A DNA stretch of 64,000 nt from an uncultured Alphaproteobacteria bacterium. GTDB lineage: Bacteria; Pseudomonadota; Alphaproteobacteria; Acetobacterales; Acetobacteraceae. Shown piece after piece: positions 1 through 64,000 of this stretch. Both the position numbers and the translations under genes were made by a program. The notes beneath the pieces were generated by a model. The model was not told the origin of the DNA. It did not search any database and saw nothing but the letters and a program-made list of their open reading frames with translations. Each line of letters starts with the position of its first letter. Positions within the stretch are counted from its first letter, which is position 1. The stretch is from the NCBI GenBank assembly GCA_963773345.1, contig CAVZBG010000001.1, positions 39,306 to 103,305 on the forward strand, given 5' to 3'.

Positions 1-345
1 GATCTCCACGCCTTGCGCCTGCCCGCGCGCCACGTCTTCCTGCAACTGCTGCTCGTGCTCGGGCAGCCGGGCAATCTTCAGGCTGCCCGGCTGATACACC
101 TCCATCGGCTGGCCGGTCTCTTCGGTGAAGCGGATGATTTTTTCCACCGCCCGCTTCACCAGCCTGGTCAGTCCGGGCGTGGCGCGCACATGGCTGCTGA
201 GCCCCGCCGCGCGCGGCGAGGTCTGCGACGCGATGTCGTTCTTGTCCAGCAACGCCACCTGGCGGCCGGCCTTGGCGAGGTGGAAGGCGGTGCTGCTGCC
301 GAGCGAGCCGGACCCGATCACCACGATATCGGTTGCATCGATCAT
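1..345 (-). CDS. FAD-dependent oxidoreductase (D-amino-acid/glycine oxidase-like), N-terminal part; continues past window start
   Basis: Reverse-strand ATG (cat at 343-345) gives MIDATDIVVIGSGSLGSSTAFHLAKAGRQVALLDKND..., a GxGxxG Rossmann FAD-binding N-terminus. The frame stays open to position 1. Confidence 0.75.
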   Translation of the reverse strand, partial: MIDATDIVVIGSGSLGSSTAFHLAKAGRQVALLDKNDIASQTSPRAAGLSSHVRATPGLTRLVKRAVEKIIRFTEETGQPMEVYQPGSLKIARLPEHEQQLQEDVARGQAQGVEI

Positions 346-396
346 CTGCGTCCCCTTTGCTGTCCCCGTCGCCTTGGCCACCTTCGCGTTCGCGCA

Positions 397-1084
397 TCAA
401 TGTCCGCGTGCCAGCCGCGCCTCCAGGCGCTTGGCGGCACGCGACAGCGGAAAGGCCATCAGGAAATATATCAGCGCCGGCCAGGAGATAGAATTCCATC
501 GGCAGGTAGTACTCGCTGCGCAAGATCGCGCGCGCGCAGTGGTCAGCTCGGGCGCCGCGATCAGCGATGCGATCGAGGTGTCCTTCAGCAGCGCGATACC
601 AGGTAGTTGCACCATCGGCGGCAGCACCGACGCGCATCGACTGCGGCAGGAGGATGTAGCGCATGGTTTGCGGCGCGGCTCATGCCGACCGATCTGCGCC
701 GCCTCGCGCTGGCCGGCATGGATCGCCTGCAGCCCGGCGCGATAGACCTCGGCGAGATAGGCGGCGCCGTTCAGGCCGAGCGCGATCGACCGCCGCGTGG
801 AATGCGTGCAACACGATGCCGCCCGAGGCGAGCGCCGAAATAGATCAGGAACAGCAAGGTCAGCGCAGGCACGCCGCGGATGACCTCGATGTAGAGGCGG
901 CCAGCCGCGCCGACAGCCAGCGCCGGCGCGACATCCGGGCGAAGGCGACGCAGCAGGCCGACGCGGTCGCCGCGAGGAGCGAAAGCGAGCGGCGGTGATC
1001 TGGAGCGTCCCGCCGCGCCGCCACCAGTAGTTCCGGCAGCCAGGCCGCCGGAAGCTGCGGCGTGCCCAGGTCATGCGCCGGCCG
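397..1084 (-). pseudogene. Amino-acid ABC transporter permease (HisM/HisQ type), multiply frameshifted; boundary with upstream permease approximate
   Basis: Permease motifs are spread over different frames: ALGLNGAAYLAEVYRAGLQAIHAGQREAAQ, LLKDTSIASLIAAPELT, and a C-terminal LSRAAKRLEARLARGH. Confidence 0.6.
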
Positions 1085-1750
1085 CGCCCCGCGCGCGCCT
1101 GCCGGCCCATGCGCCGCTCCAGCCGGCGGGTCAGGTGCGACAGCGGCAGGCTCATGCACGAGATAGAGCACCGCCACCATCAGGTAGATCTGCGTGCTGA
1201 GAAACGTCTGGTCGACCAGCGTTCTTGGCCCGGAAACTGAGTTCCGGCGCGGCCACGGCGGAGGCAAGCGAGGTATCCTTCAGCAGCCCGATCGCGAAGT
1301 TGCCGATCGGCGGCAGCACCACGCGCATCGCCTGCGGCAGCACGAGGATGCGCATCGCGTCGAGCCGCGTCATGCCGACGGCAAAGCGCGGCTTCCGTCT
1401 GGCCGCTGGTGGATCGCTTCGATGCCGGCGCGGAACACCTCGGTCAGGTAGGCGCCGCCGTTGATGCCGAAGCCGAGGATGGCCGCGCGGTCAGCGGATT
1501 GAAGCGGACGCCAAGCTCGGCCCAGGCCGAAATAGATGATGAAGAGCTGGGTCAGTACCGGAACGGCACGGAACACTTCGACATAGACGGTGGTGATCGC
1601 GCGCGAGCAGGCGCGAACGGAAGCATTGGCAGGACGGCGAAGACCAGGCCGAGCAGCATCGGCGACGACGAACCCGCCGCGCGGTGATCGATCGATGGTG
1701 GAGACGGCGCCGATCAGCAGAACCGGGAGCAGGTCCGGCAGCAGCGGCAT
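1085..1750 (-). pseudogene. Amino-acid ABC transporter permease, multiply frameshifted
   Basis: MPLLPDLLPVLLIG start (cat 1748-1750). FGINGGAYLTEVFRAGIEAIH, MTRLDAMRILVLPQAMRVVLPPIGNFAIGLLKDTSLASAVAAPEL and MSLPLSHLTRRLERR lie in three different frames. Confidence 0.6.
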
Positions 1751-1776
1751 AGGCCCGTGCCTCAGGTGCCGCTCGT

Positions 1777-2642
1777 TCACTGGTATTCCTGGCGCTCGAC
1801 GACGGCGCGCAGGAACGCCTGGGTGCGCGGGATGCGATGGCGCGCGGAACAGCGCGTGCGGCGGCCCTTGGTCGACGATGCAGGCCGTGATCCATGAACG
1901 ATGACGCGGTCGGCGACGTCCTCGGCGAAATTGCATCTCGTGCGTCACGATCAGCATGGTCATGCCGTCGCGCGCCAGGTGCGCGCATCACCGTCCAGCA
2001 CCTCGCCGACCAGCTCGGGATCGAGCGCGGAGGTCGCCTCGTCGAACAGCATCAGCTTGCGGCTGCATGGCGAGCGAGCGGGCGATGGCGACGCGCTGCT
2101 GCTGGCCGCCGGAGAGCCGCTCGGGATAGTCGGCTGCCTTGTGCGCCAGGCCCACCTTGCGCGAGCAGCGCGTCGCGCCTGCGGCCCGCGCCTCGGCGGC
2201 GGACGGCGTTTCAGCACCTGTGATCGGGCCGAGCGCCACGTTCTCCAGCGCGGTCAGATGCGGGAACAGGTTGAACCGCTGGAACACCATGCCGATGCGG
2301 GAGCGGATCCGGGCGATCTCCCGGTCGCGACATCTCGCACGAACTGGTCCGTTGATCAGCCGTTCGCCCGATCATCGCTGCCGTTCGAGCAGCACGTGTC
2401 CCGAACTGGGCCGCTCGATGATAGTGTGATGCAGCGCAACATCGTCGTCTTGCCGGAGCCGCTCGGTCCGATGATCGCCACTTTTTCGCCGGCGCGCACG
2501 TCGAGAGATCGACGTCCTTGAGCACGTCGATCTCTCCGAAGCGCTTGGTCAGGCCGACCACTTGGACGAGGTAGCGCCGCCCCGTTGCCGCCGGCCCCGT
2601 TGCTTCCCGCTCCGTTGCTTGTCCGGTTGCGGCCGCCATCAA
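1777..2642 (-). pseudogene. Amino-acid ABC transporter ATP-binding protein, multiply frameshifted
   Basis: Fragments VVGLTKRFGEIDVLKDVDLS, a Walker A region (IIGPSGSGKTT when re-framed), MVFQRFNLFPHLTALENVALGP, LSGGQQQRVAIARSLAM and MTMLIVTHEMQF occur in order but in shifting frames. Confidence 0.65.
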
Positions 2643-2646
2643 TCAG

Positions 2647-3573
2647 CTAGAACAGCGACGAGAAGTCCTTTGTCGGATGCGCGCCCGGGCCGATGACGTT
2701 GCCGTCGGCATCGCGGTCGACGCCGATGCGGGGGTTGGTCGCTCGGGCGGCACCAGATAGACCGGGCTGCTGATGCCGTATTTCTTCATCGATCTCGGCG
2801 TTGAGCTTGGACTTCCACAGCCACTTCACGCCGGCATTGACGGCGTCGAACAGGTCGAGGTTCTGCTGGTTCATGCCCATCACGGTGTGCTGCTTGCTGG
2901 TGAGCTGCGGGAAGGTCGGATCCAGCCGTTCAGCGGGACCTGCTTCAGGCCCCAGTTCGCATTCTTGAGGATCAGGTAGTCGACGAGCGGCCCGTCGAGC
3001 AAGGCGAAGTCGAGCCGGCCCGCCACCACGTCGCGCACGCAGCCGTCGCTGTTGTCGTAGAGCTTCACGTCGGAGGTGCCCGGCACCTTCTTGATCTCCG
3101 GCACGATGGTGAAGCCCGTTCACCGTGCCGATCGAATGTGCCTTTCATGTCGGCGACCGTGACCGCGTGCGTGAACGGCTGGTCCTGTCTTCATGCAGAC
3201 GAAGGGGCCGGCGTAGTAGATCGCATCGGTGAGCAGCCAGCACCGCGGCGCGGGCCGGGGTCCAGCCCATGTTGCCGGCCATGATGTCGGCGCGCCCGCT
3301 CAGGAGGACTGCAGTCGCCGACCACTCCATCTGCGTCGAGACTGACGCTAAGGCCCAGCTTCGGCGGCGATGGTCGCGATGATCTCGGCGTCCGAGCCGA
3401 TCAGCTTGCCGTCCTCGATCGCTGATCATGGGCATGTCGCCGTTCATGGCAACGATGAGCGTGCCGGGCGTGACCGTCTTGAAAACCGGCTTCTGCCCAA
3501 GCGATGGCCGGGGCAGGCCGAGCAGCGCGGCGGTGGCGAGGCCGCCGATGAAGCGACGACGGGAAGCTTGCAT
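2647..3573 (-). pseudogene. Periplasmic amino-acid-binding protein of the ABC transporter, frameshifted
   Basis: MQASRRRFIGGLATAALLGLP Tat-like signal, then KTVTPGTLIVAMNGDMPM. Later SBP-like segments (LLSGRADIMAGNMGWTPARA, VDYLILKNANWGLKQVPL, KWLWKSKLNAEIDE) are in other frames. Confidence 0.55.
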
Positions 3574-3712
3574 GGGCATCTCCTGTTGAGGTGCGGGTCG
3601 GCCACTACTTGGGAACGGCATGCAAATCTTCTGCCAGCGTATGTCGAATGGGGCGGTTGCGCAACATCACAGCAGAAGGCGCGTCGCCCTGTACAATGCG
3701 TCGGTCGCCGCC

Positions 3713-4576
3713 TCACGCCACCCCGTGCGTCCGCGAATACAAGCTCGGCGCCGGTGGCCGCCACTCCGCGAGCGCGCCATCGGCCGCGCGAAAAATCTCG
3801 ACCTTCAACGGATAGCACTTCGCGGCATCGTCGGAGTGGCTGGCACCGCAATCGCCGCCCGGACAGGCCGACAGCCCGCCCAGCAGGTCGATCTCGGCAA
3901 AGAACTCGATGAAATCGCCAGGCCGCACCGGACTTGCCTTCATGAAGTACTGGTGCGTGTCGTGGGTGTACCCGGTGCACATGAAGACGTTCATCACGTC
4001 GTGCACGTGCAGCTCGGCATCGGTCACCTGCATGCCCCGCTCCGCCGCCAGCGCCCGCGCCAGATTCGAGTGGCAGCAATGGTGATACTCGGCCCCCTTC
4101 AGCAACAGGTTGGTGTACGGATCGCAGCGCGTGCCGATCACGTCGTGCACACCGGCGCCGTCCTCGTCCCAGCCGTACCAGTCGAGCGTGTCGTGCGTGA
4201 TGGTCGCCATCGGGCGCAGGCTCGGCAGCGTGCTCCACATCCGGTCGCCGGTGGTCAGGTGCGTCGCGTGCAGCGCCCGCGTCTTGCCGCTGAAGAAGCG
4301 CTCCGACAGGTCGTGCGCGTTCCACAGGTTAAGGTCGCCGACCTGCGGGCCTTCGACGCTGATGATGCGGAAGAACTGTCCCGCGGGCACGCTGAATGTC
4401 CGCGCCTCGCGCGGCGGCACCATCAGCTCGGAGACCTTCGTCAGCCCGGCGCGCGCCGCGTCGTAGAACGCCGCATCGAACGGCGGCAATTTCTCCACCG
4501 CATAGGTCACCACCGGCGTCGCGCCGCGCCGCGCCGCCGCGTCCGGCGGTGCCGTCGTCTGAGCTGGTCTTGCCAT
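3713..4576 (-). CDS. DUF1989 / urea-carboxylase-associated family protein
   Basis: Intact 287-aa ORF. REARTFSVPAGQFFRIISVEGPQVGDLNLWNAHD and GTRCDPYTNLLLKG...HHCCHSNL are typical of this family as I remember it. Confidence 0.7.
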   Translation of the reverse strand: MARPAQTTAPPDAAARRGATPVVTYAVEKLPPFDAAFYDAARAGLTKVSELMVPPREARTFSVPAGQFFRIISVEGPQVGDLNLWNAHDLSERFFSGKTRALHATHLTTGDRMWSTLPSLRPMATITHDTLDWYGWDEDGAGVHDVIGTRCDPYTNLLLKGAEYHHCCHSNLARALAAERGMQVTDAELHVHDVMNVFMCTGYTHDTHQYFMKASPVRPGDFIEFFAEIDLLGGLSACPGGDCGASHSDDAAKCYPLKVEIFRAADGALAEWRPPAPSLYSRTHGVA

Positions 4577-5050
4577 GTTTTCCCCTCCCCACCTTCGGCG
4601 ACCTCCAGGCCGCCCGTCGCGCGTCGGATATGGTGGTGGCGGACTGTGCCTTGGCTTCCTGGAGGCTGCAAACGCCTTTCTCGGGGCGCCGGTCCTATGT
4701 CCTGGTGTAACTTCCTATTATCCGATGGGCTGCCGGCTTTTGGGGGGAACCAGTTCGTCATGTCGCGCCTTATCAAGCCGCGCGCGAACGCGTCTCCTCA
4801 GAGCGGCGGCCACTCGCCACTCGCGCGGCCAGAACAGAGAGAAGGCATTTACTTGGCGCTTGGCGCTGATGACAGATGCACCGGTGCAGAGCGCCTTGCG
4901 CGCAGCGCCATTTGCATTCCTCTCCGGATAGACTAACCCGGCAAATCATCGCACCCCGCGGAACATCGGTTGGGAGGATGATGGCACACTAATTTGGTTG
5001 GTGCTTCCCGTTACTGGTGAGGCCGGAGCGACGCGGCAGAAGATTAATCA

Positions 5051-5075
5051 GCCGCGGATGAACGCAGATGAACGC
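5051..5075. repeat. Left arm of 25-bp inverted repeat flanking the GxxExxY gene (contains a 10-bp unit gatgaacgca twice)
   Basis: The reverse complement of gccgcggatgaacgcagatgaacgc matches 5513-5537 with one mismatch. Confidence 0.85.
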
Positions 5076-5091
5076 AGATAAGGCCGGTGCC

Positions 5092-5520
5092 TCACCGGCC
5101 CAGGACGATGCGTTGGATCGCCAGGCGGGGGTTGCCGAAGTTCAGCAGCAGGCAGAGGTGCAAGCCCGTGCCGCGAAGGTAGTTGATGCATTGGGCGCGA
5201 TGGATGTCGGCCACTGCCTTGGTGGCCTTCAGTTCTACGATCACCGACTCTTCGACCAGGAGGTCGACCGCGTAGTCGCCAACGATGATCCCATCGTAGC
5301 GGACGACGATGCCGCGCTGCTGCGCGACCGCGAGGCCGGCCCCCGCCCCCGCCTTCGCAGGGGCAGGCTTTCGCAGGGGCAGGCTCTGGCGAAGCTCGTG
5401 CGCGAGCGCATTTTCGTAAACCTTTTCAAGGAACCCGGATCCAAGGGCATGGGAGACGACCATCGCGCACCCGATAACGCGCTCCGACAGATCGTTCGGC
5501 ACGGCTTCATCGGCGTTCAT
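5092..5520 (-). CDS. GxxExxY family protein (PD-(D/E)XK nuclease-like fold)
   Basis: 142-aa ORF with GFLEKVYENAL (GxxExxY) and DLLVEESVIVELKA. An Ala/Gly/Pro-rich insertion sits in the middle. Confidence 0.75.
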   Translation of the reverse strand: MNADEAVPNDLSERVIGCAMVVSHALGSGFLEKVYENALAHELRQSLPLRKPAPAKAGAGAGLAVAQQRGIVVRYDGIIVGDYAVDLLVEESVIVELKATKAVADIHRAQCINYLRGTGLHLCLLLNFGNPRLAIQRIVLGR

Positions 5521-5537
5521 CCGCGTTCATCCGCGGC
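5513..5537. repeat. Right arm of the 25-bp inverted repeat; contains the GxxExxY start codon
   Basis: gcgttcatccgcgttcatccgcggc. The ATG of the gene (cat 5518-5520) lies inside the arm. Confidence 0.85.
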
Positions 5538-6198
5538 TAAATATTCCTTGCTACCTTCGCACCCGCACCTTGCCGAAGAGTTGACGGCTGGATCTGCCGC
5601 TCCACCCATCGGCGGCACTGCAAGTCGTGCCTGGGTTGGTTGCGGCCAACGGCTGCGCTGAGTAACTCCGTGTCCGATGGCTACTTGCTTGATTGCTTTG
5701 CAGTCGCCGGCACAAGCCCCGCACCTTGCCGCCTGGCCGGCATTGGGATCGCCTCGCCCGAAATGGAATGGTCCCGCGGCCTGTCCAGGGCACTATTTCG
5801 AAGCGGTAATCGTTGGGCGTCGCCTTAGGCGCCCGCCAGACAGCGGCCTGTCGCGGATACCGGTCCGCGCGCGCGCACTCGGGCCGTGTTCATTCCGGCG
5901 ACATCGCAGCACCGATGACCCGACGCATCGATTCGTGGTCGCCATCACGGAAGCTGCGGATCGGCGCAGCCACCCATGCGTCGGCCAGACCATGGCGGAT
6001 GCCTGTTGTGCAAACGTCAGGAACTTCGCGTCGGGCCGGAGGCTTTACGATGCTTGTCCGCAATAACCCGCGGCGTGCAACCGGTGCGGCCAAACCATTG
6101 CACCGCAGATGGCAGCTCTCCTTCGCGCGTCGAATGCGAAGGAGAGCTCCGGACACCGTGCAGCAACCGCAAGATGTCGCCTTGGTTGCTGCGACCGG

Positions 6199-7138
6199 TT
6201 ACCGCGTGCTGAGCAGGATCTCGACCCGCCCATCGTGCGGGTACTGCGGATCGTTGACTTGTATCGCGGAGTCCGGCACGCCGGCCTGGGCCAACGCGGC
6301 ACGCACCGTATTGACACGCTGGGCGCTCAGGTTCGGATTGAGCGGGTTCATGGTGCCGTCGATGCCAATCTGCAGCGACGGGTTCCTGGCGAGATACATC
6401 GCGATCAGGCCGGCCATGTTCTGGTCGGACGCCCGAATGTTCGCCGTGCCGCGATCAAACGTGAAATCACGGTATTCGGTCCAGTGAGCGATTTCACCAA
6501 CCGGTCCCTGGGCACCCATCGGCCCGGTCGGTCCCGGCATGCCTTGCGCGCCGGAGAGACCGGCACCGCCGACACCACCGGCCATCATGGAGCCGCGTGC
6601 GCCGGTCTGACCACTCATCCCCTGGCTTCCGGTACCGCCGGCACCGCCGGCGGGTCCGGTCGGGCCGACCAGGGTCGCGCCTTGGACGCCCATTTCTCCG
6701 GGCGCGCCCTGTGCGCCAACGGGTCCGGCGGGACCAGTCGGGCCCGCCGGGCCAGCGGTGCTATATCCTTGCGCGCCCGTCTGCCCAGACATGCCCTCCG
6801 CGCCAGCCGGACCGACCGCGCCGGTCGGACCACGCGCGCCGACCACCACCGCGCCCGCGGGTCCCGCCACGCCGGGTGAACCTTGCGGACCCGAGGGGCC
6901 GGACGGGCCCGGCATGCCGGCGGGACCAGTCTCGCCGTAGCCGGCGGCGCCCGTCTGGCCGATCGGGCCTTGCGGGCCGGGCGGACCGGTCGGTCCGGTG
7001 AAGCCGGCAGGCCCAACCAGAACTCGGTTGCACGGGCGCAACGTATGTCGTCGCGGTAGTTGTCTCGGTGGTGGTTGGCGTGGCGCTGCAAGCCGCGGCA
7101 GACACAGCGACCGCCGCAAGGAGAATGGTGCGTTTCAT
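6199..7138 (-). pseudogene. Collagen-like (Gly-X-Y repeat) lipoprotein with OmpA-like C-terminal domain; one frame break between signal peptide and repeats
   Basis: MKRTILLAAVAVSAAACSATPTTTETTT (lipobox) is in one frame. About 190 aa of GXY triplets (GPAGFTGPTGPPGPQGPIGQTG...) and a C-terminal LSAQRVNTVRAALAQAGVP...RVEILL are in another. The junction is near 7020-7040. Confidence 0.65.
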
Positions 7139-7744
7139 GGGATGGCCTTCATCTGGAGTTGAACTGCTCGTGCTTCGACGGCTCGGGCGCCGGCTTTGTC
7201 AAAGCTCAACGCCGGACGAACTCCGGATGACTTCTCTCCGGATTTTGGCTGAGAGCAGATCTGGGGGAGAGGCTGCGAAGACGACAGGTTCGGAATGTAC
7301 TCAGACCGCAGAAGAGCCTCAGCGCAACGGGATTCCCGACACCGGCGATTGGAGCCTGCTGTCCGACGGCAAGGTCCGGTTTGCGGTATTCACACACCAG
7401 CATCGGGTGGGCCGGGTGAGCATTGGGTTGATTGGGTGCGCAGCCACGACAAGACCCGACACGTGGGCCGACCGACCAGCCAACGTTGCGACATAGTAAC
7501 CGATTCATCGCATGTGCCGCAGCAGCGGCATCCCGCAGTGATCCTCGGGTCGGCCACGGCAGGCGACTCCACCGGAGCCCGGCGGGCTGCGTAACCGATG
7601 AACCACCTCGCTTCCTGCAATTGCGCGCCGCCGACCCCGAGCATGCGACCCCGTCCGTGGAATACCTTCGGCCCATCGCACGCGGAGATCATCGGTCACC
7701 ACCGGGGTGGCGCGGCGTCGCCCGATCCCCTATCTCCCGCCGCC

Positions 7745-8608
7745 ATGGACGCCACCCCGGATGCCACAATGGACGCCCAAACGGATGCCCCAACGGATGC
7801 CCCAACGGATGCCCCAACGGATGCCCCAACGGATGCCCCAACGGATGCCATCGTCGTCGAGCACCTGACCAAGCGCTACGGCACCACGCTGGCGGTGGAC
7901 GACATCGGCTTCGTCGTGCCCGCCGGTGCGACGGTCGGCCTGCTGGGCGGCAACGGCGCCGGCAAGACCACCACCATCGCGCTGCTGCTGGGCCTTCTGA
8001 TCCCCACCGCCGGTGCCATCCGCGTGCTCGGCCACGACATGGCGCGCGACCGCTTCGCCGCGCTGGCGCGGATGAATTTTTCCTCCCCCTACATCGCGCT
8101 GCCGCAACGGCTGTCGGTGGCGGAGAACCTGCGCGTCTACGGCCACCTGTATGACGTCCGCCGCATCGAGCAGCGCATCGCCGAACTCGCCCGCGAGCTT
8201 GACCTGGGCGAATTCCTGCACCGCCCGTCCGGGCAACTGTCCGCCGGCCAAAAGACCCGGGTCGCATTGGCCAAGGCGTTGATCAACCGACCCGCCGTGC
8301 TGCTGCTGGACGAGCCGACCGCCAGCCTCGATCCCGACACCGGCGACTGGGTGCGCGGCTGGCTGGAGCGCTACCGGACGGAAAGCGGCTGCACCATCCT
8401 GCTCGCCTCGCACAACATGGCCGAGGTGGAGCGGCTGTGCGATCAGGTGCTGATGCTCAAGCGCGGCCGCATCGTCGACCGTGGCAGCCCCGCCGAGCTG
8501 CTGGTGCGCTACGGGCGCGAGGACCTGGTGGAGGTGTTCCTCGACATCGCGCGCGACCGTCGCCAGGCGGTGGAGATCTCTCACGCTGCCCCGGCGCCTG
8601 CCACGTAG
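7745..8608 (+). CDS. ABC transporter ATP-binding protein (ABC-2 exporter type) with a repeat-encoded N-terminal extension; start uncertain
   Basis: Walker A GGNGAGKTTT, signature LSAGQKTRVALAKAL, Walker B LLLDEPTASLD. The N-terminus MDATPDATMDAQTDAPTDAPTDAPT... is encoded by the tandem repeat. Confidence 0.85.
   Translation: MDATPDATMDAQTDAPTDAPTDAPTDAPTDAPTDAIVVEHLTKRYGTTLAVDDIGFVVPAGATVGLLGGNGAGKTTTIALLLGLLIPTAGAIRVLGHDMARDRFAALARMNFSSPYIALPQRLSVAENLRVYGHLYDVRRIEQRIAELARELDLGEFLHRPSGQLSAGQKTRVALAKALINRPAVLLLDEPTASLDPDTGDWVRGWLERYRTESGCTILLASHNMAEVERLCDQVLMLKRGRIVDRGSPAELLVRYGREDLVEVFLDIARDRRQAVEISHAAPAPAT
7781..7850 (+). repeat. 12-bp tandem repeat acggatgcccca (5 full copies plus a partial one) encoding (TDAP)n
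   Basis: Read directly. Degenerate copies also lie just upstream (7745-7780). Confidence 0.9.
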
Positions 8609-8860
8609 CTTCATGCGGCCAACCAAACGCTTCGCCGGCGATCAGAGTTGCCCTACGGCCAACGCCGCGATTCACCGCGCCGTCGCAGACCATGAAGAAG
8701 GCAGTCGCGGGAGGCCGCACTGATATCCCGCCGGGTCCGCCGTCTGTCCGGGTTTCGTCCCGTTCGCGAAACCTTCCGCGGCATCCGCTGGAACCGCGGC
8801 AATCGGCTCTGGCACGAAGCGCGCAGCGGGCGGACCCGCGGTTTTCCGCCGCCTGCAAGC

Positions 8861-9060
8861 TTGACTGGACGCGGGTGGTGAAGCGTCCGGACACAAGGTA
8901 TACCGACGGCAGACAGCTTGGGGTCGTGGCGCGCGATCTCGGGTTCCAACGCGTGGTCTATTTTCTGGCCTATGTGAAGCGGCGCGGCTTCCTATATGTC
9001 ATCAGCATCAGGTATGCGAACGATGATGAAGCGCACACGTTCTTCCGCCACTACCCCTAG
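8861..9060 (+). pseudogene. Possible BrnT-like (DUF497) toxin remnant in the spacer between ABC ATPase and permease
   Basis: LDWTRVVKRPDTRYTDGRQLGVVARDLGFQRVVYFLAYVKRRGFLYVISIRYANDDEAHTFF loosely follows the remembered BrnT pattern (D.R..YGE.R...G...vvvv.t.R....IS.R.A...E). It is shorter than normal and has no ATG (TTG only). Confidence 0.3.
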
Positions 9061-9315
9061 CGCCCGCGCGCGGCGCAATCGGCCGTCCGCAGCCCGCCAG
9101 GGTCGCACGCCGGCCGTGCCGGTGCCCGAAGATGCGGATGCGCAGCGTGCGCTGGCATGGCTGGAACGCGGCAAGCCGCGGTCGGAACTCGTCCCCGACG
9201 AGGCGGTGCCGGCGCAGAGCAAGGCGGACCTGGAGAAGTGCCGGCCGGCTTCCTACCGGCGCAGTCACTCGCGCTGATCGCGCCACGGTCGCGGTTCGGA
9301 CTGGCAGAACATCGT

Positions 9316-10116
9316 ATGCGTAGCAGCGCGCGCCGCATCTGGGGGATGATGTACCGCCACCTGGCGCTGTACCGCCGCTCCTGGCCGCGGCTGCTGGAGC
9401 TCGCCTACTGGCCGGTGCTGCAGATGTGCATCTGGGGCTTTACCGCCCGTTACCTCGCCGCCCGCATGGGCAACCCGATGGCGATCACCGGCGGTCTGCT
9501 GCTCGGCGGCGTGCTGCTGTGGGAGGTGGCGCTGCGCAGCCAGATGGGCGTCGCCATCTCCTTCCTGGAAGAACTGTGGTCGCGCAACCTCGGCCACGTC
9601 TTCGTCAGCCCGCTTCGCCCCTGGGAACTTGTCGCCGCCTTGATCGGCATGTCGATGATCCGCATGGCCGTCGGCGTCACGCCGGCGATCCTGCTGGCCT
9701 GGGGCCTCTATGCCTTCAACCTGTTCGCGTTCGGCCCGATCCTGGTGCTGTTCTTCGCCAACCTGATGATGATGGGCTGGTGGGTCGCGCTGGGCGTGGT
9801 GTCGCTGATCCTGCGCCACGGCGCCGGAGCCGAGGCGCTGGCCTGGTCGGTGCTGTTCGGCCTGACCCCGTTTTCGGCGGTATTCTATCCCGTCGCCGTG
9901 CTGCCGGCGGCGCTGCGGCCCATCGCGTTGGCGCTGCCCTCGGCACACGTGTTCGAGGGGATGCGCGCGGTGCTGCTGCACGGCGAGATCGCCTGGGACC
10001 ACATGGCCTGGGCGGTCGGGCTGAACATCGCCTGGACCCTCGCCGCCGCGCTGGTCTTCGCCCGTCAGTTCCGCGCCGCCCGGGTGCGCGGCGCCCTGCT
10101 GAGCATCGGCGAATGA
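9316..10116 (+). CDS. ABC-2 type transporter permease
   Basis: MRSSARRIWGMMYRHLALYRRSWPRLLELAYWPVLQM... with about six hydrophobic segments. Its stop overlaps the next gene (ATGA at 10113-10116). Confidence 0.8.
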   Translation: MRSSARRIWGMMYRHLALYRRSWPRLLELAYWPVLQMCIWGFTARYLAARMGNPMAITGGLLLGGVLLWEVALRSQMGVAISFLEELWSRNLGHVFVSPLRPWELVAALIGMSMIRMAVGVTPAILLAWGLYAFNLFAFGPILVLFFANLMMMGWWVALGVVSLILRHGAGAEALAWSVLFGLTPFSAVFYPVAVLPAALRPIALALPSAHVFEGMRAVLLHGEIAWDHMAWAVGLNIAWTLAAALVFARQFRAARVRGALLSIGE

Positions 10117-10736
10117 CCGAGCCGGCACGCCTCTGGCTAATCCGTCACGCCCTGGTGGACGAGAACGCGCGCGCCATCCTCTACGGCACGATGGATGTCG
10201 AGCTCTGCCCCACCACGCTGCTCGAGCAGGCGCCGATGTACCGCGCACTGGCCGACCGCCTGCCGCGCCCGGCGGCCTGGGTGGTGACGCCGCTGAGCCG
10301 CACGCGCCGCACCGCCGAGGCGATTTTTGGCGCCGGTTATCCCACCCAAGACCTGCGCGTGGACCCTGGCCTGATCGAGCAGCACCTGGGCGAATGGCAG
10401 GGCCTGGCGCATGCCGAACTCCCCGGCCGCCTGGTGCAGCCGAAGCATCCGTTCTGGCCGCTGGCCGGCACCGAGCGGCCGCCCGGGGGCGAAACCTTCG
10501 TCGAGATGATTCTCCGGGTGGGCCCGGCGATCGAGGCCCTGGCCGCGCGGCACCGGGGCGAGGACGTGGTCGCGGTCAGCCATGGCGGGGCGATCCGCGC
10601 CGCGGTGGCGCATTGCTTGCGCATCGGCGCCGACAACGCACTGCACCTGTCGATCAACAACCTGTCGCTGACCCGGCTGGAGCGGCATCCCGACGGCTGG
10701 CGCGTGGTCTGCGTGAACGAGCTACCCGGGTACTAG
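10113..10736 (+). CDS. Histidine phosphatase family protein (phosphoglycerate mutase/CobC-like)
   Basis: LWLIRHA (RHG-type motif), EWQG and a later SHGGAIRA motif. Confidence 0.8.
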   Translation: MTEPARLWLIRHALVDENARAILYGTMDVELCPTTLLEQAPMYRALADRLPRPAAWVVTPLSRTRRTAEAIFGAGYPTQDLRVDPGLIEQHLGEWQGLAHAELPGRLVQPKHPFWPLAGTERPPGGETFVEMILRVGPAIEALAARHRGEDVVAVSHGGAIRAAVAHCLRIGADNALHLSINNLSLTRLERHPDGWRVVCVNELPGY

Positions 10737-10767
10737 TGTAGTATCTCACGCAAAGCTATACAATCAG

Positions 10768-11230
10768 TCACTCCGCGGCCGGGGCGGCATGTTCAGCGTT
10801 GCCCTGCCACGGTTCACCTTGAGGATGATGTCGTTCGCAGATTTCGTCCAGACGAAGGGCTTTGGATCAGCATTGTTTTGCTCGATGTAGTCGTAGATGG
10901 CGCGCTCGAATTTTTGTGATCGTCGCTGCCGACGCAACTCCGCTGGCGGCTCAAGCCGGATTATGCGGCGGACAAGTCCCGAGCCTCCGGATCAAACGCG
11001 CCGGTATCGCACCTTGCAATGCCGGCGCGCGCCGGACCTGGTGCTGCAGCTCCACCAGCGGCGATCCGCCGCCCACGCATTTTTTGACCCACATCGCCTG
11101 GTTGCCCGGTGAACGTGAAGTTGTCCACCCACCGGCCGAGCCACAGCCAGTTCCGCCAATTCGGCGCGGCCTTCCGTGATCAGAACGACGCGTCCCTGTC
11201 CGGCGCGCGACGTCGTGTTACGTTAGCGTG
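10768..11230 (-). pseudogene. IS630-family transposase, C-terminal remnant, frameshifted
   Basis: The reverse strand ends FERAIYDYIEQNNADPKPFVWTKSANDIILKVNRGRATLN...*, a typical IS630/Tc1-type C-terminus. The upstream part is readable only in broken frames. Confidence 0.6.
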
Positions 11231-11244
11231 TCGGTTCCGGCCAA

Positions 11245-12939
11245 CTATCCCTGAGGATAGTTGGCGTGAAAGTCGTTCCGCCACAGGAAGTTGGTGGAAG
11301 TTATGGTCACGCTGAAATCGAGCGACTTGACCTGATGCCACCAGCCAACTGGCATGAAGAGAATTTCCCCCGGCTCAAGCAGCACATCGTAGAGACGTAG
11401 CCCCGCCAGGCGCGGGTGCCGCACCAGATCGATGTCAGTCGCTTCCAGATCTGAAATCTCGCTGAACACGTGCTGGTCGTTATACAATTTGCCGACCTCG
11501 GCTGCGGGCGCGAGCTTGACGCGCTTGCGGCCGACGATCTGGGCGATCAGGTTATTGGTAAGGTCGTGGTGGAGAGACGTCACGGTACCGGCGGGCCCGA
11601 TCCATATCATTCCGTGAGGAACGGCGACATTGCGGTCAAGGAACTTGTCCAGGAACCCGAGGTCATCATGCAACACCGACAGGGCCTCGGCGTTGCGCGC
11701 CGAATTGTAGGCCGTGAGGTAAGCATCGTTTCCGGCACCAGGCCGCAGGATTTGGTCGATGAAAGCATCGAATGGCGCCTCGCGTCGGTGGGCGTCCTTG
11801 TATCTCTCGAATCGTTGGTTGGCGGTGCGCTCGCCCTGGAATTCAACCGGCCGGGTGCCGACAGCGGCCTTGAGGTACCCCGGCGTCCAGCGTGTCAGGG
11901 CCGGCCAGTCCGCCATTTCGTCCTTCAGGATCACCGGTCGATTCACTGCATAGTATCGCTCAAGGAACTCTTCGGCGCCAAGTCCGGAACGTCGTTCGAT
12001 GATGGTCAGGCGCGGGACCAGGTCACGTTGACGCTCGAGCGATTCCAGCAGCCACTCGCGTTTCGAGAGGGCCAGACGCAAGGCGGCGGTCTCTTCGGAT
12101 GAGGCCCGGTCGGCCGGGATGTCCTGATGGGTCGGCATTCGTAGCGCCATCTGCGGCGGGGCGTCATCTTCCGGCGCAGCGGGAATATCGGGTGTGGCGC
12201 TGCTGTCGAACCGCTGCAGCCGCAGCCGGGCGCGATGATCCCTGACGAGGCTCTGTCCGCTGGCGTCGACCCCGCGGTAGTAGTGCTTTTGCCAACGATC
12301 CGCCGGCAGGTGCGGCGCGTTTGTCGTCATGCGCTGGTGGAATTCGTCGCGCGCCCGGCTCCAGCTCCGAAATCTCTCCATCGTCGCCGGGTCGGCTTCC
12401 AAAGGCTCAAATTTCGGCGCGAAGTCTTCAATCGCCGCCCGCTGGACGGGGAATAGGAAGCAGAACGGCTCCAGGGCGTCGAAATGGATCCATTGGCCCG
12501 GGCGGGTGAAGCGCCAGTTCATCGTGAAGGTGAACGGCGACCAGTCGGTCTCGACGATGCCGGTCAAGGGTGAGATGCCGTCCTTGCCGCGGTTCGGCGA
12601 TCCACCCACCCAAAGGTTCCAGCCCGTCGGGGTGCGAAAAATCCCCTCGATGTGGAATGTGATCACCCCCTGGCCGAACAGCGACACCGGAACGCGCTCC
12701 GGCTTTGCGCCCGGCTCCGGCCGGATGGTGATCGCGTCAACGCCCGCTTCGCCGTTCCAGATGGCGTCGAAGGCGCAAGGACTTAGCACCTCCCAGCCGT
12801 GAGCATTGGCAATGTTGAGGGGTAGGCAGCGATAGGCGAACGATTCCGGCGTGTCGTCCATCCAGGCGCGCGTCGCGGGCGCCGGCCGGACAAGCGGCGC
12901 CCAGCCGGGGTGAAGGTAGCAGATCAGGTCCATATGCAT
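11245..12939 (-). CDS. Fusion protein: DUF6065-like N-terminal domain plus JmjC/cupin-8 (Fe(II)/2OG oxygenase-like) C-terminal domain
   Basis: I place the start at MHMDLICYL (12937-12939), because the upstream part of the 640-aa ORF overlaps an IS66 fragment on the other strand. N-terminal FAYRCLPLNIANAHGWEVLSPC. C-terminal TSLHHDLTNNLIAQIVGRKRVKL...MPVGWWHQVKSLD (HxD...H). Confidence 0.65.
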   Translation of the reverse strand: MHMDLICYLHPGWAPLVRPAPATRAWMDDTPESFAYRCLPLNIANAHGWEVLSPCAFDAIWNGEAGVDAITIRPEPGAKPERVPVSLFGQGVITFHIEGIFRTPTGWNLWVGGSPNRGKDGISPLTGIVETDWSPFTFTMNWRFTRPGQWIHFDALEPFCFLFPVQRAAIEDFAPKFEPLEADPATMERFRSWSRARDEFHQRMTTNAPHLPADRWQKHYYRGVDASGQSLVRDHRARLRLQRFDSSATPDIPAAPEDDAPPQMALRMPTHQDIPADRASSEETAALRLALSKREWLLESLERQRDLVPRLTIIERRSGLGAEEFLERYYAVNRPVILKDEMADWPALTRWTPGYLKAAVGTRPVEFQGERTANQRFERYKDAHRREAPFDAFIDQILRPGAGNDAYLTAYNSARNAEALSVLHDDLGFLDKFLDRNVAVPHGMIWIGPAGTVTSLHHDLTNNLIAQIVGRKRVKLAPAAEVGKLYNDQHVFSEISDLEATDIDLVRHPRLAGLRLYDVLLEPGEILFMPVGWWHQVKSLDFSVTITSTNFLWRNDFHANYPQG

Positions 12940-12944
12940 CCTTG

Positions 12945-13215
12945 CTGCCAAGCTTCCCGGTGGTTGCCGGAAAAGCGTCTCGCGACACCGGTGGCCGATG
13001 TTTTCGGGGTAAGCCCGGCTGCCGCAACGATTGCCCGGATCAGCCAGGACTGTGCCCAGCGGTTCATTGGTCTTGTCGATGCCATGCGCGATCGCGTGGC
13101 GACAGTGCCCATCCAGCGGGTGGACCAGGCCGCGTTCCGCGCCACCGGCAAGACGCAGTGGCTGCACATCGCCTCAATCACCTGACTCACGTTCTACTGC
13201 GTCACCATCAAGCGC
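12945..13215 (+). pseudogene. Internal fragment of a divergent IS66-family transposase
   Basis: FGVSPAAATIARISQDCAQRFIGLVDAMRDRVATVPIQRVDQAAFRATGKTQWLHIAS is colinear with LQISEGALDAMLQRAKPSFDNEVAAILARLRRSRIVCSDETSVRIDGRTHWNWVF of the intact copy at 20682-22049, but only distantly similar. Confidence 0.5.
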
Positions 13216-14012
13216 GGCGGACTTCGGCCCGCACCGCTGCCGATGGGGCCAGCACCGCCATCGGGCATGGCAAAAACGTCTTGGATCGATTTGATTTCCG
13301 GCAAGATATAAACAATACCGCGTGTGCCGGTGAAAGCTTTGAGCACTACTTCATTGTAGAATCTCACGGGGACGTTGATGCAGCCGTAGGTAATTCTCTT
13401 GTCGAGTGGGGACGACGTCGCCAATCGCTGCAGTCGATGGTCGCCGGGGTTGCCGGTGACCACACGATGAAGACCGACGGCGGCGCGGTAATCTATCCAA
13501 AGAATATCCTGGTCCATGTCACGGCCCAGGACGGCCACGAACCGGCCCGCCGGGGTCGTTCGCTCGTCCGGCCGTATGGTAGATAATTTTTGGCTGCCTA
13601 TACCGGGGACGGTATCGTCGCCGCGGGCCTTGCCCAGAAGCGCGAATGTGGCGCCGCGCAATCGCCCAACGTTGTCAAAGACGAATACTTTCGCTTCGAT
13701 TTTGTCGATGATTACGAAGGGCAAGCCGCCATTGTCGCCTGTCGCCACAACCCAATCCGCCACGCGCCGCGTATCTTTCGAGGCAATCTCTCCAAGGAAA
13801 TCCGCTCCTTGCGGCTGGCTCGCCCGTGACGATGGGACAGGCGGCGCCGGACGAGCGGATGCGTCTGGATCGGCGGGAACCGCCTGATTGGCAACGGCGA
13901 GGAGCGAAGCATTGCGCGCTGGAGCGAGGGTCGGCCATGCCAGCACGACCGCCACCAGGACCAGTCGAATTCCCCTCACGGTGTTCTTTATGGTCTTCGC
14001 CATTCTACGCAT
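13194..14012 (-). CDS. L,D-transpeptidase (YkuD) family protein, secreted
   Basis: N-terminal signal-like IRLVLVAVVLAWPTLAPA. C-terminal GLHRVV...ITYGCINVP resembles the H...GC catalytic motif. Confidence 0.6.
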   Translation of the reverse strand: MRRMAKTIKNTVRGIRLVLVAVVLAWPTLAPARNASLLAVANQAVPADPDASARPAPPVPSSRASQPQGADFLGEIASKDTRRVADWVVATGDNGGLPFVIIDKIEAKVFVFDNVGRLRGATFALLGKARGDDTVPGIGSQKLSTIRPDERTTPAGRFVAVLGRDMDQDILWIDYRAAVGLHRVVTGNPGDHRLQRLATSSPLDKRITYGCINVPVRFYNEVVLKAFTGTRGIVYILPEIKSIQDVFAMPDGGAGPIGSGAGRSPPRLMVTQ

Positions 14013-14027
14013 GACCGGTTGTGGTTT

Positions 14028-16429
14028 CTAGAAACGAGCTGGCTTGGGTGGAAACTCTGGCACCGCGGGCACGGCAGCCGGCACCGCCGGGGTCGGCAGG
14101 CTTACGCCGCCACCGAGCACGGTGAAGTTGACTCCTGGACCGAAAAGCACCGGCGCGAACAACTCAGGAATCACAGTCGGCGCCAGAATTAGTGTCGGTG
14201 ATGGCGTTGGTGTCGGAGTTGGGGTCGGTGTCGGAGTTGGTGTCGGAGTTGGTGTCGGAGTTGGTGTCGGTGTCGGAGTTGGTGTCGGTGTCGGAGTTGG
14301 TGTCGGTGTCGGAGTTGGTGTCGGAGTTGGTGTCGGTGTCGGCGTTGGCGTTGGTGTCGCTGGGGTGATAGTCCCGCTCGTTCTAAACCCGGTAACGCAG
14401 CAGTTAGCCGCGAGCGCATAGTTAGCGGCGTCTGGACCACCGAGTGTATAGCCATTAAAGGTGACGCCGATGTCTGATCCCGCGCTCGAACTATCAAAAA
14501 CGGCGGTCGCTCCCTGACCGGCCACCAAAGTGACCCCGACAGGGACACCAGAGACAGAGGTGCTATTGAACCCGCCCGTGAGGGTCGCCATCGTCGAGCC
14601 GGCGGAACCCACAGCAGTCGGGAAGACCAACATGTATTCAGTCAGCGTGGGACCCCCGGTCAGGGTGAAGTCAGGTGAATAGTCGGTCGGCGTCGCGTAT
14701 GAGGTCGGATTGTAATCAATGACGATTGCGAGGGGTGTCGCGTTTGACTTCGTGACCGTAATGGGTGGAGTACCGGGATCGATAATCAGGGTGCCGCCGG
14801 CAGCACCCGGTCCGGTACCACCATTACCAGCGATCAGCGTCATCCCCGATGGCAGGTTGAGGTCCTCAGAGGGAATAGTGCTGCCGTTGGTCAGCGTAAG
14901 AGCCGCGCTTGTGGTCAGGTGGATATTATCCGCGGCGCAAATCTCGATGTTTCCGTCGGTCGTCGTCATGGCCGCGTTCAAATTCATGTTGCGCCCAGCG
15001 CTCAATAAAACGCTGCCATTGACGGTTGTAATCGCTGCATTCACGGTGACATCGCGGCCACAACACACCACAAAGTTTCCGTTGGTTGCGGAAATTGCCA
15101 AATTCAGGTTCACGTCGCGAAAGGCGTCCAACGTCAGAGTGGTTGGGCTCGATGACGCCGTCCAACTGATCGCATCGTTGATGGTTATGTCGCCGCTACC
15201 AGGTGTCGAAGACAAATAAGTGGTCGTGGGAGGGGTTCCGGGGGCCGTAACCGGATTGGGGGCGCCGGACGTCAATGGAGTGATGGTACTGATGACCACG
15301 CTGTTCGTTACCAGCAGAGCGTCGAGTGTTGCGCCAGAGACGTTGCCTCCCGTAGGGGCAACGGTGAAATCCACGGGATCGATTGACAAGGTGCCGGTCA
15401 GCCCCTTGGGGGCGGCGGTGGTGATTTTTGCGGTTTTCGCGATATTCACGTGCGCGGCAGACGTTTCGATGGCGCCCCCATTCCCACCATTGGGGGCGCT
15501 GGCGTCCAGTGTCCCGGCTACGTTCACCGTGCCGCTCTGCATGTCGCCGAGAAGGCTGATTCTGCCGTTGTGGATGCCGACCGTCTGGGCCTCGATGACG
15601 CCCGTATTGTTGACCACGGTCTTGAGCAATTGGCCGGCCGCCTGCGCGGTCATCACCACCTGTCCGCCATTCGCCCGGATCACGCCACCGTTCTTTACGA
15701 GCGCCTTCACTGCACCTTTGTCGACGGCGACATTGAGCAAGCCGTCGCCAGCGACGTCAAGCGTGATGGCCCTTCCGGCGGCCAGCGTCACGGTGCCCAG
15801 CCGGGCGGTGATCAGGCCTTCGTTGTCGACCTTGGCGCCCAGCAGGGCGATGTAGCCGCCGCCGTCGGCGTTGATAGAGCCCCGATTGACAATCGCGCTA
15901 TTGCTGGACCCGGCGAATTTATAATTGCCCGCCATGAAGTTGGCGTCGGTGATGCCCAGGGTTGAGGTCACCAGCCCGCCGACGTTCACCTGCGCGCCCT
16001 TGGCGAACAGAACGCCGTTCGGGTTCACCAGGAAGACCTCGCCATTGGCCGACAGGCTGCCCAGTATGCTCGACGGATTCCCCCCAGAACGCGGTTCAGC
16101 GTGACCGAAGTGCTGTTCGGCTGGTCGAACTTTACGGCTTCACCCTGACCGATGCTGAAGTTCTGCCAGTTGATCACCGCTTTCTGGCTGGCCTGGTCGA
16201 CAGTGACCGTGCTCTTGGTGCTCGCAATGCTGGCCGAGCCTGCCGCGACCGTCCCGTCGGTCGGTAACGCATAGGCATTCGGTCGAACCGCCAGCACCAG
16301 GGTGACCGCCAGCCTCAGCACGCCCAGGTAACAGCCTCCGGAGAGGGCGGTAGAGCCGAGCCAACCGGCGCGTTTGATGGACATCGCGTGGCGGGTCGCG
16401 GGCACGAGATGACCGATTCTGTCGTTCAT
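14028..16429 (-). pseudogene. Two-partner-secretion exoprotein (TpsA; filamentous-haemagglutinin N-terminal domain protein) split by a 1-nt frameshift; start approximate
   Basis: ORF 16025-16453 carries [33 protein letters not shown]. The next frame continues [37 protein letters not shown] (the TPS-domain consensus). Beta-helix repeats follow, then an MBG/YDG-like segment ([20 protein letters not shown]) and a long (TP)n tract. Confidence 0.8.
14199..14362 (-). repeat. Hexanucleotide-type tandem repeat encoding more than 30 consecutive Thr-Pro dipeptides near the TpsA C-terminus
   Basis: ggtgtcggagtt/ggtgtcggtgtc units on the + strand. The translation is [11 protein letters not shown]...TPSPT. 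Confidence 0.9.
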
Positions 16430-16519
16430 GATCGGTCGGAGATTGCAGTCCATTGCAACGGGTCCTTGTGTAATACCGGCCGCCGAAAAGATTGACGTAC
16501 TCGGTGCCGATCGCTCCCC

Positions 16520-16584
16520 CCCGTCATGGGCGGGTCAACCCCCGGGTCAAGCGCCCGGGGGCAAGGCCTACTGGCCATGACGGG
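16520..16584. repeat. Palindromic intergenic repeat (cccgtcatgggcggg..cccgggtcaagc..ccatgacggg family), copy 1
   Basis: Hairpin-forming sequence. A related copy lies at 26965-27085. Confidence 0.7.
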
Positions 16585-16670
16585 CGGGGTCACATGCCGA
16601 CGTACGTCAGCCCTTCCGCCGCCTGGTATAAGAAGGCGATGCCGCGCGATATCTGTCGCTGACGCTGCCA

Positions 16671-18403
16671 TCAGAAAAATTTCACGATCTGGAACCAGAA
16701 CATGCCTGAGTTATCGGGATAGGAGGTCGCCTTCACACCGCCAACCAGGTGGGCGTAGGTAGCAGACACCAAGAAGTTGTTGGGATCGGACCAAACGACC
16801 CCGACCCCGACGCCGGTCCGGGTCAGGTCGTTTTGCCCGGCGGCAAAGGGATACTTCTCCACGGTGACGTAGCCATTATCGACAAAGGTGATCAACTGCA
16901 CCCGGCCTGGTAGCTGCTCCGGCCACTTCGGCAGCAGCAGCCTGGCTTCGAGGGTCGCCACATATCCTTCGTCGCCGTAGGCTTCGCCTTCCGGATAGGC
17001 GCGCACGGCGTTCGCGCCGCCCAGTTCCATCTGCTCGGAAATGTCCAGGTTTTTGGAGGCGACCTGTCCTCTGATCGCTCCGTAAAGCGATAACGGACCG
17101 ATTATATTCTGTAACCGGGAGGCACTGAACGACAGTTTGGCGTACACGCCTTCGGTTCGCGCGGTCTGCTCGTCCAACGCCCGCGCAGCGGGGGTTTCAA
17201 TGTCGAGGTCGCCAAAAGTCCCGAAGAGGTAATAGGTGTCCCATCCGCCGCCGCCGAACGTGTCGTGATGGTCGCCGCTGACGCCGACAGTCAGCACCGA
17301 GTCCTCCCTGTCGACCGAACTGGACGTGGCGCCTATGGCGTCGTGAAACCACCTCTCGTCGAAATCGACCAGAACGTGGAGATTGTTGTTGTACGATCGG
17401 ATCAGTGGATAGCTGCCGTAGAGGCTGGCGATCTCCTCCGAGCCATGGGAGTCCAGGTCCTTGAACTGCTTGCCGAGATGGTAGTCGAATGCGGTGAGGG
17501 CGACGCCCACCGTCCCGTCCCCGACCTGGCGTTGGTAGAAGGTGCGGCCATAGAGCATGCCGCCGGTGGTCGATGCCAGGACACGCAAACTGAGCACATC
17601 ACCGAACCCGAAAGGTTCGTTGTAATTGACGGTACCCCCCAGGAGGTAAGCGCCTGTATAGGGATTGCCCCAATTCTCGGCTTCAACGCTGCCGTCCACG
17701 CGCGGCCCTTGAATCACGCCGACGACCAGATCGGACGTCCCGACCGCGGTCCCGGGGGCCAATGTCGCATTCACTCCGACGCCGGGAAGGTCCGAGATTA
17801 TCAGAAGGCGCCGCTCAAGCGGTGCAGTCTCGACCGGGTCCCCGCTTTTCAGGCCATCAAGAATACGAATTAACACGACATCCGCGACATTCGTCTGATT
17901 ATGTAGACTGATCTCGCCATAGCGCCCCTCGATCACGGCGATCGTCACGGCTCCGTCCGTGATGTCCTGGGCTGGCAGATAGGCTCGCGCTACAAAATAC
18001 CCGCGCTGGTTGTAGTAGCTCGTAATTCTCGAAGCCATCGCCCGCAGCTCGGGCAAGGTCAATTCGCTGTCCGGCCTGAAGCCCGTGGCCGCGATCAGTT
18101 CCGCTTCGGAAAAGCGCGTCTGCCCGGTCACGTGCAGTAACTTGACGACGAACTTCTCGCCGCTGGGCACTGGAGTGATCGGCGCCTGGGGTTGCGGAAT
18201 CGGGAGTCGGGAATTGATTTTTCCAGAACCGGGGCCGGCGGAATCTGCTGAATTTGACCGCCCGCGCCGACAGGCAACTGGGCAAAAGCGTTCTGGGCCG
18301 CCGCACATAGGGCGACCACAAGTGAGGCGACCGCAAGCCGGCCCAGCTCAAACCCGGAAGTGGCTGCAGCCGCCGCGTTTGACCTGGAAGTTGTCGCGCT
18401 CAT
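16671..18403 (-). pseudogene. TpsB outer-membrane transporter (ShlB/FhaC/HecB family) with a frame break after the signal peptide
   Basis: MSATTSRSNAAAAATSGFELGRLAVASLVVALCAAAQNAFAQ...GGQIQQIPPAPVLEK is in one frame, preceded by a Shine-Dalgarno aggaggg. POTRA and barrel (FVVKLLHVTGQTRFSEAELI...YAHLVGG...FWFQIVKFF) are in another. Confidence 0.8.
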
Positions 18404-18594
18404 GCTCGGACCCTCCTGGTTCGCATGCGGCAGAAGAAGGGACATTCCGACCTTGGCGCGAAGCACAAGAAGACCCTTTAGAACCTCGTTCTCCTGTTCA
18501 CCGACATTCCCCGGATGAACGATCAATCCGGCCGACGCAAAGCAGACTACCCCGCGCTCTGGGCGTTTTGCAACCGCAAAGTCGCTCGGAAAGG

Positions 18595-19215
18595 GTATCT
18601 GCTCAACCCGGCTGGAGCACTGATCCGCCGCGCGGAATTGCGAGAATCGCCTGATAAGCGTCGATGCCGCGTCGCGCTGCGGTTCCTAGGACGGATCGGA
18701 TGTCGGCGAACAGGTCGGCGCCCCAGCGTGATCGGAACCCGCCGGTGACCTTGCGGTAGGTGGCTGTGGGCCGCAACTCGCGCTCGCTGCTATTGTTGTC
18801 GGGCGGGACCTCGGGATGTTCGAGGAAGGTGAACAGGTAGCTGCGCACCTTGCCGTAGCGTTTGCGCAGCCGTCTGCCATGTTGATTGACCGGGGCGAGC
18901 ACGATCATCGCGTTCAGGTCGCGATCCAGCCTGCATCGATAGGAGCGCCGGGTACTCTCGGCGAGTTCCTTTCGCCGCCGCGCCAGCACGACCGCCCGCA
19001 GCAGCAGCATCCTCATGCGTGGCGCGAAGATCGTGTCGGCCGCCTCGATGGCATACTGGCAGTCGCGCAACTGTTGCGCCAGGCAGACCTGCCAAAGATC
19101 GGCATGGCGTTGCTGAGCGCCGTAAAGGTCGGAGACCCAGATGCTCGGCCGATGGCCGGCCAGCACATCGCTCACGACGCTGGCCGCGCGCCAACTGGCT
19201 GATCACCGGCACGTG
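18595..19215 (-). mobile_element. Truncated IS66-family copy (3' about 40 percent of the transposase plus the terminal inverted repeat)
   Basis: AGHRPSIWVSDLYGAQQRHADLWQVCLAQQLRDCQYAIEA...GGSVLQPG* is near-identical to the C-terminal part of the 20682-22049 transposase. The IS end gtatctgctcaacccgg lies at 18595. Confidence 0.85.
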
Positions 19216-19221
19216 ATCCGG

Positions 19222-19423
19222 GGGTGAAATAATGCATGATCGCGTAGGGATCGAGCGCCGGCGTCGTCGGCTTCTGGCGCATGTAGTCGTCGACGAAGCC
19301 GCTCATCGGCGAGGCGGCGGGATCGATCGTGCCGTCCTTCGTCCAGCCATGGATTTGCGTGCTGATGTCGGTGAACAACTCGCCGGGATCCGGATCGGGA
19401 ATACTGCTGATGACAGGCCGCAT
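19222..19423 (-). pseudogene. Possible phosphoesterase/phospholipase C family fragment
   Basis: IPDPDPGELFTDISTQIHGWTKDGTIDPAASPMSGFVDDYMRQ...DPYAIMHYFTPG resembles the conserved D.sH...Q..G.mdGFv...vMgYy region. It is truncated by the IS fragment. Confidence 0.35.
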
Positions 19424-19790
19424 CCTGTTCGTCTGTATCGGCAACACCGGCCGCGGCGTCGCCGCGGAGGCGGTCGCCAAACGCCCGATCGCCGCGCGTG
19501 GCCCGGCTTTGGCCGCGGCCTCGCGCGGCGTGGGGGTGGACCGGGGCAACGGCCGGCCGGAGCCGCATCTGGCGACGCTGCTCGCCGTGCGCGGCAGCGG
19601 TCTCTCGGCGCACTGCGCGGCCGGGTGGGCCCGCTGGTTCACCCGATTGCTCCGCGCGCGGGCCGGCGCTGCTTGGAAAGTCGGCCGTGCGGCTCTACCC
19701 TGGCCGCGACGAGCAAAAGGAGGCGAGGCGTGGATCGAGAGGAGCTGGGCCTGCTGTCGCGTTATCCGGCAGCGCCTCGCCGTCTGTTGA
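19410..19790 (+). pseudogene. Low-molecular-weight phosphotyrosine phosphatase-like gene; only the N-terminal half is recognisable
   Basis: MTGRILFVCIGNTGRGVAAEA (C-X5-R P-loop) ...ASRGVGVDRGNGRPEPHLATLLAVRGSGLSAH. The remainder does not resemble the family. Confidence 0.4.
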
Positions 19791-20317
19791 CGGTCGATGA
19801 CTACCACCGGATGGGCGAGGCGGGGATACTGACCGACGACGATCGCGTCGAGCTTATCGAAGGAGAACTTGTCGCGATGGCGCCCATCGGCAGCGAGCAC
19901 ATCGCCACCACCAATGCGCTCAACCGCCTGCTGGTGCTGGCCGTCGGCGACCGCGGCATTGTTTCCGTCGGCAACCCCGTCAGGCTGACCCGCTACAGCG
20001 AGCCGCAGCCGGATTTCTCAATACTCAAACCGCGCGACGACTACCGCCGGACGCTGCCACGGCCGGAAGACACCGTGCTCGCGGTCGAAGTGGCCAACAC
20101 CAGCCTGGACTACGATCGCAAGGTCAAGTTGGCGCTCTACGCCCGCAGTGGCATTCCTGAAGTCTGGATCGTCAACCTGGCGGCGGCGGAGGTCGAGGTC
20201 TACCAATCCCCGGTCGCCGACCTCTATACCTCCGTCACGCGCGCCGGTCGTTCGGACAGCCTGACGATCAACGCGATCCCGGGCGTGCTCATTCCGGTTG
20301 CCAGGATATTTGCCTAG
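19730..20317 (+). CDS. Uma2 family endonuclease (DUF820)
   Basis: GTG start preceded by aaaggagg. LLTVDDYHRMGEAGILTDDDRVELIEGELVAMAPIG..H...PQPDFSILKPRDD...LAVEVANTSLDYDRKVKLALYARSGIPEVWIVNL. Confidence 0.8.
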   Translation: MDREELGLLSRYPAAPRRLLTVDDYHRMGEAGILTDDDRVELIEGELVAMAPIGSEHIATTNALNRLLVLAVGDRGIVSVGNPVRLTRYSEPQPDFSILKPRDDYRRTLPRPEDTVLAVEVANTSLDYDRKVKLALYARSGIPEVWIVNLAAAEVEVYQSPVADLYTSVTRAGRSDSLTINAIPGVLIPVARIFA

Positions 20318-20568
20318 GATCGCCGGGGCCTCACGCTGGCGCGGGGCACTGACCGGAGAATCGTCTCGCCGCGGCGCCTGGAAGGACGCGAAGCGGCATC
20401 TGCTGGGCGCGCTGCTGTCCGGCCGGTTCCGCCCCGGACGGCTGGATCCGGTCACCACGGCGGACGGCAGTGCGGCCGGTCCCGGCTCGGCCCGCGATGC
20501 GCTCGTGCTGAAGATGCCACAGGCGCACGCCGTGCAGCGATCGCAAGCAAGTGAGCAAGCAAGCAAGA

Positions 20569-22057
20569 GTATCTGCTCGACCCCGGTTTGATCGGCGTTT
20601 TGAGGGATAATTCGCCGACGCTTCCGACTGGCCTAAAAAACCTTTGACACGGTCACGGCCGAGTCAATTCTAAACCAGGGCGTGCCCGAGCTCCCCGACC
20701 TCAGCCAGCTGAGCCACGCCGAGAAGGACGCCCTGATCCGGGCGCTGTGGGCGCAGGTGCAGAGCCTGACGGTTCGGGTGGCGGCGCTCGAAGCCAGGCT
20801 CGGCGAACCGTCGAAGACACCGGATAATTCCAGCCTGCCGCCGTCGAGGGGTCAGAAGCCGAACCAGCCGGAGCAGGCCAAGCGTGTCGGACCACGTACC
20901 GGCAGCCTGGGTCGTAAGGGCGGCGGTCGCCCACTGGCCCGCGATCCCGACGAAACGGTGACCGCGAAAGCGGCCGCCTGCGCGCATTGCCAATCCGTGC
21001 TGACAGATGCCGATCAAGTGCTGCACGGTCGTTACGACAAGATCGACCTCCCGGTGGTGCGCCCCGTGGTGACCCGTGTGGAACGTTATGCTGGGCATTG
21101 CCCATGCTGCGGCGGCGTAACCCTGGCAGCGATACCCGCGGGCCTGGAAGACGGCTCGCCGTTCAGCGTGAACATCGTGGCGCTGGCGATCTATCTGCGC
21201 TTCACCCATGCCATCAGCTATCGCCGCCTGACCCAGCTGTTTCTGCACCTCTATGCGCTGCAGATCAGCGAGGGCGCGTTGGATGCGATGTTGCAGCGCG
21301 CCAAGCCAAGTTTCGACAACGAGGTCGCCGCCATTCTTGCCCGGCTGCGCCGTTCGCGGATCGTCTGTTCGGATGAGACCTCGGTGCGCATCGACGGTCG
21401 CACCCATTGGAATTGGGTGTTTCAGAACGATCAGGTGGTGATCCACGTGGTGCGCAACAGCCGCGCGGCCAACGTGGTCACCGAGACGATGGCAGGCCAT
21501 CGGCCGAGCATCTGGGTCTCCGACCTGTATGGCGCACAGCAGGGGCATGCCGATCTATGGCAGGTCTGTCTGGCGCACCAACTGCGTGACTGCAAATACG
21601 CCATCGAGGCGGGCGATACCATCTTCGCCCCACGCATGAAGGCGCTGCTGCTGCGGGCTGTCGTGCTGGCGCGGCGGCGCAGGAGCCTGGCCGAGAGCAC
21701 GCGGCGCAGCTATCAGCACAGGCTGGATCACGAGTTGAACGCGATTATGGTGCTGGCGCCCACCAACCACCATGGCAGGCGACTGCGAAAGCGTTACGGG
21801 AAGGTGCGCAGCCACCTGTTCACCTTCCTGGAGCATCCGGAGGTTCCGCCGGATAACAATGGCAGCGAGAGGGAATTGCGGCCCACAGCCACATACCGCA
21901 AGGTCACAGGTGGCTTCCGTTCTACCTGGGGTGCCGACCTGTTCGCCGGCGTTCGATCCGTCGTTGGAACAGCAGCGCGACGGGGAAAGGATGCGTATCA
22001 GGCTATTCTCGCAGTTCTGGACGCCGAATCTATCATTCAGCCGGGTTGAGCAGATAC
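20569..22057 (+). mobile_element. Intact single-ORF IS66-family insertion sequence with 8-bp target-site duplication AAGCAAGA
   Basis: Terminal IRs are gtatctgctcgaccccgg (left) and ccgggttgagcagatac (right). aagcaaga occurs at both 20561-20568 and 22058-22065. Confidence 0.85.
20682..22049 (+). CDS. IS66 family transposase
   Basis: 455-aa ORF with an N-terminal leucine-zipper-like LSHAEKDALIRALWAQVQSL, a zinc-finger-like CAHCQ...CPCCG, then DETSVRIDGRTHWNWVF and NNGSERELRPTATYRKVTGGFRS. Confidence 0.9.
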   Translation: MPELPDLSQLSHAEKDALIRALWAQVQSLTVRVAALEARLGEPSKTPDNSSLPPSRGQKPNQPEQAKRVGPRTGSLGRKGGGRPLARDPDETVTAKAAACAHCQSVLTDADQVLHGRYDKIDLPVVRPVVTRVERYAGHCPCCGGVTLAAIPAGLEDGSPFSVNIVALAIYLRFTHAISYRRLTQLFLHLYALQISEGALDAMLQRAKPSFDNEVAAILARLRRSRIVCSDETSVRIDGRTHWNWVFQNDQVVIHVVRNSRAANVVTETMAGHRPSIWVSDLYGAQQGHADLWQVCLAHQLRDCKYAIEAGDTIFAPRMKALLLRAVVLARRRRSLAESTRRSYQHRLDHELNAIMVLAPTNHHGRRLRKRYGKVRSHLFTFLEHPEVPPDNNGSERELRPTATYRKVTGGFRSTWGADLFAGVRSVVGTAARRGKDAYQAILAVLDAESIIQPG

Positions 22058-22260
22058 AAGCAAGAAATCCAGATTAACACAGATTACACAGAGAAGAAGA
22101 TAAAGCCACAGATTACACGGAGAGGAATAGAATGGCGCTTCGCGCAAGATCACTTTTTGCCTTCGCGCGAAGCGCCATGACTTTACTTCTCCGTGAACTC
22201 CGTGGCTTTACCTTTCTCCGCGTGCTCCGTGTTATTCTGGCTTGCTTGCTTTGCTTGCAA
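22058..22260. repeat. Long imperfect palindrome built of short repeats; its outermost left arm (20543-20568) is separated from the rest by the IS66 insertion
   Basis: The centre atggcgcttcgcgc...gcgcgaagcgccat is nested inside cacggagag..ctccgtg arms and gcaagcaag...cttgcttgc outer arms. Confidence 0.7.
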
Positions 22261-22632
22261 CCCCCACCCACCCAACCACGCAGCGCACCGGATGCCCCCG
22301 GCCATGCGATCGCCCTGACCAGAACGCCGGGTCCGCGCAACGCACCTCGCCCGGTGCACCCGCCATCAGCGCGAAACGCCATCCTAAACTACTCGGTGAA
22401 ACTCTGTGCGCACTCGGTGTAACTCGGTGTCCGCTGGCTTGCTTTCCTGCTTCCTTCCACCGCCGCCCACACCGCAAGAGGGCTGGCCCTTGGCAACCCT
22501 CGTCTGTCAGTATATCTATCATTCTCCTTCAATCGGCTTTCACCTGGAGTTTTCCCGCATGCCTCTCCCCTCCAACGGAATCACCGCCGAGGTCATTCGC
22601 GACGTCATGCCCCCTACCGCCTCAGCGAAGAC

Positions 22633-23451
22633 GTGATGGCCGCCACCTTCGCCGCCCTCCCCGCGCCACCGCCGGACGCCACCCAGGCCTGGCGCCACGC
22701 CCGCATCACCCGCCTGCTCACGGAAATCGCCACGCTCAAACCTGCCGACGCGGCGCAGGCCCGCATCGCCAGCCACGTCCTCATCGTCCGCGGGCTGACC
22801 GACACCATTGCCGCCCGCGCGCAGGCCCCCGACCTCCCCATCGACCAGATCTGCCGCATCGCCCGCACCACGGCCGAGCTGGTCCGCGCGGCGACCGCGT
22901 TGGAACGCACCCTGGCCCGCCACCAGCAGACGCCCGTCCCGTTCTACGGCACCGTGGTGCAGGACGAGGTCGATATCCCCGCGCTCGACGCGCTGTGGGT
23001 CGGCAGGACCCTGGCCTCCGCCGGGGCAGGCTCCCCGGCCCCTGCCGAGGCAGGCTCCCTTGCCTCCGCCGCGGCGGAGCCCAAGCCGGCACCTGCCGGC
23101 AAACCACGCCCTGATGCCGAGCCGACGCCCGACGCCGCGTCCGAGCCGGTGCGGCGCTCCGCCGCGCCGCCGCCCAACCAGCCCGACATCATCCCGCCCC
23201 CCGCCGATACCGCGCCGCCCCCGCCGCCCGCCGCCACCGCGCCGTCCCTCCCGCCGGCGCCGCCCCCGCCGCCCGCCGCGGCGACCGAAGCACCGGCGCA
23301 GCGCGCTCCCGACCCGGCGGCGCGCAGTGTGCGGCCCGCCGGCTCATCCCCGGACTGGGTGATCGAGCAGCTCGACCAAGGCCCCGGCTGGTCGCGCGAG
23401 GTGCTCCGCCCCCGCACCGCCGCCGACCCGGCGCCCGGGGCCACGCCATGA
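22633..23451 (+). CDS. Hypothetical proline/alanine-rich protein
   Basis: 272-aa ORF with a structured-looking N-terminal 120 aa (WRHARITRLLTEIATLKPADAAQARIASHVLIVRGL) followed by a Pro-rich tail. No family assignment. Confidence 0.45.
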   Translation: MMAATFAALPAPPPDATQAWRHARITRLLTEIATLKPADAAQARIASHVLIVRGLTDTIAARAQAPDLPIDQICRIARTTAELVRAATALERTLARHQQTPVPFYGTVVQDEVDIPALDALWVGRTLASAGAGSPAPAEAGSLASAAAEPKPAPAGKPRPDAEPTPDAASEPVRRSAAPPPNQPDIIPPPADTAPPPPPAATAPSLPPAPPPPPAAATEAPAQRAPDPAARSVRPAGSSPDWVIEQLDQGPGWSREVLRPRTAADPAPGATP

Positions 23452-23626
23452 TCCCGGCGACCATGATCCCGGCATCCGCCGGGGCAGGTCCCCTGGCCTC
23501 CGCCGGGACAGGCTCCCCGGCCTCCGTCGGGACAGGCTCCCCGGCCTCCGCCCGGACAGCCCCTCGGCCTGCATCGTCCCCGTGCCGATCCCCCCACCCG
23601 GCTGTCACTCGGCAAATCCCGCGGAC

Positions 23627-24742
23627 ATGCCCGGGACGCAGCGCGCGCCCGGCCCCCTGCGCAACGGCAACCCGCGCGGCAACCCGCACCTCGCCCCCCG
23701 CTGCGGCGCCAAGGCGAGGACCACCGGCTGTCCCTGCCGCGCCCCGGCGATGGCCAACGGCCGCTGCCGCATGCACGGCGGCAACTGCCGCGGCCCCAGT
23801 TCGCCCGAGGGCCGCGTGCGCATCGTCAAGGCCAACACGAAGCACGGCAGGGTCGCCGCACCGAAGCGGGCCGGGCAGCGTTACATCCGCACCCTCATCG
23901 TGCGCACCTATGTGCTCGCCGCCGCGCGGCGGTTGCGGCCCTACCTGCCGCCCGAGATGGCCGCGCGCCTGGCCGCGGGCCCGCGGGAGCTCGCCGCTCC
24001 GATCCACCCCTCGAACCTGCCCTTTCTCGCCTCCCAGGACGCCATGCCTTGCACAGTGAGGCCCCGCCCGACAGCCGGCGCCCCCCGCACCCCTCGCTCC
24101 CGCCAGCCCAAGCCGCCGGCCCCGACCGGCCGTGCCGCGGAACGCCTGGCGGCCCGCGCCGAACTTGCCGCCCTGGCCCCCTGGCGCCAGGCCATCGCCT
24201 TCGCCCGAGCCGCCCGCCGCGCCGCCCGCCAGGCCCGCGCCGCTGCCCGCAAAACGCAAGCCGTCCGACGCCATGCCGTACGCAGTGAGCCGGGCCTTGT
24301 TCCCGGCGGCCGGAACGCCGCGCGCGCGCCCGGATTGCCCGGTGCCGAGGCCGGCCCCGCACTCGCGTCGACCTCCAACCGGGCCGAGGTCAGCCTCCTG
24401 GAACGCGAACTCGCCGCCCGGGCGGCCGGATTGCGGTCGCACGGGTGCGCACCGCCTGCCGCCGATGCGGCGCCGGCGCCGGGCCAAGAATCCGCATCGC
24501 CAGGACCCAATGCCGTGCACAGTGAGCAGCCGCCCGCGCCGCCGCTCGCCCGCCTGACCCCGGCCAAGGCCGCCGCCCTGCGCGGCACCTCCCTGTCCAC
24601 GGCATGGGACTCGGGCATGCGGCCCGCGCTCGCCGCGCGCTTCGGCCCCCGCGCGGCCCAGCCGGGCTGGCGGCCCTCGCAAGGTCAACATCCCGCCACC
24701 CCCCACGCCACATTCACGCCGCGAATCGCGACAAGATGCTAA
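23627..24742 (+). CDS. HGGxSTG-type Cys-rich domain protein (mobile-element-associated hypothetical); C-terminal two-thirds low complexity, extent uncertain
   Basis: RNGNPRGNPHLAPRCGAKARTTGCPCRAPAMANGRCRMHGGNCRGPSSPEGRVRIVKANTKHG matches the family pattern as I remember it. Confidence 0.55.
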   Translation: MPGTQRAPGPLRNGNPRGNPHLAPRCGAKARTTGCPCRAPAMANGRCRMHGGNCRGPSSPEGRVRIVKANTKHGRVAAPKRAGQRYIRTLIVRTYVLAAARRLRPYLPPEMAARLAAGPRELAAPIHPSNLPFLASQDAMPCTVRPRPTAGAPRTPRSRQPKPPAPTGRAAERLAARAELAALAPWRQAIAFARAARRAARQARAAARKTQAVRRHAVRSEPGLVPGGRNAARAPGLPGAEAGPALASTSNRAEVSLLERELAARAAGLRSHGCAPPAADAAPAPGQESASPGPNAVHSEQPPAPPLARLTPAKAAALRGTSLSTAWDSGMRPALAARFGPRAAQPGWRPSQGQHPATPHATFTPRIATRC

Positions 24743-24791
24743 GCGATTCCGCGAATCGGGGTGCGGACGCCCCACGGCAAGGGAGAAACCG

Positions 24792-25640
24792 ATGCAACGG
24801 ATCCTGCTGGCCGCCGCCTTCCTGCTGCTGCCGCTCGCCAGCGCGCGCGCGCAAGCGGACGAGCAGGCGCTGGTCGACCGCTCCACCCTGGCACTGCAGC
24901 AGATGATGTCGCAGACCGTCTCGCAGGATCCGCAGCGGTCGCTGCAAAGCGCGCGCGGCGTGTTGATCTGCCCGCAGGTCTTCCGGGCCGGCTTCTTCAT
25001 CGGCGGCGAGGGCGGCGGCTGCGTGCTGGTGGCGCGCGGCGCCAGCAACACCTGGTCCTACCCGGCCTTCTACGCCATGGGCAGCGCCAGCTTCGGGTTG
25101 CAGATCGGCATCCAGGACGCCGAGTTCGTCATGTTTATCATGACCGAGCGGGGACTGCGCTCGGTGCTGAACAGCCAGGTCAAGCTGGGTGCCGACGCCT
25201 CCATTGCGGTCGCGACCGTCGGCGCCGGCCTGCAGGGATCGACCACCACCGACCTTGGCGCCGACATCCTCGCGTTCTCGTCCACGCGCGGGCTGTACGG
25301 GGGCATCTCGCTGAACGGCAGCGTGATGGCCGCGCGTCCCGAGGCAGACCAAGCGTACTACGGCCGCGCCCTTGGCCCGCGCGAAATCGTGCTGGGCATG
25401 CAAGGGTCCAACCCCGGCGCCGACCCGCTGCGCGAGGTGCTGACGCGCTACGGCACGGCGGGGCCGCCACCGCTGCCGCCGGCGCAGACCGGCGCGGCCC
25501 CCCCGCCTCTGCCCCCCGGCGCGTCGCCCCCGATGGCCCCGCCCCCTGGTGCCCCGCCCCCTGGTGCCTCGATGGGCACGGCCCCGACCGGCGCGGTGCA
25601 GCAGCAGCCACTGCCGCCACCGACGCAACCACGCGGCTAG
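24792..25640 (+). CDS. SYLF (Ysc84-like, DUF500) lipid-binding domain protein, secreted
   Basis: Signal peptide MQRILLAAAFLLLPLASARA. GFFIGGEGGGCVLVAR...SFGLQIGIQDAEFVMFIMT...LGADASIAVATVG. Pro-rich tail. Confidence 0.75.
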   Translation: MQRILLAAAFLLLPLASARAQADEQALVDRSTLALQQMMSQTVSQDPQRSLQSARGVLICPQVFRAGFFIGGEGGGCVLVARGASNTWSYPAFYAMGSASFGLQIGIQDAEFVMFIMTERGLRSVLNSQVKLGADASIAVATVGAGLQGSTTTDLGADILAFSSTRGLYGGISLNGSVMAARPEADQAYYGRALGPREIVLGMQGSNPGADPLREVLTRYGTAGPPPLPPAQTGAAPPPLPPGASPPMAPPPGAPPPGASMGTAPTGAVQQQPLPPPTQPRG

Positions 25641-25699
25641 GCGGACCAGCGGCGCTGCGCGGGGCTGACAATTCGCTCCGCCTCGCCCATGTTCCTGGG

Positions 25700-26377
25700 A
25701 TGGACGACGACACATTCGACCGCGCGCTGATCGCGGCGGGCTTCGCGCAGGCGGCGGAACTGGGCTGGCGCCATGTCACGGTACCGGGCGCCGCCCGCGC
25801 CGCCGGATTGCCGTTGGCGCGCGCGCGGGCACGTTTCCCCGGCCGCGCTGCCCTGCTGCTGCGGTTCGGCCGCATTGCCGACCAGGCAGCGCTGGCCGAG
25901 CTGACGGTTGAAGGCTCGGTCCGCGACCGGCTGTTCGACCTCATCATGCGCCGGATCGACGTGTTGCAGGCGCACCGCGCCGGCGTGCTGGCCCTGCTGC
26001 GCACGCTGCCGTGCGAGCCGCCGACCGCGGTACTGCTGGCCTGTGCCACGCGCCGCAGCCTGCGCTGGCTCGGGCAGGCGGCCGGCGTGGAGCTGCGCGG
26101 CCTGCGCGGGGCGCTGAAGCTGCGCGGCCTGGTCGCGGTGTGGCTGTGGACGCTCCGTGCCTGGGAGCGCGACGAGACCGCCGATCTCAGCGCGACGATG
26201 GCGGCGCTCGACCAGGCGTTGACCCGGGCCGCGCAGGCGGTGCGCTGGCTGCACGGCCTGCCCGCCCCAGGGGGCCAGGCAGGCGCTCCATCCGAGGCCC
26301 CACCCGAGCCAACACCCGAGCCAATACCGCCGCCGCCGCCGCAAGCGGGTCCGTCATCAGAAAATACCATGTCGTGA
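25700..26377 (+). CDS. TetR-fold (COQ9-like) family protein
   Basis: FDRALIAAGFAQAAELGWRHVTVPGAARAAGLPLARARARFPGRAALLL followed by helical repeats. The assignment is by pattern only. Confidence 0.45.
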   Translation: MDDDTFDRALIAAGFAQAAELGWRHVTVPGAARAAGLPLARARARFPGRAALLLRFGRIADQAALAELTVEGSVRDRLFDLIMRRIDVLQAHRAGVLALLRTLPCEPPTAVLLACATRRSLRWLGQAAGVELRGLRGALKLRGLVAVWLWTLRAWERDETADLSATMAALDQALTRAAQAVRWLHGLPAPGGQAGAPSEAPPEPTPEPIPPPPPQAGPSSENTMS

Positions 26378-26454
26378 CCGGGGGCGCCGGCGTAGGATGC
26401 CCGCGTTCCGACCCGACAGAGGGACGCCAACACGACAGAACCAGGGAGGCGACA

Positions 26455-26901
26455 ATGGCCACCAGCCCGCACATGCCGAGCGGCACCGGCCTGCCCGACT
26501 TCGACTTCACCAAGATTTTCGCCGAGATGAAGCTGCCCGCGCTGCCGAACATGGATGCGTTCGTCGCGGCGAACCGCAAGAACATGGAGACGTTCTCGGC
26601 GGCCAACCGCATCGCCCTGGAAGGGGCGCAGGCGGTCGCCCGGCGCCACATGGAGATCATGCAGCAAAGCATGACGGAGATCACCGAGGCGATGAAGGCG
26701 CTGTCCTCGATGGAGGCGCCGCACGCCAAGGCCGCCAAGCAGGCCGAGATGATGAAGACCGCCTATGAGCACGCGGTGGCCAACATGAAGGAGCTTTCGG
26801 ACCTGATCCAGAATGCCAACAGCGAGGCGCTGGCGCTGATCAACAAGCGTTTCGCCGAGGCGATGGATGAGGTGAAGGCGCTGACGCAGAAGGCGTCGTA
26901 G
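26455..26901 (+). CDS. Phasin family protein
   Basis: DFTKIFAEMKLPALPNMDAFVAANRKNMETFSAANRIALEGAQAVARRHMEIMQQ. Shine-Dalgarno gggagg lies 6 nt upstream. Confidence 0.8.
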   Translation: MATSPHMPSGTGLPDFDFTKIFAEMKLPALPNMDAFVAANRKNMETFSAANRIALEGAQAVARRHMEIMQQSMTEITEAMKALSSMEAPHAKAAKQAEMMKTAYEHAVANMKELSDLIQNANSEALALINKRFAEAMDEVKALTQKAS

Positions 26902-26964
26902 ACGCCCGGTGTTTGCCGGTTAGAGTTCGTTGCGAAACAAGCGCTGCGGGCGGTCGCGAGGCCG

Positions 26965-27085
26965 CCCCCCGTGTCATGGGCGGGCTTGGCCCGGCCACCC
27001 ACGTCTTTTCCTGTTGCCCGTGGCAAAGTCATGGGTCGCCGGGCCAATCCCCGGGTCAAGCCCGGGGACGGCCATGACGCGGGGC
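26965..27085. repeat. Palindromic intergenic repeat (gtcatgggcggg / cccgggtcaagcccgggg / ccatgacg family), copy 2
   Basis: Shares its core with 16520-16584. Confidence 0.65.
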
Positions 27086-27227
27086 GCGCGGTCCACCCGA
27101 GATGATGCGTTTATGTCTCAACAAGCCGCAGGTGGCGCGATACCTTCCACCGGCCCCCCGATTGCCCTGCGGCGTTGCGTCAACGGGATGGCGTCGCCGG
27201 CCCGGGCACTGTAATCTGCGACACCCC

Positions 27228-27725
27228 ATGTCCAAGCCCTTGCCGTTCTGGAAGACCAAGCGGCTCGAGGACATGAGCCGGGCCGAGTGGGAGTCGCTGT
27301 GCGACGGCTGCGGCCGCTGCTGCCTGCACAAGCTGCGCGACGAGGCAACCGACGAGCTCTCGTTCACCGAGGTCGCCTGCCACCTGCTGGACCTGCACAC
27401 CTGCCGCTGCGGGGACTACGCCCATCGCCAGATCCGCGTGCCCGACTGCGTCAGTCTGACGGCCGAAGAGCTGCGCAGGATCGACTGGCTGCCGCCCTCA
27501 TGCGCCTATCGCCGCCTGGCCGAGGGCAAGGACCTTGCCTGGTGGCATCCGCTGGTCTCGGGCGATCCCGATACGGTGCACACCGCCGGCATCTCGGTGC
27601 GCGGCCGCGCGATCAGCGAGCGCTGCGCCGGAACCCTGGAATCGCACATCGTCGACTGGCCGGCGCGCGCGCCGCGGCCGCCCCGTCCGACAAGGCATCC
27701 GACAAAGGAGAAGAAGCAATGCTGA
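27228..27725 (+). CDS. ycgN: YcgN family cysteine-cluster protein (UPF0260)
   Basis: [34 protein letters not shown]...[14 protein letters not shown]. Confidence 0.8.
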
Positions 27726-28639
27726 AGAACGCCGTCTATGGCGGGGTGAACGCCGCGGTACTGACCGCCATGCGCGAGGATCTGTCGGTCGATCTCGACC
27801 GCACGGCGGCGCATTGCCACTGGCTGCTGGCCAACGGCTGCAACGGCCTGGCCGTGATGGGCACCACCGGCGAGGCCAACAGCCTCGGCATCAGCGAGCG
27901 CATCGCCCTGCTCGAAGGCCTCGTCGCCCGCGGCGTGCCGGGGGCGAAGATGCTGCCCGGCACCGGCACCACCGCCATCACCGACACCGTGCTGCTGACC
28001 CAGAAGGCGCGCGAGGTCGGCTGCCGCGGCGCGCTGATGCTGCCGCCGTTCTACTACAAGGGCCCGTCGGATGACGGTCTGCTGGCCTATTTCAGCGAGG
28101 TGTTCGACCGCGTCGGCGGCGGCATCAACTTCTACCTATATAACTTCCCGCAGCAGTCGGCGATCCCGTTCAGCGTCGACTTCTTCGCCCGGCTGCTGAA
28201 GAAGTACCCGACGGCGTTCAAGGGCGTGAAGGACTCCTCGGGCAACTTCGAGAACGGCAAGTCCTACGTCGAGGCTTTCGCCAGGGACGGGTTCGAGGTC
28301 TATGCGGGTGACGACACGCTGCTGCTGCCGCTGCTGAAACTCGGCGGCGCCGGCTGCATCACCGCCGCCGGCAACATGAACGCCGCCGTCGCCGCCAAGG
28401 TGTACGCCAACTGGGACAACCCCGTGGGCGAGGCGGCAGCCGTCACCCTCGGCGCCACCCGCAAGGCCGCGGTCTCGGTGCCGCTGATCCCCGGGCTGAA
28501 GGCGCTGAAGGCGCGGCAGACCGGCGATGCCGGCTGGCTCAACATCCGCCCGCCGCATCTGAAACTCGACGCCGAGCAGCGGGCAAAGCTGTTCGCCGCC
28601 TGGGACGCCAGCGGCATCACCCTCGCCAAGGCCGCATAG
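27719..28639 (+). CDS. Dihydrodipicolinate synthase family protein
   Basis: [15 protein letters not shown]...LPPFYYK...FKGVKDSSG (Schiff-base Lys context). Confidence 0.8.
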
Positions 28640-28647
28640 CATGCTCA

Positions 28648-28713
28648 TTCTCCCCCTCCCCTTGAGGGAGGGGGTTGGGGGGAGGGGTCCCGCAGCAAGG
28701 TGCTTCGCTTTGA
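28648..28713. repeat. REP-like element (ctccccctccccttgagggagggggttggggggagggg + tcccgcagcaag), copy A
   Basis: The same core occurs at 36361-36427 and, as an inverted pair, at 41821-41928. Confidence 0.85.
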
Positions 28714-28800
28714 ACGCCGCGGCCCCAGCCCCCAAGCGGACCGGAAGAACATCGCCGCCCAACCCGGCCCAATCCTGACGCCCACCGGGCGCGCCCGCCC

Positions 28801-29877
28801 ATGATGCCCGCCCTCCGACCCTGGCTCGCCCGCCACCGCGACCACTTGTGGTTGGCGTTGCGCATGCTCATCTCCGCGACGGCGGCCTATGCGCTCGCCC
28901 AGGCATTCGGCCTTGCGCAAGGCTACTGGGCCGTCCTCACCACCATCATCGTCACGCAAAACAGCGTCGGCGGTTCGTTGAAGGCGGCAATCGATCGCCT
29001 GATCGGCTCGATCTGCGGCGCGCTGGTCGGCGCCGCCGCCGCCCTGCTGCTGCCGTCGCACACGCCGCTGATCCTCGGCGTTGCCCTGATCGCCGCGCTG
29101 ACGCCGCTCGCCGTGCTCACTGCCTTCTATCCGACCTACCGCATCGCCCCGATCACCGCGATCATCGTGCTCATGAGCACCGGCACGGCCTCGCTCGGCC
29201 CGCTCGCCTATGCCTTTAACCGCGTGCTCGAGATCACCCTCGGCGCGGTGGTCGGCGTGGTCGTCAGCACGCTGATCGCCCCGGCGCGCGCCTACGCGCA
29301 ACTGCGCACGGCGGCGGCGGAGACCGCGCGGCTGCTCGCCCAGGTCATGACGGCCCTGGCGCAGGCGGTCGGCGCCGAGGCCACCGCGCTCGGCACGCTG
29401 CCGACCCAAATCCAGGCGGCCCTGAACCGCCTCGCCACCGCCGCCGACGACGCCGCGCGCGAGCGCCGCTCCCGCCTGTCCGACCACCCGGACCCCGAGC
29501 CGCTGTTCCGTACCCTGCGCCGGCTGCAGCAGGACATCCTGGCGCTGCACCGCATGTTCGGCACGCAGTGGCCCGACGCCGTGCGGGCAGCGCTCGCCGC
29601 CCCGTGGGCAACCTATGCCGAGGCCGTCGCAGCGACGCTGCGCAGCCTCGCCGACGCCCTGACAGCGCGCCAGCCGCCACCCGACACCGCGCTTCCGCGG
29701 ACCCAGCTTGCCGGCTTCATCGCCGCGATCGAAACCATGCGGCGCGAAGGCGCCACCCGTGCGCTGTCCACCGATCTGGTCGGTCGCATTCTCGGCAGCG
29801 CCTTCCGGGCGGAGCAATTGCAACGCGACCTCGACGACCTGACCGAGCGCACCCACGAGGTGGCGGCGACGCGCTGA
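28801..29877 (+). CDS. FUSC (aromatic-acid exporter/fusaric-acid-resistance-like) family membrane protein
   Basis: LRMLISATAAYALAQAFGLAQGYWAVLTTIIVTQNSVGGSLKAAIDRLIGSICGALVG followed by a helical C-terminal domain. Confidence 0.7.
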   Translation: MMPALRPWLARHRDHLWLALRMLISATAAYALAQAFGLAQGYWAVLTTIIVTQNSVGGSLKAAIDRLIGSICGALVGAAAALLLPSHTPLILGVALIAALTPLAVLTAFYPTYRIAPITAIIVLMSTGTASLGPLAYAFNRVLEITLGAVVGVVVSTLIAPARAYAQLRTAAAETARLLAQVMTALAQAVGAEATALGTLPTQIQAALNRLATAADDAARERRSRLSDHPDPEPLFRTLRRLQQDILALHRMFGTQWPDAVRAALAAPWATYAEAVAATLRSLADALTARQPPPDTALPRTQLAGFIAAIETMRREGATRALSTDLVGRILGSAFRAEQLQRDLDDLTERTHEVAATR

Positions 29878-30004
29878 TCGGTCGAGGTAGCCGGTCAGGT
29901 TGAATGTCGGGTCTCGACCCAAAGCTGTCCTTTGCCGAAACCAACTAGCTCGCCGACGAACCATGTGGTCAAGTTTGGTGGAGTGATGCGCAGGAGGGAC
30001 ACAG

Positions 30005-32101
30005 ATGCTTGCACCGGGACGCAAAGGCGGAATGGTCACGCTGCTGATCGTGGCAGCATTGCTCGGCTGCGTCGCCAGCGCGGCTGAAGCTGCTGTCCAC
30101 GTCGAAGGACAGGTCCAGGCAGGCGGCGGCCCCGTCGTCGGATCGACAGTAACCCTTTGGGCGGCAAGCGCCGCTTCACCCGCGCAACTGGCACAGGTCC
30201 AGACCGGCGCCGAGGGAAGTTTCGTCGTCTCTGCCGACCAATCGCCCGACAGCGCGGTTCTCTATCTTGTCGCGACCGGCGGGGCGCCTGCTGCCAGCAA
30301 GCGGGCCGGCAACAATCCGGCCCTCACCTTCCTGGCGGTGTTGGGCGGCAATGCTCCAGCGCATGTCGTCGTCAACGAGTTCACGACGGTGGCCTCGGTC
30401 TGGACGGCCGCCCAATTCCTCGACGGCGCGATGATCAAGGGTCACGCCCTTGGCCTGCATATCGCGGCGGGCAACGTGCCCAACTTCGTCGATCTCTCAA
30501 CCGGCGGATGGGGCGAAGCCATCCAAGACCCGCTCAATGGCGGGCAGACGCCGACGATGGCCAACTTCGCCACGCTGGCGGACGTGTTGGCCGGCTGCGC
30601 GACGCGCGTCGTGGACGATGCCTGCGCCAAGCTGTTCGCGGCGGCGGCGGCGCCCAAAGGCGGCGCGCCGACCGACACGTTGACGGCGGCTGAGGCGATC
30701 GCCCGTTATCCCTGGTATCAACCCGGGCGGCTGTTCGCCTTGCTCGACGCGTTCTATCCGGTCCCGCCGGTCAAGATGGCGGGACAACCGATGCCGCCGA
30801 ACATGCGGCCGGTGCCGTTCATGCCGTACCTTATCTGGTCGCCCAGCGCCTGGGTGCTACCGTTGAAATTCGACGGCGGCGGCTATCGGGCGGGTGGCAA
30901 GGCCATGTTCGACAGCGAGGGCAACCTGTGGGTTGGCGACAACTTCACAATCGGCTGGCAGGGGCAGGATGCGCTATGGCAGGGCAACGCCACCAAGTTC
31001 GCCCCGAACGGCAAGCCGCTGTCGCCGATCACGACCGGTTTTACCGGCGGTGGGATGGAGGGGGGCACCTTCGGCGCAGCCGTCGACGCGCATGACAATG
31101 CCTGGTTCACCACTTACGGCGGCCATTCGATCGCGGTATTCGACAAGGATGGCAAACCGCTGACACCCCCCGAGGGCATCACCTTCGGCGGCCGGCTCGG
31201 TTTGATGCAGGGCATAATCGTCGCGCCCAGCGGCGATGTGTGGGCGCTTGGGGCGTCGAAGAGCCAGTTGGTCTACTTCCCGAAAGGCGATCTGACGAAG
31301 GGGCGGATCGTTTGCGAGGGCGCGAGCGAGGAACCCTGCAAGTCGTTCCTGGGACCGTTCCAACTCGCGATCGATCAGCAGGACCGGATATGGGTGGCCA
31401 ACGCCTTCGCCGAGCACGTGACGCGATTTCCGGCCGCCGATCCGAGCAAGGCCGAGACCTTCTATTCCGGAGCAAGCCCCGCCGGCCTCAACGTCGACAG
31501 CCAGGGGAATGTCTGGATCCCTACCCGGTTCGGCAATGGGCTGGATGGCAAGTTCCATCTGGCGGACATGGATGTCCGAGCGAAATTCGGGGGTGTCGTG
31601 CCTGGCATGGACTACATGACGTCAACCATGTCCACGCAACAAGGCGGGACCGACCACAGCGGCAGCGTGACGCTGCTGCGGCCGGACGGCACGCAATATC
31701 CGGGTTCGCCCTTCACCGGCGGCGGCCTTCCCGGGCCGTGGGCGGTGGTCCTGGACGGCAACGACAACGCCTGGATTTCCAACTTTGCCATGCCAAACAG
31801 CCCGATCGTGGAGCTGTGCGGGGTCCGCACCGAGACTTGTCCGCCCGGCATGAACACCGGCGACCAGATTTCTCCGCCCGGTGGCTATGTTGGAGGCGGC
31901 TTGCAGATGCAGACCGACATCGCCGTCGATCCGGCCGGCGATGTCTGGGCGATGAATAACTGGCAGGACATCGGCAGTTGTATTGGCAAGCCCCAAGAGG
32001 CGCTCTCGACCCGGTGCGGCGGCCAGGGCGTGACGATTTTCTACGGCATGGCCAAGCCGGTACGCGCGCCGCAGATTGGGCCGGCCAAACCATACGAATG
32101 A
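30005..32101 (+). CDS. Secreted hypothetical protein with probable NHL/beta-propeller repeats
   Basis: 698-aa intact ORF with a signal peptide VTLLIVAALLGCVASAAEA and repeated motifs of the type DSEGNLWVGDNF, DAHDNAWFTT, PSGDVWAL, DQQDRIWVAN, DSQGNVWIP, DGNDNAWISN, DPAGDVWAMN. Confidence 0.6.
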   Translation: MLAPGRKGGMVTLLIVAALLGCVASAAEAAVHVEGQVQAGGGPVVGSTVTLWAASAASPAQLAQVQTGAEGSFVVSADQSPDSAVLYLVATGGAPAASKRAGNNPALTFLAVLGGNAPAHVVVNEFTTVASVWTAAQFLDGAMIKGHALGLHIAAGNVPNFVDLSTGGWGEAIQDPLNGGQTPTMANFATLADVLAGCATRVVDDACAKLFAAAAAPKGGAPTDTLTAAEAIARYPWYQPGRLFALLDAFYPVPPVKMAGQPMPPNMRPVPFMPYLIWSPSAWVLPLKFDGGGYRAGGKAMFDSEGNLWVGDNFTIGWQGQDALWQGNATKFAPNGKPLSPITTGFTGGGMEGGTFGAAVDAHDNAWFTTYGGHSIAVFDKDGKPLTPPEGITFGGRLGLMQGIIVAPSGDVWALGASKSQLVYFPKGDLTKGRIVCEGASEEPCKSFLGPFQLAIDQQDRIWVANAFAEHVTRFPAADPSKAETFYSGASPAGLNVDSQGNVWIPTRFGNGLDGKFHLADMDVRAKFGGVVPGMDYMTSTMSTQQGGTDHSGSVTLLRPDGTQYPGSPFTGGGLPGPWAVVLDGNDNAWISNFAMPNSPIVELCGVRTETCPPGMNTGDQISPPGGYVGGGLQMQTDIAVDPAGDVWAMNNWQDIGSCIGKPQEALSTRCGGQGVTIFYGMAKPVRAPQIGPAKPYE

Positions 32102-32139
32102 GCGGAACGGCATAACGAAGGGTCGCCTCAGCACTTCAG

Positions 32140-32545
32140 TCCGAATGTTCTCTCCACCGATGGTGCGCGAGATGCGCGCGGTGTGCCCCGACGCGCTGGT
32201 GCTGAACTACACCATCCCGATGATCAGCCTGACCTGGTCGGTCTACAACGCGTTCCCGGCCCAGCGCGTGGTCGGGCTGTGCCACAACGTGCAGTACACC
32301 GCACTGGCGCTGGCGGAGTATCTCGGTGTGGCGCCCGAGCGCCTGGCGTACGACTGCGCCGGCATCAACCACATGAACTGGTTCCTGCGCCTGGAAGTCG
32401 ATGGCCAGGACGCCTATCCCGCGCTGCGCCGCGCCGCCGAGGGCCCAAAAATATTCGCCCGCGACCGTGTGCGTTTCGAGCTGCTGCTCCAGTTTGGCTG
32501 GTTCGTTAGCGAATCGAGCGAGCACACCGCGGAATCGACTTGCCT
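32140..32545 (+). pseudogene. Glycoside hydrolase family 4 (alpha-glucosidase/galactosidase) internal fragment
   Basis: CPDALVLNYTIPMISLTW...VVGLCHNVQYTALALAEYLGV...CAGINHMNWFLRLEVDGQDAYPAL corresponds to the middle of GH4 enzymes. The N-terminal NAD-binding part and the C-terminus are missing. Confidence 0.65.
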
Positions 32546-32738
32546 TCGTGCGACCGGCACAGCCGCGGATGCCGAGCCCGCGCCTCCGCCGTGGCATGCC
32601 TCACCTGCCGTGACGGAGGGCATCGCCAAAGGGTCGATCCTTTCCGTGCCCGATACGACATGGGCGATGTGATGCGCGCGATCGCGCGACATGGTATCGG
32701 GCGTGCCATCGGCACAACGCCGGCACGGATGATCGCAG

Positions 32739-33479
32739 TTGACGAATCGAGTCGCGACCACCTTCATTGTCGGCGTGGAACCGCCCCTGAACGAAACCTT
32801 GACGCTGCCCGGTGGGCCGACGCGCGTGCAGTGGCGGCGCAACGCGCGCGCGCGCCGCATCAGCCTGCGCATCGACCCGAGCGAGGGCATGGTCGTGGTG
32901 ACGCTGCCGCTGCGCGCGGGGCGGCGCGCCGGCATGTCGCTGCTGATGACGCATGCCGACTGGGTCAGCGACCGGCTGGCCAGGCTGCCGCAGATGATTC
33001 GTTTCGGCGACGGCGAGGCGATCCCGCTCGACGGCAAACCCTGTCGCATTCGCCATGTGCCGCAGGCGCGCGGCGGCGCATGGCTCGCCGACGGGGAACT
33101 GCACGTGACCGGTGCGCCGGAATTCCTGTCCCGGCGCGTCACCGATTTCCTGCGCGCCGAGGCGCGGCGCCGCTTCACCCCCCTGGTGGCAATCAAGGCC
33201 GAGGCGGCTTCGTTGCACGCGCGTCGCGTGACCGTGAAGGATACCAGCTCGCGCTGGGGAAGCTGTGCGCCGGACGGCACGATCGCGCTGTGCTGGCGGC
33301 TGATCATGGCGCCGGACTTCGTGCAGGACTACGTGGTGGCGCACGAGGTCGCGCATCTGCGCCACATGAACCACGGGCCGCGGTTCTGGGATCTGGTGGC
33401 GCGGCTGACGCCGCACACACGGGCGGCGATGGCCTGGTTGCGCGACGAGGGCGCACGGCTGCAACGCATTGGCGGGTAG
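32739..33479 (+). CDS. M48-family/YgjP-like metallohydrolase (DUF45)
   Basis: SRWGSC....I.L.WRL...P.FVQDYVVAHEVAHLRHMNHGPRFWDLV. Confidence 0.8.
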   Translation: MTNRVATTFIVGVEPPLNETLTLPGGPTRVQWRRNARARRISLRIDPSEGMVVVTLPLRAGRRAGMSLLMTHADWVSDRLARLPQMIRFGDGEAIPLDGKPCRIRHVPQARGGAWLADGELHVTGAPEFLSRRVTDFLRAEARRRFTPLVAIKAEAASLHARRVTVKDTSSRWGSCAPDGTIALCWRLIMAPDFVQDYVVAHEVAHLRHMNHGPRFWDLVARLTPHTRAAMAWLRDEGARLQRIGG

Positions 33480-33540
33480 CGCGCGCCGTTTGTGGCCCGC
33501 CGGCCCACGCCGGCAATGCCCCAAACCGCATAGGGTGGAA

Positions 33541-33626
33541 AAGCGCAGCGCATTCCGCCACTTTTGCCGCTCACAAATGCAACAGCCCGCCGCGACAGGG
33601 CGCAAGTGGCGGATTACGCTGCGCTT
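33541..33626. repeat. REP-type hairpin between convergent genes (probable bidirectional terminator)
   Basis: aagcgcagcgcattccgccactt (33541-33563) pairs with aagtggcggattacgctgcgctt (33604-33626). Confidence 0.7.
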
Positions 33627-33670
33627 ATCCGCCCTACATTCATCGTGCCGACAACGGCCAACAGCGCGGC

Positions 33671-34261
33671 TCAGAGCAGCTTGCCGTCGCCGGCGGGCGT
33701 GGCGTGCAGGCTCGCCACACGGGCGAGCAACGCGGGCACGCCGTCGACCACGGCGTAGGCGTCGCGCAGCGCCAGGGCGGCGAAGCCGTGTGCGATGGCG
33801 CCCTCGATCGCCCCGACCATGCCCTTCGCCGAACCGGCGATGTCGCAGATCAGGATCGGCTTCACGTGCAGGCCGAGCTGGCGCCAGGTGAGAATCTCGA
33901 TCGTCTCCTCGAGCGTGCCGATCCCGCCTGGGAACGAAACGAAAGCGTCGGCCAGCTCGAACATGCGCCGCTTGCGGGCGTGCATGGAATCCGTGATCTC
34001 CAGCCGCGTCAGCGCGCCATGCGCGACCTCGGCGGTGCGCAGGAAATCGGGCAGCACGCCGATCACCTCGCCGCCGGCGGCCAGCGCCGCGTCGGCCAGC
34101 GTGCCCATCAGGCCGATGCGGCCGCCGCCATAGACCAGGCGGATGCCGGCGCGCGCCAGGCCGGTGCCGAGCGCCTCGGCGGCCTGCCGATAGATCGGGT
34201 CGCCGCCGAAGCTGGAGCCGCAGAAGACGGCGACGGTGGGGGCGGGGGACCGGTGGGGCAT
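33671..34261 (-). CDS. LOG family protein (TIGR00730; cytokinin riboside 5'-monophosphate phosphoribohydrolase-like)
   Basis: VAVFCGSS...LVYGGG..GLMG...PGGIGTLEE. Confidence 0.85.
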
Positions 34262-34512
34262 GGTCTCAAGCGACGACCATCACGCCGAGCGTGCCGGTGC
34301 AGCGCCGCGTCCGCGGGGGGCCGACCATCACGATTCCGCGCGTCGGGGCTTGGTGCATCGTCGGGGTGCCTCCTTGGCGCGTTGGCCGGGAAAGCAGAGG
34401 CTGGGTGTGCGCGAGTGTCAAATCGGGCCAGCGAACATCGCCTTTCCCCCTGGCCCGGAACTGCTCTAGACGCTTGCTCCACACCCCCTGCCCGACCGGA
34501 GTCGCCCTGCCG

Positions 34513-35067
34513 ATGCCTGTCATGTCCGACCGCTGGATCCGCCGCATGGCCGAGGACCACGGCATGATCGAACCCTTCGTCGAGGCGCAGAAGCGCGACG
34601 GGGTGATCAGCTACGGCCTGTCCAGCTACGGCTACGACGCGCGCATCGCCGACGAATTCAAGCTGTTCACCAACATCAATTCCGCGGTGATCGACCCGAA
34701 GGAGTTCGCGCCCTCCAGCTTCGTCGACCGCAAGTCCGACGTCTGCATCATCCCGCCGAACAGTTTCGCCCTTGGCCACACGGTCGAGTATTTCCGCATC
34801 CCGCGCGACATCCTGGTGATCTGCCTGGGCAAGTCCACCTATGCCCGCTGCGGCATCATCGTGAACGTCACGCCGCTGGAGCCGGAGTGGGAGGGCCAGG
34901 TGACGATCGAGATCAGCAACACCACGCCGCTGCCGGCGAAGATCCACGCGCACGAGGGCATCTGCCAGTTCCTGTTCCTGCAAGGCAACGAGCCGTGCGA
35001 AACGAGCTACGCCGACAAGGCCGGCAAATACATGCGCCAGCGCGGCGTCGCGCTGCCGAAGCTGTAG
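34513..35067 (+). CDS. dcd: dCTP deaminase
   Basis: [22 protein letters not shown]...SYGYDARI...[30 protein letters not shown]. Confidence 0.9.
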
Positions 35068-35082
35068 GGAAGGACCGCACAA

Positions 35083-36345
<1,263 letters not shown>

Positions 36346-36360
36346 GCCGGTGCCAACCTA

Positions 36361-36427
36361 CTACTCCCTCTCCCCTTGAGGGAGAGGGCTGGGGTGAGGG
36401 GTCCCGCAGCAAGTACTTCGCTGTGAT
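36361..36427. repeat. REP-like element, copy B
   Basis: ctccctctccccttgagggagagggctggggtgaggggtcccgcagcaagtacttcgctgtga, compare 28648-28713. Confidence 0.85.
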
Positions 36428-36601
36428 GCCAGGTCATGAAATGCCTGACCCACCCGTGTCCTGGTGCATCCATCCTCGCGGACGGCAGAGATCGCATTCG
36501 CGGACTCGCTTTGAAAACACACGGCTCGAACCCCGGAACGAAGGGCTAAACGTTCCGGCGATGGGCCCCGATGTCCGACGGACAGTATCCCCAGAACGCC
36601 A

Positions 36602-38164
36602 TCAAGCGGCGCGCAACCCTGGGACACGGGCCTGGCTCGTTGCGCCGATCACCGCCTGGGGCGGGGTGTACATTTTCACCGTATCCCGCCCGCTTGCCTT
36701 GGCTGCATACAGCGCCGTGTCGGCGTCCCCGACCAGGGCCTGCCAGCCACCGATACTGCTACCCTGTCCCGGCACGAACGTCGCCACCCCGGCGCTCAAT
36801 GTGACGATCCCGTGTCTGCTGCCCCCGTGCTGCAATGCCAAACCGCGCACAGTCAGCCGCATCGTCTCGGCGAACGCAACCGCGCGCGACGCGTCGGATC
36901 CGGGCAGGACAACGGCAAACTCCTCGCCGCCAAAGCGGCCCGCAAGGTCGCCTGCCCGACGCAGGCAGCCCTGGATCGCCCGGGCGATCGCGCACAGGCA
37001 GTCGTCTCCGGCCGGATGGCCGTAGCAATCGTTGTAGCCCTTGAACTGGTCGACATCGATCATGACGATCGACAGCGGCTGGCGCGACCGCGCCGCGCGG
37101 CGGAATTCCCGCTCGATCGTCGCGTCAAGGCAGCGCCGGTTCGCCAGGCCCGTCAGACCGTCATGCGTCGCGAGTGTGTTGAGCACCTGGTTCGCCTTCA
37201 CCGCGCGGCCACCCAGAACGACCACGACAAGCACCACGCAAGCCAGGATGATCGCGTGCCAACGCAACTCGGCGCGCCAACTGCGTTGCAGATCCCACTC
37301 GGACAGGGAGACCAGCGCCGTCAGCGGAAATTCGTTCAAGTGCTGGAACGAGCCGAATTTCCGCGCGCCGTCGACCGGGGATATATAGGCCAGGCTGCCG
37401 GCGCGCTGGAGGTGCATCTGGCGCCGCGGCTCGCTGCTGGGCGAGAATCCACCGGTGGCTCGCGGATCAGGCGGGCTGCGCGTGAGAATTGTCATGCCGT
37501 CGTCATCGGCGAGCAACGCGATGATGCCGCCCGATTTCGCCTGCATCTGGTCGAACAGGTGCTGGAAGAAATCCAGCGAGACACTGGTGACCACCACACC
37601 GGCAAAGCTCCCGTCGGCGCGGTTGATCCGACGCGTTACGGTGATGTTGTAGCTGCTGTCGATCTTGCTCTTGATTCGCGCCCCGATGAATGGCCCGCGA
37701 TCGGGATGCGTCGCGTGGTAGCGGAAATATCCCCGCTCCGCGTAGTTCAATCCCACCGGGTTCGCGACAAGCGACTTCACGATCGCATCGCCATGGCTGT
37801 CCATGATGCCCATTTCATGGATTGCCGGCAGTGCCGACGCGAGTGAGGTCATCAGGCCGTACAGTCGCGTCCGGGCTTCCGGGCCGGTGCCTTCGGCTTC
37901 GACCCTCTCCACCAGGCTGGCGACGATCGTATCGGCCGTCTTGAGGGTGGTTTCCGCCTGTTCGGCCATGGACCGCGCGGTGTTGGCGGTTACCACCTCG
38001 GCCTGTTGGATGTTGGCCTCGTGCAGCCGCTGCAGTTGGCAGACCTCCGTCCCGACCAGCGCGACGAAGACGCAGGCGATCAGGCCGAGCATCCGGCCCT
38101 GCAGGGACAGCCGCGCAGCCAGCGGCTCAATCAGCCCAAAACGCAGTGCGAACAATTGGCCCAC
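36602..38164 (-). CDS. Sensor-domain diguanylate cyclase (N-terminal TM plus Cache-like periplasmic domain, C-terminal GGDEF)
   Basis: Two TM segments flank a region of about 270 aa. C-terminal DGLTGLANRR...RFGGEEFAVVLPG. Confidence 0.85.
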   Translation of the reverse strand: MGQLFALRFGLIEPLAARLSLQGRMLGLIACVFVALVGTEVCQLQRLHEANIQQAEVVTANTARSMAEQAETTLKTADTIVASLVERVEAEGTGPEARTRLYGLMTSLASALPAIHEMGIMDSHGDAIVKSLVANPVGLNYAERGYFRYHATHPDRGPFIGARIKSKIDSSYNITVTRRINRADGSFAGVVVTSVSLDFFQHLFDQMQAKSGGIIALLADDDGMTILTRSPPDPRATGGFSPSSEPRRQMHLQRAGSLAYISPVDGARKFGSFQHLNEFPLTALVSLSEWDLQRSWRAELRWHAIILACVVLVVVVLGGRAVKANQVLNTLATHDGLTGLANRRCLDATIEREFRRAARSRQPLSIVMIDVDQFKGYNDCYGHPAGDDCLCAIARAIQGCLRRAGDLAGRFGGEEFAVVLPGSDASRAVAFAETMRLTVRGLALQHGGSRHGIVTLSAGVATFVPGQGSSIGGWQALVGDADTALYAAKASGRDTVKMYTPPQAVIGATSQARVPGLRAA

Positions 38165-38513
38165 GTGCAGTAACCTTGCTGCCGGCTGGACGCGGGGCCG
38201 CCGGGGGACGGTGAGCCGCCGAGCGGTCTACGAAACAGTCCGCGCCGCTGTCTTTTTGGTACAACGGCATCTGTTTGAGACGGACCGTAGGGCCGGAAAG
38301 GTTACCGAGGGGTTAACCGGCGAAGAATTCCCCCACTGGCGGAACCCCCCTGATCCGCGGGCGACGCATCGCGAGGTTCGATTTGCTCGCGCGGCACCGA
38401 GTGCGCTCGGCATCCCGTTGCGTGCGGACTATCGTCAGGCGGTATTCTACCGACCCGGCAGATCGGGCCGCCGACGCGGCGTGGAACCTGCACCGGGAAC
38501 TGGGGGGCCAGCC

Positions 38514-39203
38514 ATGGATTTTACCAACCGTACCGTCATCGTGACCGGCGGCACTGGCGCGCTCGGGCGCGCGGTGGTGGGCGCCCTGCTCGCCGGCGGC
38601 GCGCACTGCCGCGTCCCATACATCGTGGACGCCGAAGCGGAGACGTTCCCACACAACGATAATGTCACGCTGGTGCAGGGCTGCGATCTCTCCGAGGAGA
38701 CCGGCGTTGCCCGGCTGTATGATGGGGTGAGCGACCTCTGGGCCTCGATCCACATTGCCGGCGGCTTCGCCATGAGTGCTGTCGCCGACACCGACAAATC
38801 CGCCCTGCTGCACATGCTGAACATGAACTTCGTCAGTTGCTACCTGTGCTGTCGCGCCGCACTGGGCGGCTTCGGCGCAGCCGGGGGGCGCATCGTCAAC
38901 GTCGCCGCCCGGGCGGGGATCGAGCCGCGCCTCGGTGCCGGCATGGCGGCCTATGCCGTCAGCAAGGCCGCCGTCGCCGCCTTCACCGAGGCGCTCGCCG
39001 CCGAGGTCGCCGGACGCGGCGTCCTGGTCAACGCCGTCGCCCCCTCGATCATCGACACGCCGGCCAACCGCGCGGCGATGCCCCAGGCCGACCACGCCGC
39101 CTGGCCCAAGCCGGAAGAGATCGCCGTCGCCATCGCCTTCCTCGCTTCGCCCGCGAACCACGTCACCACCGGCGCGGTGGTGCCCGTCCCGGGGCGGACG
39201 TGA
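38514..39203 (+). CDS. SDR family oxidoreductase
   Basis: VIVTGGTGALGRAV (TGxxxGxG)...YAVSKAAV (YxxxK). Confidence 0.85.
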   Translation: MDFTNRTVIVTGGTGALGRAVVGALLAGGAHCRVPYIVDAEAETFPHNDNVTLVQGCDLSEETGVARLYDGVSDLWASIHIAGGFAMSAVADTDKSALLHMLNMNFVSCYLCCRAALGGFGAAGGRIVNVAARAGIEPRLGAGMAAYAVSKAAVAAFTEALAAEVAGRGVLVNAVAPSIIDTPANRAAMPQADHAAWPKPEEIAVAIAFLASPANHVTTGAVVPVPGRT

Positions 39204-39323
39204 CCCGGCCCATCCCGGGGCCGCCGGCCGCACGCGACGGGCGCACCTGACGCGCGCTTCTGATCCACGGCCCGGCGCGGTAGACTGCCCGCCCAACAAC
39301 CCGAACCCGGAAGGCAGACGCCC

Positions 39324-39704
39324 ATGGCCATGACCGTCAACGACATGCTCGCCGCCGCCCGCGCGGCGGTGCCCGCGATCACCCCAGCCGAGGCCGTCGA
39401 ACTGGTCCGCAGCAAGGACGCGCTGATCGTCGATGTGCGCGACGGCACCGAGGTGAAAGCCAGCGGCAAGGCAAAGGGCGCCGTCGCCGTGTCCCGCGGG
39501 CTGCTGGAGTTCCGTGCCGACCCCGCGGCGCCGACGCATGATCCGGCGTTCCGCACCGACCGCCCGATCCTGCTGTACTGCGGTTCCGGCGGCCGCGCCG
39601 CGCTTGCCGGCAAGACGCTGCGCGACCTGGGGTTCACCGACGTGCGCAATCTCGGCGGCTTCAAGGACTGGGTGGCGGCGGGCGGCGAGGTCGAGCCGGG
39701 CTGA
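39324..39704 (+). CDS. Rhodanese-like domain protein
   Basis: 126 aa with LLYCGSGGRAALA (active-site Cys loop CxxxxxR). Confidence 0.8.
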   Translation: MAMTVNDMLAAARAAVPAITPAEAVELVRSKDALIVDVRDGTEVKASGKAKGAVAVSRGLLEFRADPAAPTHDPAFRTDRPILLYCGSGGRAALAGKTLRDLGFTDVRNLGGFKDWVAAGGEVEPG

Positions 39705-39774
39705 GCCGCGCCGCTCCGGGCATGCTAAGATTGGGCACTCGCGATACAGCGAGCCTACCAGAGTCCCAGACGGC

Positions 39775-40305
39775 ATGTCCGAAGCGCCGACCTCCTATCG
39801 CCAACCTGACCTCTATTGGAAACAGTTCGTCCAGTTGAAGGCCGCCTCGATCTGTATACGGCTGTATCGGAACCGGCTTGCCCGCTGGGTGCGGGGAGTC
39901 GAGTTGATCAAGGCGGTCGGGTCATCGGGGGGCATTGCCGCCTGGGTAATCTGGAAGGATTGGCCCTTTCTGTGGTCGGGCATAATAGCCGCGTCTCAAT
40001 TCCTAGATGCCACGAAGCACGTGTTTCCGTTCGCCCGGCACCACAAGGCCGCAAGCGATCTGACCGTGGCCCTCGAACTTCTTTGCATTGACGCAGAGGT
40101 CGAATGGGAAAGCATCTACGCAGGCAGGGTTCCCGATGATGGTATCACGGAGCGCAAGGCGCGGCTGGCCAAACTGCAACTGGAAGCCGAGCACAAACAC
40201 TTTCCGGAGGGCTTCGAGCCGAGTCAGAAGCTGATTGACCTGGCAACCGAGGAAGCGGACACCTATTTTCTGGTGACTTATGGCGAGGACCAAAACCTTG
40301 ACTGA
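39775..40305 (+). CDS. Hypothetical two-transmembrane-helix protein (SLATT/DUF4231-like topology, unverified); first gene of the low-GC cassette
   Basis: 176-aa ORF. An amphipathic N-helix (YWKQFVQLKAASICIRLYRNRLARW) is followed by two hydrophobic helices (VELIKAVGSSGGIAAWVIW, PFLWSGIIAASQFLDA) and a charged helical C-terminus. G+C is visibly lower than in the flanks. Confidence 0.5.
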   Translation: MSEAPTSYRQPDLYWKQFVQLKAASICIRLYRNRLARWVRGVELIKAVGSSGGIAAWVIWKDWPFLWSGIIAASQFLDATKHVFPFARHHKAASDLTVALELLCIDAEVEWESIYAGRVPDDGITERKARLAKLQLEAEHKHFPEGFEPSQKLIDLATEEADTYFLVTYGEDQNLD

Positions 40306-40513
40306 ACGCCACCAGCCCCTTCACAAGGTCCGGCTTAACGAGGGCTTGGGCAAGAGCATCTTTCCGTTGTTCAATGTCAATGCTCCTATGCCATCTGGCA
40401 CCGCGGCCCCGCCTCAGGTGACAGTTGTCTCTCCCAGTCCCTCGGCCGCAACTATCCCAGCAAACTCTGGCACGGCGGGATCATCCCGGACGGGACCTGG
40501 CGAGAAGTCATGA
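40280..40513 (+). CDS. Small hypothetical protein (77 aa), paralog 1 with FPxFxVxAPMPxGxAxP core and a Ser/Thr/Pro tail
   Basis: Overlaps the upstream ORF by 26 nt and the downstream ORF by ATGA. The core is conserved with the next ORF despite synonymous codon differences. Confidence 0.45.
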   Translation: MARTKTLTERHQPLHKVRLNEGLGKSIFPLFNVNAPMPSGTAAPPQVTVVSPSPSAATIPANSGTAGSSRTGPGEKS

Positions 40514-40719
40514 ATACGTCGTCTTCGCCACCCGACGCCGACGGTGTCGAGACGTCAATTCATACATCTTTTCCGACCTTCAAGGTGACCGCACCCATGC
40601 CTCGCGGTATGGCGTTGCCGAAAGCGTCGGCAGAGGTTGCAAAATCGGGAACGACGACGCCTTCGACGCCAACGCAGTCACCGCCGACGCAGAAGCCTGC
40701 TCAGGGGCCAAGTGAGTAG
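40510..40719 (+). CDS. Small hypothetical protein (69 aa), paralog 2 with FPxFxVxAPMPxGxAxP core and a Ser/Thr/Pro tail
   Basis: TSFPTFKVTAPMPRGMALP compared with SIFPLFNVNAPMPSGTAAP. Its stop lies 1 nt before the next ATG. Confidence 0.45.
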   Translation: MNTSSSPPDADGVETSIHTSFPTFKVTAPMPRGMALPKASAEVAKSGTTTPSTPTQSPPTQKPAQGPSE

Positions 40720-40720
40720 A

Positions 40721-40885
40721 ATGGAGGCCCTAGAACACGCCCGCAAAGCTGTAACGATATTGGAGCGGATAGCCGTCAACCCGGTTGGCCCGACGCTGCG
40801 AGACGAACTTGCGTTGGCGAAGGCTGAGTTGAACGACGCCCTGAAAGCAGTTGGCCAGTCTGTCGACCTCGCCACGGGCGGATAG
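40721..40885 (+). CDS. Small helical hypothetical protein (54 aa), last gene of the cassette
   Basis: MEALEHARKAVTILERIAVNPVGPTLRDELALAKAELNDALKAVGQSVDLATGG. Tightly packed behind the previous ORF. Confidence 0.35.
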   Translation: MEALEHARKAVTILERIAVNPVGPTLRDELALAKAELNDALKAVGQSVDLATGG

Positions 40886-40974
40886 GTCGCCGCGAGTTGT
40901 GTAGCGGTTGCACCCCACGGGGCTGTTGACCTCATCGGTCACCGCGTACTGAACGGCCGACAACAACTGAGTGA

Positions 40975-41012
40975 GGACGGATGTCCGGGAGTTCGATGCC
41001 CGCCGGTCCACC
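40975..41012 (+). other. Degenerate tRNA/tmRNA 3'-end-like sequence (possible att scar)
   Basis: ggacggatgtccgggagttcgatgcccgccggtccacc resembles GGACG..CGGGTTCGA.TCCCGCCG..TCCACC(A), but the T-stem pairing is imperfect and no complete tRNA can be folded. Confidence 0.3.
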
Positions 41013-41079
41013 GCGCTGCAACCCAGCATTCACGGCGCCGGCCTTCCCCATGCGAGGCGGCTTGGTGTAAGGCGCCCGC

Positions 41080-41931
41080 ATGACCGCGCCCTATCCCGCC
41101 GCCGCCCTGGCCCCCGGGCCTGACCCGGGGACGGACGCCGCCGCGCCGCTGATCCTGGCGCTGCCCAAGGGCCGCATCCTCGCCGAATGCGGCGCCCTGC
41201 TGGCGCGCGCCGGCGTCAACCCGGCACCCGACTACGCCGACGAGGACAGCCGCCGGCTGCGCTTTCCCACCGACGATCCGCGGCTCGACGTGGTGCGGGT
41301 GCGCCCGTTCGACGTCGCCACCTTCGTCGCCTTCGGTGCCGCGCAGCTTGGCATCTGCGGCGCCGACGTGCTGATGGAGTTCGACTACCCGGAGATCTAC
41401 GCCCCGCTCGATCTCGGCATCGGCCGGTGCCGGGTCTCGGTCGCCGAACCGGCGGAGACCGCCGGCAGCGACGACCCCTCGCGCTGGTCGCGCGTGCGGG
41501 TGGCGACCAAGTATCCCAACATCGCCCGCCGGCACTATGCCGCGCGCGGCATCCACGCCGACGTGGTGCACCTCAGCGGTGCGATGGAGCTGGCGCCGGG
41601 ACTGGGCCTGTCGCGGCTGATCGTCGACCTGGTGCAGACCGGCTCGACACTGAAGGCCAACGGGCTGGTGGAGACCGCGGTGATCGCCCAGGTGACCAGC
41701 CGGCTGATCGTCAATCGCACGGCGCTGAAGACGCAGCCCGAGGTGATCGGCGCCTGGATCGCCCGGTTCCGCGCCGCGCTGGGACAGGATGAGGGTCGGC
41801 GGTGGCATGAAGCAACAGAGACTCCCCCTCCCCTTGAGGGAGGGGGTTGGGGGGAGGGGTGCCAACCGGCAAAGCTGGCGACCGTTGGCACCCCTCTCCC
41901 CAACCCCCTCCCGCAAGGGGAGGGGGAGTAG
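41080..41931 (+). CDS. hisG: ATP phosphoribosyltransferase (short HisG) whose ORF reads about 45 codons into a REP element
   Basis: LILALPKGRILAE...VATKYPNIARRHYAARGIHADVVHLSGAMELAP.LGLSRLIVDLVQTGSTLKANGL. The tail ...TPPPLEGGGWGEGCQPAKLATVGTPLPNPLPQGEGE is encoded by the repeat. Confidence 0.85.
   Translation: MTAPYPAAALAPGPDPGTDAAAPLILALPKGRILAECGALLARAGVNPAPDYADEDSRRLRFPTDDPRLDVVRVRPFDVATFVAFGAAQLGICGADVLMEFDYPEIYAPLDLGIGRCRVSVAEPAETAGSDDPSRWSRVRVATKYPNIARRHYAARGIHADVVHLSGAMELAPGLGLSRLIVDLVQTGSTLKANGLVETAVIAQVTSRLIVNRTALKTQPEVIGAWIARFRAALGQDEGRRWHEATETPPPLEGGGWGEGCQPAKLATVGTPLPNPLPQGEGE
41821..41928. repeat. REP-like element, copy C (two inverted units forming a long hairpin)
   Basis: ccccctccccttgagggagggggttggggggaggggtgccaac ... 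gttggcacccctctccccaaccccctcccgcaaggggaggggg. Confidence 0.9.
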
Positions 41932-41946
41932 TTTTGTGCTTCCTGC

Positions 41947-43233
41947 ATGATCCGCCTCGCCACCACGGACGCGGGCTTCCCCGCCGCCTTCGACGCGCTG
42001 CTGCACCAGACCCGCGAAACCGTCGAGCAGGTCGATCGCCCGGTTGCCGCGATCATCGCCGAAGTCCGCGCCCGCGGTGATGCAGCGCTGATCGACTACA
42101 CCACCCGGTTCGACCGCCTCACCCTATCGCCCGCGACGTTGCGCATCATCGCCGCCGAAATCGACGCGGCCGTCGCCGCTATCCCGCCCGAACAGGCCGC
42201 CGCGCTCGATCTGGCGGCCACACGGATAGAAGCCTTCCACCGCGCCCAGCTTCCCTCCGACCTGCGGCTGACCGATGCCGCCGGCCTGACGCTCGGCATG
42301 CGCTGGTCGCCGCTCGACGCGGTCGGGCTGTACGTCCCGGGCGGCAAGGCGGCCTACCCGTCCTCGGTGCTGATGAACGCACTGCCCGCGCGCGTCGCCG
42401 GCGTCGGGCGGATCGCCATGTGCGTGCCGACGCCCGACGGCGTGCTCAATCCGCTGGTGCTCGCCGCCGCGCGTCGCGCCGGAGTGGCGGAGATCTACCG
42501 CGTCGGCGGCGCCCAGGCGATCGCCGCGCTGGCCTACGGCACCGCCAGCATCGCCCCGGTCGACCGCATCGTCGGCCCCGGCAACGCCTATGTCGCCGAG
42601 GCCAAGCGCCAAGTGTTCGGCCATGTCGGCATCGATTCCATCGCCGGCCCGTCCGAGGTCGTGGTGCTGGCCGACGCCGCCAACGATCCCCGCCTGGTCG
42701 CCATCGATCTGCTCGCCCAGGCCGAGCACGACGAGGTGGCGCAGGCCATCCTGATCACCGACGACGCGGCGTTCGGCGATGCCGTCGCCCATACACTCGC
42801 CGCCGAGCTGCCCACTCTGCCGCGCGCCGCCATCGCCGGGGCAAGCTGGGAGGCGCACGGTGCGATCATCGTCGTGCGCGACTGGGTGGAGGCGGCGGAG
42901 CTGGTCAACCGCCTGGCGCCGGAACACCTGCAGCTCATGCTGGCCGAGCCCGAGGCGCTGTTCGCCCGCATCCGCCACGCCGGCGCGGTGTTCCTCGGTC
43001 GCACCTGCCCGGAGGCGGTGGGCGACTACGTCGCCGGCCCGAACCACGTGCTGCCGACCGGACGCACCGCGCGGTTTGCGTCGGGGTTGTCGGTGTTCGA
43101 TTTCCTCAAGCGTACCACCTGGGTGCAGGCGGACGCCGATGCGCTGGCGAAGGTCGGTCCTGCCGCCGTGACACTGGCCGAGGCCGAGGGGTTGCAGGCG
43201 CACGCGCGCAGCATCGCGCTGCGGTTCAGGTAG
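41947..43233 (+). CDS. hisD: Histidinol dehydrogenase
   Basis: 428-aa ORF with LYVPGGKAAYPSSVLM, DSIAGPSEVVVLAD and QAEHDE. Confidence 0.95.
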   Translation: MIRLATTDAGFPAAFDALLHQTRETVEQVDRPVAAIIAEVRARGDAALIDYTTRFDRLTLSPATLRIIAAEIDAAVAAIPPEQAAALDLAATRIEAFHRAQLPSDLRLTDAAGLTLGMRWSPLDAVGLYVPGGKAAYPSSVLMNALPARVAGVGRIAMCVPTPDGVLNPLVLAAARRAGVAEIYRVGGAQAIAALAYGTASIAPVDRIVGPGNAYVAEAKRQVFGHVGIDSIAGPSEVVVLADAANDPRLVAIDLLAQAEHDEVAQAILITDDAAFGDAVAHTLAAELPTLPRAAIAGASWEAHGAIIVVRDWVEAAELVNRLAPEHLQLMLAEPEALFARIRHAGAVFLGRTCPEAVGDYVAGPNHVLPTGRTARFASGLSVFDFLKRTTWVQADADALAKVGPAAVTLAEAEGLQAHARSIALRFR

Positions 43234-43401
43234 TGGGGCGTTTTGAATCTCTGCACCGGGTGGAAAGCGCCTGTTCGGCGACCCGGTGACACCATCGGAA
43301 CCTGCAAAGGCGGCAGGCCTGCTTCCGTTGCATCATTCAGGAACTTCGCAACAAGGACAGCCCAACCGACAGCATGGGTCACACGATTTCGCTAGCTGGT
43401 A

Positions 43402-44520
43402 TCAACTCAACCGCCGGGTGAACATCCACGCCGCACCGGCAAGCGTGCATAGTCCGATCATGCCAAGTGGCAGAAAATCCGAGCCCAACTGAGCGAATCC
43501 GGCATCCTCCAGGAAAACCCGTTTGGTAAGGTCCAGGGCGTAGAGAAGTGGATTAATGACCATCGCGGTCTGGAGGAAATCCGGCATGCTGCTGACCGGT
43601 GTCGCCAAACCGGAGAGCAAGGCAAACGGCATCACCAGAAGGAATGCGTACAACATAGCCTGTTGCATGGTCTTCGCGATGGAGGACACGAAAAGGCCGA
43701 CGCCGACCGCGGCCATCAGGAACAGGCCGAGCCCGGAATAAAGCACGATAAAGGATCCGACAAACGGAATGCGAAACCAGAACTGCGCGATCAGCAGAAT
43801 GGTGGTCGCCTGACCCAGGCCGATGACCATGTTGGGAACCGCCTTTCCCGCCATGATCTCGAACGGCCGGAACGGCGTGACCAGAAGCTGATCGAACGTC
43901 CCCTGCTCGCGCTCGCGGGCGACGGACATCGCCGTCAGCATCAATGTGCCCATCAAGGTCAGCGTGCCGATCAGGCTTGGGATCATGCTCCAGCGTGAAT
44001 CCAGGTTGGGATTGTACCATGCGCGGGTGACGACCCGAAGCAATGGGTCTGGCTGACTATGATTGGCGCGCCAGTCGGCGTTGAAATCGTCGACCACGGT
44101 CTCGACGTAGCCCAGTGCGGTCCCGGCGGTGTTGGAGTTGCGGCCATCGGCGATGACCTGGACCGGTGCCGGTTCGCCGGCCAGCAGGTGGCGTTCGAAA
44201 TCCTGCGGGATCTGAATGACCAGAAGCGCGCGGCCGCTGTCGATCCAGGTGGTAATGTCCTCGATCCGGCGCAGATCGGCCTGGCGCTGAAAGATGCTGG
44301 ATCCATCCAGGCGGGCGAGCAGGGCGGTGGAGGCCGGACTGCGGTCCTGGTCAAGCACCGCGTAGAAAACGGAATTGAGGTCGAAGCTGGCGGCGTAACC
44401 GAACAGCAGGCACTGCAAGATCGGCGGCACAAAAATGATGAAGCGGCTGCGCGGATCCTTCAGGACGGCGAGAAACTCCTTCCGGATCAGAGCGACGATG
44501 CGAAGCAGCGAGGCAAGCAT
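43402..44520 (-). CDS. ABC-2 type transporter permease (YbhR/YhhJ-like)
   Basis: Intact 372-aa ORF. An N-terminal TM and a large periplasmic loop are followed by five TM segments (SVAREREQGTFDQLLVTP). Confidence 0.8.
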   Translation of the reverse strand: MLASLLRIVALIRKEFLAVLKDPRSRFIIFVPPILQCLLFGYAASFDLNSVFYAVLDQDRSPASTALLARLDGSSIFQRQADLRRIEDITTWIDSGRALLVIQIPQDFERHLLAGEPAPVQVIADGRNSNTAGTALGYVETVVDDFNADWRANHSQPDPLLRVVTRAWYNPNLDSRWSMIPSLIGTLTLMGTLMLTAMSVAREREQGTFDQLLVTPFRPFEIMAGKAVPNMVIGLGQATTILLIAQFWFRIPFVGSFIVLYSGLGLFLMAAVGVGLFVSSIAKTMQQAMLYAFLLVMPFALLSGLATPVSSMPDFLQTAMVINPLLYALDLTKRVFLEDAGFAQLGSDFLPLGMIGLCTLAGAAWMFTRRLS

Positions 44521-44529
44521 GCCAATGTC

Positions 44530-45649
44530 TCAGGAAAGCTGCTTGCGGGTCGCCAACCGCGTGGCCGCCAACAGCACCGTGGCCATTACCCCTAGAATCG
44601 CCAGGTCGAGCCAGACCACGTCGCCGATATCGCCCGCGAGATACAGTGTTTGCATCAGCGAGACCGCGTATCGCGCCGGCAGGACATAGGTGATCCACTG
44701 GACGACCGCCGGCATGCTGCGCAGATCATAGATGAAACCAGACAGCATCATCGCCGGCAGGAAGGTCAGCGTCATGACCAATTGGCTGGCGAGGAACTGG
44801 CTCTTGACCAGTTGTCGACACCAGCAGTCCAATGCCCAGGGCGACCAGAAGGTATACCGCCGCGGCGAGGCAAAGCATCAGCAGCGACCCGCGGAGCGGC
44901 ACATGGAACAGGAACTGGGCCGCCAGGACGCAGAGCACGAAACCGATCGTGCCCAATCCAAAGTACGGAATAATTTTGCTGATGAGAAACTCTCCCGGCA
45001 GCATCGGCGTGACGAACAGCGCTTCGAGCGTTCCCCGTTCCCATTCCCGGGCGATCACCATGGCGGTGAGGAAGGCGCCGATGATGGTCATCACCATGAC
45101 AATCAGGCCCGGGACGATGAAGTAACGACTATTGTTGGTTTCGTTGAACCACATCCGGTCGACGACAATCACCGGGCCGGCTGAGGCACCGCCGACCTGT
45201 GTCGCGCTCCATAAAGCGACCGGTCCTTGGGCATACGCTTGCATGATCCGCGCCTGGTTCGAGTCCGTGCCGTTGACCAGAATCTGGAGTTCCGCCCCGT
45301 CGGCGTGCATGCGCCGGGTGAAATCGGACGGGATCAGCAAGGCTCCGTCCACTTGCCGGTTCATCACCAGCGTGGTCGCCTGGGCGATCGAGGGAACCAC
45401 CGTCACGCCGAAATAGGTCGAAAGCCGGAACGCGCCGATCAGGCCCGCGCTGTCGGCGGAGGCGTCCTGATCGACCACGGCGACGTTCACCCGGGTGACA
45501 TCGAGCGAGAGCCCATATCCGAACAGCAGAATCATGATCATCGGAAACACGATGCCGATCGCGACGCTGCTCGGATCGCGCAAGATCTGCCGCGTTTCCT
45601 TGAGGGTCAGCGCGCGAATTCGCCGCAATTTCGCCAGCCATCCCGTCAT
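44530..45649 (-). pseudogene. ABC-2 type transporter permease (YbhS-like) with one frameshift near 44815
   Basis: MTGWLAKLRRIRALTLKETRQILRD...AREWERGTLEALFVTP...GIGLLVST is followed in another frame by LVKSQFLASQLVMTLTFLPAMMLSGFIYDL... Removing one a from acaactg restores continuity. Confidence 0.7.
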
Positions 45650-47446
45650 GAGCCTGCTGCCCCTGGGTCCCCCTGGGCTCCCCTGGGGCTCATCGTGCTG
45701 CTTGCCGCGTGCCTCCTGGACAATGGCGACGAAGGCATCCTCGATCGTCGCCGATGCGCCGGGGCGGAGACGTGGGCGTGGGCGCGAAGCTCCGCCGGGG
45801 TGCCTTGCGCCAGCACCTTGCCGCTGTCGAGGATCGCGGCCCGATCGCAATACTCGGCCTCGGGCATGAAATGGGTGGTCACGATCACCGTCACGCCGGT
45901 GGCGGCAAGCGCCGTGATGCGCTGCCAGAATTCGCGGCGGGCGAAGGGGTCGGCGCCGCTGGTCGGTTCATCCAGGAAGAGAATCTCGGGCCGGTGCAGC
46001 AGGGCGGCGGCCATCGCCAGACGTTGCTTGAACCCACCCGGCAGTTGCGCGCTCGGCAGCCGAACGAAGGGTTCAAGTTTGAATTGATCCAGCGCCCAGG
46101 CGATCCGCTCGCGCTTTTTGCCGCCGCCAAGCCCGTAGGCGCGCGCGAAGAAATCCAGGTTCTCAGCGACCGTCAGTTGCCCATAGAGCGAGAATTTTTG
46201 CGCCACGTAGCCTAGATGCTGCCGCGCCGCGGCACTGTGCTGACGCACGTCGGTCGCCGCGATCTTCAAGGTGCCCTCCGACGCCGGCAACAGCCCGCAG
46301 AGCATGCGAAACGTGGTGGTTTTGCCGGCTCCGTTCGGTCCGAGCAGGCCGAAGATTTCGCCGCGTTTGACGCTGAAACTCACATGGTCGACCGCGAGGA
46401 ATTTACCGAAGCGCCGGCACAGGTCCTTGACCTCGACCACGACGTCGCCTCTGGCGCCCTCGATCGCGGGTTCTTCCTGCTGGCGCGTCTGCGCGTGGGT
46501 TCGCGCTGCACCGCCGGTCTGCTCCAGGAGTATCATGAACCCGTCTTCGAACCGTTCCGGCGTGGGTTTAGCCGCCACGCCGGCGAACGTCCCTGGTTCG
46601 GACCCGGCAGCCTGGCTGACCAGCCGCACCTGCCCGCTCTCCGGCACCGCATCGATGATCGTGGGCTCGTCCAGCAACTGGGCCTGGAAATCCCGCGGTT
46701 TCGTTCCATCTGGAGGTTGGGCGAGAAACGTGCGGCCGTGTGCCAGCCGGGAGACTTCCTCCGGAGGCCCTTCCGCCAGCTTTTTTCCCTCATTCAGTAC
46801 CAGCACGCGTTCGCAAGCCGCCGCCTCGTCAAGATAACTGGTGCTGAGCAGGACCGTCATACCCTCTTTGATCAGCTTATGGATGATCTCCCACAGTTCG
46901 CGGCGGGAGAGCGGATCGACCCCAACGGTCGGCTCGTCCAACAGCAGCAATTCGGGGGAACGGACGAGCGTGCAGGCCAGGCCGAGCTTTTGTTTCATTC
47001 CGCCGGAAAGTTGTCCGGCGAGCCGCGCCTTGAATGGGTCCAGGCCGGTCATTTCCATCAGGCGGGGGTACTGACGTCCGCTTTTCGTCGGCGGTGACCC
47101 CGTGCAAGTCGGCATAGAGATCCAGATTTTCCTGGACGGTCAGGTCGTCATAAAGCCCAAACTGCTGCGGCATGTAGGAAATGCGCGACTGGATCGCCTG
47201 CGGGTCCTTGGCGGCGTCGATCCCAAGCACACTGACGGTGCCGCGATCGGCCTTCATCAGCCCGGCAAGCAGGCGCAGCAGCGTTGTCTTGCCGGCGCCG
47301 TCCGGCCCGGCCAAGGCGGCGAGGCCACCCTTGCCGATAGAGAACGAAATATTGTCGAGGGCGAGCACCATTTCACCGGTCTCGCGGCGGAACGATTTGC
47401 CAACCCCGTCCAATTGCAAGGCGCGAGAGGCGGCGTTTGCCGTCAT
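45646..47446 (-). pseudogene. Tandem-domain ABC ATPase (YbhF-like) with at least two frame breaks
   Basis: First NBD: GPDGAGKTTLLRLL...(break near 47065)...LSGGMKQKLGLA..LLLLDEPTVGVD. Second NBD: GPNGAGKTTTF...LPGGFKQRLAMA..ILFLDEPTSGAD. The C-terminal ATIEDAFVAIV is in yet another frame (break near 45790). Confidence 0.75.
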
Positions 47447-48915
47447 GGCGATGCCGCCTGCTTCGTCCCCCGGTCCAATGTCCCCCGGTCCGGTGTCATC
47501 GTCTCCCAGCCGCCGCCCAACGCCTTGTAGAGCGTGACGAGATCGACCGAGATCGCCTGATCGCTCGCCGCCAGTTCGTCGTCCGATTGATAGAGCGACC
47601 GCCGCGCATCGAGGACGTCGAGATAATTGACGCGCCCTTTGCTATACAGCGCGTCGGCCATCGCCAGCGAGCGCTGGTTTTGCGCCACCTCGACGGCGAG
47701 CGCGGCGTGCCGGTTCTGTTCCCGCGCATAGGCCACGACGGCGTTCTCGGCTTCCTGCAGCGCGGTCAACGCGACCTTCTCGTATGTCGCCAAAGCCGCC
47801 TCCTGCACGGCGGTTTGCGCCTGCACTTCGGCGCGCACCCGGCCGAAATCGAAAATCCGCCATTGCACGCTCGGACCGATCGACCAGAACCGGCTGCCGG
47901 GCACGAACCATGTGGCGGCGCTGACGCTTTCCACTCCGACGTCCCCGGTCAGCGAAAATTTGGGGAACCATTCCGCTGTCGCCACGCCGATGCGGGCAGT
48001 CTCGGCCGCCAGTTGCCGTTCGGCCTGACGCACGTCCGGGCGGCGGCGGAGCAGATCGGAGGGCAGCCCGATCGGAATTTCCGGCGGCACCGGCGGCACC
48101 GGCGCAGCGGGCGAAAGTTCGGCCACCAGTTCGCCGGGTTGCTGCCCGAGCAGGACTGCTATCGCGTACATGGACTTCTGCACGGCGGTGTCGAGCGGGG
48201 GAATTGCCGCCTGCGTGGTCGCCAGCAAGGCAACGGCCCGCGTGACGTCGAGTTCGTTGGTGACCCCGCTTTGAAAGCGCGCGCGCGTCAGCTCCACCGC
48301 TTCCTCCTGGAGCTCGCGGTTGTGCACCGCGATCTCCAATCGGCGCTGGCCGCCGCGTAATTCGACGTAATTCCGTGCCACTTCGGCCAGCAGGGTCAGC
48401 ATCACATCGTTGCGCGCCTCCCTGGCACCTTGCCATTCCGCGGTGGTCGCCTCCAGCGCGCGGCGCTTGCCGCCGAACACGTCGATTTCCCATGCGGCGT
48501 CGAAACCGGCGTTATAAACGTCGTACTCGAAGGGAAAATTCGCCGGCAACGGCAGCGCTCCAATGAGCGGCTGGTTCCTGCTCTGCAACTGTCTGGCAAA
48601 TGACGCCGTGGTGTCGACCGTGGGCCCAAAATCCGCCACGCTCATGCCACGCACCGCGCGTGCCTGGCGCAGCCGGGCTTCGGCCACGCGCAAATCCAAA
48701 TTCGTCTTTACCGCCCGTTCCATCAGAGAGTTCAGTTCGGCATCGTTGAACGATGTCCACCACGACGAAGCCTCGGCCGCGTTGTCGGTCAGCCCACCGG
48801 CCACCGGCGAGCTCCAGGCGGGGGGAGCATGGCCGGCGGGTTGGTGATAGTCCGGGCCGACGGTGCAGCTTGCCACAGCCATCGCCGCCATGGCCGTGAT
48901 GAGTTTCGTCCACAT
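47443..48915 (-). CDS. Efflux outer-membrane factor lipoprotein (NodT family)
   Basis: MWTKLITAMAAMAVASCTVGPDYHQP lipobox plus the family signature. 490 aa, intact. Confidence 0.9.
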   Translation of the reverse strand: MWTKLITAMAAMAVASCTVGPDYHQPAGHAPPAWSSPVAGGLTDNAAEASSWWTSFNDAELNSLMERAVKTNLDLRVAEARLRQARAVRGMSVADFGPTVDTTASFARQLQSRNQPLIGALPLPANFPFEYDVYNAGFDAAWEIDVFGGKRRALEATTAEWQGAREARNDVMLTLLAEVARNYVELRGGQRRLEIAVHNRELQEEAVELTRARFQSGVTNELDVTRAVALLATTQAAIPPLDTAVQKSMYAIAVLLGQQPGELVAELSPAAPVPPVPPEIPIGLPSDLLRRRPDVRQAERQLAAETARIGVATAEWFPKFSLTGDVGVESVSAATWFVPGSRFWSIGPSVQWRIFDFGRVRAEVQAQTAVQEAALATYEKVALTALQEAENAVVAYAREQNRHAALAVEVAQNQRSLAMADALYSKGRVNYLDVLDARRSLYQSDDELAASDQAISVDLVTLYKALGGGWETMTPDRGTLDRGTKQAASP

Positions 48916-48917
48916 TG

Positions 48918-50168
48918 CTATGGCTTGCTTTGCGGTGGCCCCTGGGGCTGCCCCTGGGCGTCCGCCGGCGCTAATTCCAGGGCCACGGTCGCCGGCATGC
49001 CCAGACGCAGGTCGTCCTGGGGATCCCGCACGAAAACGCGAAGTTCATAAACCAGGCTGGACCGCAGCTCCACGGTCTGGACCGGTTTGGGCGTGAATTC
49101 GGCGACGGGCGAAATGAAACCGACCCATCCCGGGAAGGTTCGGCCGGGAAAACCGTCCGCGCTGATGGCGGCTTTCGTCCCGGGATGAACCCGTCCCAGA
49201 TCGGTCTCGGACACATAGGCCCTGATCCATTTTGGGTCCGTGATGGCCAGATTGAAGATCGGTCGTTGCGGGGACACCATCTCGCCAGGCTCCAAAAGCC
49301 TGGAACGCACCTCGGCATCGGTCGGGGAAATGAGGTCCGCATCGGTCATTTGCAGCCGCAGCAGGTCAAGCTGGCTCTGGTCGGCGCGCAATTGTGCCTC
49401 GCCTTCGGCAATATCCTCCAGCCTTGGGCCGATGACGGCCAGGTCGAGGGCTTTTTCCGCCACCGTGACCCGCGCCCACGCCACGCCCAGGGCGGCTTTG
49501 GCGCCGTCAAGGTCTTGCTGGCTGATCGCCCGCCCGGATAACAACCCCTGCAAGGCCGACATCCGCTGCCAGGTCTGATCGGCGTTGACCAGGTCCGCCT
49601 TCGCCGACACCACATTGGCCCGGGCCTGAGCGATTTCCTCCGGCCGGCTGCCGGCATGCAGCTTTCGCACCACCGCCTGCTGGCCTTGCACCGTGGCTTC
49701 GGCAGTTGCCTCCTGCGCTTTCAGCCGGCTGGCGTCCAGGCGTGCCAGAACCTGTCCACGGCTGACCCGGTCGCCTTCCTGAACGAGCACCTCGGCGATA
49801 CGCCCGCTGTCGTTGAAGGCGAGCTCGACCTGGCGCAGATCGACGTTGCCATAGAGCAGCAATCGGTTCGGATCGGTTTTCGGCTGTTCCAAATACCGCA
49901 CCAGTCCATAGCCAGTCGCCAGTACCGCCAAAACGACGAGGCCTGCGACCAGGCCTTTTTTCCTGCCGGACCAGCCAGTCGGAGCCGGCTGAGCCGGCGG
50001 CTTGGGCGGAGCCGTTTCTGCCGGCGGAGCCGGCTGGGCGGGAGGAACGAGTTGGACGGGTGCGAGGCTCGAATTCTCTTTGGTGCCTTCCGTTGCCTTC
50101 TGGTCCACGGAAGGCGCATCAACTTTCATGTCCATGATGCACTCAGGACTTTTTTCCAAACGACACAT
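48918..50168 (-). CDS. HlyD family secretion (membrane-fusion) protein; start may be at 50135
   Basis: TM anchor GLVAGLVVLAVLATGYGLV, GNVDLRQVELAFNDSGRIAEVLVQEGDRV, a coiled-coil region, and a C-terminal beta domain LRLGMPATV. Confidence 0.85.
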   Translation of the reverse strand: MCRLEKSPECIMDMKVDAPSVDQKATEGTKENSSLAPVQLVPPAQPAPPAETAPPKPPAQPAPTGWSGRKKGLVAGLVVLAVLATGYGLVRYLEQPKTDPNRLLLYGNVDLRQVELAFNDSGRIAEVLVQEGDRVSRGQVLARLDASRLKAQEATAEATVQGQQAVVRKLHAGSRPEEIAQARANVVSAKADLVNADQTWQRMSALQGLLSGRAISQQDLDGAKAALGVAWARVTVAEKALDLAVIGPRLEDIAEGEAQLRADQSQLDLLRLQMTDADLISPTDAEVRSRLLEPGEMVSPQRPIFNLAITDPKWIRAYVSETDLGRVHPGTKAAISADGFPGRTFPGWVGFISPVAEFTPKPVQTVELRSSLVYELRVFVRDPQDDLRLGMPATVALELAPADAQGQPQGPPQSKP

Positions 50169-50803
50169 TGAGTCCAGGCACGCCCCATGTTCTGCACGGT
50201 AACCAGTGACCGGGATAGCCGGCAGCCTCGGAATCTACTCAGAGCACTTCATCAAGCGGTCATCGGTCCTCTAGGATGGCTCCCCCGCACGTCCGCTTTC
50301 CAGGCGTCCACATTGCTCGGGCCGAACACGAGCAAGCACCGCTTCGGTCACAAACGGCCCGGCGCCCCGGTTGACCCGAGGGTCCGGTACGGGCCGATCC
50401 TCAGGGCCGATCCTCGCGGTAGCCGCCCTGCCGCCACTTTGGGTCGAATCCGGCCGCTCTGGCCAAGCGACGCGGCGACCGCGTCTGCATGTCGGCAACC
50501 ACCACTCAAGCCACCACCCCACCCCACCAGCAATTCTAATTTTGTCGCACTGACGTTGTCCCAACGTCATGGCGGCGCCTGATCGCGTGCATGGCTGAGG
50601 CATGCTGCGGCCATCTGGGGTCATTTGGCCTGGCGGATGGCCGGAGCCGACTACGGCGAAGGCTGGGACAAGGACCCGTCGATGACGGTGAGGGCGTGCA
50701 CGACCCAGCCAAGATGAGAGTTGCCGACGAGCAGGCGGCAAGTCTCGATTTGGGCTTTCATGGTTTGGCAGGTGGGCAAGCGACGTCAGAAGGGTGACAA
50801 CGG

Positions 50804-52114
50804 TCACGGCGGGATCGGCGGCGGCTTTGCGAAGGCAAGAGTGAGGAGCAAATCGTCCCAGGACGGGAAGATGAGAAACGTCGTGATCGCCGCGAGCTTG
50901 CCGAAGAAGTTGTAGCGCGGGCCGAGCTTTGCCCTTGCCGCGCGCCAGAGTTCATCACCGATGTCGCAGATCGTATGGATCGCGAAGGCCAGCAGGTTCA
51001 AGCTCACCAGGATGGCTGCGAGATTCTTCTTCCCGTGTCCGAAGCTGTGTTCAAGGTTGTAGCCCTTGTTCTTCAGAACGTTGAACGTCTCGTTCTCGAT
51101 CTTCCACCTCGCCCGGCCGCAGGCGGCGAGTTCAACGACATGGTCGGGGCCAACCGGCAGATCAGTGACGAAGCTGTTGCGATACGTCGTCTCACCGTTG
51201 GCGTTGATGATCTCGATCTCGAACCAGTTGACCATGAGCGCGTCCTTGCCGTCGCGCAGCGGGACGTCATGGAGCCAGCGGTAGCGATGGACGAAGCGCT
51301 GCTTGCCGCGCTTGACCGTCGTCTCGACCGCCGGCAGGTCGATCCCGGTCAGGTACTCCTGGATCAGTGGATGCGATGACGGCTTGCAGACGAAGATGAA
51401 ATGCCTGCCGGCGTCCAGCACCGCCTGGCAGAGCGGTTGGCGGGAGAACAGATCGTCACCCAAAAACACCGGATCAAGCGCCGCGTAGCGTCTTCCATGG
51501 GCGGCAAGCCAGCGCTTGGCGGCCATATTCTCGCAATCCTGCTTCTCCGCCCCATCCTGCGGGACAATGAATTCCGGCTCCAGCGGGATGACCTTGCCGT
51601 GCCCGGGTGCCACCAGTGTCGCCGCCAGCATGGCATGGAAATATTCAGTCTCATCCTTGCCTCTGAGCCGGGTCGAGCAGTGTGGGCAATGGATGTTGCG
51701 CGAACAATGATACTCCGTGCCGTCGAGCGCGATCAGCACGCGCCCGCCGAGCCGGCGGAACATATCAAGCCCGCCGTCGATCCGCTCAAGCTGGCCGACG
51801 GCTTCGGCGAACATCGGATGCAGCAGGGTCGGTGAGGCGGGGTCGAGCATGTCACGAATGTGATTGTCGCTCGGGACCTTCGAGAGGCCGAACAGGCTGG
51901 TGCAGTTGGAACGCCCATGACCCGCTTCGAACTGCCGCTGATGGGCCAGAAACGACGGGCTCTGCATGAAAAACACCGAGAAAGCCGCCATGCCAATCTC
52001 GCCCATGCCGTAGGACGTGTTGATCCCCCGACGCTTGTCCGGAAACGCGTCCAGGCATGATCGCAATGAGCCGAGCAGCGAATCGAGCAGGCGCATGCCC
52101 ACCAGGAATCGCAT
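50804..52114 (-). CDS. DDE transposase (IS4-like superfamily; exact IS family not assigned)
   Basis: 436-aa intact [14 protein letters not shown]...HCPHCS...FLGDDLFS...[28 protein letters not shown] could not identify terminal repeats. Confidence 0.7.
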
Positions 52115-52308
52115 TCCTCGGGCGTTGCGAATCCCCTATTTCGACGCCGACACACGTTTCATGCCAACTGTGGCTTTTTGGACTCGCCACGACGCTGCAA
52201 CCGAGACTCAATCGCATTGAGAACTGCTGCCACCCCACGGCCAAACTTGACCTGCCGCACCCCGGCGCCCATGTTCCGCGCCGCCAGCCAACCACCCATC
52301 GAGGCCTG

Positions 52309-52527
52309 ATGTCGAAAGAAGACATGATCGAGTTCAGTGGCACGGTCACCGAACTGCTGCCCAACGCCATGTTCCGGGTAAAACTCGACAACGAACACCA
52401 GATCCTGGCGCACACCAGCGGCAAGATGCGCAAGAACCGCATCCGCGTGCTGGCCGGCGATCGGGTCAATGTCGAGATGACCCCCTACGACCTGTCCAAG
52501 GGGCGGATCACCTTCCGGTTCAAGTGA
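52309..52527 (+). CDS. infA: Translation initiation factor IF-1
   Basis: [72 protein letters not shown]. Confidence 0.97.
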
Positions 52528-53099
52528 ACGAACCGAGGCTGGTCCTGGCCTCCGCCAGCCCGCGGCGGCTGGCACTTCTGGCGCAGATCGGCCTCACTCC
52601 CGACCGCGTCCTTCACCCCGAGATCGACGAAACCCCCCTGCCGCGCGAACTGCCGCGGGCGCATGCGGAACGCCTGGCGCGCGCCAAGGCGGACGCGGTG
52701 GACGCGCCCGGTTGCTTCGTGCTGGCGGCCGATACCGTCGTCGCCGCCGGCCGGCGCATCCTGCCGAAGGCGGCGACCGAGGCCGAGGCACGTGCCTGCC
52801 TGACCCTGCTGTCCGGCCGCCGCCACCGGGTGATGACCGCCGTCGTGCTGCGCGCGCCGGATGGGCGCCGCGCACAGCGGCTGGTCGAGAGCGTCGTCGG
52901 CTTCGCGCGCCTGACCCCGGGCCAGGTGCGCGCCTACCTTGCGTCCGGCGAATGGCAGGGCAACGCCGGGGGCTATGCCATCCAGGGCCACGCCGCGTCG
53001 TTCATCCGCTTTTTGTCGGGCAGCTACTCCAACGTGGTTGGGCTGCCGCTGTTCGAGACGGCGCAACTGCTGCGCGGCCTCGGCTGGCCGATGCCGTGA
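52524..53099 (+). CDS. maf: Maf family nucleotide pyrophosphatase
   Basis: GTG start overlapping the infA stop. [14 protein letters not shown]...LAADTVV...GGYAIQG...VVGLPL. Confidence 0.9.
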
Positions 53100-53127
53100 G
53101 CGGGGAGCAGATTCGCCGTGGCCGCCG

Positions 53128-53294
53128 TACACCTCTCCCGCTCTTCGCGGGGTTGGGCCGCGAAGCGGACCGACGCGAGGCGCACAGCGCCGAGGGTGAG
53201 GGTCGTGCCGCGCGGACCACCCTCATCCTGAGCGCTCCGCGCTCCGCGTCGGTCCGCTTCGCGGCCCAACCCGGCGAAGAGCGGGAGAGGTGTA
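53128..53294. repeat. Large palindromic intergenic element (about 48-bp arms with an inner nested inverted repeat)
   Basis: tacacctctcccgctcttcgcggggttgggccgcgaagcggaccgacgcg ... cgcgtcggtccgcttcgcggcccaacccggcgaagagcgggagaggtgta. Confidence 0.9.
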
Positions 53295-53340
53295 CCCCGC
53301 GCCGCCGACCCGGACATGCTCGATATCTTTCGACAGCCTA

Positions 53341-54474
53341 ATGAGTTCGTCCGCCATGACGCTGGCGATCCGTGCCGCCTGCTCGCCGGGCGAGGTCCGC
53401 ATCGCGGTCACCCGCGACGGCACGCTGCTCGATTTCGCACTCTGGCGTCCCGGCCAGCCCGATGGGGTCGGCGATCTGCACCGCGGCCGGATCATCGCTC
53501 GCGTTCCGGCCATGGCGGGGGCCTTCGTGGCACTGGACGGTGCCGACGGCTTCCTGCCCGATACCGACGGCGCCGCGGGCGCCACGGCTGGGGCCATCCT
53601 CGGCGTACGGATCACCCGCGCCGCCCAGGGCGGCAAGGGGGCCCGGCTGACCGCCGCGCTCGACACCGCCGAGCAGGCACTGATCGGCAACGGTCCGCCG
53701 GCACTGATCCGCCGTGGCCCCGGGGAATTGGTGCGTCTCGCCGCGCTCCACCCCGACGCGCCGGTGCTGGTGGACGACGCCCACCTGGCCACCACACTGC
53801 GCCCGGCGCTGGGCGCGCGACTGTCCGTGGTGGGCACCGCGTTCGACGCCGATCTCGCCGCCCGAGTCGCCGCGCTGGCTGATCCGGTCGTGGATCTTCC
53901 CGGTGGCGCACGCCTGTCGATCCATCCGACGCCGGCGCTGACCGCGATCGACGTCGACGCCGGTGCGGCGACCGCCGTGCGCGTCGCCAAGGAAGCGGCG
54001 CAGCTTGCGCTGAACCGCGCCATCCTGCCGGCCCTCGCGACCGAGATCCGCCTGCGCAACCTGTCCGGCGCCATCCTGGTCGATCTCGCCGGCCTGCCGG
54101 CGCGACGGCGCGCGGTACTCGGCCCCGACCTGGCCAACGCCCTGGCCGCCGACCCATTGCACCCGCGCCTGCTGGGGTTCACCCGGCTGGGCCTGGCCGA
54201 GATCGTCCGCCCGCGCATCCACCCGCCCCTGCATGAACTGCTGGCCGGGCCGCACGCCGCGGGCCTCGCCGCGCTGCGTCAGGCCGCGACGGACATCGCT
54301 GCCGACCCGGCGCGCCCCCTGGCGCTGCGCGCCGCCCCGCCCGTCGTGGCCGCGCTGCAGGCCGATCCGGTTGCGCTCGACGACCTGGCCCGCCGCGCCG
54401 GGCGCAAGCTGAAGCTGCGCGCCGACCCGTCGCTGCCGGCCAACGCGTGGCTGCTGGAGCCGATATCCTCGTAG
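53341..54474 (+). CDS. Ribonuclease E/G family protein (short RNase G-like); start uncertain
   Basis: GDLHRGRIIARVPAMAGAFVALDGADGFLP (S1-like), LTAIDVDAG, ILVDLAG. The position after maf is conserved in alphaproteobacteria as far as I recall. Confidence 0.7.
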   Translation: MSSSAMTLAIRAACSPGEVRIAVTRDGTLLDFALWRPGQPDGVGDLHRGRIIARVPAMAGAFVALDGADGFLPDTDGAAGATAGAILGVRITRAAQGGKGARLTAALDTAEQALIGNGPPALIRRGPGELVRLAALHPDAPVLVDDAHLATTLRPALGARLSVVGTAFDADLAARVAALADPVVDLPGGARLSIHPTPALTAIDVDAGAATAVRVAKEAAQLALNRAILPALATEIRLRNLSGAILVDLAGLPARRRAVLGPDLANALAADPLHPRLLGFTRLGLAEIVRPRIHPPLHELLAGPHAAGLAALRQAATDIAADPARPLALRAAPPVVAALQADPVALDDLARRAGRKLKLRADPSLPANAWLLEPISS

Positions 54475-54638
54475 GGCGGGTTTGCAACCTGCTGGCCTCC
54501 AGCGAAGGTCGCGGCGACGATTCGTCATGCTCCCCCACCCATCGGCCCGAGCCCCCATCCGTTCCGGTCATGACGCATCGCAAGCGGTAAATCTCGCCCG
54601 CGTCGCGCGGATCTGGAACCCGTCGCCATCCGATCCAA

Positions 54639-54911
54639 ATGGTGATGACCAGCCGCGGCCGCACACGCCGCGCAGCAACAAGCCAGGAAATTCCCGCCTT
54701 GACGACCCCTCCGATCGCCCAGCCCGCCACGCCTCCCCTCGGGCGCTGCCCGATCTGCAACCGTCCCGCCGTCCCCGCGAGTCGCCCGTTCTGCAGCCCG
54801 CGCTGCGCCGAGGTCGATCTCGGGCGCTGGCTCACGGGCCACTATGTCGTGCCCGGCCCCCCGGCTGACCTGGACGACGACCCGCCGCCGGCGCCGGACC
54901 GCAGCGCTTGA
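54639..54911 (+). CDS. yacG: DNA gyrase inhibitor YacG (zinc-ribbon); true start probably further downstream
   Basis: [29 protein letters not shown]. Confidence 0.75.
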
Positions 54912-54965
54912 TCGCCTGACCCCCTTGCGGTATCCCCCAACGCGTCGTGCATGCTGCGCGCGAAT

Positions 54966-55041
54966 GCCCAGGTAGCTCAGTTGGTAGAGCATGCGACTGA
55001 AAATCGCAGTGTCGGTGGTTCGATTCCGCCCCTGGGCACCA
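54966..55041 (+). tRNA. tRNA-Phe (anticodon GAA), CCA encoded
   Basis: Hand-folded cloverleaf. Acceptor GCCCAGG/CCTGGGC, D arm GCTC..GAGC, anticodon arm TGCGA-CTGAAAA-TCGCA, T arm GGTGG-TTCGATT-CCGCC. Confidence 0.95.
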
Positions 55042-55139
55042 CTCTAACTCCCGAATATATCAGCATATTCTGGGTTTTCTGAATCTCATCGCCGTTTTCG
55101 TCAGACCAGCGTCTGTGTAATTCCTGTGTAAATGGGGCA

Positions 55140-56342
55140 TCAGGAAGCGCGTGCCGATCTCTTTTTCGGTCGATAGCGATCATCGAGCTTATCCATCGCT
55201 TCCGCGATATGGGAGCCGGACTGGTGGGCGTACCGCTCGACCATCGCCATGGTCTTATGGCCGCTGATGCGCTTGACGGTTGGCAGATCGACTCCCGCCT
55301 GAACCAAGTGCGTGATGGCGGTATGACGGAGGGTGTGGCGGACGACCTGCTTGGGGTCGAGGCCCGCGGCGGTCACCGCGCGCACAAACGCCTTGCGGAC
55401 ATCGACCGTATGCCCCTGCAAGGCTCCCACCGAAGGAAACAGCCAGGGCGTGCCCTTCGGCAAGGTGTCGATGTATTCGGTCAGGAACGAAGCCAGGTCA
55501 GCCGAAATCGGCTGCGTGCGGGCACCCGCTTTCGCCGCGGGGACATAAATTGACCTCGCGTCAAGGTTCACGTGCTCACGGCGAATGGCAAGGATTTCCG
55601 ACTTGCGCATCCCCGTCCGCAGTCCAATCAGTATGAACGGATAAATCTGACGATTTTGGTCTGACTTGGCGCCCTCCAACAGGGCCGTCGCCTGGACCGG
55701 GGACAGGTAGACGATACGACCGTTGTCCTCTTTCAGCTTCCGTATTTTCGCCGGCTGCCGCTCGGTCCAGCCCCATTCGACCGCCTTGTTGAGCAGGTGC
55801 GACAGAGTCGCCAACTCGCGGTTGACGGTGGCCGGTTTGTTCATTTGCAGTGGTTGCCCCGTCACCGGTTTCTTGCGGGTCTGGACAGGCTGGCTGAGGC
55901 GATGCTTCTTGTAACGTTCGATATCGGAGCTGGTGATCTGGCCGATCTGAAGTTCTCCCAGGAATGGGACAAGGCACTGCTGGAGCCGTTGGCGCTTGCG
56001 GTCAATTTCCCTTCCCCCTTCCTCACGAAGGCGGTCGAGATAAAGCGGTGCTGCCGCAGCGAGTGTTAATGGCACCTTTCTGCGCTTCGGCAGGTGCAAT
56101 CGACCTTCCCGCGCATCGTGACGGACTTTCGAGATGAAGTCTTCCGCCGTGGTTCTGGTGACGCCATCTGATTCACGGCCGAGATTTCGATGGATACGCT
56201 TTCCGTCCACCATGACGTTGACCGAGAACAGGCCGTCACCATTGCCCAGTCGTTCGAACGTAATACCCTGTTCACTCAGACGTTCGCCCGGCTGTAGGGC
56301 GCGTGTCCTCGTACGAGTGATCTTGCTAAAGGTTCGGGTCAT
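55140..56342 (-). CDS. Tyrosine-type site-specific integrase
   Basis: 400-aa ORF 98 nt from the tRNA-Phe 3' end, with an N-terminal SAM-like domain. Catalytic-domain motifs include GLRTGMRKSEILAIR...HTLRHTAITHLV...ISGHKT..MVERYAH. Confidence 0.9.
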   Translation of the reverse strand: MTRTFSKITRTRTRALQPGERLSEQGITFERLGNGDGLFSVNVMVDGKRIHRNLGRESDGVTRTTAEDFISKVRHDAREGRLHLPKRRKVPLTLAAAAPLYLDRLREEGGREIDRKRQRLQQCLVPFLGELQIGQITSSDIERYKKHRLSQPVQTRKKPVTGQPLQMNKPATVNRELATLSHLLNKAVEWGWTERQPAKIRKLKEDNGRIVYLSPVQATALLEGAKSDQNRQIYPFILIGLRTGMRKSEILAIRREHVNLDARSIYVPAAKAGARTQPISADLASFLTEYIDTLPKGTPWLFPSVGALQGHTVDVRKAFVRAVTAAGLDPKQVVRHTLRHTAITHLVQAGVDLPTVKRISGHKTMAMVERYAHQSGSHIAEAMDKLDDRYRPKKRSARAS

Positions 56343-56357
56343 TTGCCCCTCGACTGG

Positions 56358-56921
56358 TCAAAACGGAATTTCATCGTCGAGATCGGCCCCAGGTACCGCA
56401 GCCTCCGTCTTCGCCGGAGGCCGATTCACCCTTTGCCACCTAGGGAGGGCCGTCGCGGCTTGGCTTCCGCTGGCGACGGCCCTGAAAACGGGCCAGTGTT
56501 CGCGAAGCCGGTCCCAAATCATGGACTCTTCCTTGACTTGCCAGGTCCATTCCGGCGGCGTGCCGGAAAAGCGGCCCCTCCATACGACGCCATTTTCGCG
56601 CACCAACTTCCACACCAATTGCTCTTCGTGGGTCAGCAGATCAGGGTAGCTTAACGCGAGCCGGACCATGCGATCAGGTTCATCGAGGTCCCACAGGTGT
56701 TGAGCCCGCTCAGCATCCGCGACGGATACGCCCTCGCCGTTGATCGGCTCTTCGAGCCAAACCCGGGATAGGCTCTGTTCGACCGCCCATTCGATGTAGC
56801 TGCTCAGCGGGCGGCGGTGCTTCCGCGCTGCCAGCTCAGCCAGATACTTCAGTTTCGGATCGAGGCGGACGGTGACCACCTCCGACTTCTTTCCGGCGCC
56901 TTCATCCCGACTGCGCTTCAT
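56358..56921 (-). CDS. Ribbon-helix-helix-like island protein ending in an SSB-tip-like DLDDEIPF tail
   Basis: N-terminal VVTVRLDPKLKYLAELAARKHRRPLSSYIEWAV (CopG/RHH-like). The C-terminus is ...AVPGADLDDEIPF*. The stop lies 15 nt upstream of the integrase ATG. Confidence 0.6.
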   Translation of the reverse strand: MKRSRDEGAGKKSEVVTVRLDPKLKYLAELAARKHRRPLSSYIEWAVEQSLSRVWLEEPINGEGVSVADAERAQHLWDLDEPDRMVRLALSYPDLLTHEEQLVWKLVRENGVVWRGRFSGTPPEWTWQVKEESMIWDRLREHWPVFRAVASGSQAATALPRWQRVNRPPAKTEAAVPGADLDDEIPF

Positions 56922-57048
56922 CCCGTGAAAATCCCCGTGTCATAAGTTCCAGGAACTACGCGGAGCCATATAGCATACGTGTAGGCGATTGCAATACGCG
57001 AAGGTTTGTATCCTACTGTTTTCGTCCTGTTCCTGCTGGAGTCGCGCG

Positions 57049-57288
57049 ATGCAGATCGAGATGGAGAGGGTAAAGGTGGTGATTTACCCGGATGGTCGGC
57101 TAGATACCGACAATGCCGCACGCTTCCTTGGACTGAGTCCAAAAACCTTGGCCATCATGCGTTCAGTCGGAAACGGCCCGCAGTTCGTAAAACGCGGGCG
57201 GGTGTTCTATTTTTTGGACGATCTCCAGGCCTGGATTGCCGAGAGGCCGAAAGTCCGTAGCGCGGCACAAGCGCAACTCGTTGGCTAA
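57049..57288 (+). CDS. AlpA/excisionase-type helix-turn-helix protein
   Basis: LDTDNAARFLGLSPKTLAIMRSVGNGPQFVKRGRVFYFLDDLQAWI. Divergent from the integrase operon. Confidence 0.7.
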   Translation: MQIEMERVKVVIYPDGRLDTDNAARFLGLSPKTLAIMRSVGNGPQFVKRGRVFYFLDDLQAWIAERPKVRSAAQAQLVG

Positions 57289-57659
57289 GGGCGAGAGGCC
57301 CATGGCCGCCATCGAGACCGCCGCTGATCGAAGTCGGGGACGATCGACGTGTCGGTCGAACGCGTTTGCGTGCTGCATGCCGTCAGCCTACTGCGTCAAC
57401 ACTCGCTGCCCGCCATGGCGCCGGTCGGAACTCCGATCCGCACTGGAGGCGTGCCGCGCGCCTGCGAAGGTGGCTGCATGAGGCGCATTCACCCCGCAGT
57501 GGTCGAACTGCTGCTGCTGCTCGCGCTTGCCGCGTGGCTGTGGTTGGCAAGCGGTCTTGGTTGAGCAGTGGGCCGCGATCGGCCCGTCGCTGTCTACGCT
57601 GAGGATCAGTGGATTCGATCGCCTGACATCGGATCGATCGGACTACGGCGCGCATTGCT

Positions 57660-58220
57660 GTGCGAGGCGCCACGGTGACCGCCTTCCAGTTCACCCGCTT
57701 CGTCAAGACCGATGGCCCGCTTACGAAGCGAGTCGCCCTCACGCCAGACGGCAGCGTGAAGAGCGATGGTAGCGCGTGCGTTATGTCGCGCGGTTCGGCG
57801 CATCGCGTGCATCTCGCCGATGTGCAGCATCTCGCCGACCTGATCGGGCAGCTCCAGCCGAATGAGGCCATAGCGACCGGAACCCTGCGTCCCGACCTTC
57901 CCGACACCGTGAAGATCATCACGAAACGGCGCCTGGATGAAATAAATGGTGCTGCGCACCCCGGCACCATTGCTCGCACGGGTGGGCACATCGTCTACCG
58001 GCCAGGTCAACCCGCTTTCGCGCTTCTGGACTTTGACGTGAAGGGCAAGCCTGCCGCGGTTGCGGAGCGGCTCCAGGAGCTCGGCGGTTTCTGGCCTGCG
58101 CTCCGGACCGTCCTGCCGGAACTTGCCTCTACTGGCCGCCTGTATCGGCGCTCCACCAGCGCGGGGCTGTACCGGACAGACACGGGTGAGCCGTTACCAG
58201 GATCAGGTGGTGTGCACCTG
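57660..58220 (+). pseudogene. Island replication/primase-like protein, 5' part (interrupted by transposon)
   Basis: FQFTRFVKTDGPLTKRVALTPDGSVKSDGSACVMSRG...LLDFDVKG...STSAGLYRTDTGEPLPGSGGVHL. The reading frame resumes at 63272 as FVAVQDGQDIERF. Confidence 0.6.
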
Positions 58221-58268
58221 AGCACGATCACGCTGTTTGATGGCCTTGCGGTCGCGGATTTTGATGGG

Positions 58269-58324
58269 CTTCCCGCTTCCGCTTCCCGTTGGCTGTAGGG
58301 AGTGTGGGAAGCGGAAGCGGGAAG
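58269..58324. terminator. Perfect 19-bp-stem hairpin downstream of the transposon ATPase genes
   Basis: cttcccgcttccgcttccc (58269-58287) pairs with gggaagcggaagcgggaag (58306-58324). There is no obvious U-tract. Confidence 0.4.
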
Positions 58325-58423
58325 TGACGTCGGCGTGGTGCCGTGGCGGGGCCTTGTTCGGGGATGCGGTGATGTCGAGAATTATCCCGGCATTGCGTTC
58401 CGCGGGACTGGGAGCGCTGTGGT

Positions 58424-59377
58424 TCAGCGAACGATGAGGCTGTAGCCGTTGGCGGATTTCGTGACGATGCCGGCGGCGATCATGGCGGCGAGGCGTTGGT
58501 AGAGGGTAGTGGCACGAACGCGGCAGGACGCGCGCAGGTCGGGGAATGGCCGTGGCTGGCTGGCGTCGGCGAGAACCGCGGTGATGCGCTGATCGACGGA
58601 CTCCTGATGGACGGAGCGGTTGGGTTGGGGATCGGCCTGGACGGGCCGCAGGGCGAGGGCGTCATCGCGCTGGGCAAGTTCGAGCGTGATGCCGGCGATG
58701 GCCGCGGCGGCGCGATGCTCGACGGTGAGTGCGATGCGATCGTCGGTGTCGCGGCGGAGGTAGAGGTTGGAATCGCCCCAGGCATGGAATTCGGACGAGC
58801 CGCGCAGGGCCTGACCGGCACGGACGGTTCCGGCGCCCTTTCTGGCGTGATGGACGACGGCGATGGCGACGGCGTGGCGCCGCTGCAGTTCGCGCAGGAA
58901 GGCGAGCAGCGGGGCCACGTCGCCGCTGACGTTCTCGTCGATGCGATGCAGGCGCACGAACGGATCGAGGATCAGGAACCTCGGCGTGAGGGTGGCGACG
59001 GTCTGCTCGAGACGCGCGCGGTCGGCGTCGAGATCGAGGCGCAGGCTGGGCGCGGTGATCACCTGGACGTCGAGTTCGGCGAGAGCGGTTCCGGCAGCGG
59101 CACAGATGCCCTCAAGGCGGCGGCGGACGACGTGCAGCGCGTCCTCGGCGGGATAGAGCAGGACCCGACCGGGCCGCGCGACCGCGAAGCGGCGCAGGCA
59201 GGGTGTTCCGGCGGCGACGGCGACAGCCAGATCGAGGGCGAGGAAGGATTTGCAGCATTTGGGCTCGCCGCCGATGATGCCGACGGCTTCCTCGGACCAC
59301 AGCTGATCGACCAGCCAGCGCCGCTGCTCGGGAGCCTCGGCGAGACGCCAGGCCGGCTGGACCGGAAGCTGGGTCAT
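58424..59377 (-). CDS. RecA-fold ATPase (AAA_25/RepA-like)
   Basis: IIGGEPKCCKSFLALDLAVAVAAGTPCL...VLLYPAEDA...LILDPF...VAIAVVHHARK. Confidence 0.65.
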   Translation of the reverse strand: MTQLPVQPAWRLAEAPEQRRWLVDQLWSEEAVGIIGGEPKCCKSFLALDLAVAVAAGTPCLRRFAVARPGRVLLYPAEDALHVVRRRLEGICAAAGTALAELDVQVITAPSLRLDLDADRARLEQTVATLTPRFLILDPFVRLHRIDENVSGDVAPLLAFLRELQRRHAVAIAVVHHARKGAGTVRAGQALRGSSEFHAWGDSNLYLRRDTDDRIALTVEHRAAAAIAGITLELAQRDDALALRPVQADPQPNRSVHQESVDQRITAVLADASQPRPFPDLRASCRVRATTLYQRLAAMIAAGIVTKSANGYSLIVR

Positions 59378-60207
59378 CGGCGGCGGCGGGTCGCCGCCTT
59401 GGCCTCGCTGGTGGCGGGCACGGCGCAGACCTCGAAGAACAATGCCTCGTCGATCTGTCGGGCCTCGCGCTGCGCCGCGGCCTCGAGCAGTTCGGCCGCC
59501 ATGATCATCAGGGCGCGCGGATTGCCCTGCGCATGATCGCAGATGGCCGCGATGACTTCCGCGGTCATCAGGGTGGGCGCGCCGGCCTGCCGGAGGGCGT
59601 GGCTGAGGCAGCCCTGCAGGTCCTGCGGCGATGCGCGTTCGATCGGCAGGCGCACCCGCACGCGGCTGGCGAGTGGGAGGAATTCATCGGAGCGCAGGCG
59701 TTCGGCGAGCCGTCCGTCTCCGGCGAGCACCACGGTCAGCAGGATGTTCGAGTCCAGATCGGTGGAGGCCAACAGACGGAGTTCGGCCATCACCGCGGTC
59801 TGCATCTCCTGCGCCTCGTCGACGACCAGCACGGGCCGGGACAACGTGCCCTGGATGTGGGCCTGCCAGCGCTGGCGCAGGATTTTCGCGCCGGCGAAGC
59901 GATTATGCGGGCGCAATTCGACACCGAAGAGTTCGCCCATCTCGCGATAGAAGTCGGCGATGTTGGCCTGTGGGCGGCTGATCACGCCGACGGTTACGTC
60001 GCGCTGTGTCGCCAATGACGCCGCCAGGATGCGCAAGGTGGCGGATTTGCCGCACCCGGGCGCGCCGGTGACGAGGGCGAAGCCGCCGTCTCCGGCAAGT
60101 TGTTGCACGCGCCAGCAAAACGATTCCAGGCGCGGGGTGACGTGCAGTGCCTCGGTCGGCACGTTGGGGGTGAACGGGTTCCATTTGAGGCCGTAGAGCG
60201 CGAGCAT
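59374..60207 (-). CDS. TniB/ExeA-like AAA+ ATPase (transposition target-selection type)
   Basis: Start MLALYGLKWNPF. Walker A VTGAPGCGKSATL and Walker B VLVVDEAQEM. Confidence 0.75.
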   Translation of the reverse strand: MLALYGLKWNPFTPNVPTEALHVTPRLESFCWRVQQLAGDGGFALVTGAPGCGKSATLRILAASLATQRDVTVGVISRPQANIADFYREMGELFGVELRPHNRFAGAKILRQRWQAHIQGTLSRPVLVVDEAQEMQTAVMAELRLLASTDLDSNILLTVVLAGDGRLAERLRSDEFLPLASRVRVRLPIERASPQDLQGCLSHALRQAGAPTLMTAEVIAAICDHAQGNPRALMIMAAELLEAAAQREARQIDEALFFEVCAVPATSEAKAATRRRR

Positions 60208-60215
60208 CTTGTTGT

Positions 60216-61751
60216 TCACGCGTCGTCTCCTTCGTCCTTGGGGAGATAGGCGGGCGGCAATCCGGTGGCGACCTGCCGGTCGAGCATTCGCTCCAGGAGC
60301 GGTCCGATGCCGCGCGCCGGCGGCGGCGGGGATCGCGACGGCGATGGCAGCGACGATGGTTTGGACGTTTCGGTGGCGATTGGCTGCAGCACGCGGCGCA
60401 GGCCCGAGGCGTTGGCCGCCTTGTCCTGGGGGAACAGGCGACAAAGAACCGTGCCGGTATGCGGATCGACGAGATGGACCTGGGTGAGATCCCAGGCGGC
60501 GAAGCGAACTTCCAGCAGCGAGAGATGCCGATACTGGTTGGGCACTTCGAAGCGGCGGCCTTCGATGACGGCGGTGCCGTCGCTCTTGCGCAAGGTCCGT
60601 CGTTCGGTGCGGGTGAAGGCCAGCCGCAACGCGGCGGCATCCGGGCAGGGGCGAGTCACGGAAGGACCGGCGAGGAAGCGGGCGAGCGGCGTGTCGTTGA
60701 TCTCGCTGTGGTGCTTGCGGTTGTAGTCCTGCTCGACCCAGGCCTGCGTCGCCTCGTTGAGCCGGGCCAGGGTGAGGTCATCGACACCCTCGAGCATGGC
60801 CATCAGCCGGCCTTCGACCGATGCCCAGAGAACCTCCTGCTTGCCGTTTTGGTAGGGAGAGTAAGGGAGTGTCGTTTGGTGAACGATGCCGAGCCGGGCG
60901 AGACCTTCGCTGATCTCGGCGGCCGTCATCGCGCTGCCGTTGTCGCTCATCGCGGCGCGCGGCAGGCCGCGCTTCTGCATCGCCTGCGACAGACCGTGCG
61001 CGATGTTCTCCGCGGATTCCGCCAGATACCATTGCAGATGGCAGGCCAGCCGCGAGCGATCGTCGAGCACGCCGAACAGGATCGGCGTGCGCCATTCGCC
61101 GCGCGGCGTCAGCACCTTGCGCGAACCGTGGTGGCAATCCCAATGCCACAGTCCGTTCACGTACTCGGCCTCGAAGCCACGCACCTCGCGCGCCTCCAGC
61201 CGCGCCGCGGCCGCCAGCGCGCCATCGGTCTGGCGCGTCGTCGTGGCACGGCGCCTGGTCAGGCCGTTGGCGGCGAGGAACCGCCGGACCGTCGTGTAGG
61301 ATGGCACCGGCCGCAATTCCGGTCGTGTCTCGGCCAGGGCGACCAGATTGTCGCGATGCAGCTGCGCGCTCCAGCTTTTGTGGGCGCCGTACTGCGCCAG
61401 CAGCGCCTGGCGCAGCGCCGGCGTCATCGATGCCTGCGCGCCGGCATCGCCCCGCCGCTTGCGGCGCAGCACGCCGACCGGATCATGCCGCTCGTTGCGG
61501 GCGCGGTAGAACCATCGCTCCAGCGTGGAGACGCCGAAGCGGACCGGCGCGCCGGTGCTCGGGTGGCGCCATTCGCGCGCCGCCAGTTGTTGCAAAGCCG
61601 CGCGCAGCGCGCCCTTCGCCGGCGGTGCCGCCAGCAGCGCACCGATAATCGAGAAGCGCAGCCGCGCCCAACGCTCATGCACCCGCGATCCGTCTCGCTC
61701 CGCCACATCAGCCCCCCGAAAAATGAGCGAAGCGACGGTAGGCGCCCTCAC
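60216..61751 (-). CDS. DDE (rve/integrase-core) transposase, Mu/Tn552-like
   Basis: N-terminal HTH region, then WHWDCHH...VLDDRSR...SDNGSAMTA...PYQNGKQE (D, D, E). Confidence 0.85.
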   Translation of the reverse strand: MRAPTVASLIFRGADVAERDGSRVHERWARLRFSIIGALLAAPPAKGALRAALQQLAAREWRHPSTGAPVRFGVSTLERWFYRARNERHDPVGVLRRKRRGDAGAQASMTPALRQALLAQYGAHKSWSAQLHRDNLVALAETRPELRPVPSYTTVRRFLAANGLTRRRATTTRQTDGALAAAARLEAREVRGFEAEYVNGLWHWDCHHGSRKVLTPRGEWRTPILFGVLDDRSRLACHLQWYLAESAENIAHGLSQAMQKRGLPRAAMSDNGSAMTAAEISEGLARLGIVHQTTLPYSPYQNGKQEVLWASVEGRLMAMLEGVDDLTLARLNEATQAWVEQDYNRKHHSEINDTPLARFLAGPSVTRPCPDAAALRLAFTRTERRTLRKSDGTAVIEGRRFEVPNQYRHLSLLEVRFAAWDLTQVHLVDPHTGTVLCRLFPQDKAANASGLRRVLQPIATETSKPSSLPSPSRSPPPPARGIGPLLERMLDRQVATGLPPAYLPKDEGDDA

Positions 61752-61794
61752 CGAGGGCCAGCGACGCGCATCCTCTGCGGGTCGGTGGCGCCCG

Positions 61795-62370
61795 TCAGAA
61801 AGCGCGCATCGCCGATGCGCCGCCGGTCAGCGGACCAAGGAAGCGCAGCAAGGCGATGAGCTGCTCGCGCACGTCGCCGGCGAACCGCTCGAGCAGCGAG
61901 ACCGGCAGTGCCGCGATGTCGATCGGCGGCACCACGGCGGCCATCGCGACCGGCGCGAAGGGGCTGTCGGTGAAGGTGGACAGCCACCAGGCGCGCCAGC
62001 GCGCCAGTGTCCGCCGATCAAGTCCCGGCACGACCGACAGACGCGCCAGGCGGGACGGCGTGATGCCGAGCTGCATCGCCGAGATCAACGTCACCACGGT
62101 GGCGAGATAGACGTGCCGACCCAGAAAGCGCAGCGACGGCGGGGTGGCGCGCGTGCGGCAGCCATCCACCGCGCAGCAGAAGCTGAAACGCTCGGCGTAC
62201 TCCTGGCCGAGCCCGGCCGGACCGCCGCGCGGCTTGCGGTCATACGAACCGGAATGCAGCGCGCCACCGCAGAGCCGGCACCGTGCCGCCCGGGCGGAGG
62301 CCGCAAGGTCGCGGTCGAAGGCGAGCAGTTGCTCATGGAACTTGGCGTCGGCCAGCACCGCTTGGTACAC
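61795..62370 (-). CDS. Hypothetical Cys-rich (zinc-ribbon-like) protein; start assumed at GTG 62368-62370
   Basis: CRLCGGALHSGSYDRKPRGG...FSFCCAVDGCRTR. Lies upstream of the transposase in the same orientation. Confidence 0.4.
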   Translation of the reverse strand: MYQAVLADAKFHEQLLAFDRDLAASARAARCRLCGGALHSGSYDRKPRGGPAGLGQEYAERFSFCCAVDGCRTRATPPSLRFLGRHVYLATVVTLISAMQLGITPSRLARLSVVPGLDRRTLARWRAWWLSTFTDSPFAPVAMAAVVPPIDIAALPVSLLERFAGDVREQLIALLRFLGPLTGGASAMRAF

Positions 62371-62401
62371 TGGGTCCGTCCTTTGAACAGAAGTTGGCGA
62401 G

Positions 62402-62863
62402 ATGGCCAAAATCGGACGGAATGATCCCTGCGCCTGCGGCAGCGGCAAGAAATACAAGAAGTGCTGCATGGCCAGTGACGAGGCCGCCGCCCGTGCCGCA
62501 CGGCCGGCCGCGGTGCCGGCGCGCCAGCCGTCCTTGGCCAGCTATGTCCAGGAACACGACGAACTCGACGAACTGACCGAGGCGTCCAACGCCGTGGTCG
62601 ACATGGTCCAGGCCGGCAATCTCGATGCCGCCGAACAGGCCGCTCACGACCTGCTCGCGCGCTTCCCCGATGTCCATGACGGCTACGACCGCCTCGGCAT
62701 GGTCTGCGAAGCCCGCGGCGATCATCGCCAGGCCGCCGACTACTACCGCCGCGCCATCACCGTCATCCGCGACCACCCCGACAACTACGATCCCGGGTTC
62801 GAGGCCGTCTTCCAAAAGCTCGTCGACCGGCTCGAAACCCAGCCGGACGACGCCGCCGGCTGA
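62402..62863 (+). CDS. SEC-C metal-binding motif protein with a helical (TPR-like) C-terminal region
   Basis: MAKIGRNDPCACGSGKKYKKCC at the N-terminus. Confidence 0.75.
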   Translation: MAKIGRNDPCACGSGKKYKKCCMASDEAAARAARPAAVPARQPSLASYVQEHDELDELTEASNAVVDMVQAGNLDAAEQAAHDLLARFPDVHDGYDRLGMVCEARGDHRQAADYYRRAITVIRDHPDNYDPGFEAVFQKLVDRLETQPDDAAG

Positions 62864-63271
62864 GCCTGCCGGCCCGCCCGCTGGCTCCAGCCTCGCCGGG
62901 TGCTCGGCGGCGTCAAGGCATCCACGCCTGCGGCGCGGAGCCTCCTTGACCCCGCCTGCGCTCCCAGGGATCAGGCTCACCGGCCGAAAGCATGGGGCTC
63001 TGCCCCCAAACCCCCGGGATATTTAACGCCCAATGATGAGGCGGTAGGCTACCTGCGCGGTGCAGGCGGGGACGCCGATGACCGCGCCCGGTGATGCGGC
63101 CCGGTATCCACAAGGTGCCGGGTCGTCACGCTCGCACCCCGCAAACCCGGCCGGGAAAACCCAGACGCGACAGAAAAGCCACCACGATAAGCGAGGGGGC
63201 AGACACATCGTCCATCGTATAGCGTGGTCAGAAATGGACTGAACTACCCTCAGATAGTTTGCCCGTGCTCA

Positions 63272-64000
63272 CACCTGTTTGTCGCGGTGCAGGACGGCCA
63301 GGACATAGAGCGATTCCTTAAGACGCTGCATGCCCGTTGCTGGCTCGCCGGGCTGGGCTGGCTGATGGTCGGGGCTGGTGGCCAACTGCTGGAGCGTTCG
63401 ATTGTCGATCGCATGGTCGGCGCACCAGAACGGCTGGTATTCGAGGGCGCACCCGTTCTCGATCCGCCGCTGGCGCAGGATCAGGCCAGTCGCCGGCCTG
63501 TGGCGACCGAAGGTGCGGCGCTGGACACGATCGCGGTCTGCCCGCCGCTGACGCTGGTTGAACAAGCCCGATTCAAAGAGATGCGCGCCAAGGAAGCGCA
63601 TCGACTCGCGCCCGACGCGACCAAGGCGCGTGATGCGTTCATTTCGCAGCAGTCGCAACTTCTCGCCCAGCGCACCGGCATGTCGGCCAACAGTGCCGCG
63701 CAAGTAATCGCCCGCCAGTGCGCCGGCATCCTGCTGCCGGACGTAGCGTTGCCATTCGATGACCATGAGCTGGCCGGCATCACGGTTGCCGACGTGCTGG
63801 CGGACCCGACGCGCTTCGAGGGCGCGACAATGGCCGATCCGCTTGAGGGGACTGAGTACGGACCGTGCAAGGCCAAGGTCATGCGCCGGGCGGACGGCAC
63901 GCCCTGGATACACAGCTTCGCACACGGTCGTACCGACATATGAGTTGAAGCTGGATGTCGCCAGCGTCGAAGCCGCGTTGAACAAGGCGCCGACCAGCGA
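63272..64000 (+). pseudogene. Island replication/primase-like protein, 3' continuation; further frameshift near 63930; runs off window
   Basis: FVAVQDGQDIERFLKTLHARCWLAGLGWLMVGAGGQLLERSIVDRMVGAPERLVFEGAPVL... The stop at 63941-63943 is followed in another frame by YELKLDVASVEAALNKAPTS. Confidence 0.6.

Follow-up and report, generated by a model that had tools for sequence, protein, structure and literature searches.

A two-gene locus pairing a putative SLATT-like membrane protein with small motif peptides

Introduction

Immunity of the CBASS, DRT and RADAR types often ends in a 2TM protein of the SLATT type as its effector, and SLATT proteins occur in DRT10/UG17, DRT3, RADAR and AbiA systems. 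The SLATT layout comprises an N-terminal helix, two adjacent transmembrane (TM) helices joined by a short loop, and a cytoplasmic helical region (PMC9812332, PMC9226505). How SLATT effectors are gated is acknowledged as an open question in the DRT10 preprint, which also cites the proposal that SLATT proteins are pores or exporters (Burroughs 2015). A protein of the DUF4231/SLATT superfamily is required for motility in Agrobacterium (PMC9812332); the superfamily thus has non-defence roles as well.

Here we describe an unnamed pair of genes, found in a 64,000-nucleotide stretch of DNA from an uncultured alphaproteobacterium that was analysed as a whole and that we call the window. The pair consists of a gene for a putative membrane protein (ORF1) and one or more genes for short peptides that share a conserved motif (ORF2 and ORF3). 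The features of the locus, in window coordinates, are as follows:

39708..41062, no strand: inserted segment of 1355 bp, G+C 0.604, between the rhodanese stop and a point 17 nt short of the hisG start
39775..40305, + strand: ORF1, 176 aa, from a large and unnamed protein family that remotely resembles SLATT-type 2TM effectors
40298..40513 (TTG start, 71 aa) or 40280..40513 (ATG start, 77 aa), + strand: ORF2, first motif peptide, with orthologues directly downstream of ORF1 homologues
40510..40719, + strand: ORF3, 69 aa, second and more divergent motif peptide (core HMM iE 1.7e-8)
40721..40885, + strand: ORF4, 54 aa, orphan candidate ORF inside the inserted segment
40886..41062, no strand: 3' remainder of the insertion, without recognisable feature

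Results and discussion

The locus is a recent insertion next to hisG

The segment is flanked by a rhodanese gene (PF00581, E 5e-15) on one side and by hisG (PF01634, E 1e-46) on the other. In two metagenome relatives (L062 and L064), which share 89% amino acid identity with the window in the rhodanese and 86-90% in HisG, DNA homology to the window ends at 39707 and restarts at 41063; only ~49 nt lie between the two breakpoints, which constitutes an empty site. As the rhodanese gene of these close relatives directly adjoins hisG, 39708-41062 is an insertion, and it was acquired horizontally. This bears out an earlier, sequence-only reading of the window, which had taken the cassette to be foreign. 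That reading had also pointed to a lower G+C between the rhodanese gene and hisG. The dip exists (0.604 across the segment vs 0.71 and 0.72 in the flanks), but it lies only ~1.5 sd under the window mean (0.666, sd 0.04), and equally low stretches are found elsewhere in the window; it is the empty site of the relatives, not the GC dip, that decides in favour of a foreign origin.

The tRNA-like scar that had been proposed next to the cassette was not recovered: ARAGORN found no tRNA near the segment, no Rfam family matched at E<=1 within 39300-41300, and RNA folding of 40880-41070 gave z = +1.3, i.e. no structural signal. Promoter and terminator consensus scans returned no site. A search for flanking direct repeats yielded a sole candidate, an 11-nt GC-rich sequence with its second copy within hisG, which we rejected as probably due to chance.

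The conserved unit is smaller than four genes

The coordinates of four packed ORFs, all on the + strand, were reproduced as originally read, and so were the junctions between them: a 26-nt overlap between ORF1 and ORF2 (with the ATG start of the latter), an ATGA overlap between ORF2 and ORF3, and a 1-nt gap between ORF3 and ORF4. None of the four ORFs has a significant match in Pfam, NCBIfam, PADLOC or PHROGs. The idea that they form a conserved four-gene set did not survive comparison with other genomes, which share only ORF1 and the motif peptide(s) and leave ORF4 an orphan. The conserved unit is therefore ORF1 plus motif peptide(s).

A search of 5.8 billion clusters at E<=1 returned no homologue of ORF4, tblastn against 51 related loci matched it in the same strain alone, and its exact sequence is absent from a 15-billion-protein collection and uncalled in its own genome. 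It is overlapped by a minus-strand ORF (40730-41029), which a gene caller preferred when run on another assembly of this sequence (L050); minus-strand ORFs overlapping ORF4 have no Pfam match. Its earlier description as a gene could thus not be upheld. Having neither homologue nor counterpart in related loci, ORF4 was dropped from the module, outside which it lies as judged by these comparisons. The one hint of a holin at this locus was a sub-threshold match of ORF4 to Phage_holin_3_6 (E 0.02).

ORF1 belongs to a large family with remote similarity to SLATT proteins

ORF1 has at least 205 close homologues, and its family comprises 934 clusters (50% identity, E<=1e-3). From the N-terminus, the protein consists of a basic helix, a hydrophobic helical hairpin, a KxVFPF hinge that is nearly invariant in the family, and an acidic helical C-terminal domain. 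The hairpin has hydropathy maxima at residues ~41-60 and 62-85 and a 4-residue loop, WKDW, with positive charge on both flanks. The AF2 model (pLDDT 79.7) contains five helices, at 9-59, 64-80, 85-115, 121-142 and 151-169. Model, hydropathy and charge agree with the helix, two TM helices and charged tail that had been read from the sequence, the TM hydrophobicity being marginal: no 19-residue stretch exceeds a mean Kyte-Doolittle value of 1.25. Across the family the hairpin maximum averages ~1.37, and it is 1.6 or higher in 26 of 49 diverse members.

Searched at E<=10, the window protein itself matches nothing in Pfam, NCBIfam and PADLOC, and it has no PHROG match either. Among 24 + 49 family members searched against Pfam no family was identified, just single sub-threshold matches, and profiles of ORF1 and of the peptides found nothing among PDB sequences. 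Several relatives do, however, match SLATT-type models weakly. The homologue P0086 aligns with DUF4231 over the hairpin (E 0.026; at 15.4 bits this is sub-threshold, the cut-off being 24.7), and one family member aligns with NCBIfam SLATT_1 (E 0.057). Divergent members match the PADLOC models for CBASS 2TM effectors (E 3.8e-4 to 7e-3), DRT RTasSLATT (E 2.8e-3) and 4TM (E 8.4e-5), all below the curated thresholds; the alignments to 2TM (PDLC00690, PDLC00677) and to RTasSLATT are co-linear and near full-length (E 4e-4 to 4e-3). A further homologue, P0063, bears the UniRef name 'SMODS and SLOG-associating 2TM...'. TM-like composition could inflate the scores of such remote matches. The SLATT/DUF4231-type topology first guessed for ORF1 is thus favoured by weak but convergent matches of its relatives, while the window protein matches no model. 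In its predicted structure, ORF1 shows the N-terminal helix, the two adjacent hydrophobic helices with their short connecting loop and the helical C-terminal region of the SLATT layout, and it is similar in size to SLATT/2TM effectors (~160-190 aa).

ORF2 and ORF3 encode related motif peptides

ORF2 has a basic N-terminus, followed by the core GKSIFPLFNVNAPMPSGTAAPP (40349-40414) and a Ser/Thr/Pro/Ala-rich tail; the core is 69% identical to first-copy peptides from other Alphaproteobacteria. Of the two possible starts, the TTG at 40298 is more likely than the ATG at 40280, because it is preceded by GAGGA 7-8 nt upstream and gives an 8-nt overlap with the ORF1 stop, like the orthologues. ORF3, which begins at the ATGA, carries the core IHTSFPTFKVTAPMPRGMALPK (40558-40623) and a Thr/Pro/Ser/Gln-rich tail. 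The two were correctly recognised as paralogs with a common core (BLASTP 14/27 identical, E 4e-6), and 5 of the 11 core residues common to both are indeed encoded by differing synonymous codons (gtc/gtg, gct/gca, cct/ccc, cca/cct, ggc/ggt). The selection on the peptide that these codons had suggested is evident in a set of 58 peptides, where mean pS is 0.71 vs a pN of 0.38 (0.72 vs 0.41 for the ORF3 core); synonymous sites have reached saturation, and the two invariant prolines are encoded by each of the four Pro codons. Second or third peptide copies are present at 12 or more other loci. We asked whether ORF3 falls into a conserved 'second-copy' class, but it lies about as far from one class as from the other (0.48 vs 0.40), and we thus do not claim that the copies stem from one ancient duplication.

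The peptides as a group are mostly basic (median net charge +2), 63% end in K/R, and Cys is found in 3 of 118. They are rich in proline and alanine and are predicted to be intrinsically disordered; in line with this, the AF2 model of ORF2 is a disordered chain save for the motif, with confidence of 70-82 solely over the motif. The exact ORF2 and ORF3 sequences are both absent from the 15-billion-protein collection and uncalled in their own genome.

The peptides accompany ORF1 in two phyla

The ORF1-peptide pair is found in Alphaproteobacteria and Acidobacteriota, with one to three motif peptides of 45-90 aa directly 3' of ORF1 homologues. Carriers include Caulobacter vibrioides OR37 and Methylobacterium oryzae CBMB20. 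The motif spans ~20 residues, (K/D)S-x-I-(F/M)-P-x-(F/V)-x-V-x-(V/I)-P-M-P-x-G-x-A-x-P overall, and takes the form GKSIFPTFxVxVPMPxGTAxP in Alphaproteobacteria and xSxIMPxVTVxIPMPxGAAxP in Acidobacteriota. The pattern FPxFxVxAPMP, originally put forward as a check, led to a mixed outcome: the motif recurs elsewhere, but in its strict form at only one other locus. As this pattern is too narrow, a looser one was used together with an HMM. Of the matches to the loose pattern, 43 lie on the + strand no more than 1.2 kb 3' of an ORF1 homologue, and the remaining 1.04 Mb contains one. With the core HMM, a peptide was detected in nearly all of the ~47 loci with enough downstream DNA; L038 and L040 were missed, and the peptide of L043 is degenerate. 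A peptide-profile search retrieved 153 small proteins that other pipelines had called, and a reverse look-up from the peptides found an ORF1-family gene 10-20 nt upstream in 4 of 4 sampled cases.

The distance from the ORF1 stop to the peptide start is 18 nt or less in ~38 of 40 loci. A 4-nt overlap is seen in 12 loci, mostly alphaproteobacterial, and a gap of +14 to +18 nt in most acidobacterial ones; in this arrangement, the peptides are translationally coupled to ORF1. In the homologue P0157, the motif is fused in frame at the ORF1 C-terminus, and P0324 carries a second, partial fusion. The last 80 aa of ORF1 homologues have a mean charge of -5.6, complementary to the +2 of the peptides.

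Genomic context

When the ORFs found up to 6 kb to either side of 50 loci were all clustered against one another, the ORF1 family was the only group that the loci shared; contexts differ among the closest relatives. Most chromosomal copies lie between ordinary housekeeping genes, outside defence islands, and loci are syntenic within clades (e.g. 10 Terracidiphilus-type loci); a physiological role would also fit these two properties. Two copies are on plasmids. On one of these, pMOC4, an HEPN_AbiU2 gene lies directly upstream of the ORF1 homologue; it was found on pMOC4 only, and was rejected as a general component. A nearby AbiEii gene, a HicB-like neighbour and a nearby recombinase-like ORF were also seen. 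For the defence, toxin-immunity or small-peptide system that had first been proposed, the context is thus suggestive at a few loci only. In ~60 loci, Pfam-annotated neighbourhoods and clustering revealed no CD-NTase/SMODS, SLOG, TIR or reverse-transcriptase (RT) partner. The phage collections INPHARED and IMG/VR yielded no relatives, and a phage origin was therefore rejected; for the same reason, and for want of an endolysin neighbour, we discarded a phage holin as an identity for ORF1. RiPP precursors were likewise discarded for the peptides, given the lack of conserved enzyme neighbours and the rarity of Cys.

Comparison with known systems and a possible mechanism

The pair resembles toxin-first toxin-antitoxin (TA) modules such as higBA, hicAB and mqsRA in being a compact, bicistronic coupled pair, in its patchy distribution with insertion among housekeeping genes and plasmid copies, and in its small, disordered downstream partner, which recalls many labile antitoxin regions. 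Like TA modules, the two genes are adjacent and have an accessory, mobile distribution, as seen from the gaps, the empty site and the plasmids. Unlike them, the pair has no relation to any Pfam, NCBIfam or PADLOC TA family, its putative toxin ORF1 is a membrane hairpin protein and neither an RNase nor a kinase, and the motif peptide has no DNA-binding domain and comes in 1-3 diverged copies. Multiple diverged antitoxin copies 3' of the toxin are atypical of classical TA systems, which speaks against a TA-like reading. A tight coupling of the effector gene to a partner gene is shared with SLATT-RT operons as described in the DRT10 preprint. The partner in SLATT systems is a nucleotide-signalling enzyme or RT, whereas the only conserved partner of ORF1 is a disordered motif peptide; in the sources covered by a full-text literature search, we found no description of such a peptide partner for SLATT proteins.

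The reading we favour, and which we put forward tentatively, is that ORF1 may be an enzyme-free, SLATT-like membrane effector that is regulated by the co-translated, disordered peptides, in a TA- or abortive-infection-like module. ORF1 would then be a divergent SLATT-like 2TM effector with both termini in the cytoplasm, able to oligomerise and to perturb the membrane. The peptide motif might act as a docking strand for the cytoplasmic domain of ORF1, becoming ordered upon binding, and the disordered tail would be what docking delivers. As a regulator, the peptide would take the place that a nucleotide signal or a sensor enzyme has in CBASS and DRT systems; it would most likely be a labile inhibitor, the loss or titration of which frees ORF1. 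That the pair represents an undescribed, enzyme-free two-gene conflict class, in which a SLATT-like effector is gated by dockable disordered peptides with no nucleotide messenger, is a bolder and rather doubtful proposition. In such a class, the cytoplasmic domain would be clamped by the I(F/M)PxFxVxVPMPxG strand that the peptides conserve, perhaps through mimicry of the KxVFPF hinge of ORF1 itself; peptide degradation, titration or proteolysis by phage or stress would fire the effector, and duplicated, diverged peptides might widen the range of what is sensed.

It is instructive to weigh this against a reading of ORF1 as a peripheral or hairpin membrane-remodelling or stress scaffold of the PspA/Vipp1/ESCRT-III kind, with the peptides as adaptors or clients and no conflict system involved. 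The modelled fold, in which three helices come after a long helical hairpin, shares its all-helical build of a long hairpin plus shorter helices with these proteins, and Foldseek against the PDB returned generic helical or ESCRT-III matches, the top ones all from the ESCRT-III superfamily (CdvB2, CdvB, IST1 and Vipp1/PspA; Vipp1 TMq 0.51-0.56). The hairpin is only marginally hydrophobic for true TM helices, many loci are housekeeping-flanked and syntenic within clades, and the motility requirement in Agrobacterium (PMC9812332) involves a protein of the DUF4231/SLATT superfamily. We nonetheless consider a scaffold unlikely. None of the Foldseek matches is significant (best E 0.022; TM 0.3-0.56, rmsd 17-28 A), Pfam searches with 73 ORF1-family members gave neither Snf7 nor PspA_IM30, and the hairpin tip of ORF1 differs from ESCRT-III in being hydrophobic and Trp-rich, with no sequence-profile similarity; the profiles favour 2TM/SLATT effectors instead. 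The patchy distribution, the demonstrable recent insertion and the plasmid copies also argue against it.

Still less probable, in our view, is that the peptides are a leaderless, secreted proline-rich bacteriocin or signal and ORF1 its pore, exporter or immunity protein. Every locus lacks a signal or leader peptide, a processing protease, an ABC exporter and a modification enzyme, conservation in the peptides peaks in a short internal motif and not in a mature-peptide region, and ~1:1 translational coupling would be unusual for a secreted product. While small, largely cationic peptides that mostly lack Cys, frequently end in K/R and, in a manner common among bacteriocin genes, have been duplicated and have diversified (1-3 copies) would suit such a role, as would the pores or exporters proposed for SLATT proteins (Burroughs 2015, as cited in the DRT10 preprint), the natural fusion of the motif to the cytoplasmic C-terminus of ORF1 argues for docking and not for release. 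Finally, we regard it as extremely improbable that ORF2-ORF4 are untranslated artefacts and that the conservation reflects a DNA or RNA element 3' of ORF1. The exact sequences of all three are indeed missing from the 15-billion-protein collection, and for ORF4 alone the absence of homologues and the competing minus-strand ORF point the same way; the motif of ORF2 and ORF3, however, is conserved in one reading frame only across two phyla, with saturated synonymous sites and freely varying Pro codons, in open frames of 44-90 codons that are always present and whose starts are coupled to the ORF1 stop. The 153 homologous proteins called by other pipelines and the lack of Rfam and fold signals further oppose this explanation.

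Under the favoured reading of a peptide-regulated SLATT-like effector, the pair would offer a minimal, self-contained case of gating, made up of a ~170-aa effector-like protein and a ~60-aa peptide; with a genetically defined regulator, a conserved 20-residue motif and a natural fusion, mutagenesis and complex modelling should be able to test the gating directly. If its role is physiological, the pair would still be a new partnership of a membrane protein and an IDP in abundant soil lineages. In either case, a sizeable unnamed family (934 clusters) is seen to have a peptide as its obligate partner, in the alpha- and acidobacterial branches at the least, and more than 150 small proteins, often missed by gene callers, are added as a family. 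Distant ORF1 relatives end in disordered C-terminal tails of 41-60 aa that do not contain the motif.

The cassette and its insertion site

Between a rhodanese gene (PF00581, E 5e-15) and hisG (PF01634, E 1e-46) lie the four plus-strand ORFs that a sequence-only reading had placed there, and their junctions are as it described: ORF1 and ORF2 overlap by 26 nt, ORF2 and ORF3 by ATGA, and a gap of 1 nt precedes ORF4.

Features of the cassette
39775-40305, +, ORF1, 176 aa
40280-40513, +, ORF2, 77 aa
40510-40719, +, ORF3, 69 aa
40721-40885, +, ORF4, 54 aa
39708-41062, inserted segment, 1355 bp, G+C 0.604

Relatives of the site were sought by a metagenome scan with the rhodanese. In two of the loci found, L062 and L064 (rhodanese 89% identical at the protein level, HisG 86-90%), hisG comes directly after rhodanese; DNA homology to the window stops at 39707 and restarts at 41063, with only ~49 nt between these points in the relatives. 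Judged from these alignments, the empty sites indicate that the 1355-bp stretch 39708-41062 was acquired in this lineage, in line with the foreign origin first proposed for the cassette. A third locus, L061, has a closer rhodanese (94% aa identity) followed by a different gene, so that the rhodanese 3' junction is variable in this lineage; when L061 2113-2585 is set against the window from 39705 onward, an ABC substrate-binding-protein-like gene stands in place of hisG and the cassette.

The reported dip in G+C is present (0.604 across the segment vs 0.71 and 0.72 in the flanks), but since other stretches of the window are equally low (mean 0.666, sd 0.04 at this window size), composition by itself is weak evidence. 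The adjacent tRNA-like scar did not hold up, as no tRNA-like or other RNA element was found beside the cassette; nor did the inserted segment yield a convincing target-site duplication, an integrase, or a promoter or terminator consensus.

Elsewhere in the window, G+C falls as low (0.58-0.60) at ~54900-56100, ~13900-14600 and ~43300-45000; the first of these begins at a tRNA-Phe gene (54966-55041) and could be an island tied to that tRNA. ARAGORN's call of a 'tRNA-???' at 29407-29495 (-), where the anticodon has two bases and the GC-rich DNA looks protein-coding, is probably a false positive. A REP-like palindromic element (41821-41929; two 46-nt arms, 96% complementary, 17 nt apart) sits in the 3'-terminal part of hisG, immediately ahead of hisD, and further copies of one arm occur at 28653-28680 and 36367-36394 (4 matches vs 0 expected). 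Of the 283 aa of the hisG ORF, the Pfam HisG domain reaches to residue 231; the last ~50 codons appear to be supplied by this element.

A widespread pair of genes

We found at least 205 close homologues of ORF1 (57-89% identity), every one annotated as 'hypothetical', and a full HMMER scan extended the family to 934 clusters at 50% identity (E <= 1e-3), nearly always of 160-190 aa. Scanning one genome per species gave 49 loci, alphaproteobacterial (Methylobacterium, Caulobacter, Acetobacteraceae, Hyphomicrobiales, Rhodospirillales, Stellaceae) and acidobacteriotal (Terracidiphilus, Acidobacteriaceae, Bryobacterales, Sulfotelmatobacter). Almost every locus carries 1-3 motif ORFs of 45-90 codons on the same strand, directly 3' of the ORF1 homologue; no other gene is common to all loci, and neighbours are kept only within sub-clades. 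Neither family has an entry in Pfam, NCBIfam, PADLOC or PHROGs in this alpha/acidobacterial branch, where both are unnamed, and we met no description of the pairing in the literature searched.

Of the matches to a loose motif pattern, 43 fall in the 54 kb that lie downstream of ORF1 homologues on the plus strand, and one in the other 1.04 Mb with all six frames counted. Starting from the peptides, a profile search returned 153 small proteins, all of them unnamed and lacking a Pfam domain, and each of the four peptides that were sampled from long contigs had an ORF1-family gene 10-20 nt upstream (HMM E 1e-54 to 1e-62). The linkage is thus strong in both directions. The spacing from ORF1 stop to peptide start is tightly constrained: 12 loci, most of them alphaproteobacterial, have an overlap of 4 nt, and acidobacterial loci mostly a distance of +14 to +18 nt. 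For ORF2, orthologue starts, an 8-nt overlap with the ORF1 stop and a GAGGA 7-8 nt upstream make TTG 40298 the probable start, with ATG 40280 less likely. ORF4 has no counterpart in related loci and no homologue of any kind was found; a minus-strand ORF competes for its DNA. It is an orphan, and the four-gene set as proposed contracts to ORF1 and its motif peptide(s), which alone recur elsewhere.

The motif peptides

ORF2 and ORF3 share a core, SIFPLFNVNAPMPSGTAAP and TSFPTFKVTAPMPRGMALP respectively (BLASTP E 4e-6), in which 5 of 11 identical residues use different synonymous codons. The alphaproteobacterial motif reads GKSIFPTFxVxVPMPxGTAxP and the acidobacteriotal one (K/D)SxIMPxVTVxIPMPxGAAxP, each followed by a tail rich in Pro/Ala/Gln/Ser. 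In a set of 58 peptide cores, the four Pro codons occur about equally often at the two invariant prolines, and mean pairwise differences are 0.71 at synonymous sites (saturated) vs 0.38 at non-synonymous ones; ORF2 and ORF3 themselves differ by 0.72 and 0.41. The motif is kept in a single reading frame, and neither an RNA family nor a stable fold was found to overlap it. These patterns argue that the peptides are real coding sequences, and they uphold the view of ORF2 and ORF3 as paralogues under selection; that the two are not translated seems to us hardly credible.

By its core, ORF2 ranks with the typical first copies (69% identity to the others), and ORF3 is a second copy that has diverged further; on the Methylobacterium oryzae plasmid pMOC4 there are three copies, coupled to one another, and several acidobacterial genes hold two motifs within one ORF. 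Among 118 peptides, Pro makes up 17% and Ala 16%, Cys and Trp are nearly absent, the median net charge is +2 and the last residue is Lys or Arg in 63%. From an alignment of 62 sequences AlphaFold2 predicts a chain without secondary structure, with raised confidence (70-82) at the motif only, as for a disordered protein with one putative binding element.

ORF1 as a probable SLATT-like membrane protein

The AF2 model of ORF1 is all-helical (pLDDT 79.7).

Predicted elements of ORF1 (AF2)
residues 9-59, helix of 51 residues
WKDW, tight turn between helices 9-59 and 64-80
residues 64-80, returning helix
KxVFPF, nearly invariant hinge after the returning helix
residues 85-115, 121-142 and 151-169, further helices

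The hydrophobic part is the hairpin tip (41-85). The two hydrophobic helices expected of a two-TM protein are there, but both are marginal (best 19-residue Kyte-Doolittle mean 1.25). Together with this tip, a basic N-terminal flank (average +4.9 across the first 45 residues of homologues) and an acidic C-terminal domain (average -5.6 across the last 80) fit an N-in/C-in helical hairpin.

ORF1 of the window is given no name by Pfam, NCBIfam, PADLOC or PHROGs, and the likeness to SLATT proteins suspected from its topology finds its support in divergent family members, whose matches to effector models are co-linear and nearly whole-length. P0232 aligns over residues 19-163 to the CBASS '2TM' model PDLC00690 (24-169 of 187, E 3.8e-4) and over 7-92 to the DRT model RTasSLATT (5-92 of 158, E 2.8e-3); P0235 matches PDLC00677 (E 4e-3) and P0222 a 4TM effector model (E 8.4e-5). 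There is also a sub-threshold DUF4231 match across the hairpin of P0086 (E 0.026), a match of one member to NCBIfam SLATT_1 (E 0.057), and one homologue named a SLATT-domain protein by UniRef. In combination, these make remote homology to SLATT-type 2TM effectors likely, though unproven. SLATT proteins are predicted to act as pore-forming effectors in CBASS, DRT10, DRT3, RADAR and AbiA systems (DRT10 preprint; PMC9226505), and a DUF4231/SLATT protein is needed for Agrobacterium motility (PMC9812332).

A proposed docking model and the possible role of the pair

In one homologue, P0157, the motif is joined in frame to the ORF1 C-terminus (...ATYGQGLGPPAPERPKYKLEVADGVFVDSIFPDFEFDMPMPLRGRFAP...). 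In L010, a related locus from a long-read MAG, these segments lie in three frames (6440-6662), which could reflect indel errors or a real split. A second, partial fusion (P0324) joins an internal part of the C-terminal domain directly to a peptide, and more distant family members bear disordered hydrophilic C-terminal tails of 41-60 residues without the motif. From these cases, together with the coupling, the strict co-occurrence and the Lys/Pro-rich peptide of a Bacteroidota locus, we suggest that the motif is a docking strand for the cytoplasmic domain of ORF1, which would attach a disordered tail non-covalently; fused tails could dispense with it. The charges of the basic peptide and the acidic domain are compatible. 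The invariant K-x-V-F-P-F of ORF1 resembles K-S-I-F-P-x-F of the peptide, which could be mimicry of the hinge or chance. A 17-nt direct repeat (40015-40031 vs 40352-40368, 76% identity) encodes K-H-V-F-P-F in ORF1 and K-S-I-F-P-L in ORF2.

The Bacteroidota locus is on a Chondrinema litorale plasmid (NZ_CP111068.1, 1859-4571): the ORF1 homologue is distant (26% identity, HMM E 2e-36), and 4 nt after it comes a 43-aa peptide, annotated and rich in Lys and Pro, in which just a vestigial 'KSFP' is left of the motif. Directly upstream is a 208-aa protein of unassigned family, preceded by an AbiEii/AbiGii toxin gene.

The module is accessory: relatives show the site empty, its distribution is patchy and its contexts differ even among the closest relatives; it is also found on two plasmids. 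On pMOC4, HEPN_AbiU2 (E 5e-12) lies directly upstream, 4 nt from the ORF1 homologue, in what looks like an operon with the peptides; other conflict or mobile neighbours are the Chondrinema AbiEii toxin gene, a HicB-like gene (L051) and a recombinase-like ORF (L005). No nucleotide-signalling enzyme was linked to the module among the loci compared, and it was not found in the phage collections searched. Our leading, still tentative, reading is an enzyme-free SLATT-like effector regulated by its co-translated peptide, which most likely would be a labile inhibitor; such inhibition would give toxin-antitoxin or abortive-infection-like behaviour. Counting against this reading, many of the chromosomal copies have housekeeping genes as neighbours and keep their synteny within clades. 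A physiological membrane scaffold in the style of PspA/ESCRT-III is an unlikely alternative on balance; Foldseek of the ORF1 model against the PDB gave ESCRT-III-type matches only, none significant. Less probable again is that the proline-rich peptides are secreted, with ORF1 as their exporter or immunity protein.

Of the sequence-only reading, a SLATT-like ORF1, selected paralogous peptides and a foreign origin are supported; neither the tRNA scar nor the set of four genes is. We would class the module as a putative SLATT-like 2TM effector joined to a partner of a new type. It is clearly defined, occurs widely and lends itself to experiment, and it touches on the gating of SLATT effectors. 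On pMOC4 (M. oryzae CBMB20, NZ_JX627583.1, 4037-6110), the three translationally coupled peptides behind HEPN_AbiU2 and the ORF1 homologue have 63, 78 and 58 aa, and are absent from the distributed gene table.
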